Of a stretch of DNA of 64,000 nucleotides, positions 1 through 64,000 are shown one piece after another; position 1 is the first letter of the stretch, and each line of letters begins with the position of its first letter. A model generated the notes under the pieces. The model was not told the DNA's origin. It did not search any database and worked only from the letters and a program-made list of their open reading frames with translations. The translations under genes and the position numbers were made by a program. Source of the stretch: a virus (taxonomy: Duplodnaviria > Caudoviricetes); IMG/VR virus record IMGVR_UViG_3300043414_000372, positions 96,001 through 160,000 of that record. The stretch is one strand, 5' to 3'.

Positions 1-370
1 ACCATGTTACATCGTGATAGATATCTACAATTTCAATGGGTAAGAATGTAGGACTAAAACTTGTTAATGGATTAAACTCAAACGCATTAAACCCTCTATC
101 ATTGATACTTGTTAGTGGTAACGTTTCCAAGTCACCATGCTCTTTTTCACCAATCAATATCTGCCAATCTACTGGCATCTTAATTGTATGCTTACCAATC
201 TTTAGTACAAGTGCGGGTGCGTTAAAACTTTCTAAAAAGATTAATGGAATATAATGATAATCTACATTACTTGGGTTACTGTTATCTAGTATCGCAAATC
301 GTAAATCATCTATCTCCTCTGGCAATGTCTCTAAGTTATAGTATTCGTTATCTAGGGTTAAAATTCTCAT
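1..370 (-). CDS. Conserved-looking phage hypothetical protein, truncated at window edge (MRILTLDNEYYNLETLPEEIDDLRFAILDNS...)
   Basis: Read manually: ATG at 370, frame open to position 2, directly downstream of uvsW stop; not in the ORF track. Confidence 0.75.
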   Translation of the reverse strand, partial: MRILTLDNEYYNLETLPEEIDDLRFAILDNSNPSNVDYHYIPLIFLESFNAPALVLKIGKHTIKMPVDWQILIGEKEHGDLETLPLTSINDRGFNAFEFNPLTSFSPTFLPIEIVDIYHDVTW

Positions 371-382
371 AGTATTATTATA

Positions 383-1870
383 TCATTTATATGTAAGTTT
401 TTCAACATCAAATGGATAATTAGCCTCTTTATAAAATGCTTTTCTTTGTGTAAGATGCCGTTTTGCAAACTTACAATTACTTGTGATATCCCAAATCTGA
501 ACAAAGTTCTTATCTTCGGCTTTACGAATACCACGTCCAATACTTTGAATCACCCGAACAAAACTCTTACCCGGTTCAATAAGAACAAGATTAAAGATTC
601 GGGGAATATTAATACCCACTGCTGCCACACCATATGTAGCTATAATGATTTTGTTAGTTGCTGTTGCAACCTCGTCATATTGTTCTTTGCGTTCATCCAT
701 ACCAGTGTTACCTGATACGAATACTACATCATATTCTGTTTTGAAATCTCTAAGTAGTTCGGCTAACCTATTATGTAGTTCTTTACCTGCTGCTACTCTA
801 TCAACTAATATTAATGTGTTGCCACTATTCTTAATCACATCGACCAATTGAGTAATTTTATTTAATCGTTTATCATCTTCAAGCAAATGTTTTAGTTCAG
901 ATTGGTAATTACTAAACTCAACCCCATCTTGTAGTTGTACAATGTTTACATGACATTGTGCCAATACACCTCTATCTTGTAATTCGCTAGCAGATAGTTT
1001 ATTAATAACATTTCCAAGACTGATAAAGATTGCTTGACTTGCGAATTTTTCTTTAGGGATAGTACCAGTTAATCCCCAGCGAATTGGTATGTTGCTCATT
1101 ACACCAGTCAATAATTCTTTTAGTGCGTCGGCCTTGGCCATGTGAACCTCGTCTACCATGACACAAACTACACCTTCCAAGAAGTCACCAATCTCAACTT
1201 CTGCTTCACCTGTTTTTGTTTTCTTAAGCATGTTATTCAGACTTTGCCAAGTACAGATTGTATGTGTCTTATTATATTCTTTTCTATCACCAAAGTATAC
1301 ACCAACGTCTAGTCCAAGATTAATGTAATCTGCTTCTGTTTGTGTTACAAGACTTTTGTTTGGTACGATAACAATACTGCGCCCGTAACTTTCAATAGAC
1401 CAACTTAATGCTGCTGTGATTAATGTCTTGCCTGCTCCTGTAGCAATCTCTTGTAGTGATTGTGGATTTTTTAGAAACTCATTAATGATTGATATTTGAT
1501 AGTCACGCAATACAACTGGTTGACCTTCAATAGGATGACCCTTGGGCCAATTCTTGTGTTTGAACGTAGCCTCGGACACTTCACTAAAATTGAATGTTGT
1601 ACTGTATGTACGAAGGTCCTCTAGTTCAATATCATAGTCTCGGCTATCAATAAAGGGAAGTATTTTGGGTAGTAGATTAACATAGCTACTGCCACCGAGA
1701 CTAAAGAAACTTACCTTACCATTCCATCTACCAAGACGGACCGCGGGAAGATACCTTGCTCCGGGCACTTCGTACTCAAACATCTTAACCAGTGCTTTAC
1801 GCTCGGTTAATTCTAAGCCTTCAATCTTTACATTGACTTCATCCCTGACGATTATTTTACATTGTTTCAT
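383..1870 (-). CDS. uvsW: UvsW-like superfamily 2 DNA helicase
   Basis: LRDYQ Q-motif, ATGAGKT Walker A, DEVH, GLTGT, QSIGRGIR motif VI; T4-like context. Confidence 0.92.
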   Translation of the reverse strand: MKQCKIIVRDEVNVKIEGLELTERKALVKMFEYEVPGARYLPAVRLGRWNGKVSFFSLGGSSYVNLLPKILPFIDSRDYDIELEDLRTYSTTFNFSEVSEATFKHKNWPKGHPIEGQPVVLRDYQISIINEFLKNPQSLQEIATGAGKTLITAALSWSIESYGRSIVIVPNKSLVTQTEADYINLGLDVGVYFGDRKEYNKTHTICTWQSLNNMLKKTKTGEAEVEIGDFLEGVVCVMVDEVHMAKADALKELLTGVMSNIPIRWGLTGTIPKEKFASQAIFISLGNVINKLSASELQDRGVLAQCHVNIVQLQDGVEFSNYQSELKHLLEDDKRLNKITQLVDVIKNSGNTLILVDRVAAGKELHNRLAELLRDFKTEYDVVFVSGNTGMDERKEQYDEVATATNKIIIATYGVAAVGINIPRIFNLVLIEPGKSFVRVIQSIGRGIRKAEDKNFVQIWDITSNCKFAKRHLTQRKAFYKEANYPFDVEKLTYK

Positions 1871-1881
1871 AATTAGTACTT

Positions 1882-1911
1882 AGTATAACATAAACTAATT
1901 AGTAATTGCAA
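1882..1911 (-). promoter_or_regulatory. Sigma70-type promoter for uvsW
   Basis: TTGCAA-N18-TATACT upstream of start. Confidence 0.55.
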
Positions 1912-1921
1912 ACATAAAGGC

Positions 1922-1947
1922 AAAAAAAGGGGAACAATTGTTCCCCT
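1922..1947 (-). terminator. Intrinsic terminator
   Basis: Palindrome AGGGGAAC-AATT-GTTCCCCT followed by T7 on minus strand. Confidence 0.85.
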
Positions 1948-1965
1948 ATAAAACTTATATTTTAA

Positions 1966-3000
1966 TTAAGCATTCTTCATGCAAGTTGTACGTGCAAGAT
2001 TTTTCCAGTTTGCTGGGCTGATCTTAACTAGATCGGCAATCTTCAAACACATACGCAAACTCATTTCACGCAGTTTGCCGTGATTTTCCCACATGAAATC
2101 TAGAATTTCAGTTGATTGGGTTTCTTCAAAGTTGTAATCAACAAACAACCCACCTTCAGCATCACGATGGACCTGCTTGATACGCAACATTTTGTCACGC
2201 TCACTATTGATAGTGAGGTCCAGAAAGTGACAACGACTTTGCAATGCTTCCAAGTGATCTTGCAATTTCTTGCTTTTCACATTTTCAAATTTCAAGTTAG
2301 TAATAAAGATAGCACTACCATTGAAATTGAATTGATTTGGGATACCTTCATCACGTAGCAAACGACTGTCACTATTCCAGCAAATCTTGCGGGTCTTGCC
2401 ACTATCCAATGCTGCCTTAAGAATGTTCAAAGCCAATTCATCGGCGAACACACTATCGCAGTCATCAAAAATCAACACATTTTTAGTGTCAGAATATTTG
2501 TACAGTTGAGCATACAACCCTAGCGCAGTCATTGCACCTTTAACAACATTGAAACGAACACGCTTGCCGGCAATCTTGTCAAACATGCTTGATTTTTCCA
2601 TTTGCTTTTCAACGCCGTGCGACTTGCCAACTCCCGGAGGACCCGACACAATCATAGCACGAATGTCACCACTGATACAAGCACTTGCCATTTCATCAAG
2701 AATGCCGAAACGTAGTGCAATGCGATCCATTGCCTCAGTTTCAGTTTCCTTGGTCACTTCTGTCTTTGCTTTAAACTCTACTGTATTATCTGCCACTGTC
2801 TCTCCGTTCATAAATTGAATATCTTCTATCGTATCCACTTTTACTTTGACTTCGGCAATAGCAATAGCGAACTGGCCCTCGTTTTTAACAGTAACATAGT
2901 TACCTTTTTTACCTGTCTGAAATCCTTTGACTAGCGTAAACACTTCATCAACTACAGGTTGATTACGATAGGAGCCAGAAAGAATGCGAATTGTTGACAT
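1966..3000 (-). CDS. P-loop AAA+-type ATPase with N-terminal extension
   Basis: GPPGVGKS Walker A, LIFDDCD Walker B. Confidence 0.8.
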   Translation of the reverse strand: MSTIRILSGSYRNQPVVDEVFTLVKGFQTGKKGNYVTVKNEGQFAIAIAEVKVKVDTIEDIQFMNGETVADNTVEFKAKTEVTKETETEAMDRIALRFGILDEMASACISGDIRAMIVSGPPGVGKSHGVEKQMEKSSMFDKIAGKRVRFNVVKGAMTALGLYAQLYKYSDTKNVLIFDDCDSVFADELALNILKAALDSGKTRKICWNSDSRLLRDEGIPNQFNFNGSAIFITNLKFENVKSKKLQDHLEALQSRCHFLDLTINSERDKMLRIKQVHRDAEGGLFVDYNFEETQSTEILDFMWENHGKLREMSLRMCLKIADLVKISPANWKNLARTTCMKNA

Positions 3001-3032
3001 AGATAAAACCTTTATTTAACTGATAATCCGTT

Positions 3033-3061
3033 ATTTTACACTATAACCCATTTACTGTCAA
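3033..3061 (-). promoter_or_regulatory. Early sigma70 promoter
   Basis: TTGACA-N17-TAAAAT. Confidence 0.85.
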
Positions 3062-3240
3062 TAGTCAGTAAACCCTAGATTGTACATAGCACTACGAAAT
3101 GGCTCTGGGCTTTTCGGGTTGGCCCACATATAAACATCGTCACGTACCTGATCGGTGCAATTGAATTCAAACAATTCATAAATTTGATCGTTTGTGGACA
3201 CTTCACATTGTTGAATAAATTCTACGATACTAGTAATCAT
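3058..3240 (-). CDS. Small early hypothetical protein
   Basis: Own promoter and AAAGGA RBS upstream. Confidence 0.7.
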   Translation of the reverse strand: MITSIVEFIQQCEVSTNDQIYELFEFNCTDQVRDDVYMWANPKSPEPFRSAMYNLGFTDY

Positions 3241-3272
3241 TTTTGATTCCTTTATTAACTGAACAAGATTGT

Positions 3273-3301
3273 ATTATACACCCAATACCATTTATTGTCA
3301 A
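3273..3301 (-). promoter_or_regulatory. Early sigma70 promoter
   Basis: TTGACA-N17-TATAAT, perfect consensus. Confidence 0.9.
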
Positions 3302-3321
3302 GTATTGGGTGTATGCTGTTT

Positions 3322-3588
3322 TTACTTTTGTGTACGCAAGAATGCAGCTTTGCTATTGTGAATGTCGTAAGACTTTTCACCAGTTTTCACTACAAACAAT
3401 TTTGCAGTCCCGCAACTGATTTTAGCTGGGCCCATATTGGGTGCTTTAGTCAGTACTGGGATATGCAGGCCCTGAAAGTTTTTCTCAAACAGAATGCGAG
3501 ACACTTGGCCCTCGCTTGTTGGCAGTTTAGAAAATACAGTGTTATATTGTGCAATCAAAGTATTGATTTCAACTAGAGACATTTTCAT
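3322..3588 (-). CDS. Small early hypothetical protein
   Basis: Own promoter, AAAGGT RBS. Confidence 0.65.
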   Translation of the reverse strand: MKMSLVEINTLIAQYNTVFSKLPTSEGQVSRILFEKNFQGLHIPVLTKAPNMGPAKISCGTAKLFVVKTGEKSYDIHNSKAAFLRTQK

Positions 3589-3615
3589 AGGTACCTTTCA
3601 AGTGATTAAGAGTAT

Positions 3616-3644
3616 ATTATATACCCAATTTCATTTATTGTCAA
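3616..3644 (-). promoter_or_regulatory. Early sigma70 promoter
   Basis: TTGACA-N17-TATAAT. Confidence 0.9.
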
Positions 3645-3709
3645 CTTTTCTTTTGTTGTTTTTATGCAACAAAAGTTATTCATAGATAAAATCAACTGAA
3701 TAAGCCGTA

Positions 3710-3738
3710 ATGATACACGAAAATCCATTTAATGTCAA
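3710..3738 (-). promoter_or_regulatory. Early sigma70 promoter with no substantial gene behind it
   Basis: TTGACA-N17-TATCAT with same spacer family as neighbours. Confidence 0.65.
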
Positions 3739-3760
3739 CCCTGATTCACTGAATGGCCTA

Positions 3761-5275
3761 TTATTTTTTATAGTCAATTTTCAATTTGTTGATCTGGTTA
3801 GTTGTAAATTTGCTAACAGTATACATACCTGTACGTTGACTGCCTAATAATTGTAACCCGATAAATCCGGATGTAGTATTACTTACAGGAATTATAGCAC
3901 CAACTTGATTATTAGAATCAACCAATTGAGGGAACATATCTGTTCCGTCTATAACTGTAAAATTACCATGTCCATCATTTATAAAGAATGATGTACCCCA
4001 TAATTGTTTATTCCTATTTGTCCAATAATGTGCTATTACATCCATATTACCATCACGATTAATATCATTTGGAATTAGATTAAAATAATACTTATATCCT
4101 AAGTTATTATTAGTTTGTGTAACCGATACAAATTTACGACCGTCTGTATTTGAAAGTACAGTATATCCTGAATCTTCTGACATTGATAGTCCACCGTTTG
4201 CCAGTATGCTATCATAGTTAGGTGTGTTTTTATCTGTAACAGTATTTGGCGGGTAGTATATTATATGAGTTGATATTGAAAATACATCAGGCTTGCCATC
4301 ATTGTTAACGTCAATTGAAATTGCGGACACTTCAGCAGTATTTGTAAGTTTCACTGGCCAGCCGGGAATTACAGGGTTTGTAATTCCTGAATGAAACCAA
4401 TCATAACCACCTTGCCCGAACGGACCAGTCGGTAAAGTATTTAGAGTTGAAACATCTAACCCATTTTGACTGCCATATACAATAACATGATTTTTTCCAG
4501 TCCAATCTCCTGTAATTAACAAATCATCATATCCGTCACCATTAAAGTCGGCAGTCACCATTGAAGTTTGCTTATCCAAATCATTATTAACCCAAGACGA
4601 TATCGGGTTTGCTGAGGTAGTAGCTTGACCATTGTTTAGTGATAGCAGCATTGTTGTCCCGGGCACACAACCACTTTCCTGCGCAGGTAATAAAATTTTT
4701 GTTGTATGACTACCATCAAATTTGCCTATCGCTATCGCATAAGACCTAGATGAATTTTCTGGAATTGAATTGCTGCTGTTTGTAAACACACCGTTGTTAT
4801 TAATAGCTACACCAATTTTTGACCCAGTCCACGGTGGCGCATCAAGTCCGGCTTCAGATGCAATAATATCTTTTGATCCATCACCATTAATATCAGCATG
4901 CCATATCCACGGTGAATGTAATACAGTTGGGGCTCCTTGTGGGAAATATTTATTAGTTAAATTGATTGTTGAATTTTGATCTCCGACAACCGTTAATGGA
5001 ATGGGCACTTGCGGATATGATGTTACACTAAAGACAAACTCATTTTTGCCGTCACCATCTAAATCTGCTAATAAACCTGAACGGAAATAATAACTTTTTC
5101 CTGAACCACCGTACATACTGTAATCAATTGTTGTTGAACTTGATATTAGGATGTCATTTATACCTAAAGAATTTAGTTGAGGATTATTGCTAGCAGAACC
5201 ACCACCACCGCCTCCGCAAGCAGATAAAAGTATAACTACTGCAACAGATATTATTGTAGGCTTAATCTTAATCAT
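3761..5275 (-). CDS. FG-GAP/VCBS-repeat lipoprotein (probable beta-propeller)
   Basis: Signal peptide with lipobox LSAC then poly-Gly; about five D-x-N/D-G/N/R-D-G-x-x-D/E repeats (ADLDGDGKNE, ADINGDGSKD, ADFNGDGYDD, DVNNDGKPD, DINRDGNMD). Confidence 0.85.
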   Translation of the reverse strand: MIKIKPTIISVAVVILLSACGGGGGGSASNNPQLNSLGINDILISSSTTIDYSMYGGSGKSYYFRSGLLADLDGDGKNEFVFSVTSYPQVPIPLTVVGDQNSTINLTNKYFPQGAPTVLHSPWIWHADINGDGSKDIIASEAGLDAPPWTGSKIGVAINNNGVFTNSSNSIPENSSRSYAIAIGKFDGSHTTKILLPAQESGCVPGTTMLLSLNNGQATTSANPISSWVNNDLDKQTSMVTADFNGDGYDDLLITGDWTGKNHVIVYGSQNGLDVSTLNTLPTGPFGQGGYDWFHSGITNPVIPGWPVKLTNTAEVSAISIDVNNDGKPDVFSISTHIIYYPPNTVTDKNTPNYDSILANGGLSMSEDSGYTVLSNTDGRKFVSVTQTNNNLGYKYYFNLIPNDINRDGNMDVIAHYWTNRNKQLWGTSFFINDGHGNFTVIDGTDMFPQLVDSNNQVGAIIPVSNTTSGFIGLQLLGSQRTGMYTVSKFTTNQINKLKIDYKK

Positions 5276-5448
5276 TTTTTAGCCGTAGCCGCTTCTGCCG
5301 ATTTTGCTTGTACGCAAGCAGCCTTGATATTTTGAGCCTTGAATTCCTGTGCGGCTTTAGCACAAGTTTCCTGTTGTTCAAACTGACCCACATACATTAC
5401 ATTGGTAGATGACAACCCTACACCAACTAGAACGATAGTCCAAAACAT
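5272..5448 (-). CDS. 58-aa exported/membrane protein (MFWTIVLVGVGLSSTNVMYVGQFEQQETCAKAA...C...)
   Basis: Read manually; stop overlaps lipoprotein ATG (ATGA); hydrophobic N-terminus, two Cys. Confidence 0.65.
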   Translation of the reverse strand: MFWTIVLVGVGLSSTNVMYVGQFEQQETCAKAAQEFKAQNIKAACVQAKSAEAATAKK

Positions 5449-5450
5449 AA

Positions 5451-5669
5451 TTATGCCTTCAAAATGTTAACGATACGCTGATGGATCATATCCATCTCAT
5501 CCTGCTCAACATAAAAGTCCGTAGTCGGGTCATAGTACTGACCTTCCTTAGTATCGTAATACAGGACACGTCCGGAGAAATTGAAGGGACCTTCTAGCCC
5601 TTTACGCGGGCCGTATTTGGTACGCATTTCATCCATCTGAAACTTATCTGCGATAACTTTGTAGCCCAT
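5451..5669 (-). CDS. Small early hypothetical protein (YYD..EGQYYDP motif)
   Basis: Own promoter and AGGAG RBS. Confidence 0.75.
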   Translation of the reverse strand: MGYKVIADKFQMDEMRTKYGPRKGLEGPFNFSGRVLYYDTKEGQYYDPTTDFYVEQDEMDMIHQRIVNILKA

Positions 5670-5702
5670 ACAAAACTCCTGTTGTTGACTGAATAAGACT
5701 CT

Positions 5703-5731
5703 ATTATATATCCGAAACCATTTACTGTCAA
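5703..5731 (-). promoter_or_regulatory. Early sigma70 promoter
   Basis: TTGACA-N17-TATAAT. Confidence 0.9.
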
Positions 5732-5748
5732 GTTTAGGAATGCTACTT

Positions 5749-5964
5749 TTAGTTTACTTTTTCGGTAACGGTATAGTTGAAGCGCCAATAACTTATGTCC
5801 CGTGAACTGCCGTAGCCGGCAAATCCTCGGCTGTTTTCTACGAGAGTGGCACGACCTTCACGGACCATCTTGTTTGCTAGCTTAATCCACTTAGAGCCCT
5901 CAACAACGCGGCAATACCCATCGGCATTCATTACGTCCATCACATCAAAATTAAAACTACGCAT
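5749..5964 (-). CDS. Small hypothetical protein
   Basis: AAGGAG RBS, follows previous ORF closely. Confidence 0.7.
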   Translation of the reverse strand: MRSFNFDVMDVMNADGYCRVVEGSKWIKLANKMVREGRATLVENSRGFAGYGSSRDISYWRFNYTVTEKVN

Positions 5965-5975
5965 AATATTTCTCC

Positions 5976-6350
5976 TTACGCAACCTTACGAAAATACTGA
6001 TAGGGCAAGCCCAGATCATAGCACAGATATTCCCAATCTCCATTGGCGTTGCTAGCATCCATGATCCAGCGTAATGCTGTTTCCCGATCACGGGCACCCA
6101 TGCAAATTGTATCGGTGACATGCTTCTCAAACTTCTCAATAGCATCGGCCTCAAAAACCTTACGCTGGTTCTCATTGTCAGCAATCACACGACCCAGGTA
6201 CTCAAACTCCTGCTGGAACTGTTCCAGAGTCCAAGTGCTGGTGTCAATACCACGAGGACGAATACCATGTGCGTCCTTGTACATATCCCAGAAAATAGAC
6301 TGGGCCTGCTCCAAGTCAGACATTTGTTCCCAAGTAGTGAATTCAGACAT
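5976..6350 (-). CDS. Early hypothetical protein (start refined to ATG at 6350)
   Basis: AAAGGAGC RBS inside promoter cassette; MSEFTTWEQMS... Confidence 0.75.
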   Translation of the reverse strand: MSEFTTWEQMSDLEQAQSIFWDMYKDAHGIRPRGIDTSTWTLEQFQQEFEYLGRVIADNENQRKVFEADAIEKFEKHVTDTICMGARDRETALRWIMDASNANGDWEYLCYDLGLPYQYFRKVA

Positions 6351-6354
6351 ATTT

Positions 6355-6414
6355 GCTCCTTTAATCAATCTAAGCCTCTATTATAGACCCAAAACCATTT
6401 AATGTCAACCGAAA
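6355..6414 (-). repeat. 60-bp promoter+leader+RBS cassette, copy 1 (promoter 6380-6408)
   Basis: Identical to 6936-6995; contains TTGACA-N17-TATAAT and AAAGGAGC. Confidence 0.95.
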
Positions 6415-6614
6415 GCGTATGCCCTAACCCACTCAAATTTGGTGTCAGCCGGCACCCACTTGAACTCGGTCCGCTTACGATAGGTCTTCTCAAAGTCGCA
6501 GCAGATCATGATCCAACCCCGGTCAGGGCTGAAGCCTACCTTGCTGGCGGCCCGGACGATTTCAACCACCCTACCGTCTGTCATCTTTGCTACTGTGATC
6601 ATTGTGTGCTCCAT
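6405..6614 (-). CDS. Small early hypothetical protein
   Basis: Sits between two cassette copies. Confidence 0.65.
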   Translation of the reverse strand: MEHTMITVAKMTDGRVVEIVRAASKVGFSPDRGWIMICCDFEKTYRKRTEFKWVPADTKFEWVRAYAFG

Positions 6615-6661
6615 TAATCAATCTAAGAGTACATTATATACCCAAAACCATTTAATGTCAA
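6608..6661 (-). repeat. Diverged promoter cassette copy (promoter 6633-6661)
   Basis: gctccattaatcaatctaag...attatatacccaaaaccatttaatgtcaa; TTGACA-N17-TATAAT. Confidence 0.9.
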
Positions 6662-6930
6662 TCCCGTTTCATTACATATTCAAACAGAATCCACTTAGCA
6701 CGATTCAGACATTGACGGGCATCTTCAGCCCGCATATAGTCAACATCACCGTACTCGGTGTTAACCATTTCTTGGGCGTCACTCATGAGGCTAGCAACCA
6801 TCATAGCAGGACCGGACAGTTTGAAAGTGATGCTAGATTCCACAGACTCACGCATACCTGCTACGGTCACGCCGTACATACGAACTTCACGTTTTTCTTG
6901 CTCTGTCAAACGGTCGTAAACTTGTGTCAT
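6658..6930 (-). CDS. Small early hypothetical protein
   Basis: Cassette RBS AAAGGAGC upstream. Confidence 0.75.
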   Translation of the reverse strand: MTQVYDRLTEQEKREVRMYGVTVAGMRESVESSITFKLSGPAMMVASLMSDAQEMVNTEYGDVDYMRAEDARQCLNRAKWILFEYVMKRD

Positions 6931-6935
6931 AACTA

Positions 6936-6995
6936 GCTCCTTTAATCAATCTAAGCCTCTATTATAGACCCAAAACCATTTAATGTCAACCGAAA
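6936..6995 (-). repeat. 60-bp promoter+leader+RBS cassette, copy 2 (promoter 6961-6989)
   Basis: Identical to 6355-6414. Confidence 0.95.
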
Positions 6996-7015
6996 TTTTA
7001 GCTATGGCCATAAGC

Positions 7016-7040
7016 AAAAACCCCCGATATCGGGGGTTTT
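7016..7040. terminator. Bidirectional intrinsic terminator
   Basis: AAAACCCCCG-ATAT-CGGGGGTTTT perfect palindrome at ORF end. Confidence 0.85.
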
Positions 7041-7917
7041 ATGCTAATTTCCACTTAATCATTTTGTAATGGGAAATACTATCCCTATTGCTAAATCTAA
7101 TTACAGTATCAAGTGTTATCTCGTGAAACTTGCCCCTATCATAAAAGTAATCCCACAAGTGCATCAATTCATTATTTGAATCAATTTCAATTTTGTAAGG
7201 TTTATTTTCATTATCTTTCAACCAATACTCTACAAATTTTCTACTTTTGCGTTTTACTGTAAATTTCTTAACTGGAGTAAGTGTTTTTATTGTAGATAAT
7301 GATATTTGTGATCCTTCAAATCTAGTATCTAGTTCTAAAAACATTTCATCTAGCCCAACATCATACTCATAGAATTCAGGCAAACGATACACTAATGGCA
7401 TCATTTCTTCTTTGACTACTTTACAATCACCATGAATGAATGTGTTTAAATCTTTTCTATAACTAGTTAGTTGTTGACCCTTCAAGGTAAACATCATAAG
7501 TTTCTTACTGTAATAGTCACGGATAACATTAGCCTTTTCTCTATCTTCCTGAATCATTTCTTTGAATAGTATTTCATCAGTAAGTTTAGTTGGTCTATTG
7601 CTAGGATTCATTATGTTACTAATACCATGACTAATTAATGGGCGCAATCTATGCCAAGTAACACTCAATGCTAAAATATCTTCGGATGTTTCAAACACCT
7701 CATATTTCTTAACATTTTTATTACCAAAAATATCCCAATCATTACTTGTACCATTCAATCCACTAAGTGTAAGTGAAGTTAATGGTTGAATGTTACCCAT
7801 TGTGATTGTATGGTGACTACCGTTGGTAGTGGCAATAACACCAGATGATCTAGGATTTCTTGCTGCGAATTGTTTTTGTATATTTGAATTAGCCAATTGT
7901 AATATCTTCCATTCCAC
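7039..7917 (-). CDS. Hypothetical protein (true start uncertain, probably downstream of 7889)
   Basis: Long ORF directly after uvsY. Confidence 0.7.
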   Translation of the reverse strand: MEWKILQLANSNIQKQFAARNPRSSGVIATTNGSHHTITMGNIQPLTSLTLSGLNGTSNDWDIFGNKNVKKYEVFETSEDILALSVTWHRLRPLISHGISNIMNPSNRPTKLTDEILFKEMIQEDREKANVIRDYYSKKLMMFTLKGQQLTSYRKDLNTFIHGDCKVVKEEMMPLVYRLPEFYEYDVGLDEMFLELDTRFEGSQISLSTIKTLTPVKKFTVKRKSRKFVEYWLKDNENKPYKIEIDSNNELMHLWDYFYDRGKFHEITLDTVIRFSNRDSISHYKMIKWKLA

Positions 7918-8350
7918 TTGTGCGTAGTCGCACGATATGACCCATCTGCCATTGTTTGGCCTCTAGGCCCTTCATTATACCAAGCCAACGATTTCTAAGA
8001 TAAGCGACTTCGTTAATCAATACTTCCATATCAATTACTTCATCTTCGCCTTCAGCATACTTTTCAGCATCACGGCTTGTCAATGCTCTATTATACGCTT
8101 CTAAATATTTTTGAAAATGAGTTCGGCGAATCTTCTTTAATCTAATATTGAGCAAGTTAAGTACCGCTTCTACTTCTTGTAATTGATTGAATCTATGTTC
8201 GGTGACACCAGGAATAGCAGCAATGTTCTTTTCAACATTGCCGTATACCTTTACTTCTTTTTTTGCTTGTTCTAACTCAGATTCAAAGTGTTGAATGAAA
8301 TCAGGTATCTCACCTAAGTTCACTGATACTCTTGTATACCAATTTGACAT
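7889..8350 (-). CDS. uvsY: UvsY-like recombination mediator
   Basis: Helical protein with KYLEAYNRALTSRDAEKY and GIMKGLEAKQWQ, next to uvsX. Confidence 0.8.
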   Translation of the reverse strand: MSNWYTRVSVNLGEIPDFIQHFESELEQAKKEVKVYGNVEKNIAAIPGVTEHRFNQLQEVEAVLNLLNIRLKKIRRTHFQKYLEAYNRALTSRDAEKYAEGEDEVIDMEVLINEVAYLRNRWLGIMKGLEAKQWQMGHIVRLRTSGMEDITIG

Positions 8351-8596
8351 TTAATCCCATTCGTCTAAATCTTCTTCTTCAAATTCTTCGTAATCATCTT
8401 CTTGGAAATGTTCTTCGGCGTAACCTTTTAATGCTTTAGTGATATCTTTGTCCTTGAAGGCATCTTTGATATCATCTATCTCATAATTATTATCAATTAA
8501 AAAATTGACAAGTGTATCTGCCGCATCATCACGTTCACTTAAATCAATATGTTCACGTAATGCATCCCAAACTTCTGATATAACATCTAAACTCAT
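8351..8596 (-). CDS. Small acidic hypothetical protein
   Basis: Translationally coupled between uvsX and uvsY. Confidence 0.75.
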   Translation of the reverse strand: MSLDVISEVWDALREHIDLSERDDAADTLVNFLIDNNYEIDDIKDAFKDKDITKALKGYAEEHFQEDDYEEFEEEDLDEWD

Positions 8597-9663
8597 TCTG
8601 TAACTTCCTCCGATGGTGTTGTTACATTACTTATCACACTTTTAGTTTTTCCAGTATATTCAAGCATAACCTTGTCAAGTATTCCGTCTTTATTGGCTTC
8701 CCAGCCCTTACGAAATGCTTTAAGAATTTCACCATCTTCAGTTACATAAACTAAACTGTTGCCTTCTTTCTTCAATGCATTAGACTTCTCAAGCATATCA
8801 GTTAAACCACTATAAGGACTCATGCCTGTTTCATATGGAATCTTAACTTGAATACTTTCAAAAGGTTTTGCATAGCGAGTTTTCATAATCTTACAAGCAG
8901 CACGAATACCATTTACTTCAGCAACCTTGTTACCATCTTCATCCTCTTTGAGTTTGAGTTTCTTCATAGCAACTACGATTGAACTTGCGTAAACAAATCC
9001 TTGACCACCAGAGATTTTATCATCTGGGTCAAACATATCTTGACTTGCATATGTGTGATTAGTAGCAACCAATCCTACATTGTGACTACCAAACATATTA
9101 ACACAGTTACGAACAAGTGCGGTTAGTGCTTTAGGCTTACGACCCATGTCACCCTTCATATCACCTGCTTCAAACTGATTAACGTCAGTCGGTGTCAATA
9201 GCATACCAAGACTGTCAATGACAAACAATACTTTTGGTTTATCATCTTCTGCCATTGCTTTGTATGACTTCATAAATTCTGATATAGTCTTACCCACATC
9301 ATCAATCATAGCCATGTTTAGTTTAAGCAATTTAGTTTCGCTTGTATCTACACCCAATGCGTGTAGCCATTTTTCATCTAAGGCGTTTTCGCTATCAATT
9401 AGTACAACGTAGATTCCTTGTTGTTGTGCGTGTCTGACGAGGTTTCCTGAGCAGATGAATGATTTTCCTGATCCAGACTCTCCGGCAAAGACAGTAACTT
9501 TACCAAGAGGAACGCCTTTATTAAAATCCCCACTGATGAGATAATTAAGTCCATAATTTCCTGTACTGATCCAATCTGTTGGATCGTTATATCCTATGCT
9601 AAGTCCCTCAATAGACTTAGTAATTTCTTTTCTAAATTTTGATACGTCAAATGGTTTTGCCAT
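8593..9663 (-). CDS. uvsX: UvsX/RecA-like recombinase
   Basis: GESGSGKS Walker A, LIDSE, VIDSLG, NHTY, SGGQG. Confidence 0.93.
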   Translation of the reverse strand: MAKPFDVSKFRKEITKSIEGLSIGYNDPTDWISTGNYGLNYLISGDFNKGVPLGKVTVFAGESGSGKSFICSGNLVRHAQQQGIYVVLIDSENALDEKWLHALGVDTSETKLLKLNMAMIDDVGKTISEFMKSYKAMAEDDKPKVLFVIDSLGMLLTPTDVNQFEAGDMKGDMGRKPKALTALVRNCVNMFGSHNVGLVATNHTYASQDMFDPDDKISGGQGFVYASSIVVAMKKLKLKEDEDGNKVAEVNGIRAACKIMKTRYAKPFESIQVKIPYETGMSPYSGLTDMLEKSNALKKEGNSLVYVTEDGEILKAFRKGWEANKDGILDKVMLEYTGKTKSVISNVTTPSEEVTE

Positions 9664-9683
9664 TGATAATCTCTCTTTCTTTG

Positions 9684-9914
9684 TTATCTGTAAGTTCCGT
9701 TATTATAAACGTTGAACGGTTGTTTATCAAGTATATCGGGACATTTTTCAGCAATTGAATCAATTTCCCAATCTTGCGGATAGTGACGTAGTGCGGCTCT
9801 TGCGCGGTCTCTGATTAAACTAGGTACACGTGGTGTACGTCCAGGATCACACAACTCCTCTAATAATTTTTTACCTTGCTTTAAGGCACGATATCTTTCG
9901 TCTGGTAATGTCAT
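9684..9914 (-). CDS. Small protein resembling the BPSL0761 family
   Basis: MTLPDERYRAL...RARAALRHYP pattern recalled from that family; AGGAG RBS. Confidence 0.6.
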   Translation of the reverse strand: MTLPDERYRALKQGKKLLEELCDPGRTPRVPSLIRDRARAALRHYPQDWEIDSIAEKCPDILDKQPFNVYNNGTYR

Positions 9915-9928
9915 AGTGTTCTCCTAAG

Positions 9929-9948
9929 ATAGGGGCCGTAGCCCCTAT
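9929..9948 (-). other. Stable stem-loop after gp32
   Basis: ATAGGGGC-TACG-GCCCCTAT (C-UACG-G tetraloop) with weak U-tract, immediately before next RBS. Confidence 0.7.
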
Positions 9949-9953
9949 TTAGA

Positions 9954-10964
9954 TTAAGACTTGTTTTGTCTAGCACGAATCATTGCTAGAATGTCTTGCG
10001 CTTTGTCACTTGACGGAGCCGCTGTAGGAACTACTACAGGTGAACTATTGAAAGTTGCTTCTGCTGCTCCAACATCTTCTTCCCAACCGGGTAGACTTGC
10101 AGGTGCTGCTGGAGCAGTACGAGTTGGCAAGGGTGCTGCTTCAGGAGATGCTCCACCTGCTGGAGCATCTAAGCCCCATGGGCGATAGTAGTTACCCCAA
10201 CGTTCGTTGTCGTATGGTTGACCATCTACTGATGCTTCAAACATTTCTTTCAAAATACGCAATTCAGCTTCACCTGGCTTCTTAGGCAAGAAGTCAGTTA
10301 GATTAAACAATCCATGTGCTTCAATTGCTGCTTGTTCAGCATCAGTCAATGCTGTTTCTCTACGTGCCCAATTACTTGTACTGTAATCAGCATAGCCACC
10401 TTTACTAGATTTCTTAATATTGAAATCAAGACCACGTGTATAGTCTGTAGGCAATTCCATAATTTCAGGATCAAGCAATCCACTCTTAATGATTGGGATA
10501 ATTTGTGGACTGATAACGAATCTACGAATTGGATTAACTGGTGTCTTGTCATCACCAAGTGGGTTTTGACGTACAAAGCCTTGAAAGATATAACTACGCT
10601 TCTTCCAATACTTGTTTGCCATTTCTTTCAATGTCTCATCTTTATACCAAGGGCGAACCTCAGCCAAGATAGGACAAGTTGAACCATCGTTGTACATTTC
10701 AACGCACGGGACTTGTACTACAATTTGTTTTACATTGCTATCACCTTTAACTCCATTGAATGGAAGTTTGATGATTTGTTTTTCTACCCAGAAGAATTCG
10801 TTCTTGGTGTCGCCATCAGGCAAGAAACGAATTGCGGCTGTTGTGCCTTCGTCCATATTCCAGTGGGGGTAGATAGAATTATCTGATTGGGTGTTAGAAC
10901 CCTTTGTATTTGATTTTGTGTCTTGCGCTGCGATACGTGCGCGGATTTCTGCTAATGATGCCAT
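9954..10964 (-). CDS. gp32: gp32-like single-stranded DNA-binding protein
   Basis: IRFLPD, VQVPC..C, YWKKRSYIFQGFV, GLDFNIKK, YSTSNW; flexible acidic/Pro-Ala tail. Confidence 0.92.
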   Translation of the reverse strand: MASLAEIRARIAAQDTKSNTKGSNTQSDNSIYPHWNMDEGTTAAIRFLPDGDTKNEFFWVEKQIIKLPFNGVKGDSNVKQIVVQVPCVEMYNDGSTCPILAEVRPWYKDETLKEMANKYWKKRSYIFQGFVRQNPLGDDKTPVNPIRRFVISPQIIPIIKSGLLDPEIMELPTDYTRGLDFNIKKSSKGGYADYSTSNWARRETALTDAEQAAIEAHGLFNLTDFLPKKPGEAELRILKEMFEASVDGQPYDNERWGNYYRPWGLDAPAGGASPEAAPLPTRTAPAAPASLPGWEEDVGAAEATFNSSPVVVPTAAPSSDKAQDILAMIRARQNKS

Positions 10965-11083
10965 AATATATATTCCTTATAAATTGAGATGGTCTCGTTT
11001 TTAAATTCGCCGCTTCACCATGAAACGACTAACACGATGAGATAGTATAGCAGTACTTTCTTCTCATGTCAATAGTATTTATG
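10965..11083 (-). promoter_or_regulatory. gp32 regulatory region: late TAAATA, sigma70 promoter (11044-11072) and structured leader
   Basis: ATAAATA then TTGACA-N17-TATACT; leader stem GTCGTTTC/GAAGCGGC with loop ATGGT. Confidence 0.75.
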
Positions 11084-11094
11084 CCTGATATGGC

Positions 11095-11119
11095 AAACCT
11101 CACCTTTTAAGTGAGGTTT
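11095..11119. terminator. Stem-loop, probable terminator
   Basis: AAACCTCAC-N7-GTGAGGTTT. Confidence 0.65.
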
Positions 11120-11137
11120 TTGATAGGTAATTTACCC

Positions 11138-11968
11138 TTATAATTTAACTGATTGTATTTCGGCTACTGTGAATGTATCTCTATTTGGTTCTTGTTCAAA
11201 CTTCTTAAAGAATCTTCTGTACCCATTTGGATCATTTTTAATAAATCTTTTTTTGGTTTCCCCACCTGATAAAAATTTATGTTTATCAATAATTGATTTA
11301 CTACTGCTACACCTAATGCTTAATGCTATTCGGTTATTATTATTTTCGGCTGTCTTGTGAATACAATCTCCGCGTTGAATTAATATATCACCTTCTTCAA
11401 TTTTCGGGATAATTTTGGTTTTAAATATATTGCCATTAATTTCTATTTTTTCATCTGTGTTGTCATCAACAATGGTAGTTTTAGTTTCGGAACTACTATA
11501 AAATCTTTGAGCACCTTTACCAATGATATATTTTTCAGTTTCGTTTGGGAACTTTTTCCTAAGCGCACCATGTGGTAATATCATAACACCATCTTCTTTG
11601 GCATTTGGTTTTACTATGGGAATCCAAAAATTTAAACTATTAATTGCGTCTTGCCATTTATAGAATACTTGATAGTCCTGATGCCATTCTAAGGTTACTA
11701 ATTCAGTATCAAAATATTCTCCATGAGCATTTACAATATCCAATTGAATTGAAGTTTGTTGTGATATGTCATTTAAAATATTTTTTATTTTATGTGACAA
11801 TGAATGTTTTGGTGCGGGTATTATATAATAGTTTTTATTTATACTTCCCCTAGATGATTTTACTTCATCATATTCTTGTTTTAAAAGTTTTAGTTCAGAT
11901 GAGTCTATAACATTTTTCAATACGACAAACCCATCTTCTTCTAAAGATTTAAAATTTGGCAAAGCCAT
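11138..11968 (-). CDS. PhyH-like 2OG-Fe(II) dioxygenase
   Basis: EEDGFVVLKNV start, WHQD, LNFWIP, GDILI...HKT, RIALSIR. Confidence 0.8.
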   Translation of the reverse strand: MALPNFKSLEEDGFVVLKNVIDSSELKLLKQEYDEVKSSRGSINKNYYIIPAPKHSLSHKIKNILNDISQQTSIQLDIVNAHGEYFDTELVTLEWHQDYQVFYKWQDAINSLNFWIPIVKPNAKEDGVMILPHGALRKKFPNETEKYIIGKGAQRFYSSSETKTTIVDDNTDEKIEINGNIFKTKIIPKIEEGDILIQRGDCIHKTAENNNNRIALSIRCSSSKSIIDKHKFLSGGETKKRFIKNDPNGYRRFFKKFEQEPNRDTFTVAEIQSVKL

Positions 11969-11971
11969 TTA

Positions 11972-14248
11972 TTACTTTCTAATGATTCTTAGAATAGCGT
12001 CTAAGTCCTCTTGACCTTCTTTGACTTCATCTTTTGGTATAGCTTGTTTTGCTAAATGCTTTGCCCTAGAATGACCACTGTGTTCAGAACCATCACTACC
12101 TTTAGAGTCTTTAGATTTTGATTCTTTCTTTTCACGTTCAGCAGCTTCATCATCAGTTTCCCAAGGTTCGGTTGTTTCATCTAATGTAGTATTACCAATA
12201 TTGGTATCTTTCATATTTGGCTCATGCTTTGGCTTTTCTAATCTCTTTAACATCCTTGATATTTTGTCATGGATGTTGCCAACTTTATCTTCTGGCTCAA
12301 AGTCATGTTCAAATTCATTAGCGCCAGGATTGCGGCCGCGCATTGCATGTTGAGTATGTTCACCCTCATCCATTTCACCTTCTTTAGCCATAGCAGCTTG
12401 AATAGGGTTTTTCCAATCTTGCTTTAACATTGGAACAACTTCATCCCATGCTTCTTTACCGGCTGCTTTGGCATCTTGACCAAATTGTTTCGCGCCTGCA
12501 ACGCCTTTCTTAATAGAATCAAGTACGCCTTCAGCCATTTCATCTTCTTCAGATACAACAGCCTGGTCAGCTTGATTGATAAAGTTTTCGTTGGCCGCAC
12601 CTCGTGATTGTTCCCATTGGTCATATACTGTTTCATAAGCACTATATAATGCATCAATTTCGGGTATACTAAGATCATACTTGTCAGGGAAATCACCTAT
12701 TGCTGACATTGCTTTGTCAACAGAATCATTGAATTTATTGTTTCTAATTCCGTATTTTGCTATATTGAACCAAGCTGTTTTTATAGGATCACCATAGTGA
12801 CCAACCTTTGCCCAGTTTCCTACTTCTCGTAGACCCAAATCAATTGGTGGATTTTCACCAGCCATTTTTTCATTATATGCGGCTAAACTTGCAACTTGAT
12901 CTTCATGTGAGCCTTCATCCATACTTGTTACACCTGCAGGACCTCTATCATCTTTGACACCACCGGCTTTATTCAATGCTGCACGGTCAGCATAGCTACC
13001 ACGCTTAACAAGTTTAGCAGCAGCTTTGATATCTGGTGTTTGATTTTTCTTTTCAACATGCTTTAATGGATCAAACGAACTTTCATCAACTTCTTTTGCT
13101 GGTGTCGCAGGTATTTTTTGATTACCTCTAGGATCATCTTTAAATCTTTTTAAAGAAGCACCTGTATTGATAGCTTCGTCAACTTCTTCCCCTTCAGGAA
13201 TACCAACTGGATTGTTAGATTTAATACTCTCATCTTCAACTAAACTATCAGCCCACTCTGCTAACTTGTTCATCTCTTTATCAACAACTGATTCAGATAC
13301 TTTCTTGTGTATTCTATTCAATATTGGCATTACGCTTTCAATGCGTGGATCTAATGTTTCTTGTACAAACAATTCGTTTAGATTGTTTTCTTCAGTTCCA
13401 TCTTCCATCAATGATGGTGTCCAATTTTCAAAGTAACTATTGTAACCACGTTTACCAGTCATACGACTTAATGATTCACGCAGACTTACATAGTGTTCTA
13501 GTCCTTCGTTTACTAATGCTTGTGCTGATTCGTTGAATTGTCCATTACGTGTAGCACGAACAAATCCAGCCATCTTTTGATATTCTTCACAAAGATTACC
13601 AATGTGACTCCAACGGTCATCATTGACTTTACCGCCTTCAGCAATATGTCTAGCATAAACACGGGCAATACCTGGCTTCTTAGTATCAAGTAAATAGCGT
13701 TCACCATCTTGATTCTCTAAGAAAATTCTATTGATGTTGCGATAGCGTTGTTCACCTTCTTCAATGACACGGCTATGTTCAATAACAATCTTTACGCTAG
13801 GTACAGCATCACTGTAACTGCGACTCTTACCCATTGGGTAGTAACCCTCTGCTATTTTATCTTTGTTTCTCATATGGTTCCTTCTTGCCATGTCATCTCC
13901 GACTCGGTCTTTGTTTTTTGTGTCAAATCCTTTAAGTCCCTTGGTCATTCTCCAAGCACTTAATTGATCATGTAATCCCCACCAAGTGTCATCATACCCC
14001 AATCCTGGGGTTATATCATCAGGACTATCAGATACATCATCACCGTAATATACAGTTAATACACGGTCCTCATCTATTGTTACATAAACTGTTCCGTAAT
14101 CTTCCCCGTCTTTAGTGAATTCAAATTTGAAAACGTCTGCTTCTTCTGGTACAGGGGTAACTTTACCCCCAGCATCTAATGGTTTTGGTTTATATTTAGA
14201 CAATAATCTAAACAATTCGCGGTTTAATGATTCTGAATTTGTTGGCAT
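11972..14248 (-). CDS. Large acidic late protein, probable internal head/scaffold-type protein
   Basis: Late TAAATA upstream, adjacent to terminase, many (I/L/V/M)-x-E sites. Confidence 0.5.
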   Translation of the reverse strand: MPTNSESLNRELFRLLSKYKPKPLDAGGKVTPVPEEADVFKFEFTKDGEDYGTVYVTIDEDRVLTVYYGDDVSDSPDDITPGLGYDDTWWGLHDQLSAWRMTKGLKGFDTKNKDRVGDDMARRNHMRNKDKIAEGYYPMGKSRSYSDAVPSVKIVIEHSRVIEEGEQRYRNINRIFLENQDGERYLLDTKKPGIARVYARHIAEGGKVNDDRWSHIGNLCEEYQKMAGFVRATRNGQFNESAQALVNEGLEHYVSLRESLSRMTGKRGYNSYFENWTPSLMEDGTEENNLNELFVQETLDPRIESVMPILNRIHKKVSESVVDKEMNKLAEWADSLVEDESIKSNNPVGIPEGEEVDEAINTGASLKRFKDDPRGNQKIPATPAKEVDESSFDPLKHVEKKNQTPDIKAAAKLVKRGSYADRAALNKAGGVKDDRGPAGVTSMDEGSHEDQVASLAAYNEKMAGENPPIDLGLREVGNWAKVGHYGDPIKTAWFNIAKYGIRNNKFNDSVDKAMSAIGDFPDKYDLSIPEIDALYSAYETVYDQWEQSRGAANENFINQADQAVVSEEDEMAEGVLDSIKKGVAGAKQFGQDAKAAGKEAWDEVVPMLKQDWKNPIQAAMAKEGEMDEGEHTQHAMRGRNPGANEFEHDFEPEDKVGNIHDKISRMLKRLEKPKHEPNMKDTNIGNTTLDETTEPWETDDEAAEREKKESKSKDSKGSDGSEHSGHSRAKHLAKQAIPKDEVKEGQEDLDAILRIIRK

Positions 14249-14267
14249 AATTGTATTTATCTTAAAC

Positions 14268-15827
14268 TTAACTTAGTACGGCAAAGAATGGTAAGGGTGC
14301 AAGAAATTCCTCGTGGTCCTTGACATAACTGTCCAATTCAAAGTGATATGACCCTAATTCCTGTATCATTCTGACAGATAATAAGCTAGCCATAATCAAA
14401 TCGTCTGTGTCCCCGATCTTAGCAGCATAACTGCCCGCATGTGCTACAAACGCTTTCAATTCACTGATAAGACTACGACTATTTACGGTTAGTTTTTTGC
14501 TTTCTAGTAAGGTCTTAAACTTAGCACAAGCGGTTAGTTTGCTCTTATTAGTAGTGTTAAAGCCCTTGCGCTTCTTGCCGGGTTCGCTAATGAATGTTCC
14601 CGGGATATTGTTTTCACCATATTCATTTAGTGATACTAATGATGCTTCACCGATGCTGTTATTCTCTACCGAATAATAAAGATTGTTTGGTTCACCTGTA
14701 CATTCAACTATGTATTTGTTTATCTGTGCGATAAGTTTAATCTGTGTTGGGATATCAGTTTTGTTATGTTTCCATTCACCGATTTGTGTAACTGTATTTG
14801 CTTCAAATATTTGTATTGCTGCCGGATCACTACCTGTACCAAGACTTGGGTCTAATGCTACTGTATAGATATTGCCCTTAGTTGGTTTTTGATACCAACG
14901 AACTTGTCCCATACGACTGACTGGTTCTATTCCCTCTAGCATTAATAATGTATTAGGATTGATAAGTGTTTCATCAGCGATAATGAATTCACAACCAATC
15001 TCTCGGTTGAAACGATCTTCGCCAAGCTGTGCTTTCATTTCATCAGCCCACTTTTGATCTCTGCCCGGTTGTTCATCCCAACTTGCTCTATATGCTCTAA
15101 AGCCATTGATACCTAATTCAGTAGTATTACCAAATTCATCTTCAGTTTTATTGGCACCTTTCCAGATGAAAGCAAACTGATCCTCATCACTGTTTGGGGT
15201 GCTTGTGATAATAGCTTTACCACCAGTACTTAATGTTGGGGTAATAGCAGTCCAGAATTCTTTGGCGATACTTGGTCTAACGAACGCAAACTCGTCTAGG
15301 TATAGTAATGTAATAGACATACCACGACCTGTATTTTCAGTAGTTGTAGCACTAACAATACGACTACCATTCTCAAAGTCTAATGAGCCTTTGTTATATG
15401 TTGTTACCCCTGCTTTGATGTAGTCTGGACAGTTTTCATATGCGTATCTTACACGCTGCATAATCTCTTGTGCGCCCGTGTACTTATGTGCTGCGATAAG
15501 AATTGTACTGTCTGGTACAAACATGGCGTACCACAGTAAGTACCCAGCAGCACTAGTTGATTTACCTGACTGTCGCGGCATCAAGCTGATACTATAGCGA
15601 TAGTTATGATAAGTATTGATTAATCTTTTCTGAAAGTCCCATGGGTGATATACCATGCTACCTTTTGTGGGATGCTGTATGTAGAAGAAGTTATCCATAA
15701 AGTATAGATAACCTGTGTCAGGATCGCAGCACTTTATAAAGTCCTGCAATTCCTTATCATTTTTAAATTTTGTCTTTGTATAGGGATCTTTAACTAAAGA
15801 TGCCTGTCCTGTTTTTGTCATACTCAT
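14268..15827 (-). CDS. gp17: Terminase large subunit (T4 gp17-like)
   Basis: PRQSGKS Walker A, LYLDEFAF Walker B, TSTPN, ALDPSLG nuclease motif, DDLIMA. Confidence 0.95.
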   Translation of the reverse strand: MSMTKTGQASLVKDPYTKTKFKNDKELQDFIKCCDPDTGYLYFMDNFFYIQHPTKGSMVYHPWDFQKRLINTYHNYRYSISLMPRQSGKSTSAAGYLLWYAMFVPDSTILIAAHKYTGAQEIMQRVRYAYENCPDYIKAGVTTYNKGSLDFENGSRIVSATTTENTGRGMSITLLYLDEFAFVRPSIAKEFWTAITPTLSTGGKAIITSTPNSDEDQFAFIWKGANKTEDEFGNTTELGINGFRAYRASWDEQPGRDQKWADEMKAQLGEDRFNREIGCEFIIADETLINPNTLLMLEGIEPVSRMGQVRWYQKPTKGNIYTVALDPSLGTGSDPAAIQIFEANTVTQIGEWKHNKTDIPTQIKLIAQINKYIVECTGEPNNLYYSVENNSIGEASLVSLNEYGENNIPGTFISEPGKKRKGFNTTNKSKLTACAKFKTLLESKKLTVNSRSLISELKAFVAHAGSYAAKIGDTDDLIMASLLSVRMIQELGSYHFELDSYVKDHEEFLAPLPFFAVLS

Positions 15828-15846
15828 AATGAGTATTTATTACAAA

Positions 15847-16551
15847 TTATTTGATATCTAATGGTCGTTGCTTAGTAGCAACAATACAATAGAATTTCTC
15901 TTTTGCTTTAAGATTAGGTTCTCCTGGGTTCTCCTGATCAGGGAATTCAATATCAAATTCAAAATTATCAAATTTATCAATGTTGAATCCAGTTCTAACA
16001 ATCAATGCTGCTAGTTGAGTTTGACCCAAAATACTGTAATGATTTAAGTTATCTTCGTGGCGCCTATCACAATCGGGCTGAGGGACTTCAATGTAAATCT
16101 TACCGCCTTGCTTTAATATACGATTATATTCCATTAAACTAAAGATAGGATATGGGCTATGTTCTAATGCATGACGCAAGAATAAAAAATCTACTGATTC
16201 ATCGTAGTAACCTTCACTTTGCGGAATAAAAGTTAAATCATACTTTTTAATTGTATGCCCTTTATCCTCACAGATTTTGATGTCGCCGGGGCTTAATGTT
16301 ACTCCAGTTAAATCAGTATAACCTCTAGATTTCATCTCGTCTAAGAAATAACCCGGGCCACAACCTAAATCTAAGATTTTACTATTTTTGGGAAGTTCAA
16401 GTGGGTCAATGTATTGTTTAACTACAGTTTCGGTTAACCCTTTGTGTAGTTCGCTATCACCTTCTTCATAGATATGAGCGGTGTATAACCATTCGTTGTA
16501 AAATTTAAGTTTAATTAAATCTAGTGTTTTGTTAATATCGATTAGCATCAA
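15847..16551 (-). CDS. Class I SAM-dependent methyltransferase
   Basis: ILDLGCGPG, HALEHS, ILKQGGKIYIEVP. Confidence 0.88.
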   Translation of the reverse strand: MMLIDINKTLDLIKLKFYNEWLYTAHIYEEGDSELHKGLTETVVKQYIDPLELPKNSKILDLGCGPGYFLDEMKSRGYTDLTGVTLSPGDIKICEDKGHTIKKYDLTFIPQSEGYYDESVDFLFLRHALEHSPYPIFSLMEYNRILKQGGKIYIEVPQPDCDRRHEDNLNHYSILGQTQLAALIVRTGFNIDKFDNFEFDIEFPDQENPGEPNLKAKEKFYCIVATKQRPLDIK

Positions 16552-16600
16552 GAATCCTATAATTTGATATAATTACTTATTCTAGGATTTGATGTTCTGA

Positions 16601-16975
16601 TTATTTTCGTTTGTAACCTTTAAAGGGTTTAACTAAACTTGTTGTGTTTGTATCTTCTGGCTCTTTACTCTTTGAATATGGAACAACATTCTTTTTATCT
16701 GTGGGTATAGTTTTAGTTGCTGAAATAAACATATTATGTTCTTCTTCAGTATATGGGTGAACCGTATTATATTTTTCAGCAAAACTTGAGTTATCCATTT
16801 GTACTGCATCTTTACTCTTCCCGTCAGCCATACTCATAGCCATCATCATACGATTCAAATGATATATGCGATCATATCCACCTATATCACGAGATTTATA
16901 AACACCCTGCGTAGCTTGAGCATGGTGATCATGCATTTTACCTTCGCCCTCAGTTAAAAACTCACTGGCTCTCAT
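16601..16975 (-). CDS. Late protein, paralog of next ORF, capsid-targeting-like N-terminus
   Basis: MRASEFLTEG...VKPFKGYKRK. Confidence 0.7.
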   Translation of the reverse strand: MRASEFLTEGEGKMHDHHAQATQGVYKSRDIGGYDRIYHLNRMMMAMSMADGKSKDAVQMDNSSFAEKYNTVHPYTEEEHNMFISATKTIPTDKKNVVPYSKSKEPEDTNTTSLVKPFKGYKRK

Positions 16976-17364
16976 TTTGGATATCCTTTAAAGCCTTTAA
17001 CCGGGCTAACTTTATCTACGTCAGGTGCTTCTTCACTAGACATTGTACCAATCTGCACAGCATCACTGGGTGGCATACCCATAGATCGTAATGCATCATG
17101 TATGTAATCTTTTACGTGAGGGTCGTAACTTACAATTATTTCATTCTCACCAAATACTGATTCTGCTCCGTCAAATTCTGGCACACCGTCTTTGGCACGT
17201 TGAGCAGCACCTTTGGCACCTGCAATTGCTACACCAAAACGATATTGTAAATAAGGGTCTTGATTCTTAAGTGCAGGAATCTTAAATGCACCCGGCAATG
17301 CTAATCCAACATCACGAGTTATTGTTCCAGTGCGACCCTCATTTATAAATTCTTTTGCTCTCAT
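16972..17364 (-). CDS. Late protein, capsid-targeting-like N-terminus
   Basis: MRAKEFINEG...PVKGFKGYPK. Confidence 0.7.
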   Translation of the reverse strand: MRAKEFINEGRTGTITRDVGLALPGAFKIPALKNQDPYLQYRFGVAIAGAKGAAQRAKDGVPEFDGAESVFGENEIIVSYDPHVKDYIHDALRSMGMPPSDAVQIGTMSSEEAPDVDKVSPVKGFKGYPK

Positions 17365-17906
17365 ATTATAAGATCAGTCTCTGTTTGCATATCTAAATCG
17401 TTTTCTGTTTCCATGATACTATCAGGATAATCATTTAATTGAATATTCAATCCTGGAACAGGTTCTCCAATCCAGGTAACCTGTGATGAGATAAAGTGAA
17501 ATAATGTAGCAGCATTATCTGTCAATGGCGTAACCAATATACGAACATTTGAATCAAACACATCCATATCATATTGTGTAAGATAGTTACCGTTAAACAT
17601 TGTACTGTGACCATTCCATTTTACGCCGTCTAAGTCATTAAGTATACTGGCATTTAATGTAATGTTTTGACTATCCATGTTATCTACGTTTTGAGAATTA
17701 ATTTGAAATGTTGCCTGTGTAAATGCATTTGCAGGAGTTTCATATATAACTTGAATGGTGTTTCCCACTGTGTATGCATTGCTAGTAAAAAACCCAGTAC
17801 CGTATAATTGTGAAAAATTATTGTTAATCTTCTGAAAGGCTGTGCGTAACGGATCACCTTCCCCGTCATTGGGTTGTGCACCTATATTGATTATTTCTTG
17901 GGTCAT
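17361..17906 (-). CDS. Virion protein with T4 gp9/gp10-type baseplate N-terminal domain
   Basis: IINIGAQPNDGEGDPLRTAFQKINNNFSQLY; late promoter upstream. Confidence 0.75.
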   Translation of the reverse strand: MTQEIINIGAQPNDGEGDPLRTAFQKINNNFSQLYGTGFFTSNAYTVGNTIQVIYETPANAFTQATFQINSQNVDNMDSQNITLNASILNDLDGVKWNGHSTMFNGNYLTQYDMDVFDSNVRILVTPLTDNAATLFHFISSQVTWIGEPVPGLNIQLNDYPDSIMETENDLDMQTETDLII

Positions 17907-17939
17907 CTCTATATCCTAAACTATAGTGTATTTATCACT

Positions 17940-18212
17940 TTAGTCAGAATTGACCTGCTCAAAAATCTTCTTCTGCCCTGTGTACCACTCTAGTATTGCT
18001 TCCAATTGAGCCGCACATTCATGTCTTGTAGCGTAGTTTTTTGCTACAACTTCCATTAAATTGCTTAATGTTGTGGTTGTACCTTCAATTGTTTGTAAAG
18101 GTTTGCAGGTTTGTGTCAGTTGTTCCGGCAAATCAGGGAACTTTTGCTGCACAGGAACAACAGTGCTACATGCTGACAAAAAGATTACCGATAATAGTAG
18201 TAGTTTTTTCAT
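17940..18212 (-). CDS. rz1: o-spanin (Rz1-like outer-membrane lipoprotein)
   Basis: Lipobox LSAC, Pro-rich, Cys pair, ATGA overlap with i-spanin. Confidence 0.8.
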   Translation of the reverse strand: MKKLLLLSVIFLSACSTVVPVQQKFPDLPEQLTQTCKPLQTIEGTTTTLSNLMEVVAKNYATRHECAAQLEAILEWYTGQKKIFEQVNSD

Positions 18213-18721
18213 TTCTTTGGCGCCAGTATTATCGGAGGATTAGCCAATTGATTGTGTAAATCAGTAGGAACTTCTATCTGTTTCTTTAACAAAGTAGGGT
18301 CATTCTTTGCTGCTGCGTTGTGAGTGGTGATAACTATCTCAGGGATATCGCAGATATTGTTGTATTTTACAATTTCTCTGTCAATAAACTGTACTATATC
18401 ATCACCCTTTTCTTTGATTACTTGCTTCTTAGTAAGTATCTTAGTGACAACTTCTGTGGTTACTTTCTGTGATTCAGTCTCAGCTTTAGCAACTTTAGCT
18501 TCCATTTCTTTGACTTTAAGCTGCCAAACTGCTTGGTCAGCTAATCCACCCTCTAAGTATAAGCCAAAACTTAATACTAATATACTGATAATCTGTATAG
18601 GGAGTTTGTATGTAGCAATAAAGGGGATGAAACCAAGAACAAACCCAGCGATAGTTCCTACAACTCCAACAAAAAAGATGATATGAGTTACGAAATCAGG
18701 AAGATATGATAGAATCCACAT
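18209..18721 (-). CDS. rz: i-spanin (Rz-like)
   Basis: N-terminal TM segments, coiled-coil, C-terminal Cys (CDIP). Confidence 0.78.
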   Translation of the reverse strand: MWILSYLPDFVTHIIFFVGVVGTIAGFVLGFIPFIATYKLPIQIISILVLSFGLYLEGGLADQAVWQLKVKEMEAKVAKAETESQKVTTEVVTKILTKKQVIKEKGDDIVQFIDREIVKYNNICDIPEIVITTHNAAAKNDPTLLKKQIEVPTDLHNQLANPPIILAPKK

Positions 18722-19694
18722 TCATATATTTATCTTTATTGAAGTATGGATCATTAATTAACCATTCATAATACTTTTGAAAACCTTCAGCTACATCAAC
18801 TTTGGGGTCAAAGCCAAAGTCTCTACGTGCAGCATCAATGTTCAATGCTCCCCGTGATGGGAAATCACTATCCTTGGGATACACAGATAGTGTACCGCCA
18901 CCTGCTAATTTTAATGCCATTTGTGCTGCTTCTAATAATGTAACGCTATGGCTTTTTGTAATATTGTATGTTTTGTTTTCGGTGTTATCGCTTAGTGTGG
19001 CCGCAACAATTCCATCAGCAGCGTCATCAACATAAGTAAAGTCTAGTGTTTCTTTTTCACCGTTTACTTTTATTGCGTCACCTCGCATTGCTGTAAGTAA
19101 GAATTTACTGATAACTCTATCTTCTACATCAAGTGGTCCGTACACAGCACTTGGACGAATGATAGTATGAACAAGATTCGTTTTGCGAGAATAATCACGC
19201 ACCAGCCATTCGCCTGCTAATTTCATAATGCCATACTGACCTTGAGGTTTACAAATAGCATCTTCTTTTACATCATCAGTAAAGTCACCATATACCATTG
19301 AACTACTAAGATATATAAATTTACGGACTTCATACTTGTTACTTGCTTCTAACAGATTAAGTAATCCTTCGCTCATTGTACGACTACCCAATGCTGGATT
19401 AGCGTTAACTACTTTCTGTCTAGGGAAACTAGCTAAGTGAATAACAATTTCTGGTTCTTCAATACTAAAGATTCTATCTAATTCTTCACTATTTGAAATA
19501 TCTTTATTATAGACAAAACTTATATCGCCAATTTTTTGTTGACGTTCATTTATCAAGTGATTTATTTCAGCTTGAGGGATGATGCCATAGTTAGTCTTGT
19601 TATCAACTATTGATACTTGGTGACCTAGTTTTTGTAAACGTGATACTACATTGTGTCCGATAAGGCCTAGACCACCTGTTACTAAAATATTCAT
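18696..19694 (-). CDS. NAD-dependent NDP-sugar epimerase/dehydratase
   Basis: GGLGLIG, SSSMVYG, YGIMK (YxxxK), RPSAVYGP, DFTYVDD. Confidence 0.9.
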   Translation of the reverse strand: MNILVTGGLGLIGHNVVSRLQKLGHQVSIVDNKTNYGIIPQAEINHLINERQQKIGDISFVYNKDISNSEELDRIFSIEEPEIVIHLASFPRQKVVNANPALGSRTMSEGLLNLLEASNKYEVRKFIYLSSSMVYGDFTDDVKEDAICKPQGQYGIMKLAGEWLVRDYSRKTNLVHTIIRPSAVYGPLDVEDRVISKFLLTAMRGDAIKVNGEKETLDFTYVDDAADGIVAATLSDNTENKTYNITKSHSVTLLEAAQMALKLAGGGTLSVYPKDSDFPSRGALNIDAARRDFGFDPKVDVAEGFQKYYEWLINDPYFNKDKYMNVDSIISS

Positions 19695-19948
19695 TTAAAC
19701 TTTAAACTCCAGTAAGTATAATCTATTGATTTTAGAAAGGCATGTATTGTGTATGAATAACCATATATCATTGGATCGTGATATCTTTTCCAAATAGGAG
19801 CAGGTTTACTCTTTTCCATAATCCATTGTCCTTCTTCTGTTTGTTGCCATTTCCAAATTGGTTCAGCAACATACAAATCAGGATCTTCTACATCACCCAT
19901 CTTGATGGTGTGTACTACGCATTCAATTGTATCTGGTTCTAGTGTCAT
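19691..19948 (-). CDS. Hypothetical protein (start refined to ATG at 19948)
   Basis: ATGA overlap with thyA stop. Confidence 0.7.
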   Translation of the reverse strand: MTLEPDTIECVVHTIKMGDVEDPDLYVAEPIWKWQQTEEGQWIMEKSKPAPIWKRYHDPMIYGYSYTIHAFLKSIDYTYWSLKFK

Positions 19949-20856
19949 ACTGCCATATCTGCTTTGATAGCAGTATAGCATTTGTATTCAACTAACTCAA
20001 TATCTTCGGGTAAGAAATCATCTATGTTTTTTATAGCTTGATTAATCTTCAATGTGGGTAATGGTAATGGTTCACGACTCAATTGTTCTTTGACTTGCTC
20101 AACATGATTGGTATAGATATGTGTATCACCTGTGCTGATAACTAATTCAGCTACACCTAACCCACATACTTGTGCAATCAAATGAGTGAGTAACGCATAG
20201 CTAGCAATGTTAAAAGGTAACCCCAAGAAAACATCAACACTACGCTGATACATATGGCAAGATAATTCTTTATTCTTATTGACATAGAATTGGCATAATA
20301 CATGACATGGTGGCAATGCCATTTGGTCTAACTCACCTGGATTCCATGCAGTGAGTATATGTCTACGACCATTGGGGTCACTTTTAATACCCTCTATTAG
20401 ATTTTTTAATTGGTCAATTTCTTTATGATGTATACTACCTTTACGATTGTATGTTGAGCCAAACTCATCCATAAAGACTTCGCTTTTGTGTGATACGGGA
20501 GTAAGCCAATGTCTCCATTGTACTCCATATACACGACCTAGGTCACCCTCAAACTTTGCTTTAGATTTCCAGTAACTTGCTAATGCATTAGGTGTCCAAA
20601 TAGTTACGACACCGTCACGGGTACCATGTGTAAGTTCTGCTAATCTGCGTTCATCTCGGCTACCCTCAATGAACCAGATTAGTTCGCCTACACACGCTTT
20701 CCAAGCAAGTTTTTTAGTAGTGACGGCTGGAAAACCCCTACGCAAATCAAATTTTAACTGTCTAGCAAATAAAGAAATTGTACCAATTCCTGTTCGGTCA
20801 TCCTTAATTTCACCGTTATCTAAAATATCCTGTAAAAGTTGTAAATATTGTTTCAT
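19945..20856 (-). CDS. thyA: Thymidylate synthase
   Basis: DDRTGIGT, FPAVTTKK, LPPCH, YQRSVDVFLGLPFN, GDTHIY. Confidence 0.96.
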   Translation of the reverse strand: MKQYLQLLQDILDNGEIKDDRTGIGTISLFARQLKFDLRRGFPAVTTKKLAWKACVGELIWFIEGSRDERRLAELTHGTRDGVVTIWTPNALASYWKSKAKFEGDLGRVYGVQWRHWLTPVSHKSEVFMDEFGSTYNRKGSIHHKEIDQLKNLIEGIKSDPNGRRHILTAWNPGELDQMALPPCHVLCQFYVNKNKELSCHMYQRSVDVFLGLPFNIASYALLTHLIAQVCGLGVAELVISTGDTHIYTNHVEQVKEQLSREPLPLPTLKINQAIKNIDDFLPEDIELVEYKCYTAIKADMAV

Positions 20857-21149
20857 AGTCTATTCAATAGTTTATCTGTTTCAGGTTGTACTGCATCGGC
20901 AATATTTTGTACATTAAGTATAAACTCAACTCCAACAACCATGTCATCTAATTCTTGTAATTTTCTACTTACAACTTCTTCTATCTGGTCTGGTTCCAAT
21001 CCTTGAGTCAAAAACTTTTCAATGTTTATAGTATGTTGTTTTTTACCTTGTAGTTTGATTACTAATTTCTTAATAAACTCTACGGGTATTTTATTTTTCT
21101 CAACATCTTCAAGTATATGTTCCCACTTTTCGATGAATTCTGGGCTCAT
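20853..21149 (-). CDS. Hypothetical protein
   Basis: Coupled overlaps on both sides. Confidence 0.75.
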   Translation of the reverse strand: MSPEFIEKWEHILEDVEKNKIPVEFIKKLVIKLQGKKQHTINIEKFLTQGLEPDQIEEVVSRKLQELDDMVVGVEFILNVQNIADAVQPETDKLLNRL

Positions 21150-21877
21150 TATGCACTAACTTTTGCTCTGGTTTTCTTTACTTTAGGTGCGGGTGTTGCT
21201 ACTGGCGCTTCAACTACAACTGCCTTCTTACTTGCTCTTGGCTTCTTCTCCATTACAGGAGGATCCATTTCTGCTGCTTGCTTTAATAGATTTTGACTTT
21301 CAGCCATCAACCCCTTGGCTTCAGCAGCCATTTTAGCAGCCTGTTGACGCAAGTTGTTTGCTATAGCATTATCACCCAATGCATCATTACTATTTGCTAT
21401 CAATGGTTGTGATTGAACCTTGGCATCACGAGTTTTTTGTTCACGCATTCTACGTGCTACATCACTTGGTGTTTGTAGTCCACGACTTTGATCAATGTCA
21501 GCCATGCGTTTAACTGCTTCTTCACCTTGTTTCATTTCGGTTAAAATCTTATTGAGTTCATTCAATTTGATTTTAGTTTGAGGATTTGGGGTGACAACAA
21601 TATTCTCTGTGTTTACTTTTTTTAGTAAACCTTCTCTATGCAATGTTTGTAGAATTGGAGTACCATCTAAACCCAAGGTGCGATTTAGTGCATCGGATAA
21701 TGATTCGGCATGTTGTCCAATATCACTTTCAATACAACGGATCAATGGATCGTGTATATGTTGATTTAGTGTTTCTGTATATGTTACAAGACACATGTGA
21801 GGTTCACCTGGAATCTCACGAAAAATGATAGCAACCTTACGATCACCTTGTTTACCGACATGTTTTAAAAAACTCAT
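21149..21877 (-). CDS. Hypothetical protein with coiled-coil and basic tail
   Basis: AGGAG RBS; MSFLKHVGKQGDRKVAIIFRE. Confidence 0.78.
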   Translation of the reverse strand: MSFLKHVGKQGDRKVAIIFREIPGEPHMCLVTYTETLNQHIHDPLIRCIESDIGQHAESLSDALNRTLGLDGTPILQTLHREGLLKKVNTENIVVTPNPQTKIKLNELNKILTEMKQGEEAVKRMADIDQSRGLQTPSDVARRMREQKTRDAKVQSQPLIANSNDALGDNAIANNLRQQAAKMAAEAKGLMAESQNLLKQAAEMDPPVMEKKPRASKKAVVVEAPVATPAPKVKKTRAKVSA

Positions 21878-21941
21878 ATTATTCTCCTAGAGTACATAGA
21901 TATTTAATATCTATCACACTCGATGAAATATTTTCTATGAG

Positions 21942-22355
21942 TTACGATTTGGTCAATGCGTCAAGCAATTTATATTGCTCATATGCTTGTACAACCGCAG
22001 GTGTAGTGTTACGATTCTTGGGTGATACTTCGACCCAAACATCATCACTTAGATCGGGGTGAATAAATTGACTACCCAAAAGTGCAAAATTTCTTGGTTG
22101 ATGGATCTTACCGCTTTTGTACAATCTACTAGCAAGTGCTTCTACTTCTTCCCATGGCTTGACTGCAAGATCATAATCTTCTGGACGAAGGGAAGACCAA
22201 TTACCATCCTCATAATATTGTTTTACAATAACAAGGAAACTTTCATAGTCCTTAGTTTGTGTCCGAGTAATAAGCAATAGTACATCATCCTCGGACACTT
22301 CGTCCATTAATATACTACGCAAACATCTACCCAAACTTGTTCCAATATACATCAT
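21942..22355 (-). CDS. Hypothetical protein
   Basis: Coupled ORF. Confidence 0.7.
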   Translation of the reverse strand: MMYIGTSLGRCLRSILMDEVSEDDVLLLITRTQTKDYESFLVIVKQYYEDGNWSSLRPEDYDLAVKPWEEVEALASRLYKSGKIHQPRNFALLGSQFIHPDLSDDVWVEVSPKNRNTTPAVVQAYEQYKLLDALTKS

Positions 22356-22723
22356 ACAATCACCTGCTGTTTCTTATTTGCTCTATCACTATAAAATTTA
22401 TGTCCAACATTACGAATAGCATCAGCCATTACTTGCGGACTATCTTCAAATGTTTCTCTAATATCTTGTTCAGATAATTCTGAATCAAAGGCATAGATTT
22501 CATAATGCCGTTGACTATTACATCTAGCCCTCAATATCATCATGTCTAATGGAACATGTGCTGGCTTAAGTGTTTTATCTTGATCCTTTAGGATACGAAA
22601 GATGTTTTTCTTTTCCCATTGTTCATGTTCTTTTTCAATTTGTGTAACATTGATTAAGGCTTCAAGCCCATGCATGTCCCACATTGCCACAAACCTAGTT
22701 GTTTTCTTTTTTGATGAGCGCAT
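22352..22723 (-). CDS. Hypothetical protein
   Basis: Coupled ORF. Confidence 0.7.
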   Translation of the reverse strand: MRSSKKKTTRFVAMWDMHGLEALINVTQIEKEHEQWEKKNIFRILKDQDKTLKPAHVPLDMMILRARCNSQRHYEIYAFDSELSEQDIRETFEDSPQVMADAIRNVGHKFYSDRANKKQQVIV

Positions 22724-22931
22724 ATACCATCTTTGCCTGATCTAAAATATCTGCTAATGTTTTGTTTGTTTCGGCTGCTCTGCGAATGTTGCCCCACAGT
22801 TGATCTTCCATCATACGTTCGTGTAAATCATATCCACGTTCACTCATACTATGTAAAGTACGTTCAGCAGAGCCAGTCTGACGGACATATATAGTCTCAC
22901 CTTTATCAGGAGATTCAAATATGTCCGTCAT
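22695..22931 (-). CDS. Small hypothetical protein (IFESPDKGETIY)
   Basis: Follows vWA gene by 2 nt. Confidence 0.7.
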   Translation of the reverse strand: MTDIFESPDKGETIYVRQTGSAERTLHSMSERGYDLHERMMEDQLWGNIRRAAETNKTLADILDQAKMVYALIKKENN

Positions 22932-22933
22932 TG

Positions 22934-24223
22934 TTACACTTCATCATACAGTGCATATGTACCGAACGGGGGATTCGGATTCTTGTCGCCATGAATGATC
23001 CATGTAGTATCGCAGTAGTCAGGGTCGCCCCATGAACCATTGGGATATCCATCAGTAAACACAATCAATCGCTTAGGGTCAATTGCATTATCTTTCAAGT
23101 ATTTAAAGATACATTCAAAGTCAGTACCTCCGCCGCCCATCGGCTCGTACTCGCTAATGTTGTCCATGTTATCACTATGAAAGTCTTGCGGGTTGTATGT
23201 ATCAGTATCAAAACAGAATACATGAACCTTATAACCATCAAACGAATCCATCATACCACCAATCTCACCCAAGAACGCCTGTGCTTGTTTGTTGCTGATA
23301 GAACCACTCATATCAAGTGTAACGACAACATCAATTTCTTCTCCGGGAGTCATGCCGGGCATGATAGCATCCATGTGCCAACCTCTACGTGAGGGACGCA
23401 TCCATGTATAGTCAGTACGAATACTGCTAGTCAAGTTAGTTTGAATCAGTTCACGCCAGGGCATGACTGGATCAGTATGTTGCTTGATTAATCGTTCAAC
23501 ACCCGCGGGCAATTGACCTGCTTCTGCACTTTGTGCCGCACTGATAATTGCTTGTTTCATTTCTTGACGAACACGTTCACGTTCCTCGTCAGACATTTTA
23601 GGACGACCTTTGCCTTGCTTGTTGCCATCGCCGTCACCATCACCGTCGCCCTCTTCGCCATCTCCATCCATGTGATCATCAATCATTTGGTCTAGTAAAC
23701 TATTGATATCAATCTGCTTGACATTCTTCATCAAGTCATCATAGATTTCCTCACTAGGCTTTCCGTCATATTTCTTTTCATACAAGCATGGGACACTAGT
23801 GATAAACTGACCAACGCCGTGACGTTTTAAGTCTGCATTAACTGCATAGTCATTAGCAATATTAAATATTTGCGGGTCACGTTTGCCAATACGGCCTATG
23901 TGATCATAGACCACATGCAACACTTCATGCCCAACTAGAAACTCTACTTCTTTGGGTTTCAATAGCATAATGAAACGGCTATTGTAATAGAATTTCAATC
24001 CGTCAGTAGCCGCAGTACTACACCATTCATCAGCATTAGTTAATTTGAGGCGTGTAGCAAGATTGCCAAAGAATGAATGACGCAACAACAAACCTACACG
24101 TGCCGAAATCAATCGTTCACGGGCCAGTGCATCAATTTTGGGATCAGTAGGTCCAACAAGTTTATCAAACTTGTCGCTACGCTTTTTATTTTTTGTCGGG
24201 GCAATTACGCTACTCATATACAA
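22934..24223 (-). CDS. Metallopeptidase-vWA protein (DUF2201-like)
   Basis: TAATDG, HEVLH (HExxH), acidic Gly linker, LDMSGS MIDAS, GGGTDF, FTDG. Confidence 0.85.
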   Translation of the reverse strand: MYMSSVIAPTKNKKRSDKFDKLVGPTDPKIDALARERLISARVGLLLRHSFFGNLATRLKLTNADEWCSTAATDGLKFYYNSRFIMLLKPKEVEFLVGHEVLHVVYDHIGRIGKRDPQIFNIANDYAVNADLKRHGVGQFITSVPCLYEKKYDGKPSEEIYDDLMKNVKQIDINSLLDQMIDDHMDGDGEEGDGDGDGDGNKQGKGRPKMSDEERERVRQEMKQAIISAAQSAEAGQLPAGVERLIKQHTDPVMPWRELIQTNLTSSIRTDYTWMRPSRRGWHMDAIMPGMTPGEEIDVVVTLDMSGSISNKQAQAFLGEIGGMMDSFDGYKVHVFCFDTDTYNPQDFHSDNMDNISEYEPMGGGGTDFECIFKYLKDNAIDPKRLIVFTDGYPNGSWGDPDYCDTTWIIHGDKNPNPPFGTYALYDEV

Positions 24224-24245
24224 TCCTTTATCTAATATATGCTAT

Positions 24246-24274
24246 AGTATAGCACACCTTTTATTTAACTGCAA
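24246..24274 (-). promoter_or_regulatory. Sigma70 promoter for vWA gene
   Basis: TTGCAG-N17-TATACT. Confidence 0.65.
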
Positions 24275-24276
24275 GT

Positions 24277-24310
24277 AAAAAGAGTGAGAATGTTTACACC
24301 ATTCTCACCC
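24277..24310 (-). terminator. Intrinsic terminator after AAA ATPase
   Basis: GTGAGAATG-N7-CATTCTCAC followed by TCTTTTT. Confidence 0.75.
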
Positions 24311-24316
24311 ATAAAA

Positions 24317-25423
24317 TCAATTACCTGCGTCTACAATGTACTTGCCGTACTTTTTGTGAAATTCATCAAAGTGTTTCAATTGACTAGGTTCAATCGGCAA
24401 CTTGTAAGTCTTAAGTGCAATCTTAGCACCCATCACAACCAATTCTGTTTCAAAGTTAGCCATGATGTATGTGAAGAAATTGTCAGCCATTTCGTGAAAC
24501 TTTTTGTTGTTCACTTTTTGTACTTCCAATGCATCCTTCAACTCATAGCACATTGAAATTGTCAATGAATACATTGCCGAAATTTCTTTCACAGACAATG
24601 TAGTTACTTTGCCAGAAAGAATATCTGCTGGGTCGGGCATTTTGCCTGATGTTTTACGATGGGCTGCAAACTTAACTGCGAGACCTTCACCAACACTACC
24701 TGCAATCAGATTGAACAATGTATCAGTATCAGTATCTGCCTCGTCATCTAGCAAGTCAGAAACAAAGCACCATGTGCGGGGTGTAGCGAATGCACGGCTT
24801 GAACTTTTGCTATCAAAATCGTACAAGTCTTGTTTAGCAAACGACAAGTAACCAACCACATCCTTGTGAATGCCTTTGTTCACTGCCCAGTTTTGCCATG
24901 CAGTAAAGTCAGGGCGCATTTCCAAGTGCAAGAAACGATTAGCAAGGGGCATCGGCATACGATAAGTAACACCTTTGTCAGATTCACGATTACCTGCCGC
25001 AACGATAACAACGTTATCAGGCAAGACATACTTACCTACACGGCGATTAAGAATTAGTTGATAGCCAGCAGCCTGTACTGCGGGTGATGCGCTATTCATT
25101 TCATCTAAGAAAAGAACAACGATAGGATATTGTGATGCAAGGTCCTCGTCAGGCAAGTCTACGGGAGACGCCCAATCCATCTTGTTGAGGTCTTTGTTGA
25201 AATATGGGATACCACGAATGTCAGTAGGCTCCATCTGTGCCATACGCAAGTCAATCATATGACCGCCAAGTTCAGCAGTTACTTCTGCTACAACTTCTGA
25301 TTTACCGATACCGGGAGGGCCCCAGAGAAAGAGTGGGCGCTTAGATTTGAATGCTTTCAGCATAGCCTTGCGGGCTTGTACTGAGGTAACTGTGAGATTG
25401 TCGCTAACTACTGAATATGCCAT
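24317..25423 (-). CDS. MoxR-like AAA+ ATPase
   Basis: GPPGIGKS, LFLDEMN, AAGN, PLANRF, TPRTW. Confidence 0.88.
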   Translation of the reverse strand: MAYSVVSDNLTVTSVQARKAMLKAFKSKRPLFLWGPPGIGKSEVVAEVTAELGGHMIDLRMAQMEPTDIRGIPYFNKDLNKMDWASPVDLPDEDLASQYPIVVLFLDEMNSASPAVQAAGYQLILNRRVGKYVLPDNVVIVAAGNRESDKGVTYRMPMPLANRFLHLEMRPDFTAWQNWAVNKGIHKDVVGYLSFAKQDLYDFDSKSSSRAFATPRTWCFVSDLLDDEADTDTDTLFNLIAGSVGEGLAVKFAAHRKTSGKMPDPADILSGKVTTLSVKEISAMYSLTISMCYELKDALEVQKVNNKKFHEMADNFFTYIMANFETELVVMGAKIALKTYKLPIEPSQLKHFDEFHKKYGKYIVDAGN

Positions 25424-25469
25424 TTTGTTTCCTTTAAGATATTTACTAACACTAACAAACTAAAAACAT

Positions 25470-25498
25470 AGTATAACAGAGACCTGATTTATCGTCAA
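25470..25498 (-). promoter_or_regulatory. Sigma70 promoter
   Basis: TTGACG-N17-TATACT. Confidence 0.8.
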
Positions 25499-25800
25499 GT
25501 AATTTGCTGTACAATTTGGGCATATATATCTGCCTTGCTCATGTAATACGCATAATTTTCATCCTTTGGATGAAAATTACGCCATTGATTGGCCCGCGTA
25601 TTACGAAGGATATCATCCTTTAAGGAATTTTCCTTGTAATATGCAATGAACCCATTTTTATCATAATGAGCAATAAACCCGCTACATACATTAATATATT
25701 TGTATGCAGTTTCGTTTAATAGTCTAATGCTACCCACTGCCTTAACAATGTTAGCAACGATCATTTCCTTTTGTTTATCGGTGTAGGGTGCTAGTGCCAT
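25495..25800 (-). CDS. Small early hypothetical protein (start refined to ATG at 25800)
   Basis: GGAG RBS; ends at next promoter. Confidence 0.65.
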   Translation of the reverse strand: MALAPYTDKQKEMIVANIVKAVGSIRLLNETAYKYINVCSGFIAHYDKNGFIAYYKENSLKDDILRNTRANQWRNFHPKDENYAYYMSKADIYAQIVQQIT

Positions 25801-25802
25801 AC

Positions 25803-26081
25803 TTACATGCTCCAAAAAGTTTCGCTAGCAGGTGAGCAGCACAGGGGAGTGTTAACATCTTCCTGATATTCAATCCCACTCAACAAGTTCTTGCGAGTTA
25901 CCATGCGCGGTTGATAAGTTTTGGTATCAACGATACTTAGTTCACCGGCAGACCAACCTGACTTGTTACACAGACGGGTCCGGGTCGCACGGGCAGACGC
26001 AAACGTTTTGTAAGTCTGGGTACGATTTTTGCCGTCTGAAACGATAAGTCCAGTGCCCCGAGCGATAACATAATAAGCCAT
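25803..26081 (-). CDS. Small early hypothetical protein
   Basis: AAAGGA RBS after cassette promoter; C-terminal CCSPASETFWSM. Confidence 0.75.
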   Translation of the reverse strand: MAYYVIARGTGLIVSDGKNRTQTYKTFASARATRTRLCNKSGWSAGELSIVDTKTYQPRMVTRKNLLSGIEYQEDVNTPLCCSPASETFWSM

Positions 26082-26114
26082 TTTCTAGTCCTTTATCTAA
26101 CTGTCTAAGTCTAT

Positions 26115-26143
26115 ATTATAGACCCAAATCCATTTAATGTCAA
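26115..26143 (-). promoter_or_regulatory. Early sigma70 promoter, cassette family
   Basis: TTGACA-TTAAATGGATTTGGGTC-TATAAT. Confidence 0.9.
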
Positions 26144-26397
26144 GCGAATTCGTAGAATTTCACTTTAGGATCCAGTTTTTTTAGTTCTTTTGCTGCTTTT
26201 GACAAGGAATTGTACTTTACGTTGACCTGACTACGGGACAATTCACCGTCACAAGTCAAGTTTTCAGGGCTGAGGTCACTGTCCAAACAATTAGCGACTT
26301 CCTGACGACCTTCGGCAGTTTGTATCTCATATTGCTTACCCTTAAAGATACTGTTCCAACGATTTTTCTGGTCTATGTATTTTTGCAATGCTGACAT
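26140..26397 (-). CDS. Small early hypothetical protein (LSPENLTCDGE)
   Basis: GGAG RBS after cassette promoter. Confidence 0.75.
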   Translation of the reverse strand: MSALQKYIDQKNRWNSIFKGKQYEIQTAEGRQEVANCLDSDLSPENLTCDGELSRSQVNVKYNSLSKAAKELKKLDPKVKFYEFA

Positions 26398-26430
26398 AAA
26401 TAACTCCGTTTGTTAACTGTTTAAGTCTCT

Positions 26431-26459
26431 ATTATAGACCCAAAACCATTTAATGTCAA
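26431..26459 (-). promoter_or_regulatory. Early sigma70 promoter, cassette family
   Basis: TTGACA-TTAAATGGTTTTGGGTC-TATAAT, identical core to 6380-6408 and 6961-6989. Confidence 0.92.
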
Positions 26460-26488
26460 CCTCGGAATTGCTTAATTTTTGAGCAATT

Positions 26489-27349
26489 TTAGATCATTTT
26501 TACTTTGTAGCCGTTCTCTATAAACCAATTTACAACATGATGTTCGCCGCCAATACCAACTGTATGTTTTTTGAAATGAACCTCATTGAGTGTAGCCAAT
26601 TTTCTAGTTGGGCCATGATGTCCCAGAGCATTATTAAGTGCTACATCAAATCCTTCAGTATGTAATGCAGGGAACAAATATTCTATACTAAAAGATTTTG
26701 CTACTTCAAGTGGCGCAAAACTATACCCAATCTTTTCTAATTTTGGTTTGAATAATGCAGTAAGATGTACATCCTCATTCCAAATTGGTTTCCAGGGTTT
26801 ATCGGTTCCATCGGGTTGTTTCATTGGAATAGATTCTACTCCCCAATGTGGTAATCCATGATTATTACAAGATTCTAAAAATCTTTTAGAACGTAAACTA
26901 AAACCACCATTCTGCACTATATGTAAATTTTCAACGTCAGCAAACTCAGGTTCAGTCCATCTAAAGTTAAGATAGATACCTGTTATTTCTGATTTCTCAT
27001 TTAATGTCAATGCACAATGTCCCGGGGATCCAATATAATCATAATTATAAAATTCAGGTTTAAAGTTTTTTCCATTTAATACCCATCCGTCATCTTGCAC
27101 AACTAAACAATATTCAGTTTCAATAAATGCATATAATGAATGCATCATAAAAACACTGTAACGATTATAGTTGAAGGGGTAAATATGTTTCCATTCAATT
27201 TCTTCAGGCAAGTCATCTGGTTTAATTACTGATAGTAGCAATCCACGACTACCCGGCAATTCAGTCATGCTTTTTACTATTGATGGTATTGCACTTGCTC
27301 CATTGTTGTGTCCGTATACGGCAACGATTGTTAATTCTGAATGATTCAT
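26489..27349 (-). CDS. DUF5672-like (GT-A-related) protein
   Basis: LVVQDDGWV, YDYIG, NGGFSLRSKRFLE, NEDVH, FSIE. Confidence 0.7.
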   Translation of the reverse strand: MNHSELTIVAVYGHNNGASAIPSIVKSMTELPGSRGLLLSVIKPDDLPEEIEWKHIYPFNYNRYSVFMMHSLYAFIETEYCLVVQDDGWVLNGKNFKPEFYNYDYIGSPGHCALTLNEKSEITGIYLNFRWTEPEFADVENLHIVQNGGFSLRSKRFLESCNNHGLPHWGVESIPMKQPDGTDKPWKPIWNEDVHLTALFKPKLEKIGYSFAPLEVAKSFSIEYLFPALHTEGFDVALNNALGHHGPTRKLATLNEVHFKKHTVGIGGEHHVVNWFIENGYKVKMI

Positions 27350-27600
27350 TTCATAAGTAAACCCATTAGAATTAATTTCTCTAAATGGTCTATTGCTTTG
27401 TTAATTTTTTCTAATGGTTCTTTAGTAAAGTTATCAGTATGCAATCTACGCCCATTTACTTCTAGTTTACTTAATTCTGATACCATAGTGTTGATGTTAT
27501 TAAACATCCGTTTTAAGTCCGGATTGTAACCAATGTTATTCAAATCAGTGCGTATTTTACTAGACACCTCTTGCCAATCCAAAGCCTTTTCTATTCTCAT
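27346..27600 (-). CDS. Small hypothetical protein
   Basis: Directly after sigma70 promoter; coupled to next gene. Confidence 0.65.
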   Translation of the reverse strand: MRIEKALDWQEVSSKIRTDLNNIGYNPDLKRMFNNINTMVSELSKLEVNGRRLHTDNFTKEPLEKINKAIDHLEKLILMGLLMK

Positions 27601-27606
27601 AATAAC

Positions 27607-27635
27607 ATTATACTGTCCTGAGATATTTATGTCAA
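27607..27635 (-). promoter_or_regulatory. Sigma70 promoter
   Basis: TTGACA-N17-TATAAT. Confidence 0.85.
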
Positions 27636-27660
27636 GTGTTTTCCCCTAACATAAATAGTT

Positions 27661-28308
27661 GTGATGAAACCCACAATCGCATTATTTCTATACGACCCAA
27701 AATGTTCCGTACAATCTGGAAATGGGATGATGAGGGCTTTGAGTGAATATTACAACTTCAAAATCTTTAGCAAGAACAAATTGGAATATGATTTCTTTGA
27801 TGATGTGGACATGATTGCCGTTCCCGGTGGAATTGGTGATAGTGATACATTCAAACAACTATTCAAAAACAATGGGAAACGGGTAACTGACTTCATACAT
27901 AATGGCGGTAGATATTTGGGTATCTGTATGGGAGCATATTGGGCAGGTAGTTATTATCTAGATGTATTGGATGAGGTTGATGCTGTTCAATATATTAAAC
28001 AACCCGGAACTGACACACGTAGACCACATGCTAAAAATTTACCAATAACATGGAAAGATGAACGCATGAATATGTTCTTCTATGATGGTTGTGCATTGGT
28101 TGGTAATAGACACAAATTCAAAACAATTGCTACATACGCCAACGGCGATCCAATGGCAATATATCAAAAACGCATAGGACTAATTGGTTGTCATCCTGAA
28201 TCAGAACCATTTTGGTATGATAGCTATAGTTATATGCGTGACAAATGGCACGGCGGTAGACACCATGAGTTGTTGTTAGATTTCACTAACGACTTAATGA
28301 AACGTTAA
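27661..28308 (+). CDS. BPL-N-like class I glutamine amidotransferase-fold protein
   Basis: VPGG, YLGICMGAY nucleophile elbow, HPE; ATAAATA just upstream. Confidence 0.78.
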   Translation: MMKPTIALFLYDPKCSVQSGNGMMRALSEYYNFKIFSKNKLEYDFFDDVDMIAVPGGIGDSDTFKQLFKNNGKRVTDFIHNGGRYLGICMGAYWAGSYYLDVLDEVDAVQYIKQPGTDTRRPHAKNLPITWKDERMNMFFYDGCALVGNRHKFKTIATYANGDPMAIYQKRIGLIGCHPESEPFWYDSYSYMRDKWHGGRHHELLLDFTNDLMKR

Positions 28309-29015
28309 TTCCAATATTTGGACGAGTCTAAACTGTCCCAGTACTTCTTATTGTTGCGATTGACAAAGTTCTTAACTAGATACTTAGCCATTCCCATATA
28401 ACCCATCTTCTTAAATCTACGACTGTCTTGTCCAAAGTGATGTTTTACGATTCTAAACTTCTTAGGACTATATTTCCTAGACAAGAAATAGTCCTCTGAC
28501 GTTGAAAACTGTTCCGGGAATCCACCATACTCATCAAACTTATCTTTCCTAGTTAGCATAAATGCTCCAACCGCAAAGGGTGAGAAATATTTCAATGTGT
28601 GATTTATAGTGTTAAAAATAGTAAACCCAAACTTTGCTCTTATGTCATTGTCATAGCACTTGATGTTCAATCCAACAAGATCAAGGTTCATTGATTCAAT
28701 TTTATTGACAGCATCATGGATCACATCGTATTTAAAAAAACGAACATCAGCGTCAATGAATAAGATGTAGGGAGTAGTAACTAATCTTGCTCCATTGTTC
28801 TTGGCCACTGAAACAGGTCCTCCCTCAATGATCTCAACATTCAATTCAAAACTGGTATCACGTATAACTTGTCTGGTGTTATCCGTAGAGCAATCAGCAA
28901 TAATGACTCTAGTATCACCTATGTTTTGTGAACGTAATGAATCTAATAGATGATGAATATAATCTTCTTCATTCTTACAGGGTACAACTATAGTAATTTT
29001 ATCACTTAATTTCAT
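28305..29015 (-). CDS. GT2 family glycosyltransferase
   Basis: IVVPCKNEE, IIAD..STD, FIDAD, GGF, ED, SRRF; overlaps plcP-like stop by 14 nt. Confidence 0.88.
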   Translation of the reverse strand: MKLSDKITIVVPCKNEEDYIHHLLDSLRSQNIGDTRVIIADCSTDNTRQVIRDTSFELNVEIIEGGPVSVAKNNGARLVTTPYILFIDADVRFFKYDVIHDAVNKIESMNLDLVGLNIKCYDNDIRAKFGFTIFNTINHTLKYFSPFAVGAFMLTRKDKFDEYGGFPEQFSTSEDYFLSRKYSPKKFRIVKHHFGQDSRRFKKMGYMGMAKYLVKNFVNRNNKKYWDSLDSSKYWN

Positions 29016-29763
29016 TGTCCTTCTCCTTAGTCCAAGTAACTATTTCCCAACGACCGTCCCAATGTTCTACAAGTGCTGTACAGGATTCAACCCAGTCACC
29101 ATCATTCATGTATTTAATACCATCAATGTCTTTAATCTCTGCATGGTGAATGTGTCCACAGATAACACCATCAAACCCACGTTTTTTACAATAGGTTGCG
29201 AGATTTTTTTCAAAGTGGAATATGAAGTCTACCGCTTTCTTTACTCTTGCTTTGAGATATTTACTAAGACTAAAATACCCAAAACCCATGCGATGGCGTA
29301 GCCAATTGAATTTGCTATTAACTGATAAAATGACATCATATGCTTTGTCTCCTAAAAATGCTATCCAAGGTGCCAATCTAGTTATACCGTCAAACATATC
29401 TCCGTGTACTACAAGATAATGTTTGCCGTCTGCACCTATATGTTCTATTTGATTATGTATCTCAATGAGTCCAAAACTGAACCCATAGGGTATCATGGGC
29501 CGCAAGAATTCGTCATGATTTCCTGCAATATACACGACACGAGTGCCACGTTTAGCATGACCGAGAACACGACGGACCACATTAGTGTGGCTTTGTTTCC
29601 ATCTCCATTTGTTTTGTTGAATTCTCCAGGCATCAATTATATCTCCTATTAAGTATAATGTATCACATGAATTGTGTTTCAAAAAGTTATTTAATTTTTC
29701 AGCTTGACTATCTTTTGTACCCAAATGAACATCGGATACAAATATTGATCGGTAAGTTTTCAT
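29002..29763 (-). CDS. plcP: PlcP-like / LpxH-like (COG2908) metallophosphoesterase
   Basis: SDVHLG, GDIIDAW, GNHDEFLR, HGDMFD, CGHIH, NDGDWVESCTALVE; GNHD rather than the GNRD of E. coli-type LpxH. Confidence 0.72.
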   Translation of the reverse strand: MKTYRSIFVSDVHLGTKDSQAEKLNNFLKHNSCDTLYLIGDIIDAWRIQQNKWRWKQSHTNVVRRVLGHAKRGTRVVYIAGNHDEFLRPMIPYGFSFGLIEIHNQIEHIGADGKHYLVVHGDMFDGITRLAPWIAFLGDKAYDVILSVNSKFNWLRHRMGFGYFSLSKYLKARVKKAVDFIFHFEKNLATYCKKRGFDGVICGHIHHAEIKDIDGIKYMNDGDWVESCTALVEHWDGRWEIVTWTKEKDNEIK

Positions 29764-29794
29764 ACATTGTTGTTCTCACTCTTATTGTTATAAT

Positions 29795-29865
29795 AAAAAA
29801 GAGCCTTGCGGCCCTTAGTACTGGTTACGAGTTCCAGCTTCCGCTCAATCTTGCGGTCGGTTATT
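29795..29865 (-). ncRNA. Structured leader / candidate small RNA ending in an intrinsic terminator
   Basis: Hairpins CCGC/GCGG, GCTGG-AACTCGTAA-CCAGT and AAGGGCC-GCAA-GGCTCTT + T-tract between promoter and RBS. Confidence 0.5.
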
Positions 29866-29868
29866 TGT

Positions 29869-29907
29869 ATTGTATTTAGTGTCTTGCATATGACAATAAT
29901 ATGACAT
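29869..29907 (-). promoter_or_regulatory. Pho-box-overlapped sigma70 promoter (plus embedded TAAATA)
   Basis: TGTCATAT direct repeat at 11-bp period (29899-29906, 29888-29895); TTGTCA-N16-TACAAT. Confidence 0.7.
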
Positions 29908-29912
29908 ATGGT

Positions 29913-29933
29913 TAAAGGGGCAGTGCCCCTTTA
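29913..29933. terminator. Terminator after porin
   Basis: TAAAGGGGC-AGT-GCCCCTTTA. Confidence 0.8.
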
Positions 29934-29955
29934 TAATCAATGTGATTAGATTGGA

Positions 29956-30840
29956 TTAGAAATTGTGTTCCATACCCAATGCATACTTAGTAGTTGTTGC
30001 TGTTGCATCTTCTTTGATGTAACGAGCATGAACTGTTGTACGCTTGCTTAAACTATAGCTTGCGCCTAAGTCTAATGCTTTAGTAGTATTGTTCTCGCCA
30101 TAGCTAGCAAGTGCCATCAATGCTGAAGATACTGGTTGATTAACACCAATACTTTTACCAGTTGAAGTTACGCCTGCAACTTTGTCATCAGAATAAGTAG
30201 CGAAAACAGTTGTACCTGTTTTTTCAACCTTAACTCTTGCACCATAGATTGTTGAAGTACTTGTTGTACCGTTATCAAAACTTGCTACAGTAGCACTGAT
30301 TGGACCACGAGTAAATTCAATACTAGCAGCTTGCGGGTTATTAACGCCTGCTACTTCGCTATTGCTATTGATGTAGTTAACAGTTAAACCAGCCATTGGA
30401 GTAGCTGAAACGAACAACGCATTACTGAAACGTGAACCTTGAGCAGCGTGAATGACTGCGGTACTAGAACCGTATACATTACTCATTGCGTCATAGTTAT
30501 CAAGTGTACGTGCGATTGTGTGCTTGTCACGACCAACATTAACTGAACCTAAACTGTTTGACAAACCTACAATCATAGTTCTGTCGCCCAATGTAGTTGC
30601 TGCTGGAGCATCTGCACCGATACCAGTTTCAATTGTGAAGTTAGCAGATAGTCCGCCACCTAATGCTTCAGTACCTTTAAAACCCAAACGACTTGTATCG
30701 TTAGTGAGTGCTGTTACTGCTGACGCAGATCCAACTGTTACTGATTCTTCATACACACGCATTTTACCGTAAACGGCTACTTGTGCTGATGCTGCAAAAG
30801 ATACAGCGGCTAAAATTGTCGCAAGTGCGATTTTCTTCAT
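29956..30840 (-). CDS. Gram-negative trimeric porin (betaproteobacterial type)
   Basis: Signal peptide AASA, V.VYG, SRLGFKGTEALGGGLSANFTIE, C-terminal GMEHNF (terminal Phe). Confidence 0.9.
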   Translation of the reverse strand: MKKIALATILAAVSFAASAQVAVYGKMRVYEESVTVGSASAVTALTNDTSRLGFKGTEALGGGLSANFTIETGIGADAPAATTLGDRTMIVGLSNSLGSVNVGRDKHTIARTLDNYDAMSNVYGSSTAVIHAAQGSRFSNALFVSATPMAGLTVNYINSNSEVAGVNNPQAASIEFTRGPISATVASFDNGTTSTSTIYGARVKVEKTGTTVFATYSDDKVAGVTSTGKSIGVNQPVSSALMALASYGENNTTKALDLGASYSLSKRTTVHARYIKEDATATTTKYALGMEHNF

Positions 30841-30972
30841 ATTAAATTTCCTTTAAAAAAAACCTGATTGCTCAGGCTAGATTAATATTTAGCGGGAGAA
30901 ATACAGTCAAATAAATTATGTATTCTCGCAAAGTAAGTATACTGATTGCGTAATGTATGCTAGTTGATAAAG

Positions 30973-30996
30973 GAAAAGACACCGAAGTGTCTTTTC
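30973..30996 (-). terminator. Terminator closing tmRNA gene
   Basis: GAAAAGACAC-TTCG-GTGTCTTTTC (cUUCGg). Confidence 0.88.
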
Positions 30997-31305
30997 TGGT
31001 TGTTTCTTTTATACAGTAAGTCCTACTGCACCTTAGCCTTAAGCGGCTAAAGAATATAACTCATCGTTTGCAGTTATTGATTTTATGCGATTAACGGTCG
31101 TCATCTACCGAGTTGCCGTCGCTGACTATTTGCCCAATCGATTACCAGAGCAGGCCCATCATAAACACATAACAAGGGTTCCAGTTACGTCATTCTGTTT
31201 ACCACCGTCAAATGACGATACTGCACGGTCTATGTGTTTATGGTGGACCTGGCCGGATTCGAACCGGCGTCTTGAACACATCCTCTTTGAAGGAATTACA
31301 ACTAT
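30997..31305 (-). ncRNA. ssrA: Circularly permuted (two-piece) tmRNA: acceptor piece ~31305-31241, intervening segment 31240-31158, coding piece 31157-~30997
   Basis: T-arm GCCGG-TTCGAAT-CCGGC, CAGGTCC-A-CCA; 5' strand GGGCCTG lies downstream; G3.U70 pair; tag ANDELYSLAA* at 31071-31039. Confidence 0.93.
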
Positions 31306-31313
31306 CTTTTTAT

Positions 31314-31643
31314 TTATCGTTGATAGCAATTACGCTCACGGTAAATTTGACCATCAGGTTGTTGAATCTCTTTCCAAGAAGTACAAACTGTTTGCGGTTG
31401 CTGAATAATAACTTGCTCACGTTGAACAACAACTGGTTGTTGATTGGCATTAGCAATTGCTGCTCCTGCAATTCCGCCGATGATTAATGGGGCTATCCAA
31501 TCATTACGTTCAACAATAACTGTGCGAGGTTCCCAACGAGGTCCGCAATTGTGATGACGATGATCTATTCCCCAACGACAATCTTGGGCAAAAGCCATGG
31601 TACTGACCATTAATGTTACTGCAACCAAAAGTAATTTTTTCAT
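31314..31643 (-). CDS. Small exported protein with Gly-zipper-like segment
   Basis: Signal peptide AFA, IIGGIAGAAIA, Cys pairs. Confidence 0.7.
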   Translation of the reverse strand: MKKLLLVAVTLMVSTMAFAQDCRWGIDHRHHNCGPRWEPRTVIVERNDWIAPLIIGGIAGAAIANANQQPVVVQREQVIIQQPQTVCTSWKEIQQPDGQIYRERNCYQR

Positions 31644-31693
31644 ATTTTATCTCCTATACATATATAACGTGCTAGATATGTATTTAGTTGACA

Positions 31694-31885
31694 TTATTGG
31701 ACAACTAGGTGTCCAGTAGCATACATGATTGCCATAACTGGACCAGCAATGTGTTCGCCAATTTCATATAGTGCCCATACTGTTAATGCGACTGCCCACC
31801 ATGGATTGGTTTCGGCTTTGTGCCCTAACCACATAAAGAATTTGGCATGTGCTTGCCCAATTTTGTTTGCGAGTTTAACTATCAT
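31694..31885 (-). CDS. Small membrane protein
   Basis: Hydrophobic segment WWAVALTVWAL; TAAATA upstream. Confidence 0.6.
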   Translation of the reverse strand: MIVKLANKIGQAHAKFFMWLGHKAETNPWWAVALTVWALYEIGEHIAGPVMAIMYATGHLVVQ

Positions 31886-34800
31886 AGTTTGTATTTAGTC
31901 TCATAGTATGTTCTTAACCAAGCCCAATCGTAACTCAATCGTAATTTCTCAAAGTCACCATTCACCTCATTGTAGTATTCTACAGCATGTTGCGCTGAAT
32001 CCAAACTGTATTGGGCGAATTTGCCTAATCCAACATTTAGCCAATAATCTAATCGTTCTTCATTTTCATCAGTTTTGGATGCTTTAAGTTTAATACATTC
32101 ACGGAACGCAGTACGCCAGGTGTCCCATTCGCTAGTATTAAACATTGCAGTTCCACTATTAACTTCAACAACTTCATGTTCACTATCCATAGTAAAGTCT
32201 AATCCAGTACCAAAGTTTGCTAAGGTAAGTTTCTTGTTGTTAGCAACAATAGCTTGGTGACCATATACTAATCCATTTACAGGATTTGTCGCATGGAAAA
32301 TATAATGTTTTGGTATCTGTAAACGATCTGGTTGCCAATCAAAATCAAACTTAGCATCAACTTTCAATTTAGCATTAACTAAGAAGTACCATGGGGTATT
32401 ACTACTAGTTGCTGCCGCATGTTGACTCTTTACACGACCACTTACTCCATCTATTCTTACAACCTTGTTTGTTAACTTTTCAGTTAGTTTCAACAAGTGT
32501 TCATAGTTAGATTCAGCACTAGCTTCGCCGTTACTAAAGAATACAATGTCCAATGGGTTAGACTTAGCTAATTTACTATTAGTCATAATGTATGGATAAT
32601 CATACAATTCTTTCTTTACATAGTCTTTAGCTTCTTTGGGCACAACAATACGTGTTCCGCCCATGCTAGTTATCTGAATATTCCTAGACTCAGGTGACCA
32701 TAAACTGATTGGTTCTACATCAAGTACATTAACGTCTTTGTTATCTGCTGTAACAAATACAGCATAAGGGAAGTTAAATTCTGTTTTGATACTAGATACA
32801 TGACTATCACCTTCAGTAACTATAACTGGGGCAGGCAATCTCTTAACACGTTGACTTTGATTGAAGTCAATCTTAGTATAATCATCAAGTATCTTCAATT
32901 GCTTAATCAATGAACGTAGTTTGTTAACATCAATTAAGAATGTATCACCAAACTTTTGTTTATCACTAGGGAATACATGTAGTTGTTCTTTAGCAAACGG
33001 GTCACATATATAACTAAAATCAAAAGTACTATAATCACATACACTACTACATATCCAAAGATAATGTTCTTTCTTCTCTGGCAATGTTCTTAATAGTTTA
33101 ATAAACGTTTTAAGATATGTTGTGTCAAACTTGATTGTAGTGACTGGCAAGTTGAATTCAGGTGCGTCATTGCCATGGTCAATATAAACAATATCATATA
33201 GACGATTAACGGCTCTTGCCTTTTTGCTTTTAACAAAGTTAAGCATGGATAGATGTTCAATGATCTTCACGTACTTTGTATCTTCAATGAAGGTTTCTTT
33301 ATTAACCATAAAGGTCGTACCCCAATGACTCCATTGTGTTCCAAACACATGAATCATTTTCATTTGCCATGGACTAGGATAGAAATCGAATTCAAAGTTT
33401 CCATAATCTAATTCGCTATTCAATACCCAGAACAGTTTAGTTTCAGATTTGTTTATACAACGAGTGATTGTGTCTACCCAACTGTTAAGATATCTTGTCT
33501 TTTGTAGTTGTGGGTAGCGTAGTTTCAATTCTTCAAAACGTTGATTACTCTCACTATTACTTCTATCAATAAAGAACATACTCAAGTTACTATCAACTTG
33601 AACAGATTGTCCTTCAACATAGTTATATTCTTTATGTCCCTTCATATACATAGGTCCGTTGATATAGTATGTTTGTGTATCTTTACTATATTCATTACCA
33701 AATACATTTATGTGACGGAAGTTTTCCTGATTAGGTCTCCAACTAAAGTCAAACTTATCATAGTTCAAGTCAGGATTGATAGCCCAGAATACTTCTTCGG
33801 GATGTTCTTTAACTAGTTCATCTAATGTTGTTTTAATAGGATAACGATTGACTATTGTTTTTTTAGTTTCACCTGTATGTTCCATTAACACAACTTCAGT
33901 TGCCCCAACTACAGTGTAACGCGGCCCGTTATCTTGCCACTGATATATTTGAGGCGGGCTATATGGGTTAGGTCTCCAACTAAAGTCAAATGTTTCTAAG
34001 TCATCGTTGTTACTAATAGACCAATATTGTAAATCTGCCTTAGGCAACGCAACTGGCTCAGTCATATACTTGTATTCAGTTGCTCCTTCAACGTGATATT
34101 CAACTGATGGTTCTGTATTGGCATCATTCCATTTGTTACCAAACACATAGATGTAGGGTGGGCTAGTTGGGTCAGGTCTCCAACTATAATCAAACGATTC
34201 AATAGGTATTAAACGTTTCCATTGATTATCTGTAGCAGTTGATTTTACTAATCCAACTGTAGATGTTACATATTTCTTATCTGTTGCCCCAGGCATATGA
34301 TATTCTACAGTAGGATCAGTTATACCATCATACCATTGATTACCAAATACATATATGTAAGGTGGAGAATGCGGATTAGGTCTCCAACTATAATCAAACA
34401 CATCAACAGGTATAAGTGTTTTCCAATACTCTTGTGTCTTTGCTGCTGTAGCAACAATTTCTGTAATATATTTCTTTTCAGTCGCACCTTCTACATGATA
34501 TTCTACTGTAGGTTCAGTCATAGCATCATGCCATTGATTACCAAATATATATATGTAAGGTGGGCTATCAGGGTCAGGTCTCCAACTATAGTCAAAGTTA
34601 TCTACAGTAACTAATATCTTCCAGTTTTCAATCATCGGCAATGTTTTAGCTATCTTATCATCCATGTACTTGCGTTCAGTGGCACCTACGCAATGATATT
34701 CTATAGTAGGTTCTTTTACTGCGCTATTAGATTGATTGCCCCATACATAAATGTATGCCGGTTCTCTTGGATCAGGTCTCCAAGTAAAATCAAAACTAGT

Positions 34801-37536
34801 TTTATCAACTGGTATTAGTATTTGATACTTGTCCCATTCGGGGGCTACATCAACATCACCCATGTATTTTCGTTCAGTTGCTCCCTCACAGTAAAACTCT
34901 ATAGAAGGGTTTATTTGTGCCGGCACATATTTATTTCCCCATGTATAGATATACGCAGGTTCTCTTGGATCAGGTCTCCATGACAAATCAAAATTTTCTA
35001 CTTGTTGCGTGATTTTCCACTTATCATGTATTGGAGTAACATCCAATAGTTCTTTCATATACTTGCGGTCTGTGGCACCTTCACAATGATATTCAAGTGT
35101 AGGTTTTATGTCACCTGATATGTATTTGTTGCCCCAGGTGTAAATGTATGCTGGTTCTCTAGGATCGGGTCTCCATGTGAAGTCAAAATTTTCTACTTGT
35201 TGTACAATATTCCATTTATCAAACTCAGGTAGTACTTCAACTAATTCAGTCATATACTTGTATTCAGTTGCCCCGGGTACAATATATTCTAATGTAGATT
35301 TAAATTCTGCTGCTATGTGTTTATTACCCCACACGTAAATATAAGGTGGTTCGTGTAAGTTAGGGTCAGGTCTCCATGTAAAGTCAAATTTAGAATGATC
35401 AACTGGTATATTTTCTTTCCATCTATCCCATTCAGGTGCTAATTCAACTATATCCATATACTTGTATTCAGTTGCGCCTGGTACATAATATTCTAATGTG
35501 GGTTTGACTTCTGCCGGATCGTACTTGTTACCCCATACATAAATGTAAGCTGGTTCTCTAGGATCGGGTCTCCATGTGAAGTCAAAATTTTGTACATCTT
35601 GTATTATATTCCATTTGTCAAATTCAGGCAACACCTCAACATCACCCATATACTTGCGTTCTGTTGCGCCTTCACAATGATATTCAAGTGTAGGTTTTAT
35701 ATCACCGGGTATGTATTTGTTACCCCATGTATAGATATACGCAGGTTCACGTGGATCTGGTCGCCATGATAAGTCAAATGTATCCGCAATGTCCTGTACA
35801 ATATTCCAACGATCCATTTCAGGAACTACCTCAACTTCACACATATACTTGTGTTCTGTTGCTCCCTCACAATAGTATTCTACTGTAGGTTTAAGTTCTG
35901 CTGCGATATGTTTATTGCCCCAGGTGTAAATGTAGGCAGGTTCACGTGGATCTGGTCTCCATGTAAAGTCAAAGTTTTTTACTTCTTGTGTAACTTTCCA
36001 ATGTTCTTGTTCAGGTAATACTTCAACAAGTTCATCCATATACTTATATTCAGTAGCCCCGTCACATTGATATTCTATTGTTGATTTCAGTTCACCCGGT
36101 ATATGTTTATTTCCCCACACATATATAAATGCAGGTTCACGCGGATCTGGCCGCCATGTTAAATCAAACTTGTTTCTATCAATGGATTGTATTTCTTTCC
36201 ACCTATTGAATTCAGGCAACACATCAACCAATTCAGGCATGTACTTGCGATCTGTTGCACCCGGGACATGATATTCAATCGTTGGTTTAAGTTCTGCTGC
36301 TATATGCTTATTGCCCCATACATAAATGTAAGGTGGCTCGTGCAAGTTAGGATCAGGTCTCCAGCTAAAATCAAACTTATTTTTATCTACTGGTTGTATT
36401 TCTACCCATCTATCCCATTCGGGTTCTAAATCAACAATATCCATGTATTTGTATTCAGTTGCTCCGGGAACAACATACTCTAATGTAGGTTTAACTTCTG
36501 CTGGATCATATTTATTGCCCCATACATAAATGTAAGGTGGTTCGTGTAAGTTAGGATCAGGTCTCCAGCTAAAATCAAACTTTGAATGATCGATAGAAAG
36601 ATGTTTTTTCCATCTATCCCATTCAGGTGCTAATTCAACTATATCCATATACTTGTATTCAGTTGCTCCTGGTACATGATATTCTAATGTTGGCTTTACT
36701 TCTGCCGGATCGTATTTGTTGCCCCATACATATATAAATGCAGGTTCACGTGGATCAGGTCTCCAAGTTAAATCAAACTTAGTTTTGTCAATATTGTGAA
36801 ATATTTTCCACTTGTCCCACTCGGGAATTATTTCAACATCACCCATATATTTGCGTTCAGTAGCATCAACACAATGATATTCTAATGTAGATTGTAATTC
36901 GCCCGGTATGTGTTTGTTACCCCATACATATATAAATGCAGGTTCACGTGGATCAGGTCTCCATGACATATCAAATGATGATTTGTCAATTTTTTGTACT
37001 TGAACCCATTTGTTATCTGGAAGCAAGTCTACTATATCTTCCATGTATTTGGCATTAGTCGCACCTGGAACTCTATATTCTAGTACAGCTTTGACTTCTG
37101 CTGGATAATACTTACAACCCCATGTATAGATATAGGGAGGATCAGTTGGGTCTGGATGCCAGCTAAAGTCAAATTTAGTTTCATCAACTAAATCTAACAA
37201 TATCCAATTGTCATTCTTTTCGTTTTTATAACTGATTGGTTCAATGTCGGCGCGATATATGTTTATATCACTATGTTGTTCTGGGCATAACCAAGTGCCA
37301 CTATCTTTTTGATGTGTACTAGGCCATATGTTATTGTGTGCTTCTGCCCAAACATCTTCGTCGGGTAGAAATTCAAAATCAAAGTCCCAATCAAAATTTC
37401 GATAATCACAATATTCGTTGATTATCCAAAAATGTTCAGTGGTACATTGACTTCTAGCATCTTCTAATGAAGTTGCGAATTTTTCTCTTGGGTGAACGTT
37501 GGGTTTTTTACCGTAATAAAATACATCTCTTAGCAT
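31882..37536 (-). CDS. 1884-aa tandem-repeat protein with C-terminal GT-like domain
   Basis: 17 repeats FD(F/L/Y)(S/T)WRPDP.EP.YIY.WGN...EY...GAT..KYM; C-terminus homologous to ORF 60119-61069. Confidence 0.85.
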   Translation of the reverse strand: MLRDVFYYGKKPNVHPREKFATSLEDARSQCTTEHFWIINEYCDYRNFDWDFDFEFLPDEDVWAEAHNNIWPSTHQKDSGTWLCPEQHSDINIYRADIEPISYKNEKNDNWILLDLVDETKFDFSWHPDPTDPPYIYTWGCKYYPAEVKAVLEYRVPGATNAKYMEDIVDLLPDNKWVQVQKIDKSSFDMSWRPDPREPAFIYVWGNKHIPGELQSTLEYHCVDATERKYMGDVEIIPEWDKWKIFHNIDKTKFDLTWRPDPREPAFIYVWGNKYDPAEVKPTLEYHVPGATEYKYMDIVELAPEWDRWKKHLSIDHSKFDFSWRPDPNLHEPPYIYVWGNKYDPAEVKPTLEYVVPGATEYKYMDIVDLEPEWDRWVEIQPVDKNKFDFSWRPDPNLHEPPYIYVWGNKHIAAELKPTIEYHVPGATDRKYMPELVDVLPEFNRWKEIQSIDRNKFDLTWRPDPREPAFIYVWGNKHIPGELKSTIEYQCDGATEYKYMDELVEVLPEQEHWKVTQEVKNFDFTWRPDPREPAYIYTWGNKHIAAELKPTVEYYCEGATEHKYMCEVEVVPEMDRWNIVQDIADTFDLSWRPDPREPAYIYTWGNKYIPGDIKPTLEYHCEGATERKYMGDVEVLPEFDKWNIIQDVQNFDFTWRPDPREPAYIYVWGNKYDPAEVKPTLEYYVPGATEYKYMDIVELAPEWDRWKENIPVDHSKFDFTWRPDPNLHEPPYIYVWGNKHIAAEFKSTLEYIVPGATEYKYMTELVEVLPEFDKWNIVQQVENFDFTWRPDPREPAYIYTWGNKYISGDIKPTLEYHCEGATDRKYMKELLDVTPIHDKWKITQQVENFDLSWRPDPREPAYIYTWGNKYVPAQINPSIEFYCEGATERKYMGDVDVAPEWDKYQILIPVDKTSFDFTWRPDPREPAYIYVWGNQSNSAVKEPTIEYHCVGATERKYMDDKIAKTLPMIENWKILVTVDNFDYSWRPDPDSPPYIYIFGNQWHDAMTEPTVEYHVEGATEKKYITEIVATAAKTQEYWKTLIPVDVFDYSWRPNPHSPPYIYVFGNQWYDGITDPTVEYHMPGATDKKYVTSTVGLVKSTATDNQWKRLIPIESFDYSWRPDPTSPPYIYVFGNKWNDANTEPSVEYHVEGATEYKYMTEPVALPKADLQYWSISNNDDLETFDFSWRPNPYSPPQIYQWQDNGPRYTVVGATEVVLMEHTGETKKTIVNRYPIKTTLDELVKEHPEEVFWAINPDLNYDKFDFSWRPNQENFRHINVFGNEYSKDTQTYYINGPMYMKGHKEYNYVEGQSVQVDSNLSMFFIDRSNSESNQRFEELKLRYPQLQKTRYLNSWVDTITRCINKSETKLFWVLNSELDYGNFEFDFYPSPWQMKMIHVFGTQWSHWGTTFMVNKETFIEDTKYVKIIEHLSMLNFVKSKKARAVNRLYDIVYIDHGNDAPEFNLPVTTIKFDTTYLKTFIKLLRTLPEKKEHYLWICSSVCDYSTFDFSYICDPFAKEQLHVFPSDKQKFGDTFLIDVNKLRSLIKQLKILDDYTKIDFNQSQRVKRLPAPVIVTEGDSHVSSIKTEFNFPYAVFVTADNKDVNVLDVEPISLWSPESRNIQITSMGGTRIVVPKEAKDYVKKELYDYPYIMTNSKLAKSNPLDIVFFSNGEASAESNYEHLLKLTEKLTNKVVRIDGVSGRVKSQHAAATSSNTPWYFLVNAKLKVDAKFDFDWQPDRLQIPKHYIFHATNPVNGLVYGHQAIVANNKKLTLANFGTGLDFTMDSEHEVVEVNSGTAMFNTSEWDTWRTAFRECIKLKASKTDENEERLDYWLNVGLGKFAQYSLDSAQHAVEYYNEVNGDFEKLRLSYDWAWLRTYYETKYKL
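33890..37210 (-). repeat. Intragenic tandem repeat array, 17 units of about 200 bp
   Basis: Recurrent ggtctcca/ccccatac/gttgc motifs; 60 bp identical at 35416-35475 and 36607-36666. Confidence 0.9.
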
Positions 37537-37544
37537 TTATATAC

Positions 37545-39026
37545 TTATGATAATACTTTTACCCCATATAGTTTTTCAAATCTATCCGCATCACTACGGT
37601 CGTTAACCATTGGCTCACCGCGTATGTTTAAACTCGTGTTCAATAGCATTGGGCATTCTGTCATTACATACCACTTCTCTAATAACTCTCTAATACCCGA
37701 TCCATCTTTGGGCACAGTTTGCACACGGCTAGTCCAGTCGTGATGTGCAATAGCAGGGAATTTCTCAGGATATTTACACTTACTAATCACCTGCATATAT
37801 CTACTATCATGCCAGTGTTTAGGCATATCAAAATATTGATGAGCATATTCTTCTAATATGACAGGAGCAAATGGTCTAAACTTTTGTCTACGTTTAATCT
37901 CATTTACTTTATCTTTAATCTCATCTCCCCTGGGATCTGCTAACAAACTTCTATTACCTAATGCCCTAGGGCCAAACTCTGCTTTACCGCTAGCTACCCC
38001 AACAATCTTATCAGTGAGTAATCTATCAAGTAACTGGTTAACAGGATACTTGCCAGGAATGTTATGCCCAAGAAAAGCATCAGTCCAGTTAACCTTGCGG
38101 CCGTGACCCAATGCTGCTGCGCCAAGACTATTACCCGCATCACCAGGGTTAGGCATAATCCAAATATTTTCATAGAAGTTCCCTAATAATCTGTTTGCTA
38201 AACAATTCAATGCCACACCGCCGCCGTATACTAGATTTCTACTACGACCCATTGTTCTAGCTTTACTCATTACTCTAGTAATCATATACTCAACTAAGTG
38301 TTGACTGCTGCTAGCAATGTCCATTACATCAGCATCTTTTAAGAAATCTTTACTAACACCAGTGTGTAGATTTTGCTTGAAGGTTAATATATCTTTTCTA
38401 TCTACTAACTCATTAATCATATCAGCAACATGATTGGGTTCTCCGTACGCTGCCATACCCATTAAAATGTATTCTTCATCAAGTGGGCGCAACCCAACTC
38501 GTTCTGTCATTGCTGAATAGAATAGTCCAATACTATCTGGATACTTTACACTCCATAGTTTTTTGTATTGTGCTTTACCAGTTGAAAAATCATAATGTGC
38601 ATCCCAGATAGTGATAGTATCAAACTCGCCTATAGCATCAATCACTACGACAGTAGCATCTTGAAAGGGACTTGTTTGAAATCCTGCTGCTGCATGACAT
38701 AGATGATGTCCATGTGTATGAATCTTGGGCTCACCCATCTGACTATAAGTAGCACCTAATATCTTTTCCCATGTAGGCCAGGTAAAGCCTTCACCAGTGC
38801 GTAATTGTCTCAATGACTTTAGCCAAGGACGTTCGTAGTAATGATATTCTAAGTAGTCAGAATTGACATGTCTTAGTGCGTCGGTTAGTAATTCTCCACA
38901 CACATCTTTGTCATGTTTATTTTTACTATACCGTTCACTATGACCGGCAAACAATATGTTACCGTGATCATCTACAACACTTATTGCAGCGTCATGGAAT
39001 CCAGCCGAAATACCAATATAATTCAT
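37545..39026 (-). CDS. Carbamoyltransferase (NodU/CmcH family)
   Basis: HDAA, SERYS..KHD, HHLCHAA, GGVALNC, EFGPRALGNRSLLADP, RQKFRPFAP, LLNTSLN. Confidence 0.93.
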   Translation of the reverse strand: MNYIGISAGFHDAAISVVDDHGNILFAGHSERYSKNKHDKDVCGELLTDALRHVNSDYLEYHYYERPWLKSLRQLRTGEGFTWPTWEKILGATYSQMGEPKIHTHGHHLCHAAAGFQTSPFQDATVVVIDAIGEFDTITIWDAHYDFSTGKAQYKKLWSVKYPDSIGLFYSAMTERVGLRPLDEEYILMGMAAYGEPNHVADMINELVDRKDILTFKQNLHTGVSKDFLKDADVMDIASSSQHLVEYMITRVMSKARTMGRSRNLVYGGGVALNCLANRLLGNFYENIWIMPNPGDAGNSLGAAALGHGRKVNWTDAFLGHNIPGKYPVNQLLDRLLTDKIVGVASGKAEFGPRALGNRSLLADPRGDEIKDKVNEIKRRQKFRPFAPVILEEYAHQYFDMPKHWHDSRYMQVISKCKYPEKFPAIAHHDWTSRVQTVPKDGSGIRELLEKWYVMTECPMLLNTSLNIRGEPMVNDRSDADRFEKLYGVKVLS

Positions 39027-39124
39027 TTATAAATGAACGGGTCTCTTTTACGCAATTCGTTTAGACGCTTGCGGTACTTGTATTCACGAACCAGATTTTT
39101 AAAAAAGTTAATAATTCTATTCAT
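39023..39124 (-). CDS. 33-aa basic peptide MNRIINFFKNLVREYKYRKRLNELRKRDPFIYK
   Basis: Read manually; TGA overlaps carbamoyltransferase ATG; directly after late promoter. Confidence 0.7.
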   Translation of the reverse strand: MNRIINFFKNLVREYKYRKRLNELRKRDPFIYK

Positions 39125-39129
39125 GCTAT

Positions 39130-39146
39130 TATTTAGCTGCTAAATA
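39130..39146. promoter_or_regulatory. Back-to-back T4-like late promoters
   Basis: TATTTAG-CTG-CTAAATA inverted repeat between divergent genes. Confidence 0.75.
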
Positions 39147-39163
39147 CAACATAAGGATTTATT

Positions 39164-40210
39164 ATGGATATAACACCGGGGAAACCAATAAGAACATACG
39201 CAAGCAATGGAGCATGGCGTGATTGGAGCACAGATGAACTAGTAGGTGCCAAACTCAATTTCTTACCAAATTGGAAATGTGGAGCAGGATTAGATAGTTT
39301 GTATATTGATATGGACGGGTATGTTTGGACTGCAAGCTGTCGTGTAGGCGGGAGATTGGGTAACGTATTTGAAGATTTTACAGTACCAGAAGATTGGATT
39401 GATTGTACTAAAGATATCTGTAGCTGCGGTGCTGACTTGTTTATCCCCAAAACAAAAGAGATAGTATACAAACCATTATTACGCAAAGGTCAAGGATTGC
39501 CAATGCAACACGAATTACGCAATGATTCATTAACTGATTTTGTTGCTATGGAACGTACACACGCTAGTACACAGAAACAAGTATACTGGGAAATAGGTCG
39601 TAGATGTAATTACGATTGCAGCTATTGCTGGAGTTGGATTCATAACAATACTGATCCACACAAGCCACTAGAAGATTTGATGAAAGCTACTCATAACATT
39701 GAGCAACGTTTTACTAAAGGCGAAAGTGTTAACTTTATTATTAGTGGCGGCGAGCCAACTGCTAACAAAGATTTCTTAGATTGGTTACGTTATCTCAATG
39801 CTTGCGGACATCACGTAAGTCTACATAGTAACGGAAGTCGATTGCCAGACTACTATAGAGAAATTATTCACTATGGTGATTTAAATTTATCTGTTCATTT
39901 TGAATTTTACAATCGTGAAAAATTCGTCAAAGTAGTTGAAGCTGTAGCACATGAAAAAGCAACTACAGGAGATTGCGGACATCTTGAAGTTAAATTTATG
40001 ATGCCACCTCACAATAGAGATGAAGCTATTCTTTTAGAAGCTGAATTAAAAGCATTACCTCATTTTGTAGATTATTGTACATGGGCTATTGTTCCTATAC
40101 GCGGTGGACTTAATAACAAGAACATTCCACAGGGTACTGGGTTAGGGTCTGATGAAGTAATGGATGGATATACAAAAGAGGATTATATTTTATTTGGTGA
40201 CAGAAAATGA
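39164..40210 (+). CDS. Radical SAM protein with N-terminal Cys-rich SPASM-like domain
   Basis: CNYDCSYC, GGEP, SNGSR; N-terminal WKC...C...CTKDICSC. Confidence 0.88.
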   Translation: MDITPGKPIRTYASNGAWRDWSTDELVGAKLNFLPNWKCGAGLDSLYIDMDGYVWTASCRVGGRLGNVFEDFTVPEDWIDCTKDICSCGADLFIPKTKEIVYKPLLRKGQGLPMQHELRNDSLTDFVAMERTHASTQKQVYWEIGRRCNYDCSYCWSWIHNNTDPHKPLEDLMKATHNIEQRFTKGESVNFIISGGEPTANKDFLDWLRYLNACGHHVSLHSNGSRLPDYYREIIHYGDLNLSVHFEFYNREKFVKVVEAVAHEKATTGDCGHLEVKFMMPPHNRDEAILLEAELKALPHFVDYCTWAIVPIRGGLNNKNIPQGTGLGSDEVMDGYTKEDYILFGDRK

Positions 40211-40875
40211 GTTTCATATATCAATACCCAGTTATACCAGAACAAATTTTCTCAATAATAAAATACTCAGAACAGGCAAGGGTGTATGAGATTGTAAAAT
40301 CATTACCAGATAATAGTACTGTAGTCGAGGTCGGGTCGGCATTAGGAGGCACAGCTTGTTTAATTGCAGCGACTAATCCTACATTACGTGTAAATTGTGT
40401 TGACTGCTTTTTAAATAATTATATATCTGACATATGGGAGAGAATTGATTTAAATAAAACTATTATAGAACTTAAAGTAAATATAGATGCAAATAATTCT
40501 ATTAATATAATTAACAATTTTTTTGAAATTGATCCAACAGGGCAATTGGCATTTGAGTATATAACTAAGCCCTATTCTAACATCACTTTACACAAAGGTT
40601 ATAGTCCTAGAGATTTTAACAACTGGGACACCATGATAGATATATATATAGAAGATGCATTACATGAGAATCCAATGCTAGCTGCAAATATAGAATTTTG
40701 GAAAAAATTTGTCAAACCTGGGGGATACATTATAGGTCATGATTACGAACCTGAGATTTACCCTAATGTTGTAACTGAATTTAATAAACTTATCCAACAA
40801 GGTTGGATTAGAATATCGTTAACTGAAACTTTAATTATTTTACAAAAACCATCTAACGGAGATTTTAATGGTTAA
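40207..40875 (+). CDS. Class I SAM methyltransferase (Methyltransf_24-like)
   Basis: VVEVGSALGG, VDCF, IEDALH, VKPGGYIIGHDY. Confidence 0.8.
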   Translation: MSFIYQYPVIPEQIFSIIKYSEQARVYEIVKSLPDNSTVVEVGSALGGTACLIAATNPTLRVNCVDCFLNNYISDIWERIDLNKTIIELKVNIDANNSINIINNFFEIDPTGQLAFEYITKPYSNITLHKGYSPRDFNNWDTMIDIYIEDALHENPMLAANIEFWKKFVKPGGYIIGHDYEPEIYPNVVTEFNKLIQQGWIRISLTETLIILQKPSNGDFNG

Positions 40876-41503
40876 TAAATTACCAGTTGAAAGTTATTAC
40901 GGAATTAACCTCAAGTCCGAACGTGAATCATTATATTCATTAATTAAAAACTTACCGGACAATAGTGTTATAGTAGAAGTTGGGTCGGCAATGGGCGGGT
41001 CTTCCTGTTTAATGGCGTCAGTAAATCCAACCATAGAAGTAAATTGTGTAGATTCTTTTGAAGGAGATACAGGATTCCAATGTCATTGGAAGGACAAAAA
41101 GTATGCCGGGCCCGAAGATGACGAGATATCTTTTAAAAATTTACATGGTATAATTGATAGTTGTTTCTTAACAGATCCGTCAGGGAAATTAACTTTTGAA
41201 ACGTTAACTAAAAGATTTACCAATATTAAATTATTCAATAAAAGAAGCCCAGTAGATTTTTTAAATTGGGATAAGCCAATTGATTTGTATTTTGAAGATT
41301 CTGTTCATCAAAACCCAGTCTTACACTCAAACATTGAGTTTTGGTGTAAGCACATTAAACCCGGCGGATTTATAGCCGGGCATGACTATGATACTTTTTT
41401 GTTTCCGGATGTAACATTAGAATTTAATACTTTAATTGATAACGGATGGATATTAATTTCAAAAGTAGAATCATTGATAATTTTACAAAAACCTAATACG
41501 TAG
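40868..41503 (+). CDS. Class I SAM methyltransferase, paralog of previous
   Basis: IVEVGSAMGG, FEDSVH, IKPGGFIAGHDY. Confidence 0.8.
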   Translation: MVNKLPVESYYGINLKSERESLYSLIKNLPDNSVIVEVGSAMGGSSCLMASVNPTIEVNCVDSFEGDTGFQCHWKDKKYAGPEDDEISFKNLHGIIDSCFLTDPSGKLTFETLTKRFTNIKLFNKRSPVDFLNWDKPIDLYFEDSVHQNPVLHSNIEFWCKHIKPGGFIAGHDYDTFLFPDVTLEFNTLIDNGWILISKVESLIILQKPNT

Positions 41504-41513
41504 GACGCACAAA

Positions 41514-42173
41514 ATGAAAACCACTATTATAGAAAACTTTCTTACTGACGATGAAATATTTGATATTGAAAAATTATTTCGCAGCAAAGTTGATACTGCC
41601 GTATGGATTGAGCCAACTGAAGTTGATTTGGCACATTCTCAATATTGGTACCCGGGAGAAAGCTATAAACAAAAATTTAATCTATTTTTAAATAACAAAA
41701 TAAATTCAATTTTTGAAAAAAACATCTGTGATAATTGGCATATATTAAATGCTTATAGACCATATGGCATTCACACTGATTCAATTGATGATGAACATGA
41801 TAGTTATGTTCATATGTTAAATCAAGGGCATGATTTTGGTTGGACATTTTTAATACCATTAGATGATTACCCAACTAATACAATTGTGTTTAATGAAAGT
41901 AGTAGCGTAATGAAAGTTTCAACTAAATGGATTGAAAAAGAAAATAGACAACCATTAGGGTTAATAACCGATGAAATTCATACAAAATACTTAACACACC
42001 AAGGAAAAGAAATTACAGATTACTTTTCTATTGAAACAATTTTTCCATGGAAGAAAGGCAATCTATTGGCCATGCCAAGGAAATCATTTCACTGTAGTGA
42101 TAATTTTTTAAATAAAAAAATATTTGAAAAAAGAGCAATTGTAGGATGGTCAATGATACCAAAACAAATATGA
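41514..42173 (+). CDS. 2OG-Fe(II) oxygenase-fold protein
   Basis: IHTD, FLIPL, WKKG, FHCS, distal Arg (KRAIV). Confidence 0.65.
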   Translation: MKTTIIENFLTDDEIFDIEKLFRSKVDTAVWIEPTEVDLAHSQYWYPGESYKQKFNLFLNNKINSIFEKNICDNWHILNAYRPYGIHTDSIDDEHDSYVHMLNQGHDFGWTFLIPLDDYPTNTIVFNESSSVMKVSTKWIEKENRQPLGLITDEIHTKYLTHQGKEITDYFSIETIFPWKKGNLLAMPRKSFHCSDNFLNKKIFEKRAIVGWSMIPKQI

Positions 42174-43426
42174 ACAAAAACGTACTATGCCCGGCTCCGT
42201 TAACGGCAGTATTAGTTGACACTAATAAAGGAGTTAGACCTTGCTGTGTTTATGATAATACCTATTTAGGTAACATCAAAGAACAAACTATTTCATCTAT
42301 CATTAAAGGAGACGAGTGGCAAAAATTAAAGCAACAAATGTACGACAATGAATGGCCAGATCCATGTTTACCGTGTAAAGAAAGGGAAAGAGTCTCTGGC
42401 TGGAGTGTAAGAAAATTATTTCAAAATGGTTCATTTGATATTACTGGCTGGGAAACAGGTGGAATAACTTATCTAGAATTCAATGGGAGTAATATTTGTA
42501 ACTTGTCTTGTTTACATTGTAATGCCGGATTCAGTAGTAGATGGGTATCCGAATTGAAAAAAACTATACCCATATATAAATCATATGATGCCGAAAAACA
42601 AAAAAGATTAAGTTGGTTTGATGCTGTTATTGTTTATGAAGATGACAAGAAGGGTAGGTCATCTAAAATGCATTTGCCTGATCCTGAATTAGTTATAGAA
42701 AACTTAAAAGAATTAGATTTATCTAATCTTCGTACAATTAATTTTAAAGGCGGTGAGCCATTACTTAACTCTGAAACTGTTGCTATTTTAGAATACTTGG
42801 ATGAGCGATCTATTTTAGGAAATGTAAGCGTAACATTGTCTAGTAATGGTACTTATATTAATGATAAAATTATTGCTTTATTCAAAAAATGTAAAAATAT
42901 ATATTTTAATTTATCCGTTGATGGTATTGGTAATTTGTTTAATTACATCAGGTACGGAGATGCCAAATTTGAAGATATAGAACCCACTATTGCATTGTTA
43001 AATGATAATATACATGACATAACTATTAATTGCGGGGTTGCGGTAATGAATTACAATATCTTTAATTTACTAGAGATAAAAAACTGGGTTATTGAACTAT
43101 CTAAAAAATATAGTAAAGTTAAAAGTGATATTGGATTTTCAAATTGTGTTGCTGACCCCAAGTACTTGTCTCTAAGAACATTAACCGATGATACTAGAAA
43201 AACACTAATTAGTTTTTATGAAAAAAACAACGACTATAAAGAGTTTGATGCTGTTATTCAAACTCTTTCCAGTGAGTACTTAGGAGATCATATGCACAAT
43301 CAATGGATTGAATATACTGAATTGATGGAGACTGTCAGAGGTAATAATATTTTAGATATAGTTCCTGAATTGAAGGAAGAAATGAGATTTAGAATGTACG
43401 GAAAATTAACATCAGAATATAAATAA
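42170..43426 (+). CDS. N-terminal twitch-domain radical SAM protein (start refined to ATG 42170)
   Basis: CPAP...RPCC...C..C then CNLSCLHC, GGEP, LSVDG. Confidence 0.88.
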   Translation: MNKNVLCPAPLTAVLVDTNKGVRPCCVYDNTYLGNIKEQTISSIIKGDEWQKLKQQMYDNEWPDPCLPCKERERVSGWSVRKLFQNGSFDITGWETGGITYLEFNGSNICNLSCLHCNAGFSSRWVSELKKTIPIYKSYDAEKQKRLSWFDAVIVYEDDKKGRSSKMHLPDPELVIENLKELDLSNLRTINFKGGEPLLNSETVAILEYLDERSILGNVSVTLSSNGTYINDKIIALFKKCKNIYFNLSVDGIGNLFNYIRYGDAKFEDIEPTIALLNDNIHDITINCGVAVMNYNIFNLLEIKNWVIELSKKYSKVKSDIGFSNCVADPKYLSLRTLTDDTRKTLISFYEKNNDYKEFDAVIQTLSSEYLGDHMHNQWIEYTELMETVRGNNILDIVPELKEEMRFRMYGKLTSEYK

Positions 43427-43437
43427 AAGGAAAAGGT

Positions 43438-44670
43438 ATGGAACAAAATATAATATGTGTAGCACCCATAAATTCAATATTGATTGACACCAACAAAGGC
43501 CTTCGTCCTTGTTGTTATTACGGTGACGGTTTTTTAGGTAATGTTAATAAAAACACTATTGCTGAAATTGTTAGCAATGATAAATGGAAAGCATTAAAAC
43601 AACAGGTAAAAGATAACATTTGGCCTATAGGGTGTACATTGTGTAAGAGCAATGAAGAAAGTTTTGGCACTAGTCTAAGACAAGCCTATTGGGAACATGC
43701 TACGCAGGAAGAAATAGATAGTGATAAAATAACAGTTATAGAGTTTAACGGAAGTAACATTTGTAATCTGGCCTGTCTTCATTGCCATTCATTGTATAGT
43801 AGTAAATGGTATGCGCAGGGAGAGAAAGCTAAAAAAGTTCTTAAAACATATGATATAAAAAAACAAGAGAGGGCGTTAGAATTTAGACCCTTGAAGGAAT
43901 TGTTTGATGATGCTGACGGATCTTCATTACAAAAAATGCATTTACCTAATCCTGACTTAGTTATAGAAAACTTGAAAGGGTTAGACTTAAGCAGGTTGCG
44001 AACAATGCATTTTAGGGGCGGCGAACCATTACTTAATTCAGAAACTACTGCGGTATTAAAATATGCCGATGAAATTGGATTATTGGATAAGGTTGAAGTT
44101 AGTATCACTACTAATGCTACTTATATTACACAAGAAATTATAGATTTGCTTAAAAAATGCCGAATAGTACATATTAATTTATCCGTTGATGGAATAGGAG
44201 AGTTATTTAATTACATTAGATACGGAGAAGCTAAATTTGATAGTATAGAACCCACTATAGCAAAACTAAATGAAGTAGAAGGCATCTCAATGTTAGTTAG
44301 TGTAGCAGCAATGAACTACAGCGCATTTAGCTTATTAGAAGTAAGAGACTGGACTGTTGAAATGTCAAAGAAATATAAACATCTTCAAAAACTACCAGGG
44401 TTGAATAATTGTGTAATAAGTCCAAACTATCTATCATTGGCTACGTTGTCAGACCCAACAAGAAAATATCTAATTGACTTTTATACAAAAAACAGTATAG
44501 AGGATGAATTTAAATATGTAATTAACTTACTGGCAAATGATTATTTGGGTGATGAAATTCATACTAACTGGGTAGAATATACTGAACTGATGCAAACAGT
44601 AAGAGGGAATAATATATTAGATATTGTGCCTCAACTTGCTGATGAATTAAAATTAAAAAATCATGCTTAA
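43438..44670 (+). CDS. N-terminal twitch-domain radical SAM protein, close paralog of previous
   Basis: CVAP...RPCC...CTLC then CNLACLHC, GGEP, LSVDGIG. Confidence 0.88.
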   Translation: MEQNIICVAPINSILIDTNKGLRPCCYYGDGFLGNVNKNTIAEIVSNDKWKALKQQVKDNIWPIGCTLCKSNEESFGTSLRQAYWEHATQEEIDSDKITVIEFNGSNICNLACLHCHSLYSSKWYAQGEKAKKVLKTYDIKKQERALEFRPLKELFDDADGSSLQKMHLPNPDLVIENLKGLDLSRLRTMHFRGGEPLLNSETTAVLKYADEIGLLDKVEVSITTNATYITQEIIDLLKKCRIVHINLSVDGIGELFNYIRYGEAKFDSIEPTIAKLNEVEGISMLVSVAAMNYSAFSLLEVRDWTVEMSKKYKHLQKLPGLNNCVISPNYLSLATLSDPTRKYLIDFYTKNSIEDEFKYVINLLANDYLGDEIHTNWVEYTELMQTVRGNNILDIVPQLADELKLKNHA

Positions 44671-45805
44671 AAACGACCGCGAATTTGAAATACATTTAAA
44701 AAAGAAAATCATAGATGATCCTATTATAGGCAGGCTTATTTATGAAGAATATGATTCCTCTGAATCCTGTAACTTTGACAAAAATGAAAATGTGTGTGAT
44801 TTGCCATTCAATGATATTGAGGTTCAAGCTGATGGTAGAGTATATACTTGCTGCCCAGGATGGAACCCTGCTTCAATTGGTAATTTATTAGAAGATGATT
44901 TAAAGTCTATCTGGAATAGTGCCAAGGCAACTGCGGTTAGAGATTCAATGACAGATGGATCCTATAAGTATTGTAACGCAAAAACATGCCCAGCAATGAT
45001 AGCCGGGGGAGGAGATAGAATCATACCCAAATCAAACTTTGTGGATCCTAAAAATAGGTTTCCAAAAAACATAGCATTCTCAGTTGACAATACTTGTAAC
45101 TTAATCTGCCCTAGCTGTAGAACACATAAGATTATTACACTTGAGAACGATGCTCATAACCGTGCTTTAAAAATACTAAGAACCGCCTTCAGATCGGTAT
45201 TCAATGAGCCACACGACCAGCAAATAATATTTACATTTGACGGGGTAGGAGAAATATTCTTTAGCCCAGTTTACAGAGAGATATTTGAAACAGAAGAAGT
45301 GTTTAAAACTCCTGAGAAATGGCCCAACTTCAAAACAGTTTTATGTACCAATGGAACCATGATGACTGAGAAAATACAAAACAAGTATCATGTTTTGTTT
45401 GAACGAGCATTGGGTATTAGATTAAGTATCGATGCCGGAAATAAAGATAGTTATGAAAAAGTAAGATGCGGCGGTGATTGGGATTTATTGTGGGAAAATA
45501 TAGATTATCTGTATCAACAAACATTAAAAAACACAGATACTAAAAGTTGGGCATGGAATGTTATTTTACAGGAAGATAACTACGAATCTATACCGGATTT
45601 AGTTAAATTAGCATATCAATATCCTGATAACTTACCTGATATCTACATAGTCAATATGTTAAATTGGGGAACTTACTCACAGGAAGAATTTGATAAGAAA
45701 GCAGTTTGGTTTAAAAATTCACCAAACTATAACAGGGCAAAAGAGATTCTATCATTGCCTGAGGTAATAAACTACCCAAAAATGTTTAGACCAATATTAG
45801 ATTAG
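44663..45805 (+). CDS. N-terminal twitch/SPASM radical SAM protein
   Basis: CDLP...TCC...CNAKTC then CNLICPSC, GVGE, SIDAG. Confidence 0.85.
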   Translation: MLKNDREFEIHLKKKIIDDPIIGRLIYEEYDSSESCNFDKNENVCDLPFNDIEVQADGRVYTCCPGWNPASIGNLLEDDLKSIWNSAKATAVRDSMTDGSYKYCNAKTCPAMIAGGGDRIIPKSNFVDPKNRFPKNIAFSVDNTCNLICPSCRTHKIITLENDAHNRALKILRTAFRSVFNEPHDQQIIFTFDGVGEIFFSPVYREIFETEEVFKTPEKWPNFKTVLCTNGTMMTEKIQNKYHVLFERALGIRLSIDAGNKDSYEKVRCGGDWDLLWENIDYLYQQTLKNTDTKSWAWNVILQEDNYESIPDLVKLAYQYPDNLPDIYIVNMLNWGTYSQEEFDKKAVWFKNSPNYNRAKEILSLPEVINYPKMFRPILD

Positions 45806-45812
45806 GAAAAAT

Positions 45813-46517
45813 ATGAAAACAACTATAGTTAATAACTTTCTATCCACTGATGAAATTAAAGTGATAGAACGCTTGTTTAGAGAAAATGATGACTTATTAA
45901 TCTACAAAGAAAAAGAAGGTATTAGATTAGGTAATAATAATTTACATCCTAATACAACACATGGGATGAAGTCAACGTACTGGTATCCCGGCCCGTCAAC
46001 TTGCGGAGAGATTCGCAGTATACTTGACCCAAAAATAAAAAATATATTTGGTAATGATATTGAATGCCCAGACTGGCATATTTTAAATTCATATAGGCCA
46101 TATCCTATACATTCAGATTCACTAGACGATGAAAATATTGAAAATACCTCAGTTCCAGCTGGCACAGATTATGCCTGGACATTGTTAATTCCATTGGATA
46201 ACTATGATTCCAATACTATAGTTTTTAATGAAGAATCATACAATACAAAACTCACTAGAACCTGGATCGAAAGGAATAACAAATTACCGCAATATGCTAT
46301 CGATGATGATACTTATAACAAATATTTTACACACAATAACAGAGATATAGTTGACCATTTTTCAATTGATACAATATTTCCATGGGAAAAAGGTAATTTA
46401 TTAGCAATGTCTAGGCATAGATTTCATTGTAGCGATGATTTTTATTCGCACGGATTAGTAGAAAAAAGGGCATTGGTGTGCTGGACCTATAGAACAACAG
46501 GTGACAAGCCATGTTAA
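45813..46517 (+). CDS. 2OG-Fe(II) oxygenase-fold protein, paralog of 41514-42173
   Basis: IHSD, LLIPL, WEKG, FHCS, KRALV. Confidence 0.65.
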   Translation: MKTTIVNNFLSTDEIKVIERLFRENDDLLIYKEKEGIRLGNNNLHPNTTHGMKSTYWYPGPSTCGEIRSILDPKIKNIFGNDIECPDWHILNSYRPYPIHSDSLDDENIENTSVPAGTDYAWTLLIPLDNYDSNTIVFNEESYNTKLTRTWIERNNKLPQYAIDDDTYNKYFTHNNRDIVDHFSIDTIFPWEKGNLLAMSRHRFHCSDDFYSHGLVEKRALVCWTYRTTGDKPC

Positions 46518-47251
46518 CCCTAGGCATTTTTGGGGATAGCTATAGTGACCCTATTAGACACGGACATGATAACTTCAGAGAGTTAGATGAATTAGGCTGG
46601 CCCAATTTATTAAAACGTAAATATGATGTTGGTTTACACGGCAAGAATTCTTCTTCTATATTTTATAGTTATCAAAAATTCTTAGAACATCATTTAAAAT
46701 ATGATAAAATTGTTTTTGTAGTTACTGATCCATTGCGATGGATTAAAGGTTATAATATGTTAGGAGATGAAAAGCATTTTAATAATTATTGGACTGCTGA
46801 TAGTTATTTAAAATCCAATAAAGAACATTTATCATTAGAACAGGTTGATTTAATTGAAGCAATAAAAAGTTATTATTTACATATGGTCGATGATATTAGC
46901 TGCCAATTATTGGCAAACTTGATGATAAATCATATAAAAGAAATTAGACCGGATGTGATACTAATACCTATATCAAGAGGATTAGTTATTGATGCAGTTG
47001 GGTTTTGGGACTACATTAATCTATTTAATAAGATGTTAGGGGTAAGCCAATTCAATACTGAAACTCATTATGAGTATAGATTAGCATGTCATCTATCAAA
47101 AGAAATGAATGAATTAGTAGCAAAGCATGTCGATCAAGCATTAGAAATTGGAGCATGGAACCCGGTATTACCAAACTTTGTTAAACATGAATTTACAAAT
47201 AAGGATTATTACTATCAACACAGTTCAACACGGGGCACATGGGGCAAATAA
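46511..47251 (+). CDS. SGNH/GDSL-like protein
   Basis: FGDSYS block I; late ..CH motif. Confidence 0.55.
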   Translation: MLTLGIFGDSYSDPIRHGHDNFRELDELGWPNLLKRKYDVGLHGKNSSSIFYSYQKFLEHHLKYDKIVFVVTDPLRWIKGYNMLGDEKHFNNYWTADSYLKSNKEHLSLEQVDLIEAIKSYYLHMVDDISCQLLANLMINHIKEIRPDVILIPISRGLVIDAVGFWDYINLFNKMLGVSQFNTETHYEYRLACHLSKEMNELVAKHVDQALEIGAWNPVLPNFVKHEFTNKDYYYQHSSTRGTWGK

Positions 47252-47274
47252 ACTAATCTCGGTAGTTCAGCAAC

Positions 47275-47282
47275 TATAAATA
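47275..47282 (+). promoter_or_regulatory. T4-type late promoter
   Basis: Exact TATAAATA 23 nt before start codon. Confidence 0.75.
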
Positions 47283-47305
47283 CTCAATCAAATAGAAAGA
47301 TTATA

Positions 47306-49864
47306 ATGTTAGATAAAGATACCTGGATAGCACAAAATTTAATTCCCAAAAATACAACAACAATAGTAAGAAAACCTAGGTTTAACGTTAAGTCGGTTGA
47401 CGTATTCAACGCTACACGAAAAACAAAATTTACGTTATGTGTTTTGGGTAGCTGGGCTATCTATATGCCTCCTTACAATATTGCTAGATTGTCTAGTCTC
47501 ATCAGAGAAGCAGGGTATCTTACCAAAGTATATGACTTCAACGTTGAATCACATTACGCATTAAAAGAAGCAAACCCTGATTTAGAAGATGCTTGGAATG
47601 GTGCTAACTATTGGTGGTGGCAATCACACGAATACTTCAAACGTGTTCACCCAACTTACGAACCTATATTAAAAGAATACCTACAAGTATTACTAAATGA
47701 CAATCCTGATATTATTGGATTCAGTTGCTATTACACAAACATCATGGCTACTAGATGGATGATCAAAGAAATCAAAAAAGTCAGACCAGATATCACTATC
47801 GTACTTGGTGGACCTGAATGCCACGAAGGGTATTTTAAAATGCCATCACTAGTGGATTACTACTTCATTGGTGAGAGTGAACAAAACATATTAGACTTCC
47901 TAGACAATTGGGAACAGGGTATTAAGCCAGATCAACCTGCAATCGGTGGATTGTATAGTGATGTTAGAATTGATATTGATAGCTTACCATACCCCGATTA
48001 TTCTGACTTTGACTTATCAAAGTATTGGGGCAAGGATTCTATCTGTGCTGAAATTAGTCGTGGATGTGTAGCTAAATGTAGTTACTGTACTGAGGTGTAT
48101 TACTGGAAATTCAGAGACCGGGGCGCTACTACAGTTGTAGATGAATTAGAGTATCAAGTTAAAAAATACAATATTGGATTTGTATCTTTTGTTGATAGTT
48201 TGATGAATGGTAACTTAAAAGAGTTTAGAAAATTCTGTGACGAACTAATTAAGCGAGATTTAAAAATTAACTGGTGGGGATATGCTAGGGCCGATGGTAG
48301 AATGGATTTAGATTTTTATAAAGCAATGGCAGCAGCGGGCGCACAAGGATTCAACTATGGTATTGAATCTGGCAGTGACAAAGTATTGTTAGCTGTAAAT
48401 AAAAAGAATACTGTAGCAGAAATTAATCAAAACTTAATTGACTCTGCTAAAGTTGGAATGAAAGTTTCTGCTTGTTGGGTTATAGGTGCTCCGGGTGAAG
48501 ATATCCAAGCATTCAATCATAGCTTCAATATGCTTTGGAATCATAGAGCAAGAATTATTGCTGTTAGCCCAGGCATTGGATTGGGTGACAATTACGGTTC
48601 AGCATATGATGATAGAGAGAAATACAATATCAATCCAAGAAACAAACCATGGCTTGGTGGATGGTATACACTTGATTTAACTAATACAAAACTACATAGA
48701 TTCATTCGTGTTAAATTAATGCACATTTGGTTAAAACTATGTAAAGATTATGGCGGAACACTATCCAACGTTCATGCCGCACAAGGTGATATTACCGATC
48801 ACTATCAATTGACATTTGATTCTGAATTCATCAGAGAACATGTAGACTATGAAGATTTTGACTATTCAATAATCAAATCCGGACACGGAGAGTTTGCCGA
48901 TAGCGTAATGAATGAAGTATTTGGGTTTTTGAGAATGATGTGGAGAGCCAGAGGTGGGTTTGAAATAACAATAAACTTCAATGAGGATTTAGATCACCGC
49001 GATTTCATATCAGCTATCGTTCCTGACACCCATAGTTATACTTCTACACATTGGTTTAAAATAGATGATGATGGTAATTATTCTACAAAGAATTCTTATA
49101 AATTTAGAAACGCATTTAGAGATGTGATTTCTATGGAAGGATTTGAGTATGAACATGAAGCTACTGGTCAATGGGTAGAAGCTAAAAAGTCATTGATTAA
49201 AAGAATATTTTATATCCAAGCTACTCCGGAAGAAAAATTATTACTACCAATTGAGTCTTGCTTCTCATCTATGTCAATTCAAGAACGACAACTATTACTT
49301 AAGGTGGCAAACAAACTAGATAAAGAAAGTCGTATATTAGAATTAGGTGCGTCACTGGGCGGACGTGCTAGTATCTTAGCAGCAGGTGACAAAAAACATT
49401 TGGTACATAGTGTAGAGTTATTTACGGATAATAGACCAAAAAATGATTTTGATTCTATGCAGGCTTGGATACGTGAGCAAATTGTAGATACTTGTTTACA
49501 GCTTGGAGTAAGCAGAAACGAAGGCGTCGAATTATTAGAAGCACTAAAGAAAGACTTTGAAGTTGATGCCACTGGTCAAACTGCTTACAATCGCATAATA
49601 ACAAAATATCCTAATATTGTATATGTGAATAATCTTGATAATTGGCAAATGCCATTGGATTTGTGCTTAGTAAAGACAGACCAAAATTTTGATTTATATA
49701 CTAACCTAGATTCAATACTTTCTACAGTAAAAGAAAACGGCTACGTTATAGCGCAGCCGTTTAATGATAATGAAGCATCAACTAAAGTTAGAAACTTAAT
49801 TGATAATGGATGGAAAGTAGTTGAAACTGTAGATACAATGGTTTTAATTCAAAAATCAAATTGA
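47306..49864 (+). CDS. B12-binding (class B) radical SAM protein fused to C-terminal methyltransferase-like domain
   Basis: PDIIGFS, VLGGPE, SRGCVAKCSYC, GIESGS; C-terminal ILELGASLGG. Confidence 0.87.
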   Translation: MLDKDTWIAQNLIPKNTTTIVRKPRFNVKSVDVFNATRKTKFTLCVLGSWAIYMPPYNIARLSSLIREAGYLTKVYDFNVESHYALKEANPDLEDAWNGANYWWWQSHEYFKRVHPTYEPILKEYLQVLLNDNPDIIGFSCYYTNIMATRWMIKEIKKVRPDITIVLGGPECHEGYFKMPSLVDYYFIGESEQNILDFLDNWEQGIKPDQPAIGGLYSDVRIDIDSLPYPDYSDFDLSKYWGKDSICAEISRGCVAKCSYCTEVYYWKFRDRGATTVVDELEYQVKKYNIGFVSFVDSLMNGNLKEFRKFCDELIKRDLKINWWGYARADGRMDLDFYKAMAAAGAQGFNYGIESGSDKVLLAVNKKNTVAEINQNLIDSAKVGMKVSACWVIGAPGEDIQAFNHSFNMLWNHRARIIAVSPGIGLGDNYGSAYDDREKYNINPRNKPWLGGWYTLDLTNTKLHRFIRVKLMHIWLKLCKDYGGTLSNVHAAQGDITDHYQLTFDSEFIREHVDYEDFDYSIIKSGHGEFADSVMNEVFGFLRMMWRARGGFEITINFNEDLDHRDFISAIVPDTHSYTSTHWFKIDDDGNYSTKNSYKFRNAFRDVISMEGFEYEHEATGQWVEAKKSLIKRIFYIQATPEEKLLLPIESCFSSMSIQERQLLLKVANKLDKESRILELGASLGGRASILAAGDKKHLVHSVELFTDNRPKNDFDSMQAWIREQIVDTCLQLGVSRNEGVELLEALKKDFEVDATGQTAYNRIITKYPNIVYVNNLDNWQMPLDLCLVKTDQNFDLYTNLDSILSTVKENGYVIAQPFNDNEASTKVRNLIDNGWKVVETVDTMVLIQKSN

Positions 49865-50686
49865 GATAGCTATTTGAGCAGCAACTGTTTTGGAAAACTT
49901 TATAACAGTTTCTAAATTAGGATGGGTATTTACTTCGGATATAGTATGTACAGGTTTTATTATATATGATTTCCAATAATTTTCTATCCAAGGAAAATCA
50001 TCCTTTTCAAAAGATATCCAATCTTTTTTGTCAAATAATAATTCATGTTTAAACGGATTAACTTTATTAAAAATTGGCTTAGATAATATATCAAGCACAG
50101 TAGACGGTATTTCTATCATTGTGTTACAAAAAGTATAGGTCACCCCATTAGCTTTTAGATAACTCTGCAAAGCAATAACATTGTGAAAATATTCAAGTGT
50201 GTGATCCATATCAGTGCCATTTATCAAAACTTCTTTTATATAATTTGAAAAATAAGTATAATTTGAAGCATCTAGATGATGGGTATTTAAATTAGAAAAT
50301 TGAGAAAATTCAGCATTCCAGCAGACTTTTCTGGCAAGACTGGTCCAGCCCACAAATACATGATAGTTTTTTCTTTCTTCAAGAGTCAACTCACTAAGAA
50401 AACTTATAGTTGATATGCATATATTTTGATTACTATTACCATCAAGTGAAATATCTTTTACTTCTAATCCGGTTAATTTACCCACTTGCCCGGACAAATT
50501 ATCATGTGATCTTAAATTTTCAGTATAATTATTCAGAAGCACTCGCAATTGATCCATATTATAGTCCGCATGCGGTTTATTTAAATATAAATTTTCCCAC
50601 CAATCAATGTCCGGATTATGTTTATCCCAGGTAATGGCATCACCAGCAGTCATACTACAACCATTAAACAATAACTTTTTACTCAT
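49856..50686 (-). CDS. SGNH-like protein (DUF6071-like)
   Basis: FNGCSMTAG, GNSN, HPN near C-terminus. Confidence 0.6.
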   Translation of the reverse strand: MSKKLLFNGCSMTAGDAITWDKHNPDIDWWENLYLNKPHADYNMDQLRVLLNNYTENLRSHDNLSGQVGKLTGLEVKDISLDGNSNQNICISTISFLSELTLEERKNYHVFVGWTSLARKVCWNAEFSQFSNLNTHHLDASNYTYFSNYIKEVLINGTDMDHTLEYFHNVIALQSYLKANGVTYTFCNTMIEIPSTVLDILSKPIFNKVNPFKHELLFDKKDWISFEKDDFPWIENYWKSYIIKPVHTISEVNTHPNLETVIKFSKTVAAQIAISI

Positions 50687-51831
50687 TTTACTTCTTCCAT
50701 CATAAACACTTTCTTTTGATCTTTCTCTCTAGTAGTTTGTTTATTATACCAATTGCGAATCTGTTTATTTACAAAATGATCTAGCTTTTCCCAATTGCCA
50801 TACGCTACATAATTATCTGTATTTATAGGTTTTAGTTCATCAACTTGTGGCTCTAATGTTTGTAATATTACACTAATATCTGAACTAGGTAATTTCCATA
50901 TACTAAGATGCTCTGGATGATGTATAGTGTTATACCATAAGTGTACTTTATTCTCAATAGTAAACTTCACAAAGTTGGGCATTTCCCACCAGTTGTTATT
51001 CATAGGGTTAACCATGACACTAAGCCCACGATTGTTATCGTGACAATAGTTTTTAAATGTTTGAAAATTTTCCATCAATTCATCAAAGTCACCATTGATT
51101 CGTATTGATTCATAATTATCTTTGTCCAAACTATCAATACTAATGTTTAAATGAATATTACATTTGTCTAATATAGCACGAACTTGCTTGTTATAAACTG
51201 TGCCATTTGTTGCTATATTGATTCTAAGAGTAGGATTCAATTCAGCTACTAACATACAGATATCATATACAATCTTTTGAGCAAATGGTTCACCACCATT
51301 AAATCTAAGTTCTTCTAAGTGAGGAATAAATTCTTTCAGTTGTTCAATAAAAGAATCATCATATACCATTGGCATAGGTGGAAGATTATCTCTGTTCTTT
51401 CTGATACCGGAACTCAATCTACCTTCACACATGATACACTCAAGGTTACATTGATTGCTTAACTCTAATTCAAGTAGTGTTGGATATTCTTTAACAGTAA
51501 ACCCATCATATGCCATGGCTAATGGCCATGTATCCGCTTCAATCTTTTGTTTACAAACTCTACATTCACTATTAAATAGACCTTCTTTAAGATTGTTTCT
51601 ATACTCTGTAAACTTCTCACCAAACCAAATGTCTTTGATTGACCGAGTAGGGCTCCATTTTTCTAGTTTACCTACTAGTAACCAGCAGGGAGCAACATGT
51701 CCTTCTGTGGTAAAATACATATTGTTGTATGGAGCAACACAGGGACTTATTGTATTGATTTCTCTACCTTGGTCAAATTGTTTTCGCTTGTTGTTGTATG
51801 CTTCAATTTCTTCTCTCGTTAACTTATTCAT
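50683..51831 (-). CDS. N-terminal twitch-domain radical SAM protein
   Basis: CVAP...APC...CRVC then CNLECIMC, GGEPF, SIDS. Confidence 0.88.
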   Translation of the reverse strand: MNKLTREEIEAYNNKRKQFDQGREINTISPCVAPYNNMYFTTEGHVAPCWLLVGKLEKWSPTRSIKDIWFGEKFTEYRNNLKEGLFNSECRVCKQKIEADTWPLAMAYDGFTVKEYPTLLELELSNQCNLECIMCEGRLSSGIRKNRDNLPPMPMVYDDSFIEQLKEFIPHLEELRFNGGEPFAQKIVYDICMLVAELNPTLRINIATNGTVYNKQVRAILDKCNIHLNISIDSLDKDNYESIRINGDFDELMENFQTFKNYCHDNNRGLSVMVNPMNNNWWEMPNFVKFTIENKVHLWYNTIHHPEHLSIWKLPSSDISVILQTLEPQVDELKPINTDNYVAYGNWEKLDHFVNKQIRNWYNKQTTREKDQKKVFMMEEVK

Positions 51832-52996
51832 TAGAATACTCCATTATTAGTTTTCCCCATTCCCCGAAGGTTGGCTCAAATCTTTGCTGTCTAAACTCAT
51901 CTAGTTCATTGTTCTTACTAATAAACTCTTTGATAAGATTGTCATTTTCACGTTCCAAATGTAAGAAGTTTTTAACTACTTTGAATTCGGGCGCTGTTAA
52001 TCTTGCTGATACTATTTCTTTTAACTTGTCTGGTAAGTTCTTTACACTATGACTAGGAGGATAGTGTAGTATATTGAAATACGTAAATATGTTCAATGGC
52101 TTAGACCAGTTTAAGTAGTCAGACAAATAGTATACATTAAAGTTACTTACTGTCGGACATAGTGTCAAAAATAAATTTTTATGGTTGCTACGCAGTTCCA
52201 AAAACTTTTTAATATTATCTTGTATCTCGGCCCACTCAGTTGGGTAACGTTCGTATTCTAATCTATCACCCAAATCATCTACTGATAAGCACAATGTTAC
52301 CTCTTTGAATTGAACGATGAGGTCTAAGAATTTCTTATTATACAATGTAGCATTTGTGTTTAGTAATATAGTAATCTCTTTGGATCTGCCAGAGTTAATC
52401 AATAACTCTAAAATTTTCATATTTTCAGGAGATGCCATTGGCTCGCCGCCAGTTATCTCCAGGTGTACTAAATCTTTAGCCCAAAGATTGATAACAGATT
52501 CGTTAGCTGTACCCAATATCTTATTAGATAACCAGTAACTGCCATCTTCTACTTTGACATTAAATCGTTCCTGATATTCTTTTAAGAATGTTGAACTGGC
52601 TTGCGGGCCGCATATTCTACATTTTAAATTACATACATTGTTCAATTTCAAATCAAATGCTCTGGGTCCGCTAGCGGCTATGGGAGTAAACTCCATATCT
52701 AATGGAATCTTTTTGTCTATAGCAAACTGTACTCTAAAACTTTTTACGCCTGCTGCTTCTTCATCCCAGCAGCTTTGACATTCTTTAGGTTTTTTGCCAT
52801 CTAAGAATGCTTGTCTTAAATTTTGAAAGCGAACATCATTCCACAATACATCAAGTGTACCTTGTTTCATATTTGGAAGTTGATATTCATTCGTAGGTTC
52901 TGGCTGAGCAAATTTACAGCAAGGACGCAATGACCCATTAACATCTGTTGACAGGTTAATCCAGGGCAAAGCACAAAATGTTTCAGGTAATTTCAT
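51824..52996 (-). CDS. N-terminal twitch-domain radical SAM protein
   Basis: FCALPW...RPCC...CQSCW then CNLKCRIC, GGEP, LSVDD. Confidence 0.9.
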   Translation of the reverse strand: MKLPETFCALPWINLSTDVNGSLRPCCKFAQPEPTNEYQLPNMKQGTLDVLWNDVRFQNLRQAFLDGKKPKECQSCWDEEAAGVKSFRVQFAIDKKIPLDMEFTPIAASGPRAFDLKLNNVCNLKCRICGPQASSTFLKEYQERFNVKVEDGSYWLSNKILGTANESVINLWAKDLVHLEITGGEPMASPENMKILELLINSGRSKEITILLNTNATLYNKKFLDLIVQFKEVTLCLSVDDLGDRLEYERYPTEWAEIQDNIKKFLELRSNHKNLFLTLCPTVSNFNVYYLSDYLNWSKPLNIFTYFNILHYPPSHSVKNLPDKLKEIVSARLTAPEFKVVKNFLHLERENDNLIKEFISKNNELDEFRQQRFEPTFGEWGKLIMEYSNE

Positions 52997-53648
52997 AATA
53001 ACTCTTTAATTCTTCTTCAGTAGGTTTTATAAATTTAGTAATATCAAAATCAAAAGATTTACCCATAAGCCAATCGTTTATTAGTGAAGCAAAAATATAA
53101 TTGTTTTGATTGCTCATATGACAAAATCTATGATCTGGTCTATACATCTTGCCATTATCTTCCAGATTCCTTAATTTGTTTAAGGTTTTTTCAATGTCAA
53201 CATATAGTACATTAGGTTCAGCTAATTGTTTAATATGCATCTCCATTAACTCTTTCATATCATCATGTTCTTGAGTGTTATGTACAAATAGATAATAATT
53301 TTTTATTAAATCAACTATTTCCGATTTGATGCCCGATAGTGCTGCTACATCAGGTAATGTAAAGTGTGATATTATGTGCTGTGGCCCATTAGCTATCGTC
53401 ATATTAGGACAATATTTTCTATCAGCATATGTTCCAAGAAAAATAATTTTATCAAAATTTTTATAATTTTCTTTAAATGTACTGTAAGAATAATACATAC
53501 TAGATGCGGACACTCCAAAATTTGTCACATCATAGTTGAAATCTTCACTTAATATTTGCATCCATGATTTGCCATTTTTATTGTATATAGGGTACCCTTC
53601 ATTAGATTTTACGTAGGCAAAACTGCACCCAAATGTTGCCACTTTCAT
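52983..53648 (-). CDS. SGNH-like protein
   Basis: FGCSFA, NFGVSASS, RFCH. Confidence 0.55.
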   Translation of the reverse strand: MKVATFGCSFAYVKSNEGYPIYNKNGKSWMQILSEDFNYDVTNFGVSASSMYYSYSTFKENYKNFDKIIFLGTYADRKYCPNMTIANGPQHIISHFTLPDVAALSGIKSEIVDLIKNYYLFVHNTQEHDDMKELMEMHIKQLAEPNVLYVDIEKTLNKLRNLEDNGKMYRPDHRFCHMSNQNNYIFASLINDWLMGKSFDFDITKFIKPTEEELKSYYEIT

Positions 53649-55042
53649 TTGTAGCCCTTCAATAGTTCGTATAGTTCAGGGAAAGTTTCGCTAAACGAAT
53701 CTTTTCTAAACTCATCATGTATTTTGGTCTTGTGGAAGAATGTCTTTAATAACTCAGAATCACATTCTGAACCATACATAAAGTTAGTAATGTTGTCAAT
53801 CGTAGGAGAATATGGATCTAACAAGTTTCCAAAATCAATAGCCAATAGTTTTTCTTTTATTACATCTTTAACAGCAGTAGGCAAATTAACAATAGAATAG
53901 TGATGTGGGTAATGAACCATGTTGAATAATATAGGGATACCCAACGGTTTCATACGTTCTACAAACTCTTTCAAATACAATACATTTAAAATACCCACTG
54001 TTACATATAGACGCAATGGCATATTTACATTATGCTTGATTGCCAACTCTTTGTACTTCTGTATGTTATCCAATGACTCATTCCAAATAGCGTTGTATCG
54101 TTGATATTCAAATCTTTTCTCAATGTCATCAATACTAAAGTTAATGTAAACTTCTTTGAAGGGTTGCCATATTTTAAATAATTCTTCTTTACAAATGGTA
54201 GTATTAGTATTGTAATACAATCCAGTAGTAGACGGGTTGCCATGTTCGACCATGATTTTTAAGATATCATCATGCTCTTGTTGCATCAAAGGTTCGCCAC
54301 CATAGAATTCCATGAAGTCAATAGTTTTTGCCCATGTCTTTAATATTTCTTCGTTCTCAGGATTAGCAGAAAACTTTTCTCTGGAATTACTAACAAAAGT
54401 TAAATGCTCACCCATGTCATTAACTTCCAATATCTTAATTTCGTTAATCCATTGGCTACTCAAAAACGGAGTACATATTCTACACTTCAAATTACATAGA
54501 TTGCTAAGTTTCAAATCTAATGTCTTTGGATATAATCTTGGTATATGATGATAGAAAGTAGCGTGTGGATGTTCTTTGCCGCCTTGCTCTCTAACCAATC
54601 TCATGCTTTTCATTCCAGCAGCTTCCTCATCCCAGCATGCTTTACATCCAGTAGGTCTTTCATTTCTAAGAAACTGATCTCTCAATGATTGAAATTCATC
54701 CTGATTCCACAAATCATCAAGGTTAACATCTGGTAATTTAGGAACATCTTTTTGCCAATTAGGATCTCCTACTTTATACTTACAGCAAGGTCTTGCTCTA
54801 CCATCTGGATCTAATTGAAAGTGAGTAAATGGATACAGACAGAAATTATCAGGTACCTGATCTCTTAAGATGTCAGTATATTCTTGGTCTGTATATTTGT
54901 TAACTGCTTTGGGCTTTGTTTTCTTGATTATATCAACCAATTGCAAGTCATAATTATTGTCTAAATATTCAGACGTATACCAAACAGCAGAACCCGCCCC
55001 ATCGTCATTTTGAAATATAGGTATAAACGTTTTCTTGTCCAT
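53645..55042 (-). CDS. N-terminal twitch-domain radical SAM protein
   Basis: FCLYPF...RPCC...CKACW then CNLKCRIC, GGEP, FSIDD. Confidence 0.9.
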   Translation of the reverse strand: MDKKTFIPIFQNDDGAGSAVWYTSEYLDNNYDLQLVDIIKKTKPKAVNKYTDQEYTDILRDQVPDNFCLYPFTHFQLDPDGRARPCCKYKVGDPNWQKDVPKLPDVNLDDLWNQDEFQSLRDQFLRNERPTGCKACWDEEAAGMKSMRLVREQGGKEHPHATFYHHIPRLYPKTLDLKLSNLCNLKCRICTPFLSSQWINEIKILEVNDMGEHLTFVSNSREKFSANPENEEILKTWAKTIDFMEFYGGEPLMQQEHDDILKIMVEHGNPSTTGLYYNTNTTICKEELFKIWQPFKEVYINFSIDDIEKRFEYQRYNAIWNESLDNIQKYKELAIKHNVNMPLRLYVTVGILNVLYLKEFVERMKPLGIPILFNMVHYPHHYSIVNLPTAVKDVIKEKLLAIDFGNLLDPYSPTIDNITNFMYGSECDSELLKTFFHKTKIHDEFRKDSFSETFPELYELLKGYK

Positions 55043-56406
55043 TATAGACTCTTACATAAGTTATAAAAATCAGTGAATTCAGGGAATGTTTCTAACAAAC
55101 TCATTTTCCTACGTTGGTCAAAGTCATCAAACCAACGCCCAAAAATCTGACGTTGCTCGGTTCTATCAATTGAATTGTCTTTTAAACTATCTGATAGCTT
55201 ACGTATGAATTCTATAAATGTGTCCCAACGCCCATAATAATCAGGCACGATGGGCATATCATCTACTCTTGTTAACATATACTCAATACATTCATCCACA
55301 TACTTAGCAAAGTCGGGTGTCAATATGAACGGACTTTGATGGCTAGGGAAGTTAACTACACTTTGTTTAATAGCAACTGGACGACCATGTTTATGATACA
55401 ATGCTTCAGTGAACTTTACAAAGTCAGTTAGGCTAGTAACACTTAACGCATTCAATGACGGGATAAATCCAAAGTTAAACTTCAATTCTTTATTAGATAA
55501 TACTTTATCTAAATTAGTTGTAAACTTGTCCCAGTCTAAGCCGTTACGTATATATTCAGCTTTACCACTAATGCTTTCTAAACTTACTAATATCTCAACA
55601 TCAAATGTATCACTTATCTTTGGTAAATAGTTTAAGAACTTCTCTAAATAGTTAGGAGGGGTGTTCATGTTAGTAACAATCCAAAGACTGGCTTTCTTAC
55701 TATCAGGTGCATTTTGTTTTGCTTCTAATAACTTATCAACAAAGTTATAGAACTCAGGCATAATCAATGGCTCTCCACCAATGATACCTATACGACTACA
55801 GTTATGAACACCAACTTCGTTAAACCATTCCCAAAACTTACTATCAAAACTAGCAGGTGCTTTAGGGAATTCTCTATCATATTGTTCTTGTGATATGCGC
55901 CCTAACTTAATTTCCTCTACTGCCCACTGAGTGCTATAGTGATGATTACAATACATACACTTCATGTCGCATGTATTACCCAAACTAATTTCTAACATAT
56001 ATGGATTATGTGAACGTAGTGCCGGATCGTGATATTCGATTGTTTCTAATTTATCCAATAATGCTTGATCAGTATAATTGATATCTTCTACGTGTTTACG
56101 TATCTTTAGATGACGCCAAAACTGTTCTCCACCTTGTCTGGGGCTAGTCATTCCGCTATCTTCTATTTGCCAGCATGTTTTACAATCGCTGTTCTGTATT
56201 CCTTGAACCAAATCTAACCTAGACTGAATCATCTTTGGGCTATTCAAAAATGCATCTATACCATGTGTTTGTAACTCGGACTCAGATACTCTAGTGCTAG
56301 GTGTTCTACAGCAACTACGAAACTCCCCTCTGTCCATATTAAAAATAGGATAGTTCCATTTTAAATCGCATACTGTGTCTAACGGTGTTAATGGTTTTGT
56401 TTTCAT
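55042..56406 (-). CDS. N-terminal twitch-domain radical SAM protein
   Basis: CDLKW...RSCC...CKTCW then CDMKCMYC, GGEP. Confidence 0.88.
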   Translation of the reverse strand: MKTKPLTPLDTVCDLKWNYPIFNMDRGEFRSCCRTPSTRVSESELQTHGIDAFLNSPKMIQSRLDLVQGIQNSDCKTCWQIEDSGMTSPRQGGEQFWRHLKIRKHVEDINYTDQALLDKLETIEYHDPALRSHNPYMLEISLGNTCDMKCMYCNHHYSTQWAVEEIKLGRISQEQYDREFPKAPASFDSKFWEWFNEVGVHNCSRIGIIGGEPLIMPEFYNFVDKLLEAKQNAPDSKKASLWIVTNMNTPPNYLEKFLNYLPKISDTFDVEILVSLESISGKAEYIRNGLDWDKFTTNLDKVLSNKELKFNFGFIPSLNALSVTSLTDFVKFTEALYHKHGRPVAIKQSVVNFPSHQSPFILTPDFAKYVDECIEYMLTRVDDMPIVPDYYGRWDTFIEFIRKLSDSLKDNSIDRTEQRQIFGRWFDDFDQRRKMSLLETFPEFTDFYNLCKSL

Positions 56407-57629
56407 AATTCTTCGTATTCTGGAAATGTTTTTATAAAGTTTTCATTCCTAAACTTATCTTTTTCAACAGTAACCCTTTTAAATTCATCCAAATATCTGG
56501 AATGATCTTTTGAATTCATGTGGGTCACAATTGTGTATATTTTATTTAGTGTGTGTTCACTAGCACCAAGTTCTTTTATAGAGGTAGCATATTCAGTGAT
56601 ATGCTGTTCCACTTGCATTTTTATATTCTTAGGTAACACAGTAATTCCATATGAAGTTGGATACGTCAATAGATTATAGTGTATATTGTCTGGTTGTACA
56701 ATCTTTTCTTTTACCAAAAACTCATGCATCTTTCTTATATGGAACACACTTAATATCTCTACAGTAGGGTTTAATTGTATCAGCACATGGGGGCATTTTT
56801 CTGCTATAAGCCTTAGATTTTTCAATACAACATCCCATTCTGCGCCGTGACGTATATAGTATAGCTGTTCCCATCCAGCATCTATGCTAGCCGCTAATTT
56901 TACATTTTTAAACAGAGGCCAGTAGTCATTGATTACATTTTTGTTTTTAAAATCAAATCTGGTACAATTAGAATTGTAACGAATCAATACATCAAACTTA
57001 TTATGTTCAATTAACAAATTTAAAATTTTATAATGTTCTTCCAACATTAATGGTTCGCCACCACAGAAATAGATTTCTTCAATTGTATCAATGTGTGAGA
57101 TAAAGAATGAAAGGAAGCTATCCAAATCAGTATATGCTTTTTGTAGCACAGGAATATCTATGTTTCGCTTTGAGTAATCTTCTTCGGCAATGCTACTACT
57201 GTTTACTCCATCACACATCCTACATTTTAAATTACATAGATTAGAGAATCTAACATCCCACAATGAAATCTTTTCTTGTTTTACATTGTTATTCTCATCA
57301 AACTCTAAATTATCTAACAGATGTCCATAAGTAGTATTGCTGAATATTCTGAGTGATTGCTCCTTATCGTATTGTTCCGCACGAAAGCATTTATTACACG
57401 ACATAGGCAAGTCTTGACCAGTAAGCATTTCATTACGTAGTTGTGTTAGTTTTGCGTTTTTGTTAGAGAAGATTTCTTCTAACGGTTGATTTTTGATGTT
57501 ACCATACTCATATGAGTGATTGATACAGCACGGGATAACATCACCTGTAGTCCAAATACATGCATGAATAAATGGTAAGATACAAAAATGTTTCGATTTT
57601 AGTAATTCTTGTTTATTCATTGTTGTCAA
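56403..57629 (-). CDS. N-terminal twitch-domain radical SAM protein
   Basis: FCILPF...PCC...CNKC then CNLKCRMC, GGEP, ASID. Confidence 0.9.
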   Translation of the reverse strand: MTTMNKQELLKSKHFCILPFIHACIWTTGDVIPCCINHSYEYGNIKNQPLEEIFSNKNAKLTQLRNEMLTGQDLPMSCNKCFRAEQYDKEQSLRIFSNTTYGHLLDNLEFDENNNVKQEKISLWDVRFSNLCNLKCRMCDGVNSSSIAEEDYSKRNIDIPVLQKAYTDLDSFLSFFISHIDTIEEIYFCGGEPLMLEEHYKILNLLIEHNKFDVLIRYNSNCTRFDFKNKNVINDYWPLFKNVKLAASIDAGWEQLYYIRHGAEWDVVLKNLRLIAEKCPHVLIQLNPTVEILSVFHIRKMHEFLVKEKIVQPDNIHYNLLTYPTSYGITVLPKNIKMQVEQHITEYATSIKELGASEHTLNKIYTIVTHMNSKDHSRYLDEFKRVTVEKDKFRNENFIKTFPEYEEL

Positions 57630-58395
57630 CTTGATTTTTAATTTCTAGTAATTCATTGTAATTTGTTATAATTTCATCATAACTAATATTATATACTTTT
57701 TTAGAAAGATTTTTTTCTTCAAATGGAATTTGATTAACAATGCAATCAGATTTTAATGACTCGTAATTTACATTTACACAATTTAATGCATCTGCTAATT
57801 TTTGCTTTTCTTTTGATACTCTAACATACTCTAGATAGGTTGATTTTACATCTTCTGGTGACAGAGTAATACTAGATTTGGTTAGAAGTCTTATGTTTTT
57901 AGTATTCCATTCAGTTGTTCTTATCCAAAAATTAGTTTTTTTACTTACTAGGACGCTAACAGTGCTTTCAAACGGATCTCTGTTTATATTAACAATAGTA
58001 AAGTTGTGATTTTTTATTTTTGTAAAATTTTCTAAATCATTTATTTTTTCACTATCTCGGGGAGTCCAATACATATATTTCAACACAACAGCTTGATTTT
58101 TGTCCCCGGCAAGCAAAGTGGTCAACCGTTTTTCCATGAGAGTTTCTAATGAATGTCCTAAATTTTCAGGCCACGGGATTGATTGAATCTGCTTTCTAAT
58201 CATTGCCTCTTCATCTAACACATATTTAATCCTATGAGCGAAGGAGGCTCTTCCCTGAATTGGGTGCAATGTGAAAAACTCACCCAAATTTGTAACGTTT
58301 TCATTTAGACTATCGTATAAAAGTGAACTATAAATTCCCTCGGTTAACCATGTACTTCCTGTTCTAGGGATAGATAGCACGCAGTACCTAGACAT
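57613..58395 (-). CDS. Sulfotransferase-fold protein (Stf0-like)
   Basis: SIPRTGSTWL (5'-phosphosulfate loop), GEFF, RDPFES, VNYE. Confidence 0.72.
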   Translation of the reverse strand: MSRYCVLSIPRTGSTWLTEGIYSSLLYDSLNENVTNLGEFFTLHPIQGRASFAHRIKYVLDEEAMIRKQIQSIPWPENLGHSLETLMEKRLTTLLAGDKNQAVVLKYMYWTPRDSEKINDLENFTKIKNHNFTIVNINRDPFESTVSVLVSKKTNFWIRTTEWNTKNIRLLTKSSITLSPEDVKSTYLEYVRVSKEKQKLADALNCVNVNYESLKSDCIVNQIPFEEKNLSKKVYNISYDEIITNYNELLEIKNQVDNNE

Positions 58396-59173
58396 TACTT
58401 AGTTCCTTATCAATTGTTGTTTCAACTTTATTTTTTATTTCTAATAATTCATCATAATTTGTTATAAGTTTACTATAATCAATATCATATAATTTTTTAG
58501 AATGTGATATTAATTGAAATGGAATTTTATTTTTAGTACAGTCTAGCCTCAATCTATTATAGTTAACTGTGATACACCCTAACAAATTTGCTATTTTTTC
58601 TTTTTCCTGGTTTGCAATTAATGTTTGTACATATGCTGCTTCAAAATCTAGTACTGACATAGTAATATCGGAGATAGTAATAGTAGGACTCCGTCCTTCC
58701 GTTGTGGTCCACCACTCACCCGTAGACGATGTGTTCCATCGATGAATGATTCCGGTTTGTTTAGCGGCCATTAAACTTATTGCGCTATCAAAAGGATCTC
58801 TGTTTATATTGACAATGGTAATGTTATGTGCTTGCATTTTTTCAAGAATTTTTAGGTCTTCTATTTCGTAACCATCAAATGGCCAATACATATATTTTAA
58901 AACCAATGGTTGACGATTATTACCAGAAAATAATATAGCCGCCCGATCATTTATAAATTGTGTAACGTCAGATACTTCTATTGGGTTATCTTCTTTGACT
59001 CCAATTATCATTTGATCGTTGTTTAATTCATATCTTACGTATTTATTTACAAATGGAGTGAAAAATTCATTTAAATTAATGTAATTTTTTATCCTACAAT
59101 AAGTATATCCAATCCCACTATTTAGCCAAGTACTCCCAGTTCTAGGTATCGATAGTACACAGTATCTAAACAT
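58388..59173 (-). CDS. Sulfotransferase-fold protein, paralog of neighbour
   Basis: SIPRTGSTWL, NEFF, RDPFDS, VNY. Confidence 0.72.
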   Translation of the reverse strand: MFRYCVLSIPRTGSTWLNSGIGYTYCRIKNYINLNEFFTPFVNKYVRYELNNDQMIIGVKEDNPIEVSDVTQFINDRAAILFSGNNRQPLVLKYMYWPFDGYEIEDLKILEKMQAHNITIVNINRDPFDSAISLMAAKQTGIIHRWNTSSTGEWWTTTEGRSPTITISDITMSVLDFEAAYVQTLIANQEKEKIANLLGCITVNYNRLRLDCTKNKIPFQLISHSKKLYDIDYSKLITNYDELLEIKNKVETTIDKELSNV

Positions 59174-60119
59174 TGTATTCTTTCGTACTCATTATGTCAA
59201 AGTTACAATGGCACATTGTTTTATTGCATATAATAGGAGCAGACGGGAAATCAATTTCATCGTCAGCAATATTACCAATTGGGCCGCCAACTAGGCACCA
59301 GCCACGTTGAATAGTTCCATACATATCAACAATCAATTGCTCAACCCCAACATTACATTTCCAACCAGACCAATCATTTGTTTTTTCATTGATAAATCTA
59401 TGTGCGCTTGAAGGTTCGGTTGTTCCATCAGCATATACTTTACTCATTGCGCCCCTATAATAATCAAAAGACTTAGTGTACTTAATGTGCTTAACAATTA
59501 GTTCGTGCTGCTTGTCAAATATTTTCTTTTGAAAATCATTATAATCATACAATGTATCTCCAAAATCATATATTAATGGTTGAAGTGCCATTGAGATATT
59601 GCCAATATTTTTTATCTTGTTTGCCACAGCATAACAGAAGTCAAACTTTTCAGGACTCATCATTATATTAACGTGAGTTCTTACATCATTATGAAGTAAT
59701 TTAACAACATCAATAAAATGTTGTTCTTCACTGAACTCAGGATGGAAACTTAAACACACATGGTCAAAGTATTGCATGTTATCTTCCCAGTATCTAATAG
59801 TGCGTGAGCCATTAGAAATGAGACCTACTTTAATGCCCAAATCTGTACAGTATTGACATATCTCAGTGAAATGTCTATACATAGTAACTTCACCACCAGT
59901 GAATTCAAAATATAGATTTTTATCAGAGTAATGATTCTTTATCTTAAGAATAAATTTTTTGATAGTTTCAACAGTTGGCCACTTGATAGAGCCATCATGT
60001 AAATGTGAGGGGCAGTATGAGCAAGCGAAATTACAAGTATTTCCCAAGCACCAATTTACAACAAACCAATTTTTGTGATCGGGGTTTAAGTGTTCTAGTT
60101 TAATATATTTTTGTTTCAT
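59166..60119 (-). CDS. Radical SAM protein with C-terminal Cys-rich SPASM-like domain
   Basis: CNFACSYC, GGE, SNGSR; C-terminal WKC...C...CNKTMCHC. Confidence 0.88.
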   Translation of the reverse strand: MKQKYIKLEHLNPDHKNWFVVNWCLGNTCNFACSYCPSHLHDGSIKWPTVETIKKFILKIKNHYSDKNLYFEFTGGEVTMYRHFTEICQYCTDLGIKVGLISNGSRTIRYWEDNMQYFDHVCLSFHPEFSEEQHFIDVVKLLHNDVRTHVNIMMSPEKFDFCYAVANKIKNIGNISMALQPLIYDFGDTLYDYNDFQKKIFDKQHELIVKHIKYTKSFDYYRGAMSKVYADGTTEPSSAHRFINEKTNDWSGWKCNVGVEQLIVDMYGTIQRGWCLVGGPIGNIADDEIDFPSAPIICNKTMCHCNFDIMSTKEYNV

Positions 60120-61069
60120 TACCAGCCTTCGACTTTTCTTATTACGTCCATTTCTGTTACTAATGGACCGATGTTATATTTATCGGCGTTATAATGTCGT
60201 TTGAAGAACTTGCTTTGATCTTTGGATAGTGTACACATAGGCAAACCAAGTTTATCACTTAATGCTGCACCAATAGATGTTGCTTCAATTTCTGGATCTC
60301 TGTATTCTTGTTCTTCCCAAAGTGTTATATAGTTATCAAACCATTGAACGTTTGCATGGTCCCATTCAGTTAGCATAGTCATATATGTGCCTAGTCTTGC
60401 ACCATATATAGCCCACATTCCATTCTCAACATCAGCTCCTACGTTGTGCCAGATAGTTAAGTTATTTAAATTGCGACTAGCAACAGTTTCTTTAAAAGTG
60501 TCAATATCAGGTCTTGCACCTTTATCAAGCACCATTTTTACTCCTTCTCGGAATCCAGCACGCCACGCTTGAAACGGAGTATAATTAGGATAAGTAGTAG
60601 AATAGCAGTCATACATTGCCCAGTATAAATTATCTTTGCTGTCCATACAGAAATCAGCAATACGTGAAATATCACCCTCTTTTTGATTTTCGTGCGTTTT
60701 CATATCACGCACATAAGTCTTAGTCCAGCTACTCATGCCGCCGTTACCATAACGTAATCCATTAATACTATTAACAGCTTTCCAACGAAACTGCGCTTGC
60801 TTAAATGTTTCATCCTTGCCAGTGAAGTCCAATTGAATGTTAAAGAAACTTTCATCTGGCATATTATCGCCATCAATTAGAATAAAACGTTCTGTATCGC
60901 TAGCTTCGCCCGCAGCTTTGTGTGCCGCGTCACTACCTTTAATGCTATCAACACGTTTGGCCCACGGCACCATGTTTTTAATCTTAAGCCAAAATTCTTC
61001 TTTCTGCGGCTCATCATAACTTAGATAGACACAATCTAAGTCTGCTACATCTACAATATCAGAGTTCAT
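60119..61069 (-). CDS. GT-A-like glycosyltransferase
   Basis: YLSYDEP, AAHKAA, LIDGDN (DxD), NGLRYGNGG, WRAGFREGVKM. Confidence 0.62.
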   Translation of the reverse strand: MNSDIVDVADLDCVYLSYDEPQKEEFWLKIKNMVPWAKRVDSIKGSDAAHKAAGEASDTERFILIDGDNMPDESFFNIQLDFTGKDETFKQAQFRWKAVNSINGLRYGNGGMSSWTKTYVRDMKTHENQKEGDISRIADFCMDSKDNLYWAMYDCYSTTYPNYTPFQAWRAGFREGVKMVLDKGARPDIDTFKETVASRNLNNLTIWHNVGADVENGMWAIYGARLGTYMTMLTEWDHANVQWFDNYITLWEEQEYRDPEIEATSIGAALSDKLGLPMCTLSKDQSKFFKRHYNADKYNIGPLVTEMDVIRKVEGW

Positions 61070-61406
61070 ATACGTTTATTTTCCATTTTGTATGTTCTTC
61101 AGTATCATTTACTACAATGCTGATATCTTCTGGGTGACAAGCAATTCCCGAAGTAGAATCAGGCATCAATTTATACACTACTTGATTAGGTCGTGCTTTT
61201 GATATTTTGCCATCTATAACCCTAAGGTCATGCCTTCCTTCAGCAAATGTTTGTGAATCAATTACAATGTAATTGTCCCCGGGAATAGACTTGTCTCCAC
61301 AATAAGAAAGAACTTTTCCATTCTCATCGTAGTATAATCTTAATTCAGGCTTCTCTGCTTTAGGTGCTCCCCAAAGAATAATTACGTCTTGTTCTTGTTC
61401 ACTCAT
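61059..61406 (-). CDS. Hypothetical protein
   Basis: Coupled overlaps both sides. Confidence 0.7.
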   Translation of the reverse strand: MSEQEQDVIILWGAPKAEKPELRLYYDENGKVLSYCGDKSIPGDNYIVIDSQTFAEGRHDLRVIDGKISKARPNQVVYKLMPDSTSGIACHPEDISIVVNDTEEHTKWKINVYEL

Positions 61407-62143
61407 ATGATTATCTTATCACAAAAATTTTTTATATGATAGTGAAGCGGATACACTTGCGGGATTGTTTGTATTCTAATTTGATCAGGCAAACATTCAT
61501 ACACGAACGTATCAGTCCAGTTCTCAGTCGGAGTATTATTTATATATGACTTCATATGTATCATACTCATTTCAGTAAAGGTAGGCAATATTGTTTTTTC
61601 TATGCCTATAATATGTGAAGCTAACGAATAAACCCAATCAGTTGTTGCCAATTCATCTGGATTACATTTTAGTATTTTCTTATATTCTTCCCAGTTTGTA
61701 AATATTTCTTTAACCAAATTAAAGAATTCTTGTGCTGTATCTGATTTTTTAAAATAAGTTATGGCATTGTACACATCCGGTAAGTCATTGTCATCAATGA
61801 ATCTGCGATAAACTCTCACATTTGATATTTGTTGCTTAAAGTTTCTGATTGTACTTGATACTACAACATCTCTATCCTTAAGTACATCCCACCAATGGTC
61901 TATGTTACGTGGGATATACATATCAGCTTCTAATTTGATTGTGTAATCATATGGACTTGCTTCATATACTTGCCAGTCATTTGCAAACCCACCCAGATCA
62001 CCGTAGGGTAACATATCAGTTGTGATGATAGTTATATTGGCATCAGGCATAACTCGTTTAATACTCATTGCTAATTTTTCAGCACAGTCTATATAGCTTG
62101 TTTTCTCAGTATTCTGAGCCATTATTACAAAACCTTTATTCAC
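61403..62143 (-). CDS. Nucleotide-diphospho-sugar transferase-like protein
   Basis: A..LA.SI, SPYDYTIKLEADM (ExD), paralog of next. Confidence 0.65.
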   Translation of the reverse strand: MNKGFVIMAQNTEKTSYIDCAEKLAMSIKRVMPDANITIITTDMLPYGDLGGFANDWQVYEASPYDYTIKLEADMYIPRNIDHWWDVLKDRDVVVSSTIRNFKQQISNVRVYRRFIDDNDLPDVYNAITYFKKSDTAQEFFNLVKEIFTNWEEYKKILKCNPDELATTDWVYSLASHIIGIEKTILPTFTEMSMIHMKSYINNTPTENWTDTFVYECLPDQIRIQTIPQVYPLHYHIKNFCDKIII

Positions 62144-62942
62144 TTATTAGCTCCATAAAGTTATCTTTCATCATCATATGAAAATCTGTATTTTTTATTG
62201 TTATGTATTCTTTACGAATTTTTCCACGATTCCAATGGTCAAACAATACAGTATATTCAGTATTGAATTCATTATCATCATTTCTATATACTTTAGTATT
62301 ATTGCCCACGTGTAATAAATTCCACGGGATGTAATCTTCAATAGGAGAAGTGTGTCCATTTGCTATTCGTGTGGCCAATGTCAATCCATAATCATTGCGA
62401 TAGGTAGAAGAAACAAACCCGTGTATATTTCCATAATGTTGAAAATTGTTTTGCGTCATTTCTAAACAATCAAATATGTTCTTTGCCCGTGTTGTTTTCT
62501 TAAAAGTTATAACAGTAGCCCACAATGTATCAAAGCTATGTATGCTTAATACTTCTTGTGGTAAGTTTGGATGCATCAAAAAACTAGTTTTGTTATGACA
62601 GCAAAAATCTGTAGGTAAATCAAATGTCTTTAGTAACTTATCTGAATTAATCATATAATCTGTATCTAACAAGATAGTTTCATCATATGGACTTAATGCA
62701 TATGCACGATATCTACCTTTATTGAACCACAACCCCCAATCTCTTTTATTAGATTTATCAGCAGGAGCCATAACAATATTATCAAATTGATATGATTGTT
62801 TAACTGGCAACGATTCGCTATCTGTTACTAAGGTAACAGGGAGATCCAAAAAGTGATTTACTCGTTTAGCAGTTGCTACTGCCATGTCATAGTAATTATA
62901 TTTTGGGCTATTGAATGCGAATAACAATGCGCCTCTGCTCAT
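62136..62942 (-). CDS. Nucleotide-diphospho-sugar transferase-like protein
   Basis: SPYDETILLDTDY (DxD), RND. Confidence 0.68.
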   Translation of the reverse strand: MSRGALLFAFNSPKYNYYDMAVATAKRVNHFLDLPVTLVTDSESLPVKQSYQFDNIVMAPADKSNKRDWGLWFNKGRYRAYALSPYDETILLDTDYMINSDKLLKTFDLPTDFCCHNKTSFLMHPNLPQEVLSIHSFDTLWATVITFKKTTRAKNIFDCLEMTQNNFQHYGNIHGFVSSTYRNDYGLTLATRIANGHTSPIEDYIPWNLLHVGNNTKVYRNDDNEFNTEYTVLFDHWNRGKIRKEYITIKNTDFHMMMKDNFMELISE

Positions 62943-63244
62943 CGTTTACTCTCTAATTCTTTCCATTCATTATACCATTCTTCCATCACAGAACGGTAAG
63001 TGTTACTAAGTTTTATTAGCAACACGTTTCTATCAACCTTTACCGGATTATCAAAATTATCCATTAAGATAACATATTCATCGGTTGAGTAATTTAAGAA
63101 ATTAATAATTTCTGGGTTGGCGCGCCACAGACCATTTTGATCAGCAATAATAAATTTGCTGTCATATTTGTCTTTTAGATATGATTTGGCTGAATTATGA
63201 TTGAAGCGGGCTTTGGCTTCAGTGATTAATGTCTTTGTATCCAT
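62939..63244 (-). CDS. Hypothetical protein
   Basis: AGGAG RBS, late promoter upstream. Confidence 0.72.
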   Translation of the reverse strand: MDTKTLITEAKARFNHNSAKSYLKDKYDSKFIIADQNGLWRANPEIINFLNYSTDEYVILMDNFDNPVKVDRNVLLIKLSNTYRSVMEEWYNEWKELESKR

Positions 63245-63259
63245 GAGTACTCCTAAGAG

Positions 63260-63265
63260 TATTTA
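63260..63265 (-). promoter_or_regulatory. Late promoter heading the right arm of the tailoring island
   Basis: CTAAATA 15 nt before start of 62939-63244. Confidence 0.65.
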
Positions 63266-63289
63266 GATGGATACAAAGATGATAGAAAA

Positions 63290-64000
63290 TTATGCTACTA
63301 CGACAGATCCGGCGATAGTAATTGTTCCCCAAGTATTAGCCAAATATGTTGTTTCTGGCGCCTGTGCAGTTACCGTAACGGTTGAACCTGTTCCAACAGT
63401 TAATCCATTAGGAATTTCATCCCATATAGTATACAATGTGATAACACTTCCGGTGTCACCATTAGAACCCTGCGTTCCATTGCTCTTTGCTGTTAAGCTG
63501 ATAAATGTTCCTAAATATCCTGAAGGACCTGTACTAGCTGTTTGCTGAAATACAGTAGCATTAGCTGTAGTTAGCGCAAAGTATCCAGTATTAGTAAGAT
63601 ACGGACTAGGTGTATTTCCGCCGCCACCTACCTTTTGAAAGCCACTATATGTTACTGCTGGACTAGTGCCAATACTTATTGAACCCGATGACGGAGCACT
63701 AGTAACCAATGTACCAACGTTAGATGCTAGCCCATTCAATAACAAATTAATACCGGCGGTAGAGTTAGAATGAGCACAAGTAACTTTTAATTGTCCACCT
63801 GAATTAAAGAAATATCTAGCAGCATCACCGTTAGCAAATGTTACGGTATGCGTAAACGTTGCTATACCACTCCATGTACTTACGGTAGTTGCTGTATTAG
63901 CCGTTGTACTACCTTGACTTGCTGCGTTTAATCTGCCAGTATAAATTGACGTTAAGTTAGTAGGGATATTGGCATTATATTGAATTGAATTTCCTGCTGA
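63290..64000 (-). CDS. Thr/Gly/Ser-rich virion structural (tail-associated) protein, 5'-truncated
   Basis: Frame open from window edge (SAGNSIQYNANIP...TFTHTVTFANGDAARYFFNSGGQL...); composition typical of tail/fibre proteins. Confidence 0.6.
   Translation of the reverse strand, partial: SAGNSIQYNANIPTNLTSIYTGRLNAASQGSTTANTATTVSTWSGIATFTHTVTFANGDAARYFFNSGGQLKVTCAHSNSTAGINLLLNGLASNVGTLVTSAPSSGSISIGTSPAVTYSGFQKVGGGGNTPSPYLTNTGYFALTTANATVFQQTASTGPSGYLGTFISLTAKSNGTQGSNGDTGSVITLYTIWDEIPNGLTVGTGSTVTVTAQAPETTYLANTWGTITIAGSVVVA

Follow-up and report, generated by a model that had tools for sequence, protein, structure and literature searches.

The window (the whole 64-kb stretch of DNA analysed here) belongs to a giant, or jumbo, freshwater phage, whose record of 229,851 bp has a CheckV completeness of 61%, so that the full genome may approach 375 kb. 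The features of the locus are collected in Table 1. A gene for a metallophosphoesterase is followed by one for a GT2 glycosyltransferase; their reading frames overlap by 14 nt and an AAGGAG motif precedes the GT2 start, which bears out the coupling of the two genes claimed in an earlier note on this DNA. Upstream of the esterase lie an intrinsic terminator, a conserved RNA element that we call R1, a TAAATA element and a direct repeat resembling a Pho box. The box is itself preceded by a hairpin terminator of the porin gene (29921–29940), and the same gene order is found in a 95%-identical relative, L003. On the other side of the module, and convergent with it in the window, is a glutamine-amidotransferase-like gene with GxCxG and HPE motifs, which is linked to the module in several arrangements among relatives. 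A search of phage DNA gave one match only, of 139 bp, to pelagiphage Mosig, and Atlas searches gave family names only and nothing further. A two-piece tmRNA of beta type and the Porin_4 porin are clues to the identity of the host.

Table 1. Features of the locus, in positions of the window
Feature	Positions	Strand	Remarks
Class I glutamine-amidotransferase-like gene	27661–28308	+	Pfam BPL_N 41.5 bits, GATase 22.4 bits
GT2 glycosyltransferase, GT-A fold, 236 aa	28305–29015	-	Glycos_transf_2, 4e-21
Predicted PlcP-family metallophosphoesterase, LpxH-like fold, 253 aa	29002–29763	-	Pfam Metallophos, 2e-12
Intrinsic terminator, 7-bp stem, GCAA loop, T run	29793–29816	-	Between R1 and esterase; hairpin 29799–29816
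R1, conserved two-hairpin RNA element	29818–29862	-	Covariance model R1
TAAATA, -10-like element and phage late-type promoter core	29873–29878	-	Exactly 11 nt downstream of the box
Pho-box-like direct repeat, TGTCAT-ATTAT-TGTCAT	29890–29906	-	Two half-sites, 11-bp period
Phage porin gene (Porin_4)	29956–30840	-	Upstream neighbour

The esterase reading frame is intact, as are all of its metal-binding motifs (DxH, GD, GNHD/E, H and GHxH), and residues D11, H13, D41, N82, H83, H120, H204 and H206 show no variation among 40 homologues; the low-complexity C-terminal tail of about 40 aa seen in most relatives is absent. Annotations in IMG and in phage records read ‘LpxH’, virus surveys list the gene as “lpxH” under LPS biosynthesis (PMC10653327, PMC9611531), and the protein has the calcineurin-like fold with helical insertion of LpxH as well as a weak full-length match (E about 1e-4) to solved LpxH structures, including P. 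aeruginosa LpxH 5B49. If these annotations were correct it would be a true UDP-2,3-diacylglucosamine hydrolase that boosts or rewires lipid A synthesis. However, it falls far under both LpxH equivalog cut-offs, scoring 46.5 bits against 134 on NF003743 and 34.3 bits against 190.35 on TIGR01854. Each of the five bacterial genomes tested carries a true LpxH (218–338 bits) together with a separate paralogue (42–54 bits), and it is to the proteobacterial paralogues, not to the high-scoring LpxH, that the phage esterase is 50–58% identical. In the phylogeny a long branch with 100% support sets LpxH apart, and the phage clade (99%) falls within the paralogues. In addition, Alphaproteobacteria generally use LpxI instead of LpxH, and many of the close homologues of the esterase are alphaproteobacterial. 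A role as LpxH is for these reasons highly improbable.

The paralogues point elsewhere. In the bacterial PlcP–Agt operon an LpxH-like esterase that is distinct from LpxH has a glycosyltransferase immediately downstream and a Pho box upstream (PMC4796936, PMC8528852), as at S. meliloti SMc00171, Phaeobacter MED193_17359, SAR11 HTCC7211 PB7211_983/960 and P. aeruginosa PA3219–PA3218. The bacterial paralogues related to the phage esterase likewise have TGTCA repeats upstream and an agt-like GT4 downstream, the closest representative sits in an acyltransferase–GT4–esterase–GT4 cluster, and four representatives are natural GT4–esterase fusions. SMc00171, MED193_17359, PB7211_983 and PA3219 are experimentally validated PlcPs; validated PlcPs share just 46–47% identity with one another (PMC8528852). 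Our tree sets the phage esterases against their cellular paralogues and LpxH, and it is on the operon context of the nearest cellular homologues that membership of the PlcP family rests. Model scores, tree and genomic context thus separate the esterase from true LpxH in the way that the earlier note had supposed, and on these comparisons the protein is best assigned to the PlcP family and not to LpxH.

The glycosyltransferase requires a more cautious assignment. It follows the esterase directly in about 70 of 82 related loci, whereas in about 10, which are those of sibling phages, an agt-like GT4 that is 37–44% identical to cellular agt-like genes stands in its place. This exchange within one slot argues that the GT2 does the job of Agt. 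It may work like Agt without being a member of that family, as Agt is defined by a GT-B fold with the Glyco_transf_4 and Glycos_transf_1 domains and the fold here is GT-A, in a protein of the GT2 family. It has a DxD motif, a basic and amphipathic C-terminus, and a Pfam Glyco_transf_21 match above threshold (30.3 bits against 21.7). Its structure model (pLDDT 85.7) gives only generic GT-A fold matches, the best of which in Swiss-Prot and the PDB are GT2 enzymes with lipid or polyprenol acceptors (CrtQ, AglE/AglI, PcManGT and the Glyco_transf_21/Pgt type); however, identity to these is only 15–22%, the window GT2 has no transmembrane part, and no match points to diacylglycerol as the acceptor. 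A comparison with 401 Pseudomonadota genomes gave 12 matches of 26–36% identity, none of which has a PlcP-like gene next to it, and several of the nearest cellular homologues (31–36% identity) pair with a VTT/DedA-LssY_C membrane protein. Conversely, no homologue of the GT2, the GATase-like gene, pstS or the porin was found beside the 80 closest cellular esterase genes. The GT2 is a generic GT-A enzyme, and this counts against our main reading of the locus, set out below, as a lipid-renovation module.

For phage glycosyltransferases the usual assumption is superinfection exclusion or receptor masking, and those of pelagimyophages have been read as surface-altering (PMC7029224). The pair might accordingly modify LPS, O-antigen or another glycoconjugate of the host surface, with the esterase acting on a sugar-nucleotide or a lipid-linked intermediate; the GT2 does match the PHROG ‘GtrB-like O-antigen conversion’ (8e-7), and in fold it is similar to TarS, TarP and polyprenol-phosphate transferases. 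We nevertheless think this very unlikely, given that the module is linked to pstS and a Pho box, that an agt-like GT4 can occupy the GT2 slot, and that the nearest relatives of the esterase are found in lipid and phosphate contexts.

The putative control site is 143 nt ahead of the start codon (ATG) of the esterase gene. Here TGTCATAT is present twice on the minus strand with an 11-bp period, as had been claimed for an 8-bp direct repeat, and the half-sites are TGTCAT at 29906–29901 and TGTCAT at 29895–29890 with an ATTAT spacer. Read as aTGTCAT-ATTA-tTGTCAT followed by 11 nt and TAAATA, the site has, at the level of sequence, the layout of a proteobacterial Pho box, namely two 7-bp CTGTCAT-like direct repeats with 4 AT-rich bp between them, ending about 10–11 bp upstream of the -10 element; the E. 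coli-type consensus is CTGTCAT-N4-CTGTCAT (quoted in PMC8528852). The exact pattern TGTCAT-N5-TGTCA has one match in the window against 0.08 expected, with at least one match in 7 of 100 shuffled sequences, and the wider TGTMAY-N5-TGTMAY has one match against 0.25 expected, which is also the single match in the whole phage record. The number of boxes is by itself not significant, and it is the position of the box that carries the weight.

That position is best seen in the related phages. Across about 80 related phage loci, TGTMAY-N5-TGTMAY followed at 11 nt by TAAATA was found in three places only; in the 82 loci scanned, plus-strand matches to the box fall only before the esterase, pstS or a gene for an acidic protein. 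The gap from box to TAAATA is 11 nt in 40 of 48 distinct box promoters. One genome, G005, has just two box matches in 320 kb, one before the esterase and one before pstS, and in three others (G001, G002 and G004) two of three or four matches fall at the module. The homologous site of L003, TGTAAC-ATTAC-TGTCAC, differs from that of the window but is still within the TGTMAY motif, and betaproteobacterial pstS promoters have the same half-sites as the phage boxes. Moreover, pstS adjoins the module in 12 of the 82 loci, in three arrangements, and is likewise adjacent to the esterase in the cultured pelagiphage Mosig. The repeat is thus a conserved regulatory site common to the esterase and phage pstS. 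We discarded a reading of the box as a general promoter motif of the phage, given its single occurrence in 230 kb and its absence from the other late promoters.

The promoter itself is in part other than had been thought. The TTGTCA-N16-TACAAT proposed earlier is recovered by a promoter scan (10/12, 29896–29869), but its TACAAT (29869–29874) overlaps TAAATA, and it is TAAATA that is conserved downstream of the box. TAAATA is the late-promoter motif of the phage itself; in the window it sits 4–6 nt ahead of the start codons (ATG) of terminase and structural genes. PhoB activates transcription through region 4 of sigma-70, and the presence downstream of the box of a phage late-type element, not a sigma-70 -10, counts against the main reading. 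From its sequence we propose that a Pho box of host type, set 11 nt upstream of the phage TAAATA element, serves as the control site, and that this composite promoter is used in the phage family only for plcP–GT, pstS and one acidic protein.

A different explanation of the same spacing is that a regulator other than host PhoB uses the repeat as its operator, or that the repeat marks a subclass of late promoters, in which case the module would consist of late genes that do not respond to phosphate. The fixed distance to a motif that precedes terminase and structural genes fits this idea, as does a cyanophage study in which predicted phage Pho boxes often failed to predict PhoB binding or induction (PMC10976474). 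We consider it quite unlikely, however, as the box is confined to plcP, pstS and one further gene and is missing from other late promoters, it fits the E. coli-type consensus (PMC8528852) as well as the sites that precede plcP and pstS in bacteria, and a search of five phage records turned up no OmpR/PhoB-type DNA-binding domain.

R1 and the terminator, which separate box and esterase, were not mentioned in the earlier note. The P1 hairpin of R1 covaries and P2 is CUGG-AACUCGUAA-CCAG; in the alignment 99.4% of cells are paired and 19 cells are changed on both sides, a result that none of 500 shuffles equalled. The covariance model has 29 matches in the loci, and an Rfam search of the leader at gathering and E-value thresholds found nothing. 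R1 is present as one copy per genome in six phage genomes, in all of which it is the constant partner of the box cassette, with cargo that varies or is absent. Its place in relatives is at the 3′ end of the box-driven cargo, after pstS, the acidic protein or a glycosyltransferase gene, whereas in the window it lies directly behind the promoter, 27 nt on. The L003 cassette holds pstS and that of the window is empty, and on this sequence comparison the window box appears to be the promoter of a cargo cassette from which the cargo (pstS in L003) is absent. The terminator is kept after pstS in L003, L006 and L080. A further relative, L017, has the order box–pstS–R1–esterase without the terminator, making this one operon.

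These observations change how control of the operon is to be understood. As the pstS cargo is missing, transcription would start near 29867 and would first yield an RNA of about 75 nt consisting of R1 and the terminator, and plcP–GT2 would be reached only by read-through of that terminator. The promoter region of the esterase does contain a Pho box, at -143 behind the emptied cassette in the window and at -38 to -51 in siblings. The claim of a Pho-box-controlled operon therefore stands as far as a conserved upstream box is concerned, but with R1 and the terminator intervening, Pho control of plcP–GT2 in this phage would hinge on read-through. A scan for sigma-70-like or TAAATA promoters between the terminator and the esterase ATG found none. 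The terminator between box and operon, together with the failure to see another plcP promoter, was counted against the main reading.

It is also conceivable that the box drives nothing but the R1–terminator RNA, as a stand-alone Pho-regulated small RNA, and that transcription of plcP–GT2 is weak or begins at some other site, and does not depend on phosphate. The close succession of promoter, R1 and a GNRA-loop terminator with its T run would suit such an RNA, as would the constancy of R1 in cassettes whose cargo is variable or missing. Yet the interval from terminator to ATG has no other promoter-like site, the L017 arrangement is a single operon, and in most siblings the box directly precedes the esterase, which suggests that selection for Pho-linked expression of the esterase is general. 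Contigs from RNA libraries also weigh on this side. No RNA library was listed with the exact stretch. Three RNA-labelled libraries contain short contigs 85–95% like the esterase and leader, and contigs of one RNA library span 29458–29805 and 29726–29862; DNA carry-over is possible for these contigs, which show neither starts nor levels. We regard this explanation as unlikely. A related proposal, which we hold as a tentative second reading, is that R1, and not the protein cargo, is the core of the box cassette, so that the phage makes a phosphate-starvation-induced small RNA, either 3′-UTR-derived or stand-alone. The targets of such an RNA could belong to the host or to the phage, or it could control how often the terminator in front of plcP–GT2 is read through.

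The main reading, which we consider probable, is that the locus encodes a phage version of the pathway by which bacteria renovate their lipids under phosphate starvation, Pho-box-linked and dependent on read-through in this phage. In this model the esterase, as a PlcP-type phospholipase C, would split a phospho-head group from host PE, PG or PC and leave diacylglycerol; to this the GT2 of the overlapping gene would add a sugar, as Agt does in bacteria and a GT4 presumably does in some sibling phages; host PhoB would be the protein that binds the box; and the phosphate freed from the lipids would go into making a genome of 230 kb or more, to the benefit of the phage. Like the bacterial operon, the phage module combines an esterase, a downstream glycosyltransferase and an upstream box, and sibling phages have the GT4 as well. 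It differs in being encoded by a jumbo phage, in having a GT2 and not a GT4 as partner, in the coupling of its box to a late-type element and, in the window, in the separation of box and operon. There is a further likeness to the PhoBR-controlled pstS of cyanophages (P-SSM2; S-PM2d, PMC10976474), in that phage genes are under candidate host phosphate-starvation control and pstS accompanies the module of many relatives and of Mosig. Unlike the cyanophage sets, however, the window has what appears to be a box of the proteobacterial TGTCA type and not the cyanobacterial PyTTAAPyPy(T/A), and its cargo is a predicted membrane-lipid pathway and not one for uptake or nucleotide recycling.

Our search of the literature gave no description of a PlcP module in phages, consistent with the earlier note, whose author was not aware of one. 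The esterase family is common, with at least 8000 metagenomic proteins and at least 596 viral stretches among the matches listed, and as surveys count it as “lpxH”, existing inventories of viral genes may misassign it. Phosphorus is often limiting for freshwater and marine bacteria, and the phosphorus pool in membrane phospholipid is, by a rough estimate, of the same order as that in the host chromosome. At 230 kb or more, and perhaps about 375 kb, each copy of the phage genome requires roughly 0.5–0.75 million phosphate groups. The rigid pairing of a Pho box with late-type TAAATA makes the way in which a host response regulator works with phage late transcription a testable question, and R1, a single-copy RNA tied to the box regulon, is an uncharacterised element. 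If the R1-centred reading is true, the lipid-swap enzymes and R1 would together form a phage regulon for phosphate stress, made of several parts and connected to host PhoB by late-type promoters. If the main reading is true, the phage PlcP–glycosyltransferase pair would add a new class to the auxiliary metabolic genes, one by which phages mine the host membrane for phosphate.

The window metallophosphoesterase belongs, judging from its sequence, to the PlcP family and is not an LpxH. On the two LpxH equivalog models of NCBI, whose cut-offs are 134 and 190, its scores reach 46.5 and 34.3 bits, and it matches solved LpxH structures only at an E-value of about 1e-4. At E < 1e-30 it is matched by 928 cluster representatives (1.8 billion scanned) with 40–54% identity. 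The best matches in species genomes (50–58% identity) are alpha-, beta- and gammaproteobacterial, with Limnohabitans, Caulobacter, Azospirillum and Pseudomonas among their sources, and five of these genomes contain a true LpxH (218–338 bits) together with a second, phage-like copy (42–54 bits) that scores on the LpxH model as the phage protein does. In a maximum-likelihood tree of LpxH, cellular paralogues and phage copies including that of Mosig, a cultured Pelagibacter phage, LpxH occupies a long separate branch (100% support) and the phage esterases form a single clade (99%) within the PlcP-like paralogue group, beside the Mosig copy; this supports the PlcP-like assignment of the earlier note. 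The metal-binding residues are all invariant. That the esterase functions as a true LpxH, in keeping with virus surveys that list the gene under LPS biosynthesis as lpxH (PMC10653327, PMC9611531), we regard as extremely improbable.

Upstream of the cellular paralogues, TGTCA repeats recur with an 11-bp period, and a GT4 gene lies directly downstream; both features are those of the bacterial plcP-agt arrangement, a gene order known from marine bacteria and P. aeruginosa (PMC4796936; PMC8528852). Around the closest representative the genes run aminolipid-type acyltransferase, GT4, esterase, GT4, and another representative adjoins CHAD, PPK2 and histidine-phosphatase genes. Four metagenomic representatives of 564–663 aa (P0165, P0166, P0247 and P0265) are natural GT4-esterase fusions, which provide Rosetta-stone support that esterase and GT4 are functionally coupled in cells. 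At least hundreds of close relatives (88–100% amino-acid identity) are found, and the viral contigs that carry them reach 524 kb. In the esterase alignment (A1) most relatives have a low-complexity, Ser/Thr/Arg-rich C-terminal tail of about 40 aa that the window esterase lacks (253 as against about 293 aa); its end (29002–29015) overlaps the GT2 start instead. A more distant homologue (37% identity) in the freshwater cyanophage S-SRM01 (L192, MW015081.1, 3998–4702), annotated as UDP-2,3-diacylglucosamine diphosphatase and adjoining psbA and homing-endonuclease genes, sits on a very long branch and its placement is unsure.

Coordinates of features in the window and in related phage loci (L numbers)
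Feature	Position	Strand	Remarks
Calcineurin-like phosphoesterase	29002-29763	-	253 aa
Family-2 glycosyltransferase (GT2)	28305-29015	-	236 aa; AAGGAG ahead of start
Class I glutamine-amidotransferase-like (GATase-like) protein	27661-28308	+	215 aa; motifs GxCxG and HPE; 41.5 bits to Pfam BPL_N
GATase-like gene in relatives	L004:3294-3953, L060:3326-3967, L066:5634-6281
Fatty-acid desaturase (PF00487)	L050:3200-3949		likewise in L029, L052, L064
TAAATA examples	14249-14267, 15828-15846, 18722-18740, 31886-31905		often as GATAAATA or AATAAATA
R1	29818-29862	-	about 45 nt; two hairpins
R1 in relatives	L003:3902-3946, L082:6690-6734, L206:1501-1545, others
Acidic-protein genes	L067:5709-6356, L050:5710-6366, L060:5703-6650, L004:5473-6465, L206:769-1464
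Porin_4 gene	29956-30840	-	2e-23; Gram-negative type
Two-piece tmRNA	30948-31353	-	beta-type; 137 bits

The coupling of esterase and GT2 described in the earlier note is confirmed, as the two genes overlap by 14 nt on the minus strand. GT2 has a DxD motif and a confident GT-A model (pLDDT 85.7), its fold matches are generic only (CrtQ, AglE, TarS/TarP and polyprenol-phosphate mannosyltransferase), and none of its nearest cellular relatives (31–36% identity) adjoins PlcP. Its role is best indicated by comparison between loci. About 70 of 82 loci have GT2 behind the esterase, and about ten sibling loci have in this slot a GT4 of 332–337 aa, which over its whole length shares 37–44% identity with the agt-like genes that follow plcP in bacteria. 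The alternation of two unrelated glycosyltransferases behind a single conserved esterase speaks for a common function, which by analogy with bacteria would be diacylglycerol glycosylation. A module that modifies surface glycans could accommodate the generic fold matches but not readily the agt-like GT4, and we consider it highly unlikely. In some sibling phages a desaturase, a further membrane-lipid gene, directly adjoins the esterase-GT pair. The GATase-like gene adjoins the pair in several differing arrangements and may belong to the module as its third gene.

The direct repeat reported in the earlier note is present as TGTCAT-ATTAT-TGTCAT at 29906–29890 on the minus strand. The exact pattern has one match in the window (0.08 expected), and the wider pattern TGTMAY-N5-TGTMAY likewise has one, which is also the single match in the whole 229,851-bp source record (completeness 61% by CheckV). 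The box is also conserved in homologous phage loci: plus-strand matches in the 82 related loci occur solely before the esterase, pstS or an acidic-protein gene, the 320-kb phage genome G005 has the motif at two places, ahead of the esterase and ahead of pstS, and three other genomes (G001, G002 and G004) have three or four matches each, two of them at the module. In 12 of the 82 loci pstS adjoins the module, in three differing arrangements. By these sequence comparisons, esterase and pstS have a conserved regulatory site in common, the box. Its counterpart in the 95%-identical relative L003, TGTAAC-ATTAC-TGTCAC, indicates that A/C and C/T variants are interchangeable, and the same half-sites are present in pstS promoters of Limnohabitans, a Burkholderiaceae genome and Chromobacterium. 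A search of five phage records, of which four are near-complete, gave no OmpR/PhoB-type DNA-binding domain, and this points to a host regulator. The phage porin and the beta-type tmRNA, whose genes come shortly before the box, are both a hint of a betaproteobacterial host.

In Mosig (L191, MT647606.1), pstS is divergent from a "putative UDP-2,3-diacylglucosamine hydrolase", and their shared 150-nt spacer (3851–4000) has TTTAAC-N5-CTTAAC repeats at an 11-bp period that resemble the cyanobacterial type of Pho box; no GT2 lies downstream of this PlcP-like gene. The acidic protein, an alternative to pstS as cargo of the box and R1 cassette in relatives, is Ala/Val/Glu-rich, 215–330 aa long with coiled-coil-like ends, confined to phages and without a Pfam match. 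It may be a phosphate-stress protein.

The overlapping TTGTCA-N16-TACAAT promoter of the earlier note is present. A TAAATA follows the box at a gap of exactly 11 nt in 40 of 48 distinct sites and of 21–22 nt, one extra helical turn, in seven. In the window, which also encodes terminase, structural genes, the tmRNA and the porin, TAAATA lies 4–6 nt ahead of terminase and structural-gene start codons, and other genes have perfect TTGACA-N17-TATAAT promoters (27635, 26459, 26143). We take TAAATA, from its sequence context, to be the phage's own late-type promoter core, and its placement suggests T4-like late promoters with leaderless or near-leaderless mRNAs. On this ground the box resembles an addition to a late-type promoter, one that often gives leaderless messages, and does not resemble a substitute for the -35 element of a sigma-70 promoter. 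Plain late expression, or a regulator other than PhoB, would suit this core, and predicted phage Pho boxes were unreliable predictors of binding or induction in a cyanophage study (PMC10976474); notwithstanding this, the recurrence of the box at pstS makes either rather unlikely.

Where the box directly precedes the esterase in related loci it lies 38–51 nt from the ATG. In the window the distance is 143 nt, and the intervening RNA contains two small hairpins (R1) and then a terminator (7-bp stem, GCAA loop, T run). In L003, 1,017 bp with a gene for a 338-aa PstS lie exactly between TAAATA and R1, a stretch that by alignment is missing in the window. A covariance model detects 29 copies of R1 in related loci and one copy per genome in six related jumbo phage genomes; R1 has no Rfam match. 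Its pairing counts (99.4% of cells paired, compensatory changes in three of four P1 pairs and one P2 pair) lean towards the structure, the alignment having been fitted to that same model. R1 always ends a unit driven by the box (3' side), behind pstS, behind the acidic-protein gene or directly behind the glycosyltransferase gene. This accounts for the structured leader remarked on separately by the earlier reader: it is the terminal part of a cassette that here lacks its cargo. With the cassette empty, the box promoter would first yield an RNA of about 75 nt (R1 plus terminator), and plcP-GT2 only by read-through; a promoter scan and inspection of TAAATA sites revealed no other promoter for plcP-GT2 in the window. 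It is possible, if doubtful, that in this phage the box drives the small RNA only. In one related locus (L017) the order is box-pstS-R1-esterase and the terminator is absent. RNA-labelled library contigs covering 29458–29805 and 29726–29862 are a weak hint here, as a contig does not stand for a single transcript and carry-over of DNA is possible.

Prior work covers both the bacterial lipid pathway and the control of phage pstS by the host Pho system; as the earlier note supposed, we found no description of a phage-borne PlcP-glycosyltransferase module in the searchable literature. The most likely mechanism, which we favour with moderate confidence, is a PhoB-switched lipid swap. In a phosphate-starved host, phosphorylated PhoB would bind the box and the phage would then make PlcP and GT2, the former splitting phospholipids into diacylglycerol and phospho-head groups, the latter converting diacylglycerol to glycolipid, so that phosphate would be freed for phage DNA while the membrane would stay intact.

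Follow-up and report, generated by a model that had tools for sequence, protein, structure and literature searches.

Here, we show using covariance models, tmRNA gene prediction and comparison with related viral sequences that an uncultured freshwater phage carries a circularly permuted tmRNA gene, and that selection acts on both its structure and its tag reading frame. The locus is probably a working ssrA gene of a lytic-type freshwater jumbo phage and encodes a divergent two-piece tmRNA of the betaproteobacterial type, whose processing, charging, use in tagging, timing and benefit we infer. The DNA analysed is a stretch of 64,000 nucleotides (hereafter the window) that corresponds to bases 96,001–160,000 of a 229,851-bp IMG/VR virus record, which is linear and rated about 61% complete.

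A permuted tmRNA gene of the beta type

ARAGORN calls a permuted tmRNA with the tag ANDELYSLAA at 30948–31333 on the minus strand, as the sole RNA gene in the window, and in the entire 229,851-bp record this is the single tRNA or tmRNA gene, with no tRNA gene besides. In an Rfam run at curated gathering thresholds, the best of the tmRNA clan models is beta_tmRNA (RF01850; 137.1 bits, E = 1e-41, with a cut-off of 84 bits), and tmRNA_permuted (RF04321) gives 126.3 bits for the same gene; at these thresholds no other Rfam family, riboswitches included, is found in the 64-kb window. The 338-nt precursor has a minimum free energy (MFE) of -112.7 kcal/mol, compared with -83.5 +/- 5.6 kcal/mol for shuffles (z = -5.2). 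A sequence-only reading of this DNA had proposed a phage-encoded circularly permuted tmRNA with this very tag and had named Rfam and ARAGORN as ways to check it. The two programs agree, with beta_tmRNA as the best covariance match and a permuted tmRNA as the ARAGORN call, and the covariation and the phage setting described below bear the proposal out; on the minus strand, each landmark that the reading had named is present where it had been placed. The parts of the gene are as follows.

31311–31318, minus strand: GATAAATA, a T4-late-type promoter-like box (sequence reading)
31241–31303, minus strand: acceptor piece (Rfam alignments and ARAGORN)
31303–31299 and 31278–31272, minus strand: helix 2 5' strand, AGUUG and UGUUCAA, in the acceptor piece
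31268–31252, minus strand: T arm, with GCCGG (31268–31264), loop UUCGAAU and CCGGC (31256–31252) (sequence reading)
31251–31241, minus strand: 3' acceptor strand CAGGUCC (31251–31245), then ACCA (31244–31241)
31158–31240, minus strand: intervening segment (spacer) of 83 nt, expected to be excised from the precursor
30973–31157, minus strand: coding piece (Rfam beta_tmRNA alignment, MFE fold and family alignment)
31157–31151, minus strand: 5' acceptor strand GGGCCUG, in the coding piece
Within the coding piece, minus strand: D-loop analogue CUCUGGUAAUCGA
31137–31131 and 31117–31111, minus strand: helix 2 3' strands, UUGGGCA and GGCAACU, in the coding piece
31110–31095, minus strand: pre-tag hairpin of 4 bp (modelled by Rfam)
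31039–31071, minus strand: tag reading frame from the GCA resume codon to the TAA stop, ANDELYSLAA (ARAGORN)
31050–31033, minus strand: tag hairpin UUAGCC / GGCUAA
31029–31013, minus strand: post-tag hairpin of 6 bp (family alignment and MFE fold)
30973–30996, minus strand: terminator-like hairpin with a 10-bp stem and UUCG loop, then CUUUAU (palindrome search)

The acceptor stem of the tRNA-like domain has seven base pairs (G1-C72, G2-C71, G3.U70, C4-G69, C5-G68, U6-A67 and G7-C66) and is followed by discriminator A73. The domain further contains a T arm with a conserved GGUUCGAAUCC-type loop and the D-loop analogue, without an anticodon arm, and the Rfam posterior is marked by an asterisk at the consensus columns. 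Helix 2a joins the two pieces by pairing UGUUCAA (31278–31272) with UUGGGCA (31137–31131). The order of the gene is permuted: the CCA end (31241) lies upstream of G1 (31157), with 83 nt in between. This spacer holds no ORF, which rules out a protein gene nested within it. In the coding piece, the resume codon GCA (31071–31069) is preceded by AUAACU and the stop codon is located at 31041–31039.

The length of the coding piece had previously been put at about 160 nt, which falls short of the about 185 nt that separate G1 from the end of the terminator hairpin. The reduced 3' domain noted in the sequence-only reading does agree with the Rfam beta_tmRNA model, in which the tag is trailed by just one hairpin and a terminator-like hairpin. 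The post-tag stem of the model falls on non-pairing bases with low posterior, and the phage has its own hairpin at 31029–31013. In the PK1 region, which separates helix 2 from the resume codon, the 4-bp hairpin (31110–31095) is kept in 7 of the 13 family copies introduced below. A by-eye search for covarying second stems of PK1 and of a post-tag pseudoknot yielded none that was convincing. The U-run that follows the terminator hairpin on the minus strand is short of the tool's terminator rule.

In the middle part of helix 2 (31280–31293, minus strand), the pairs modelled by Rfam include non-standard ones. The MFE fold places a local hairpin within the acceptor piece at these positions (UCCUU-CAAA-GAGGA), which is kept as UCCUU-CGAC-AAGGA in the related contig L002. 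As it is kept there, the phage family may have a three-way junction at the site of a continuous helix in bacterial beta tmRNAs. On the opposite strand, two ORFs overlap the tmRNA gene (31085–31408, plus strand, 107 aa; and 31212–31487, plus strand, 91 aa). Both are most likely not genes, because what seems conserved of them in other contigs falls within the span of the tmRNA gene.

Selection on structure and tag frame

Seventeen IMG/VR contigs contain an identical 25-nt stretch of the tRNA-like domain, and looser patterns add 4 more. The resulting family set contains 15 distinct sequences, 13 of them full length, of which 12 are called as permuted tmRNA by ARAGORN; scores against RF01850 range from 88 to 143 bits. 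All 12 called copies have a tag frame of 10–13 codons that ends in xAA, and in L007, which is without an ARAGORN call, a 10-codon frame was read from the alignment by hand. Tags in the family are ANDELYSMAA, ANDESYRIAA, ANDEAFLMAA, ATAITNEAYALAA, ANAANDEVFALAA, AANDAVWALAA, ANDESYALAA, ANDSAYRLAA and ANDELYTVAQAA.

The base pairs of the tRNA-like domain and helix 2 change in a compensatory manner among the 13 copies. Acceptor pair 4 is C-G in 11 and G-C in 2 copies, pair 3 is G.U throughout (13/13), and the T stem shows two switches from G-C to C-G. In helix 2a, one pair is found as T-A, G-C or A-T and another as G-C or A-T. The distal part of helix 2, formed by the 5' end of the acceptor piece and a segment that lies about 40 nt inside the coding piece, exists in four versions (AGUUG/CAACU, UGUUG/CAACA, GAUAG/CUAUC and GACUGU/ACAGUC); per sequence, its duplex energies are no better than those of shuffles, and the support for it is comparative only.

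The spacers are 51–92 nt long and unalignable across the 13 copies. In every copy the two spacer ends, ~11 nt at the start and ~11 nt directly before G1, form a closing stem of 9–11 bp (11 bp in the window). Its duplex energy, between -7.2 and -15.2 kcal/mol, is matched by at most 16 of 500 shuffles, and by 0–4 in most sequences. The stem leaves ACCA opposite 3–4 nt of the form (U/A)(G/A)AU, so that in the window ACCA and UGAU are unpaired beside the acceptor stem. Position -1 is a U in 13 of 13 copies, the base favoured by RNase P at this position. In the tag frame, the differences between the window and L009 comprise two silent changes (GAU to GAC and UCU to UCC), a conservative Leu-to-Met change (UUA to AUG) and an exchange of the stop codon (UAA to UAG), and the post-tag hairpin CAGUA/UACUG of the window is AGGUA/UACCU in L009. 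Together, the compensatory pairs, the spacer stem, U-1 and the kept tag frame argue for selection on the gene as a tmRNA whose product is probably processed at its tRNA-like ends and then translated.

Could the RNA nevertheless be a decoy, which binds host SmpB (perhaps AlaRS or EF-Tu), works poorly and dampens host trans-translation? A precedent exists in mycobacteriophage DS6A, where little is present beyond a tRNA-like domain; such a molecule inhibits tmRNA, and a decoy role has been proposed (PMC4131195, PMC11915505). The tRNA-like domain is also the most rigidly conserved part of the present family, and the phage record is without smpB of its own. The absence of smpB, noted before for the window, extends to the entire record of 229,851 bp (about 61% complete), in which no SmpB, RF-1/ArfB, ClpP or SspB domain is found. 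The RNA would therefore have to draw on host SmpB, AlaRS, EF-Tu and proteases, for which we assume host compatibility. A pure decoy, however, has no need for an mRNA-like part, and here this part is entire, with its resume codon, its xAA frame of 10–13 codons, its stop codon, its tag hairpin and the synonymous changes. Because the coding part is maintained, we regard the decoy as a minor rival, and a decidedly unlikely one, to a tmRNA that takes part in trans-translation.

Possible recombination between phage tmRNA genes

The contigs of the family come from several kinds of phage. Part of them are relatives of the window's jumbo phage, including L014, which is from the window phage's lineage. 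In L002, L004, L006, L007 and L012, the tmRNA is located near nrdA/nrdB; the NrdA of L006 is closest to that of T4-like phages of Xanthomonas, Ralstonia and Stenotrophomonas, and L141 has a terminase of a different family. The tmRNA gene of L007 (565–965, minus strand) looks like a mosaic, as its acceptor piece and post-tag domain show no difference from the window or L009, the region of its pre-tag hairpin matches L014 exactly and its spacer is unrelated. On the L007 contig, nrdA/nrdB are present and none of the proteins is shared with the phage of the window; the mosaic suggests that tmRNA genes of different phages have recombined. At the terminator site, the relatives have a different hairpin (AACCCGC-UUCG-GCGGGUU) with a better U-run.

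A more far-reaching reading of these data, which we consider tentative and on the whole unlikely, is that of a phage-restricted lineage of beta-type two-piece tmRNAs, shared by the jumbo PA5oct-like lineage and T4-like phages that carry nrdAB. The tRNA-like domain, identical in 17 viral contigs and absent from 185,579 bacterial species genomes, would be frozen in this lineage, and spacer, tag, 3' domain and terminator would be swapped by recombination between unrelated freshwater phages. The gene would then go beyond simple housekeeping and counter the stalling caused by host defences that cut mRNAs or tRNAs, and varied tags (…SLAA, …RIAA, …LMAA and …VAQAA) would tune what happens to the tagged proteins.

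Bacterial relatives and origin of the gene

The closest known plan is that of the bacterial beta two-piece tmRNA (RF01850) of Rhodocyclaceae (Dechloromonas/Azonexus, Thauera and Accumulibacter), with which the phage gene shares the gene order, the layout of helix 2 and T arm, a single pre-tag hairpin, a tag of the form ANDE...xAA, a short 3' domain and a terminal hairpin. The two differ in their tags, which are ANDE[RQK]FA[LIV]AA in bacteria and ANDELYSLAA in the phage, and identity is about 75% and confined to the tRNA-like domain. The post-tag domain of the phage does not fit the RF01850 model. The phage tag ends in LAA and resembles the proteobacterial ANDENYALAA class. Bacterial beta-type genes that we tested against RF01850 reach 173–271 bits; the 137 bits of the phage gene lie far below this range, which makes it a divergent member of beta_tmRNA.

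Where does the gene come from? The 36-nt pattern of the phage's tRNA-like domain has 0 matches in 185,579 bacterial species genomes. A general beta pattern finds 104 bacterial loci, mostly in Rhodocyclaceae and none of them close, and among 401 genomes sampled from a single betaproteobacterial order the best BLAST match is 75–91% identical over 30–64 nt. Since these genome scans gave nothing close, the gene is, judged by its sequence, not recently captured from any sampled bacterium. This bears on the possibility that the gene is a passenger or relic, i.e. a captured host gene without a phage role, or one that is kept just as a target for recombination or integration. Such a fate would be in keeping with the frequent use of tmRNA genes as integration sites and with their fragments in prophages (PMC9004378, PMC4383910), but the gene is complete and has been kept, with compensatory changes, by phage contigs of at least three unrelated kinds. 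Neither the scan of the 185,579 species genomes nor the 401 genomes of the betaproteobacterial order (75–91% over 30–64 nt at best) point to a bacterial source, and we regard a mere passenger as highly improbable.

Phage setting

The tmRNA gene sits 127 kb into the record and has phage genes to either side. On one side, at a distance of 15–20 kb, these include a T4-type large terminase (window 14268–15827), a gp32-like SSB and a virion protein, and on the other side a phage-type carbamoyltransferase. The terminase is 48–51% identical to those of the jumbo phages Phosso (469 kb) and PA5oct (287 kb), and DNA of the phage occurs in lake and freshwater metagenomes. In an independent viral contig of 69 kb (L010), whose proteins are 46–97% identical to those of the window, carbamoyltransferase, giant repeat protein, two small ORFs and tmRNA follow one another as they do here. 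The GC content is 0.31–0.41 along the window, without a sharp step at the tmRNA gene. IMG/VR records can contain host flanks, and this one is linear and incomplete, but that the gene is bacterial and the contig chimeric or prophage-flanking is very unlikely, to the point of being negligible, because of the phage neighbours, the jumbo-phage terminase, the gene order of L010 and the occurrence in freshwater metagenomes, and is further contradicted by the location of the gene deep within the 230-kb record, by the smooth GC profile and by the clearly different bacterial beta-type genes (tags ANDE[RQK]FA[LIV]AA; 173–271 bits).

Directly downstream of the tmRNA is a porin gene (29956–30840, minus strand, 294 aa) with a signal peptide-like start. 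It scores 84 bits with the Porin_4 profile and 32 bits with Porin_1, and has hundreds of metagenomic homologues of 55–96% identity, none of which carries an organism name. The same porin gene adjoins the tmRNA in L014 and L015. As a Porin_4-type porin adjoins the tmRNA, the gene neighbourhood indicates that the host of the phage is Gram-negative.

Promoter and timing

The GATAAATA box precedes the first helix of the RNA by 7 nt and overlaps the stop codon of an upstream ORF of 109 aa. In the 230-kb record, the motif ATAAATA is present in 83 copies, 43 of which (52%) have an ORF start on the same strand no more than 60 nt downstream, compared with ~3% expected; TTGACA and TATAAT reach just 7–8% in the same measure over the whole record. 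This pattern is consistent with T4-type late promoters. The strand of the tmRNA yielded no sigma-70-like site in the window. L014 has, in the same place as the window's box, a sigma-70 promoter before the tmRNA that matches in 11 of 12 positions (TTGACA-17-TATACT; 583–611, plus strand), the spacer of which contains the late-like box AATAAATA; the window has the late-like box only.

Is the tmRNA made late in infection, as the sequence-only reading had it? For the window's phage, late expression is a reasonable guess, suggested by the late-like box and by the association of its motif with gene starts. The proposal does not extend to the relatives, as the near-perfect sigma-70 promoter of L014 means that "late" is not a property of the family.

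In an RNA-seq run of a viral metagenome (X24), a contig of 399 nt with a depth of 266 corresponds to a related tmRNA gene (equivalent to window 31105–31355). This contig retains the spacer (29 nt, versus 89 nt skipped in the window), and RNA and carried-over DNA are indistinguishable in it. Searches of sequencing runs gave only small shares in RNA libraries, and the contigs of four RNA libraries include those of relatives only and none from this phage's own RNA.

Proposed mechanism

How could the permuted gene give rise to a functional tmRNA? Transcription would start shortly before 31303 and run to the hairpin at 30973, giving a single precursor. The paired ends of the spacer would form a stem, by which the tRNA-like domain would be presented as a pre-tRNA; the conserved spacer-closing stem and U-1 predict how the permuted precursor is presented to RNase P. 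Cleavage by host RNase P after U-1 would give the coding piece its G1, host 3' processing would expose the CCA encoded in the acceptor piece, and the acceptor stem and helix 2 would hold both RNAs together. Since a single transcript has its CCA ahead of the 5' acceptor strand, aminoacylation would be possible only after cleavage, and two-piece processing would therefore be required for any tmRNA function.

The processed RNA would be charged by host AlaRS, via G3.U70 and A73, and brought by host SmpB and EF-Tu to ribosomes stalled on broken mRNAs, after which translation would resume at GCA and append ANDELYSLAA. The ending LAA is a ClpXP signal in E. coli, and the -LAA end could pass the product to host proteases of the ClpXP type. 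A likely benefit is additional capacity for ribosome rescue while host mRNA is degraded in infection. We thus favour true trans-translation that adds rescue capacity, with processing and tagging as its presumed steps, and it seems plausible that the putative phage tmRNA function supplements or replaces host trans-translation.

Comparison with known phage tmRNAs

The premise that phage tmRNAs are mostly of the one-piece type, from which the sequence-only reading had started, is out of date. A survey found tmRNA in 402 of 18,146 phage genomes, with 53 of 133 distinct forms being two-piece, and 50 of these 53 come from marine or aquatic phages (PMC9004378). Members of this survey include pelagimyophages, cyanophages, Caulobacter phages and the Stenotrophomonas phages Mendera, Moby and YB07, and permuted forms are listed in its Table S1 for phages of Caulobacter, Synechococcus, Pelagibacter, Bordetella and Stenotrophomonas (PMC9004378). 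The tmRNA database of 2025 contains 79 phage sequences (PMC11915505). Similar to the window's gene, the surveyed two-piece tmRNAs are complete permuted ssrA genes of large aquatic phages without a phage smpB, and the roles proposed for them are those considered here, i.e. that hijacked ribosomes are kept working or that proteins are tagged for breakdown (PMC9004378). A two-piece tmRNA has also been described in the Methylophilales phage Melnitz (Buchholz et al. 2022; PMC9004378); this tmRNA is placed there with the alphaproteobacterial type and reported to have a glutamine riboswitch in its 3' part, whereas the best model for the present gene is the beta type and no riboswitch is found in the window.

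In blastn, none of 50,697 GenBank phage records matched the 406-nt gene. The isolated Stenotrophomonas phage YB07 (Menderavirus, NC_048755.1) has a permuted tmRNA with the tag VAANDDSYTVRIAA at 77992–78244, within a stretch of about 77921–78295 that corresponds to L143:1430–1804 (plus strand); in the RefSeq stretch 67074–93374 of NC_048755.1 no feature is annotated at this site. As for the window's gene, its best model is beta_tmRNA (92.7 bits), and tmRNA_permuted gives 119 bits. It lies just upstream of nrdA, an adjacency that is also seen in the family contigs L006, L007 and L012. Its tRNA-like domain differs from that of the window (GGGGAUG / CAUCUCC, with T stem GCGGG), and it lies among tRNA genes, in contrast to the window's record, which is without any tRNA gene.

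In conclusion, phage two-piece tmRNAs are already published as a kind, and the window's copy is an added example, here of a beta-type tmRNA in a freshwater jumbo phage. The value that it adds is modest and consists of the spacer-stem comparison and a hint of a phage-restricted, recombining lineage. Together with its ~20 relatives, the gene forms a clean comparative data set. More generally, phage tmRNAs indicate that large phages invest in freeing host ribosomes during infection.
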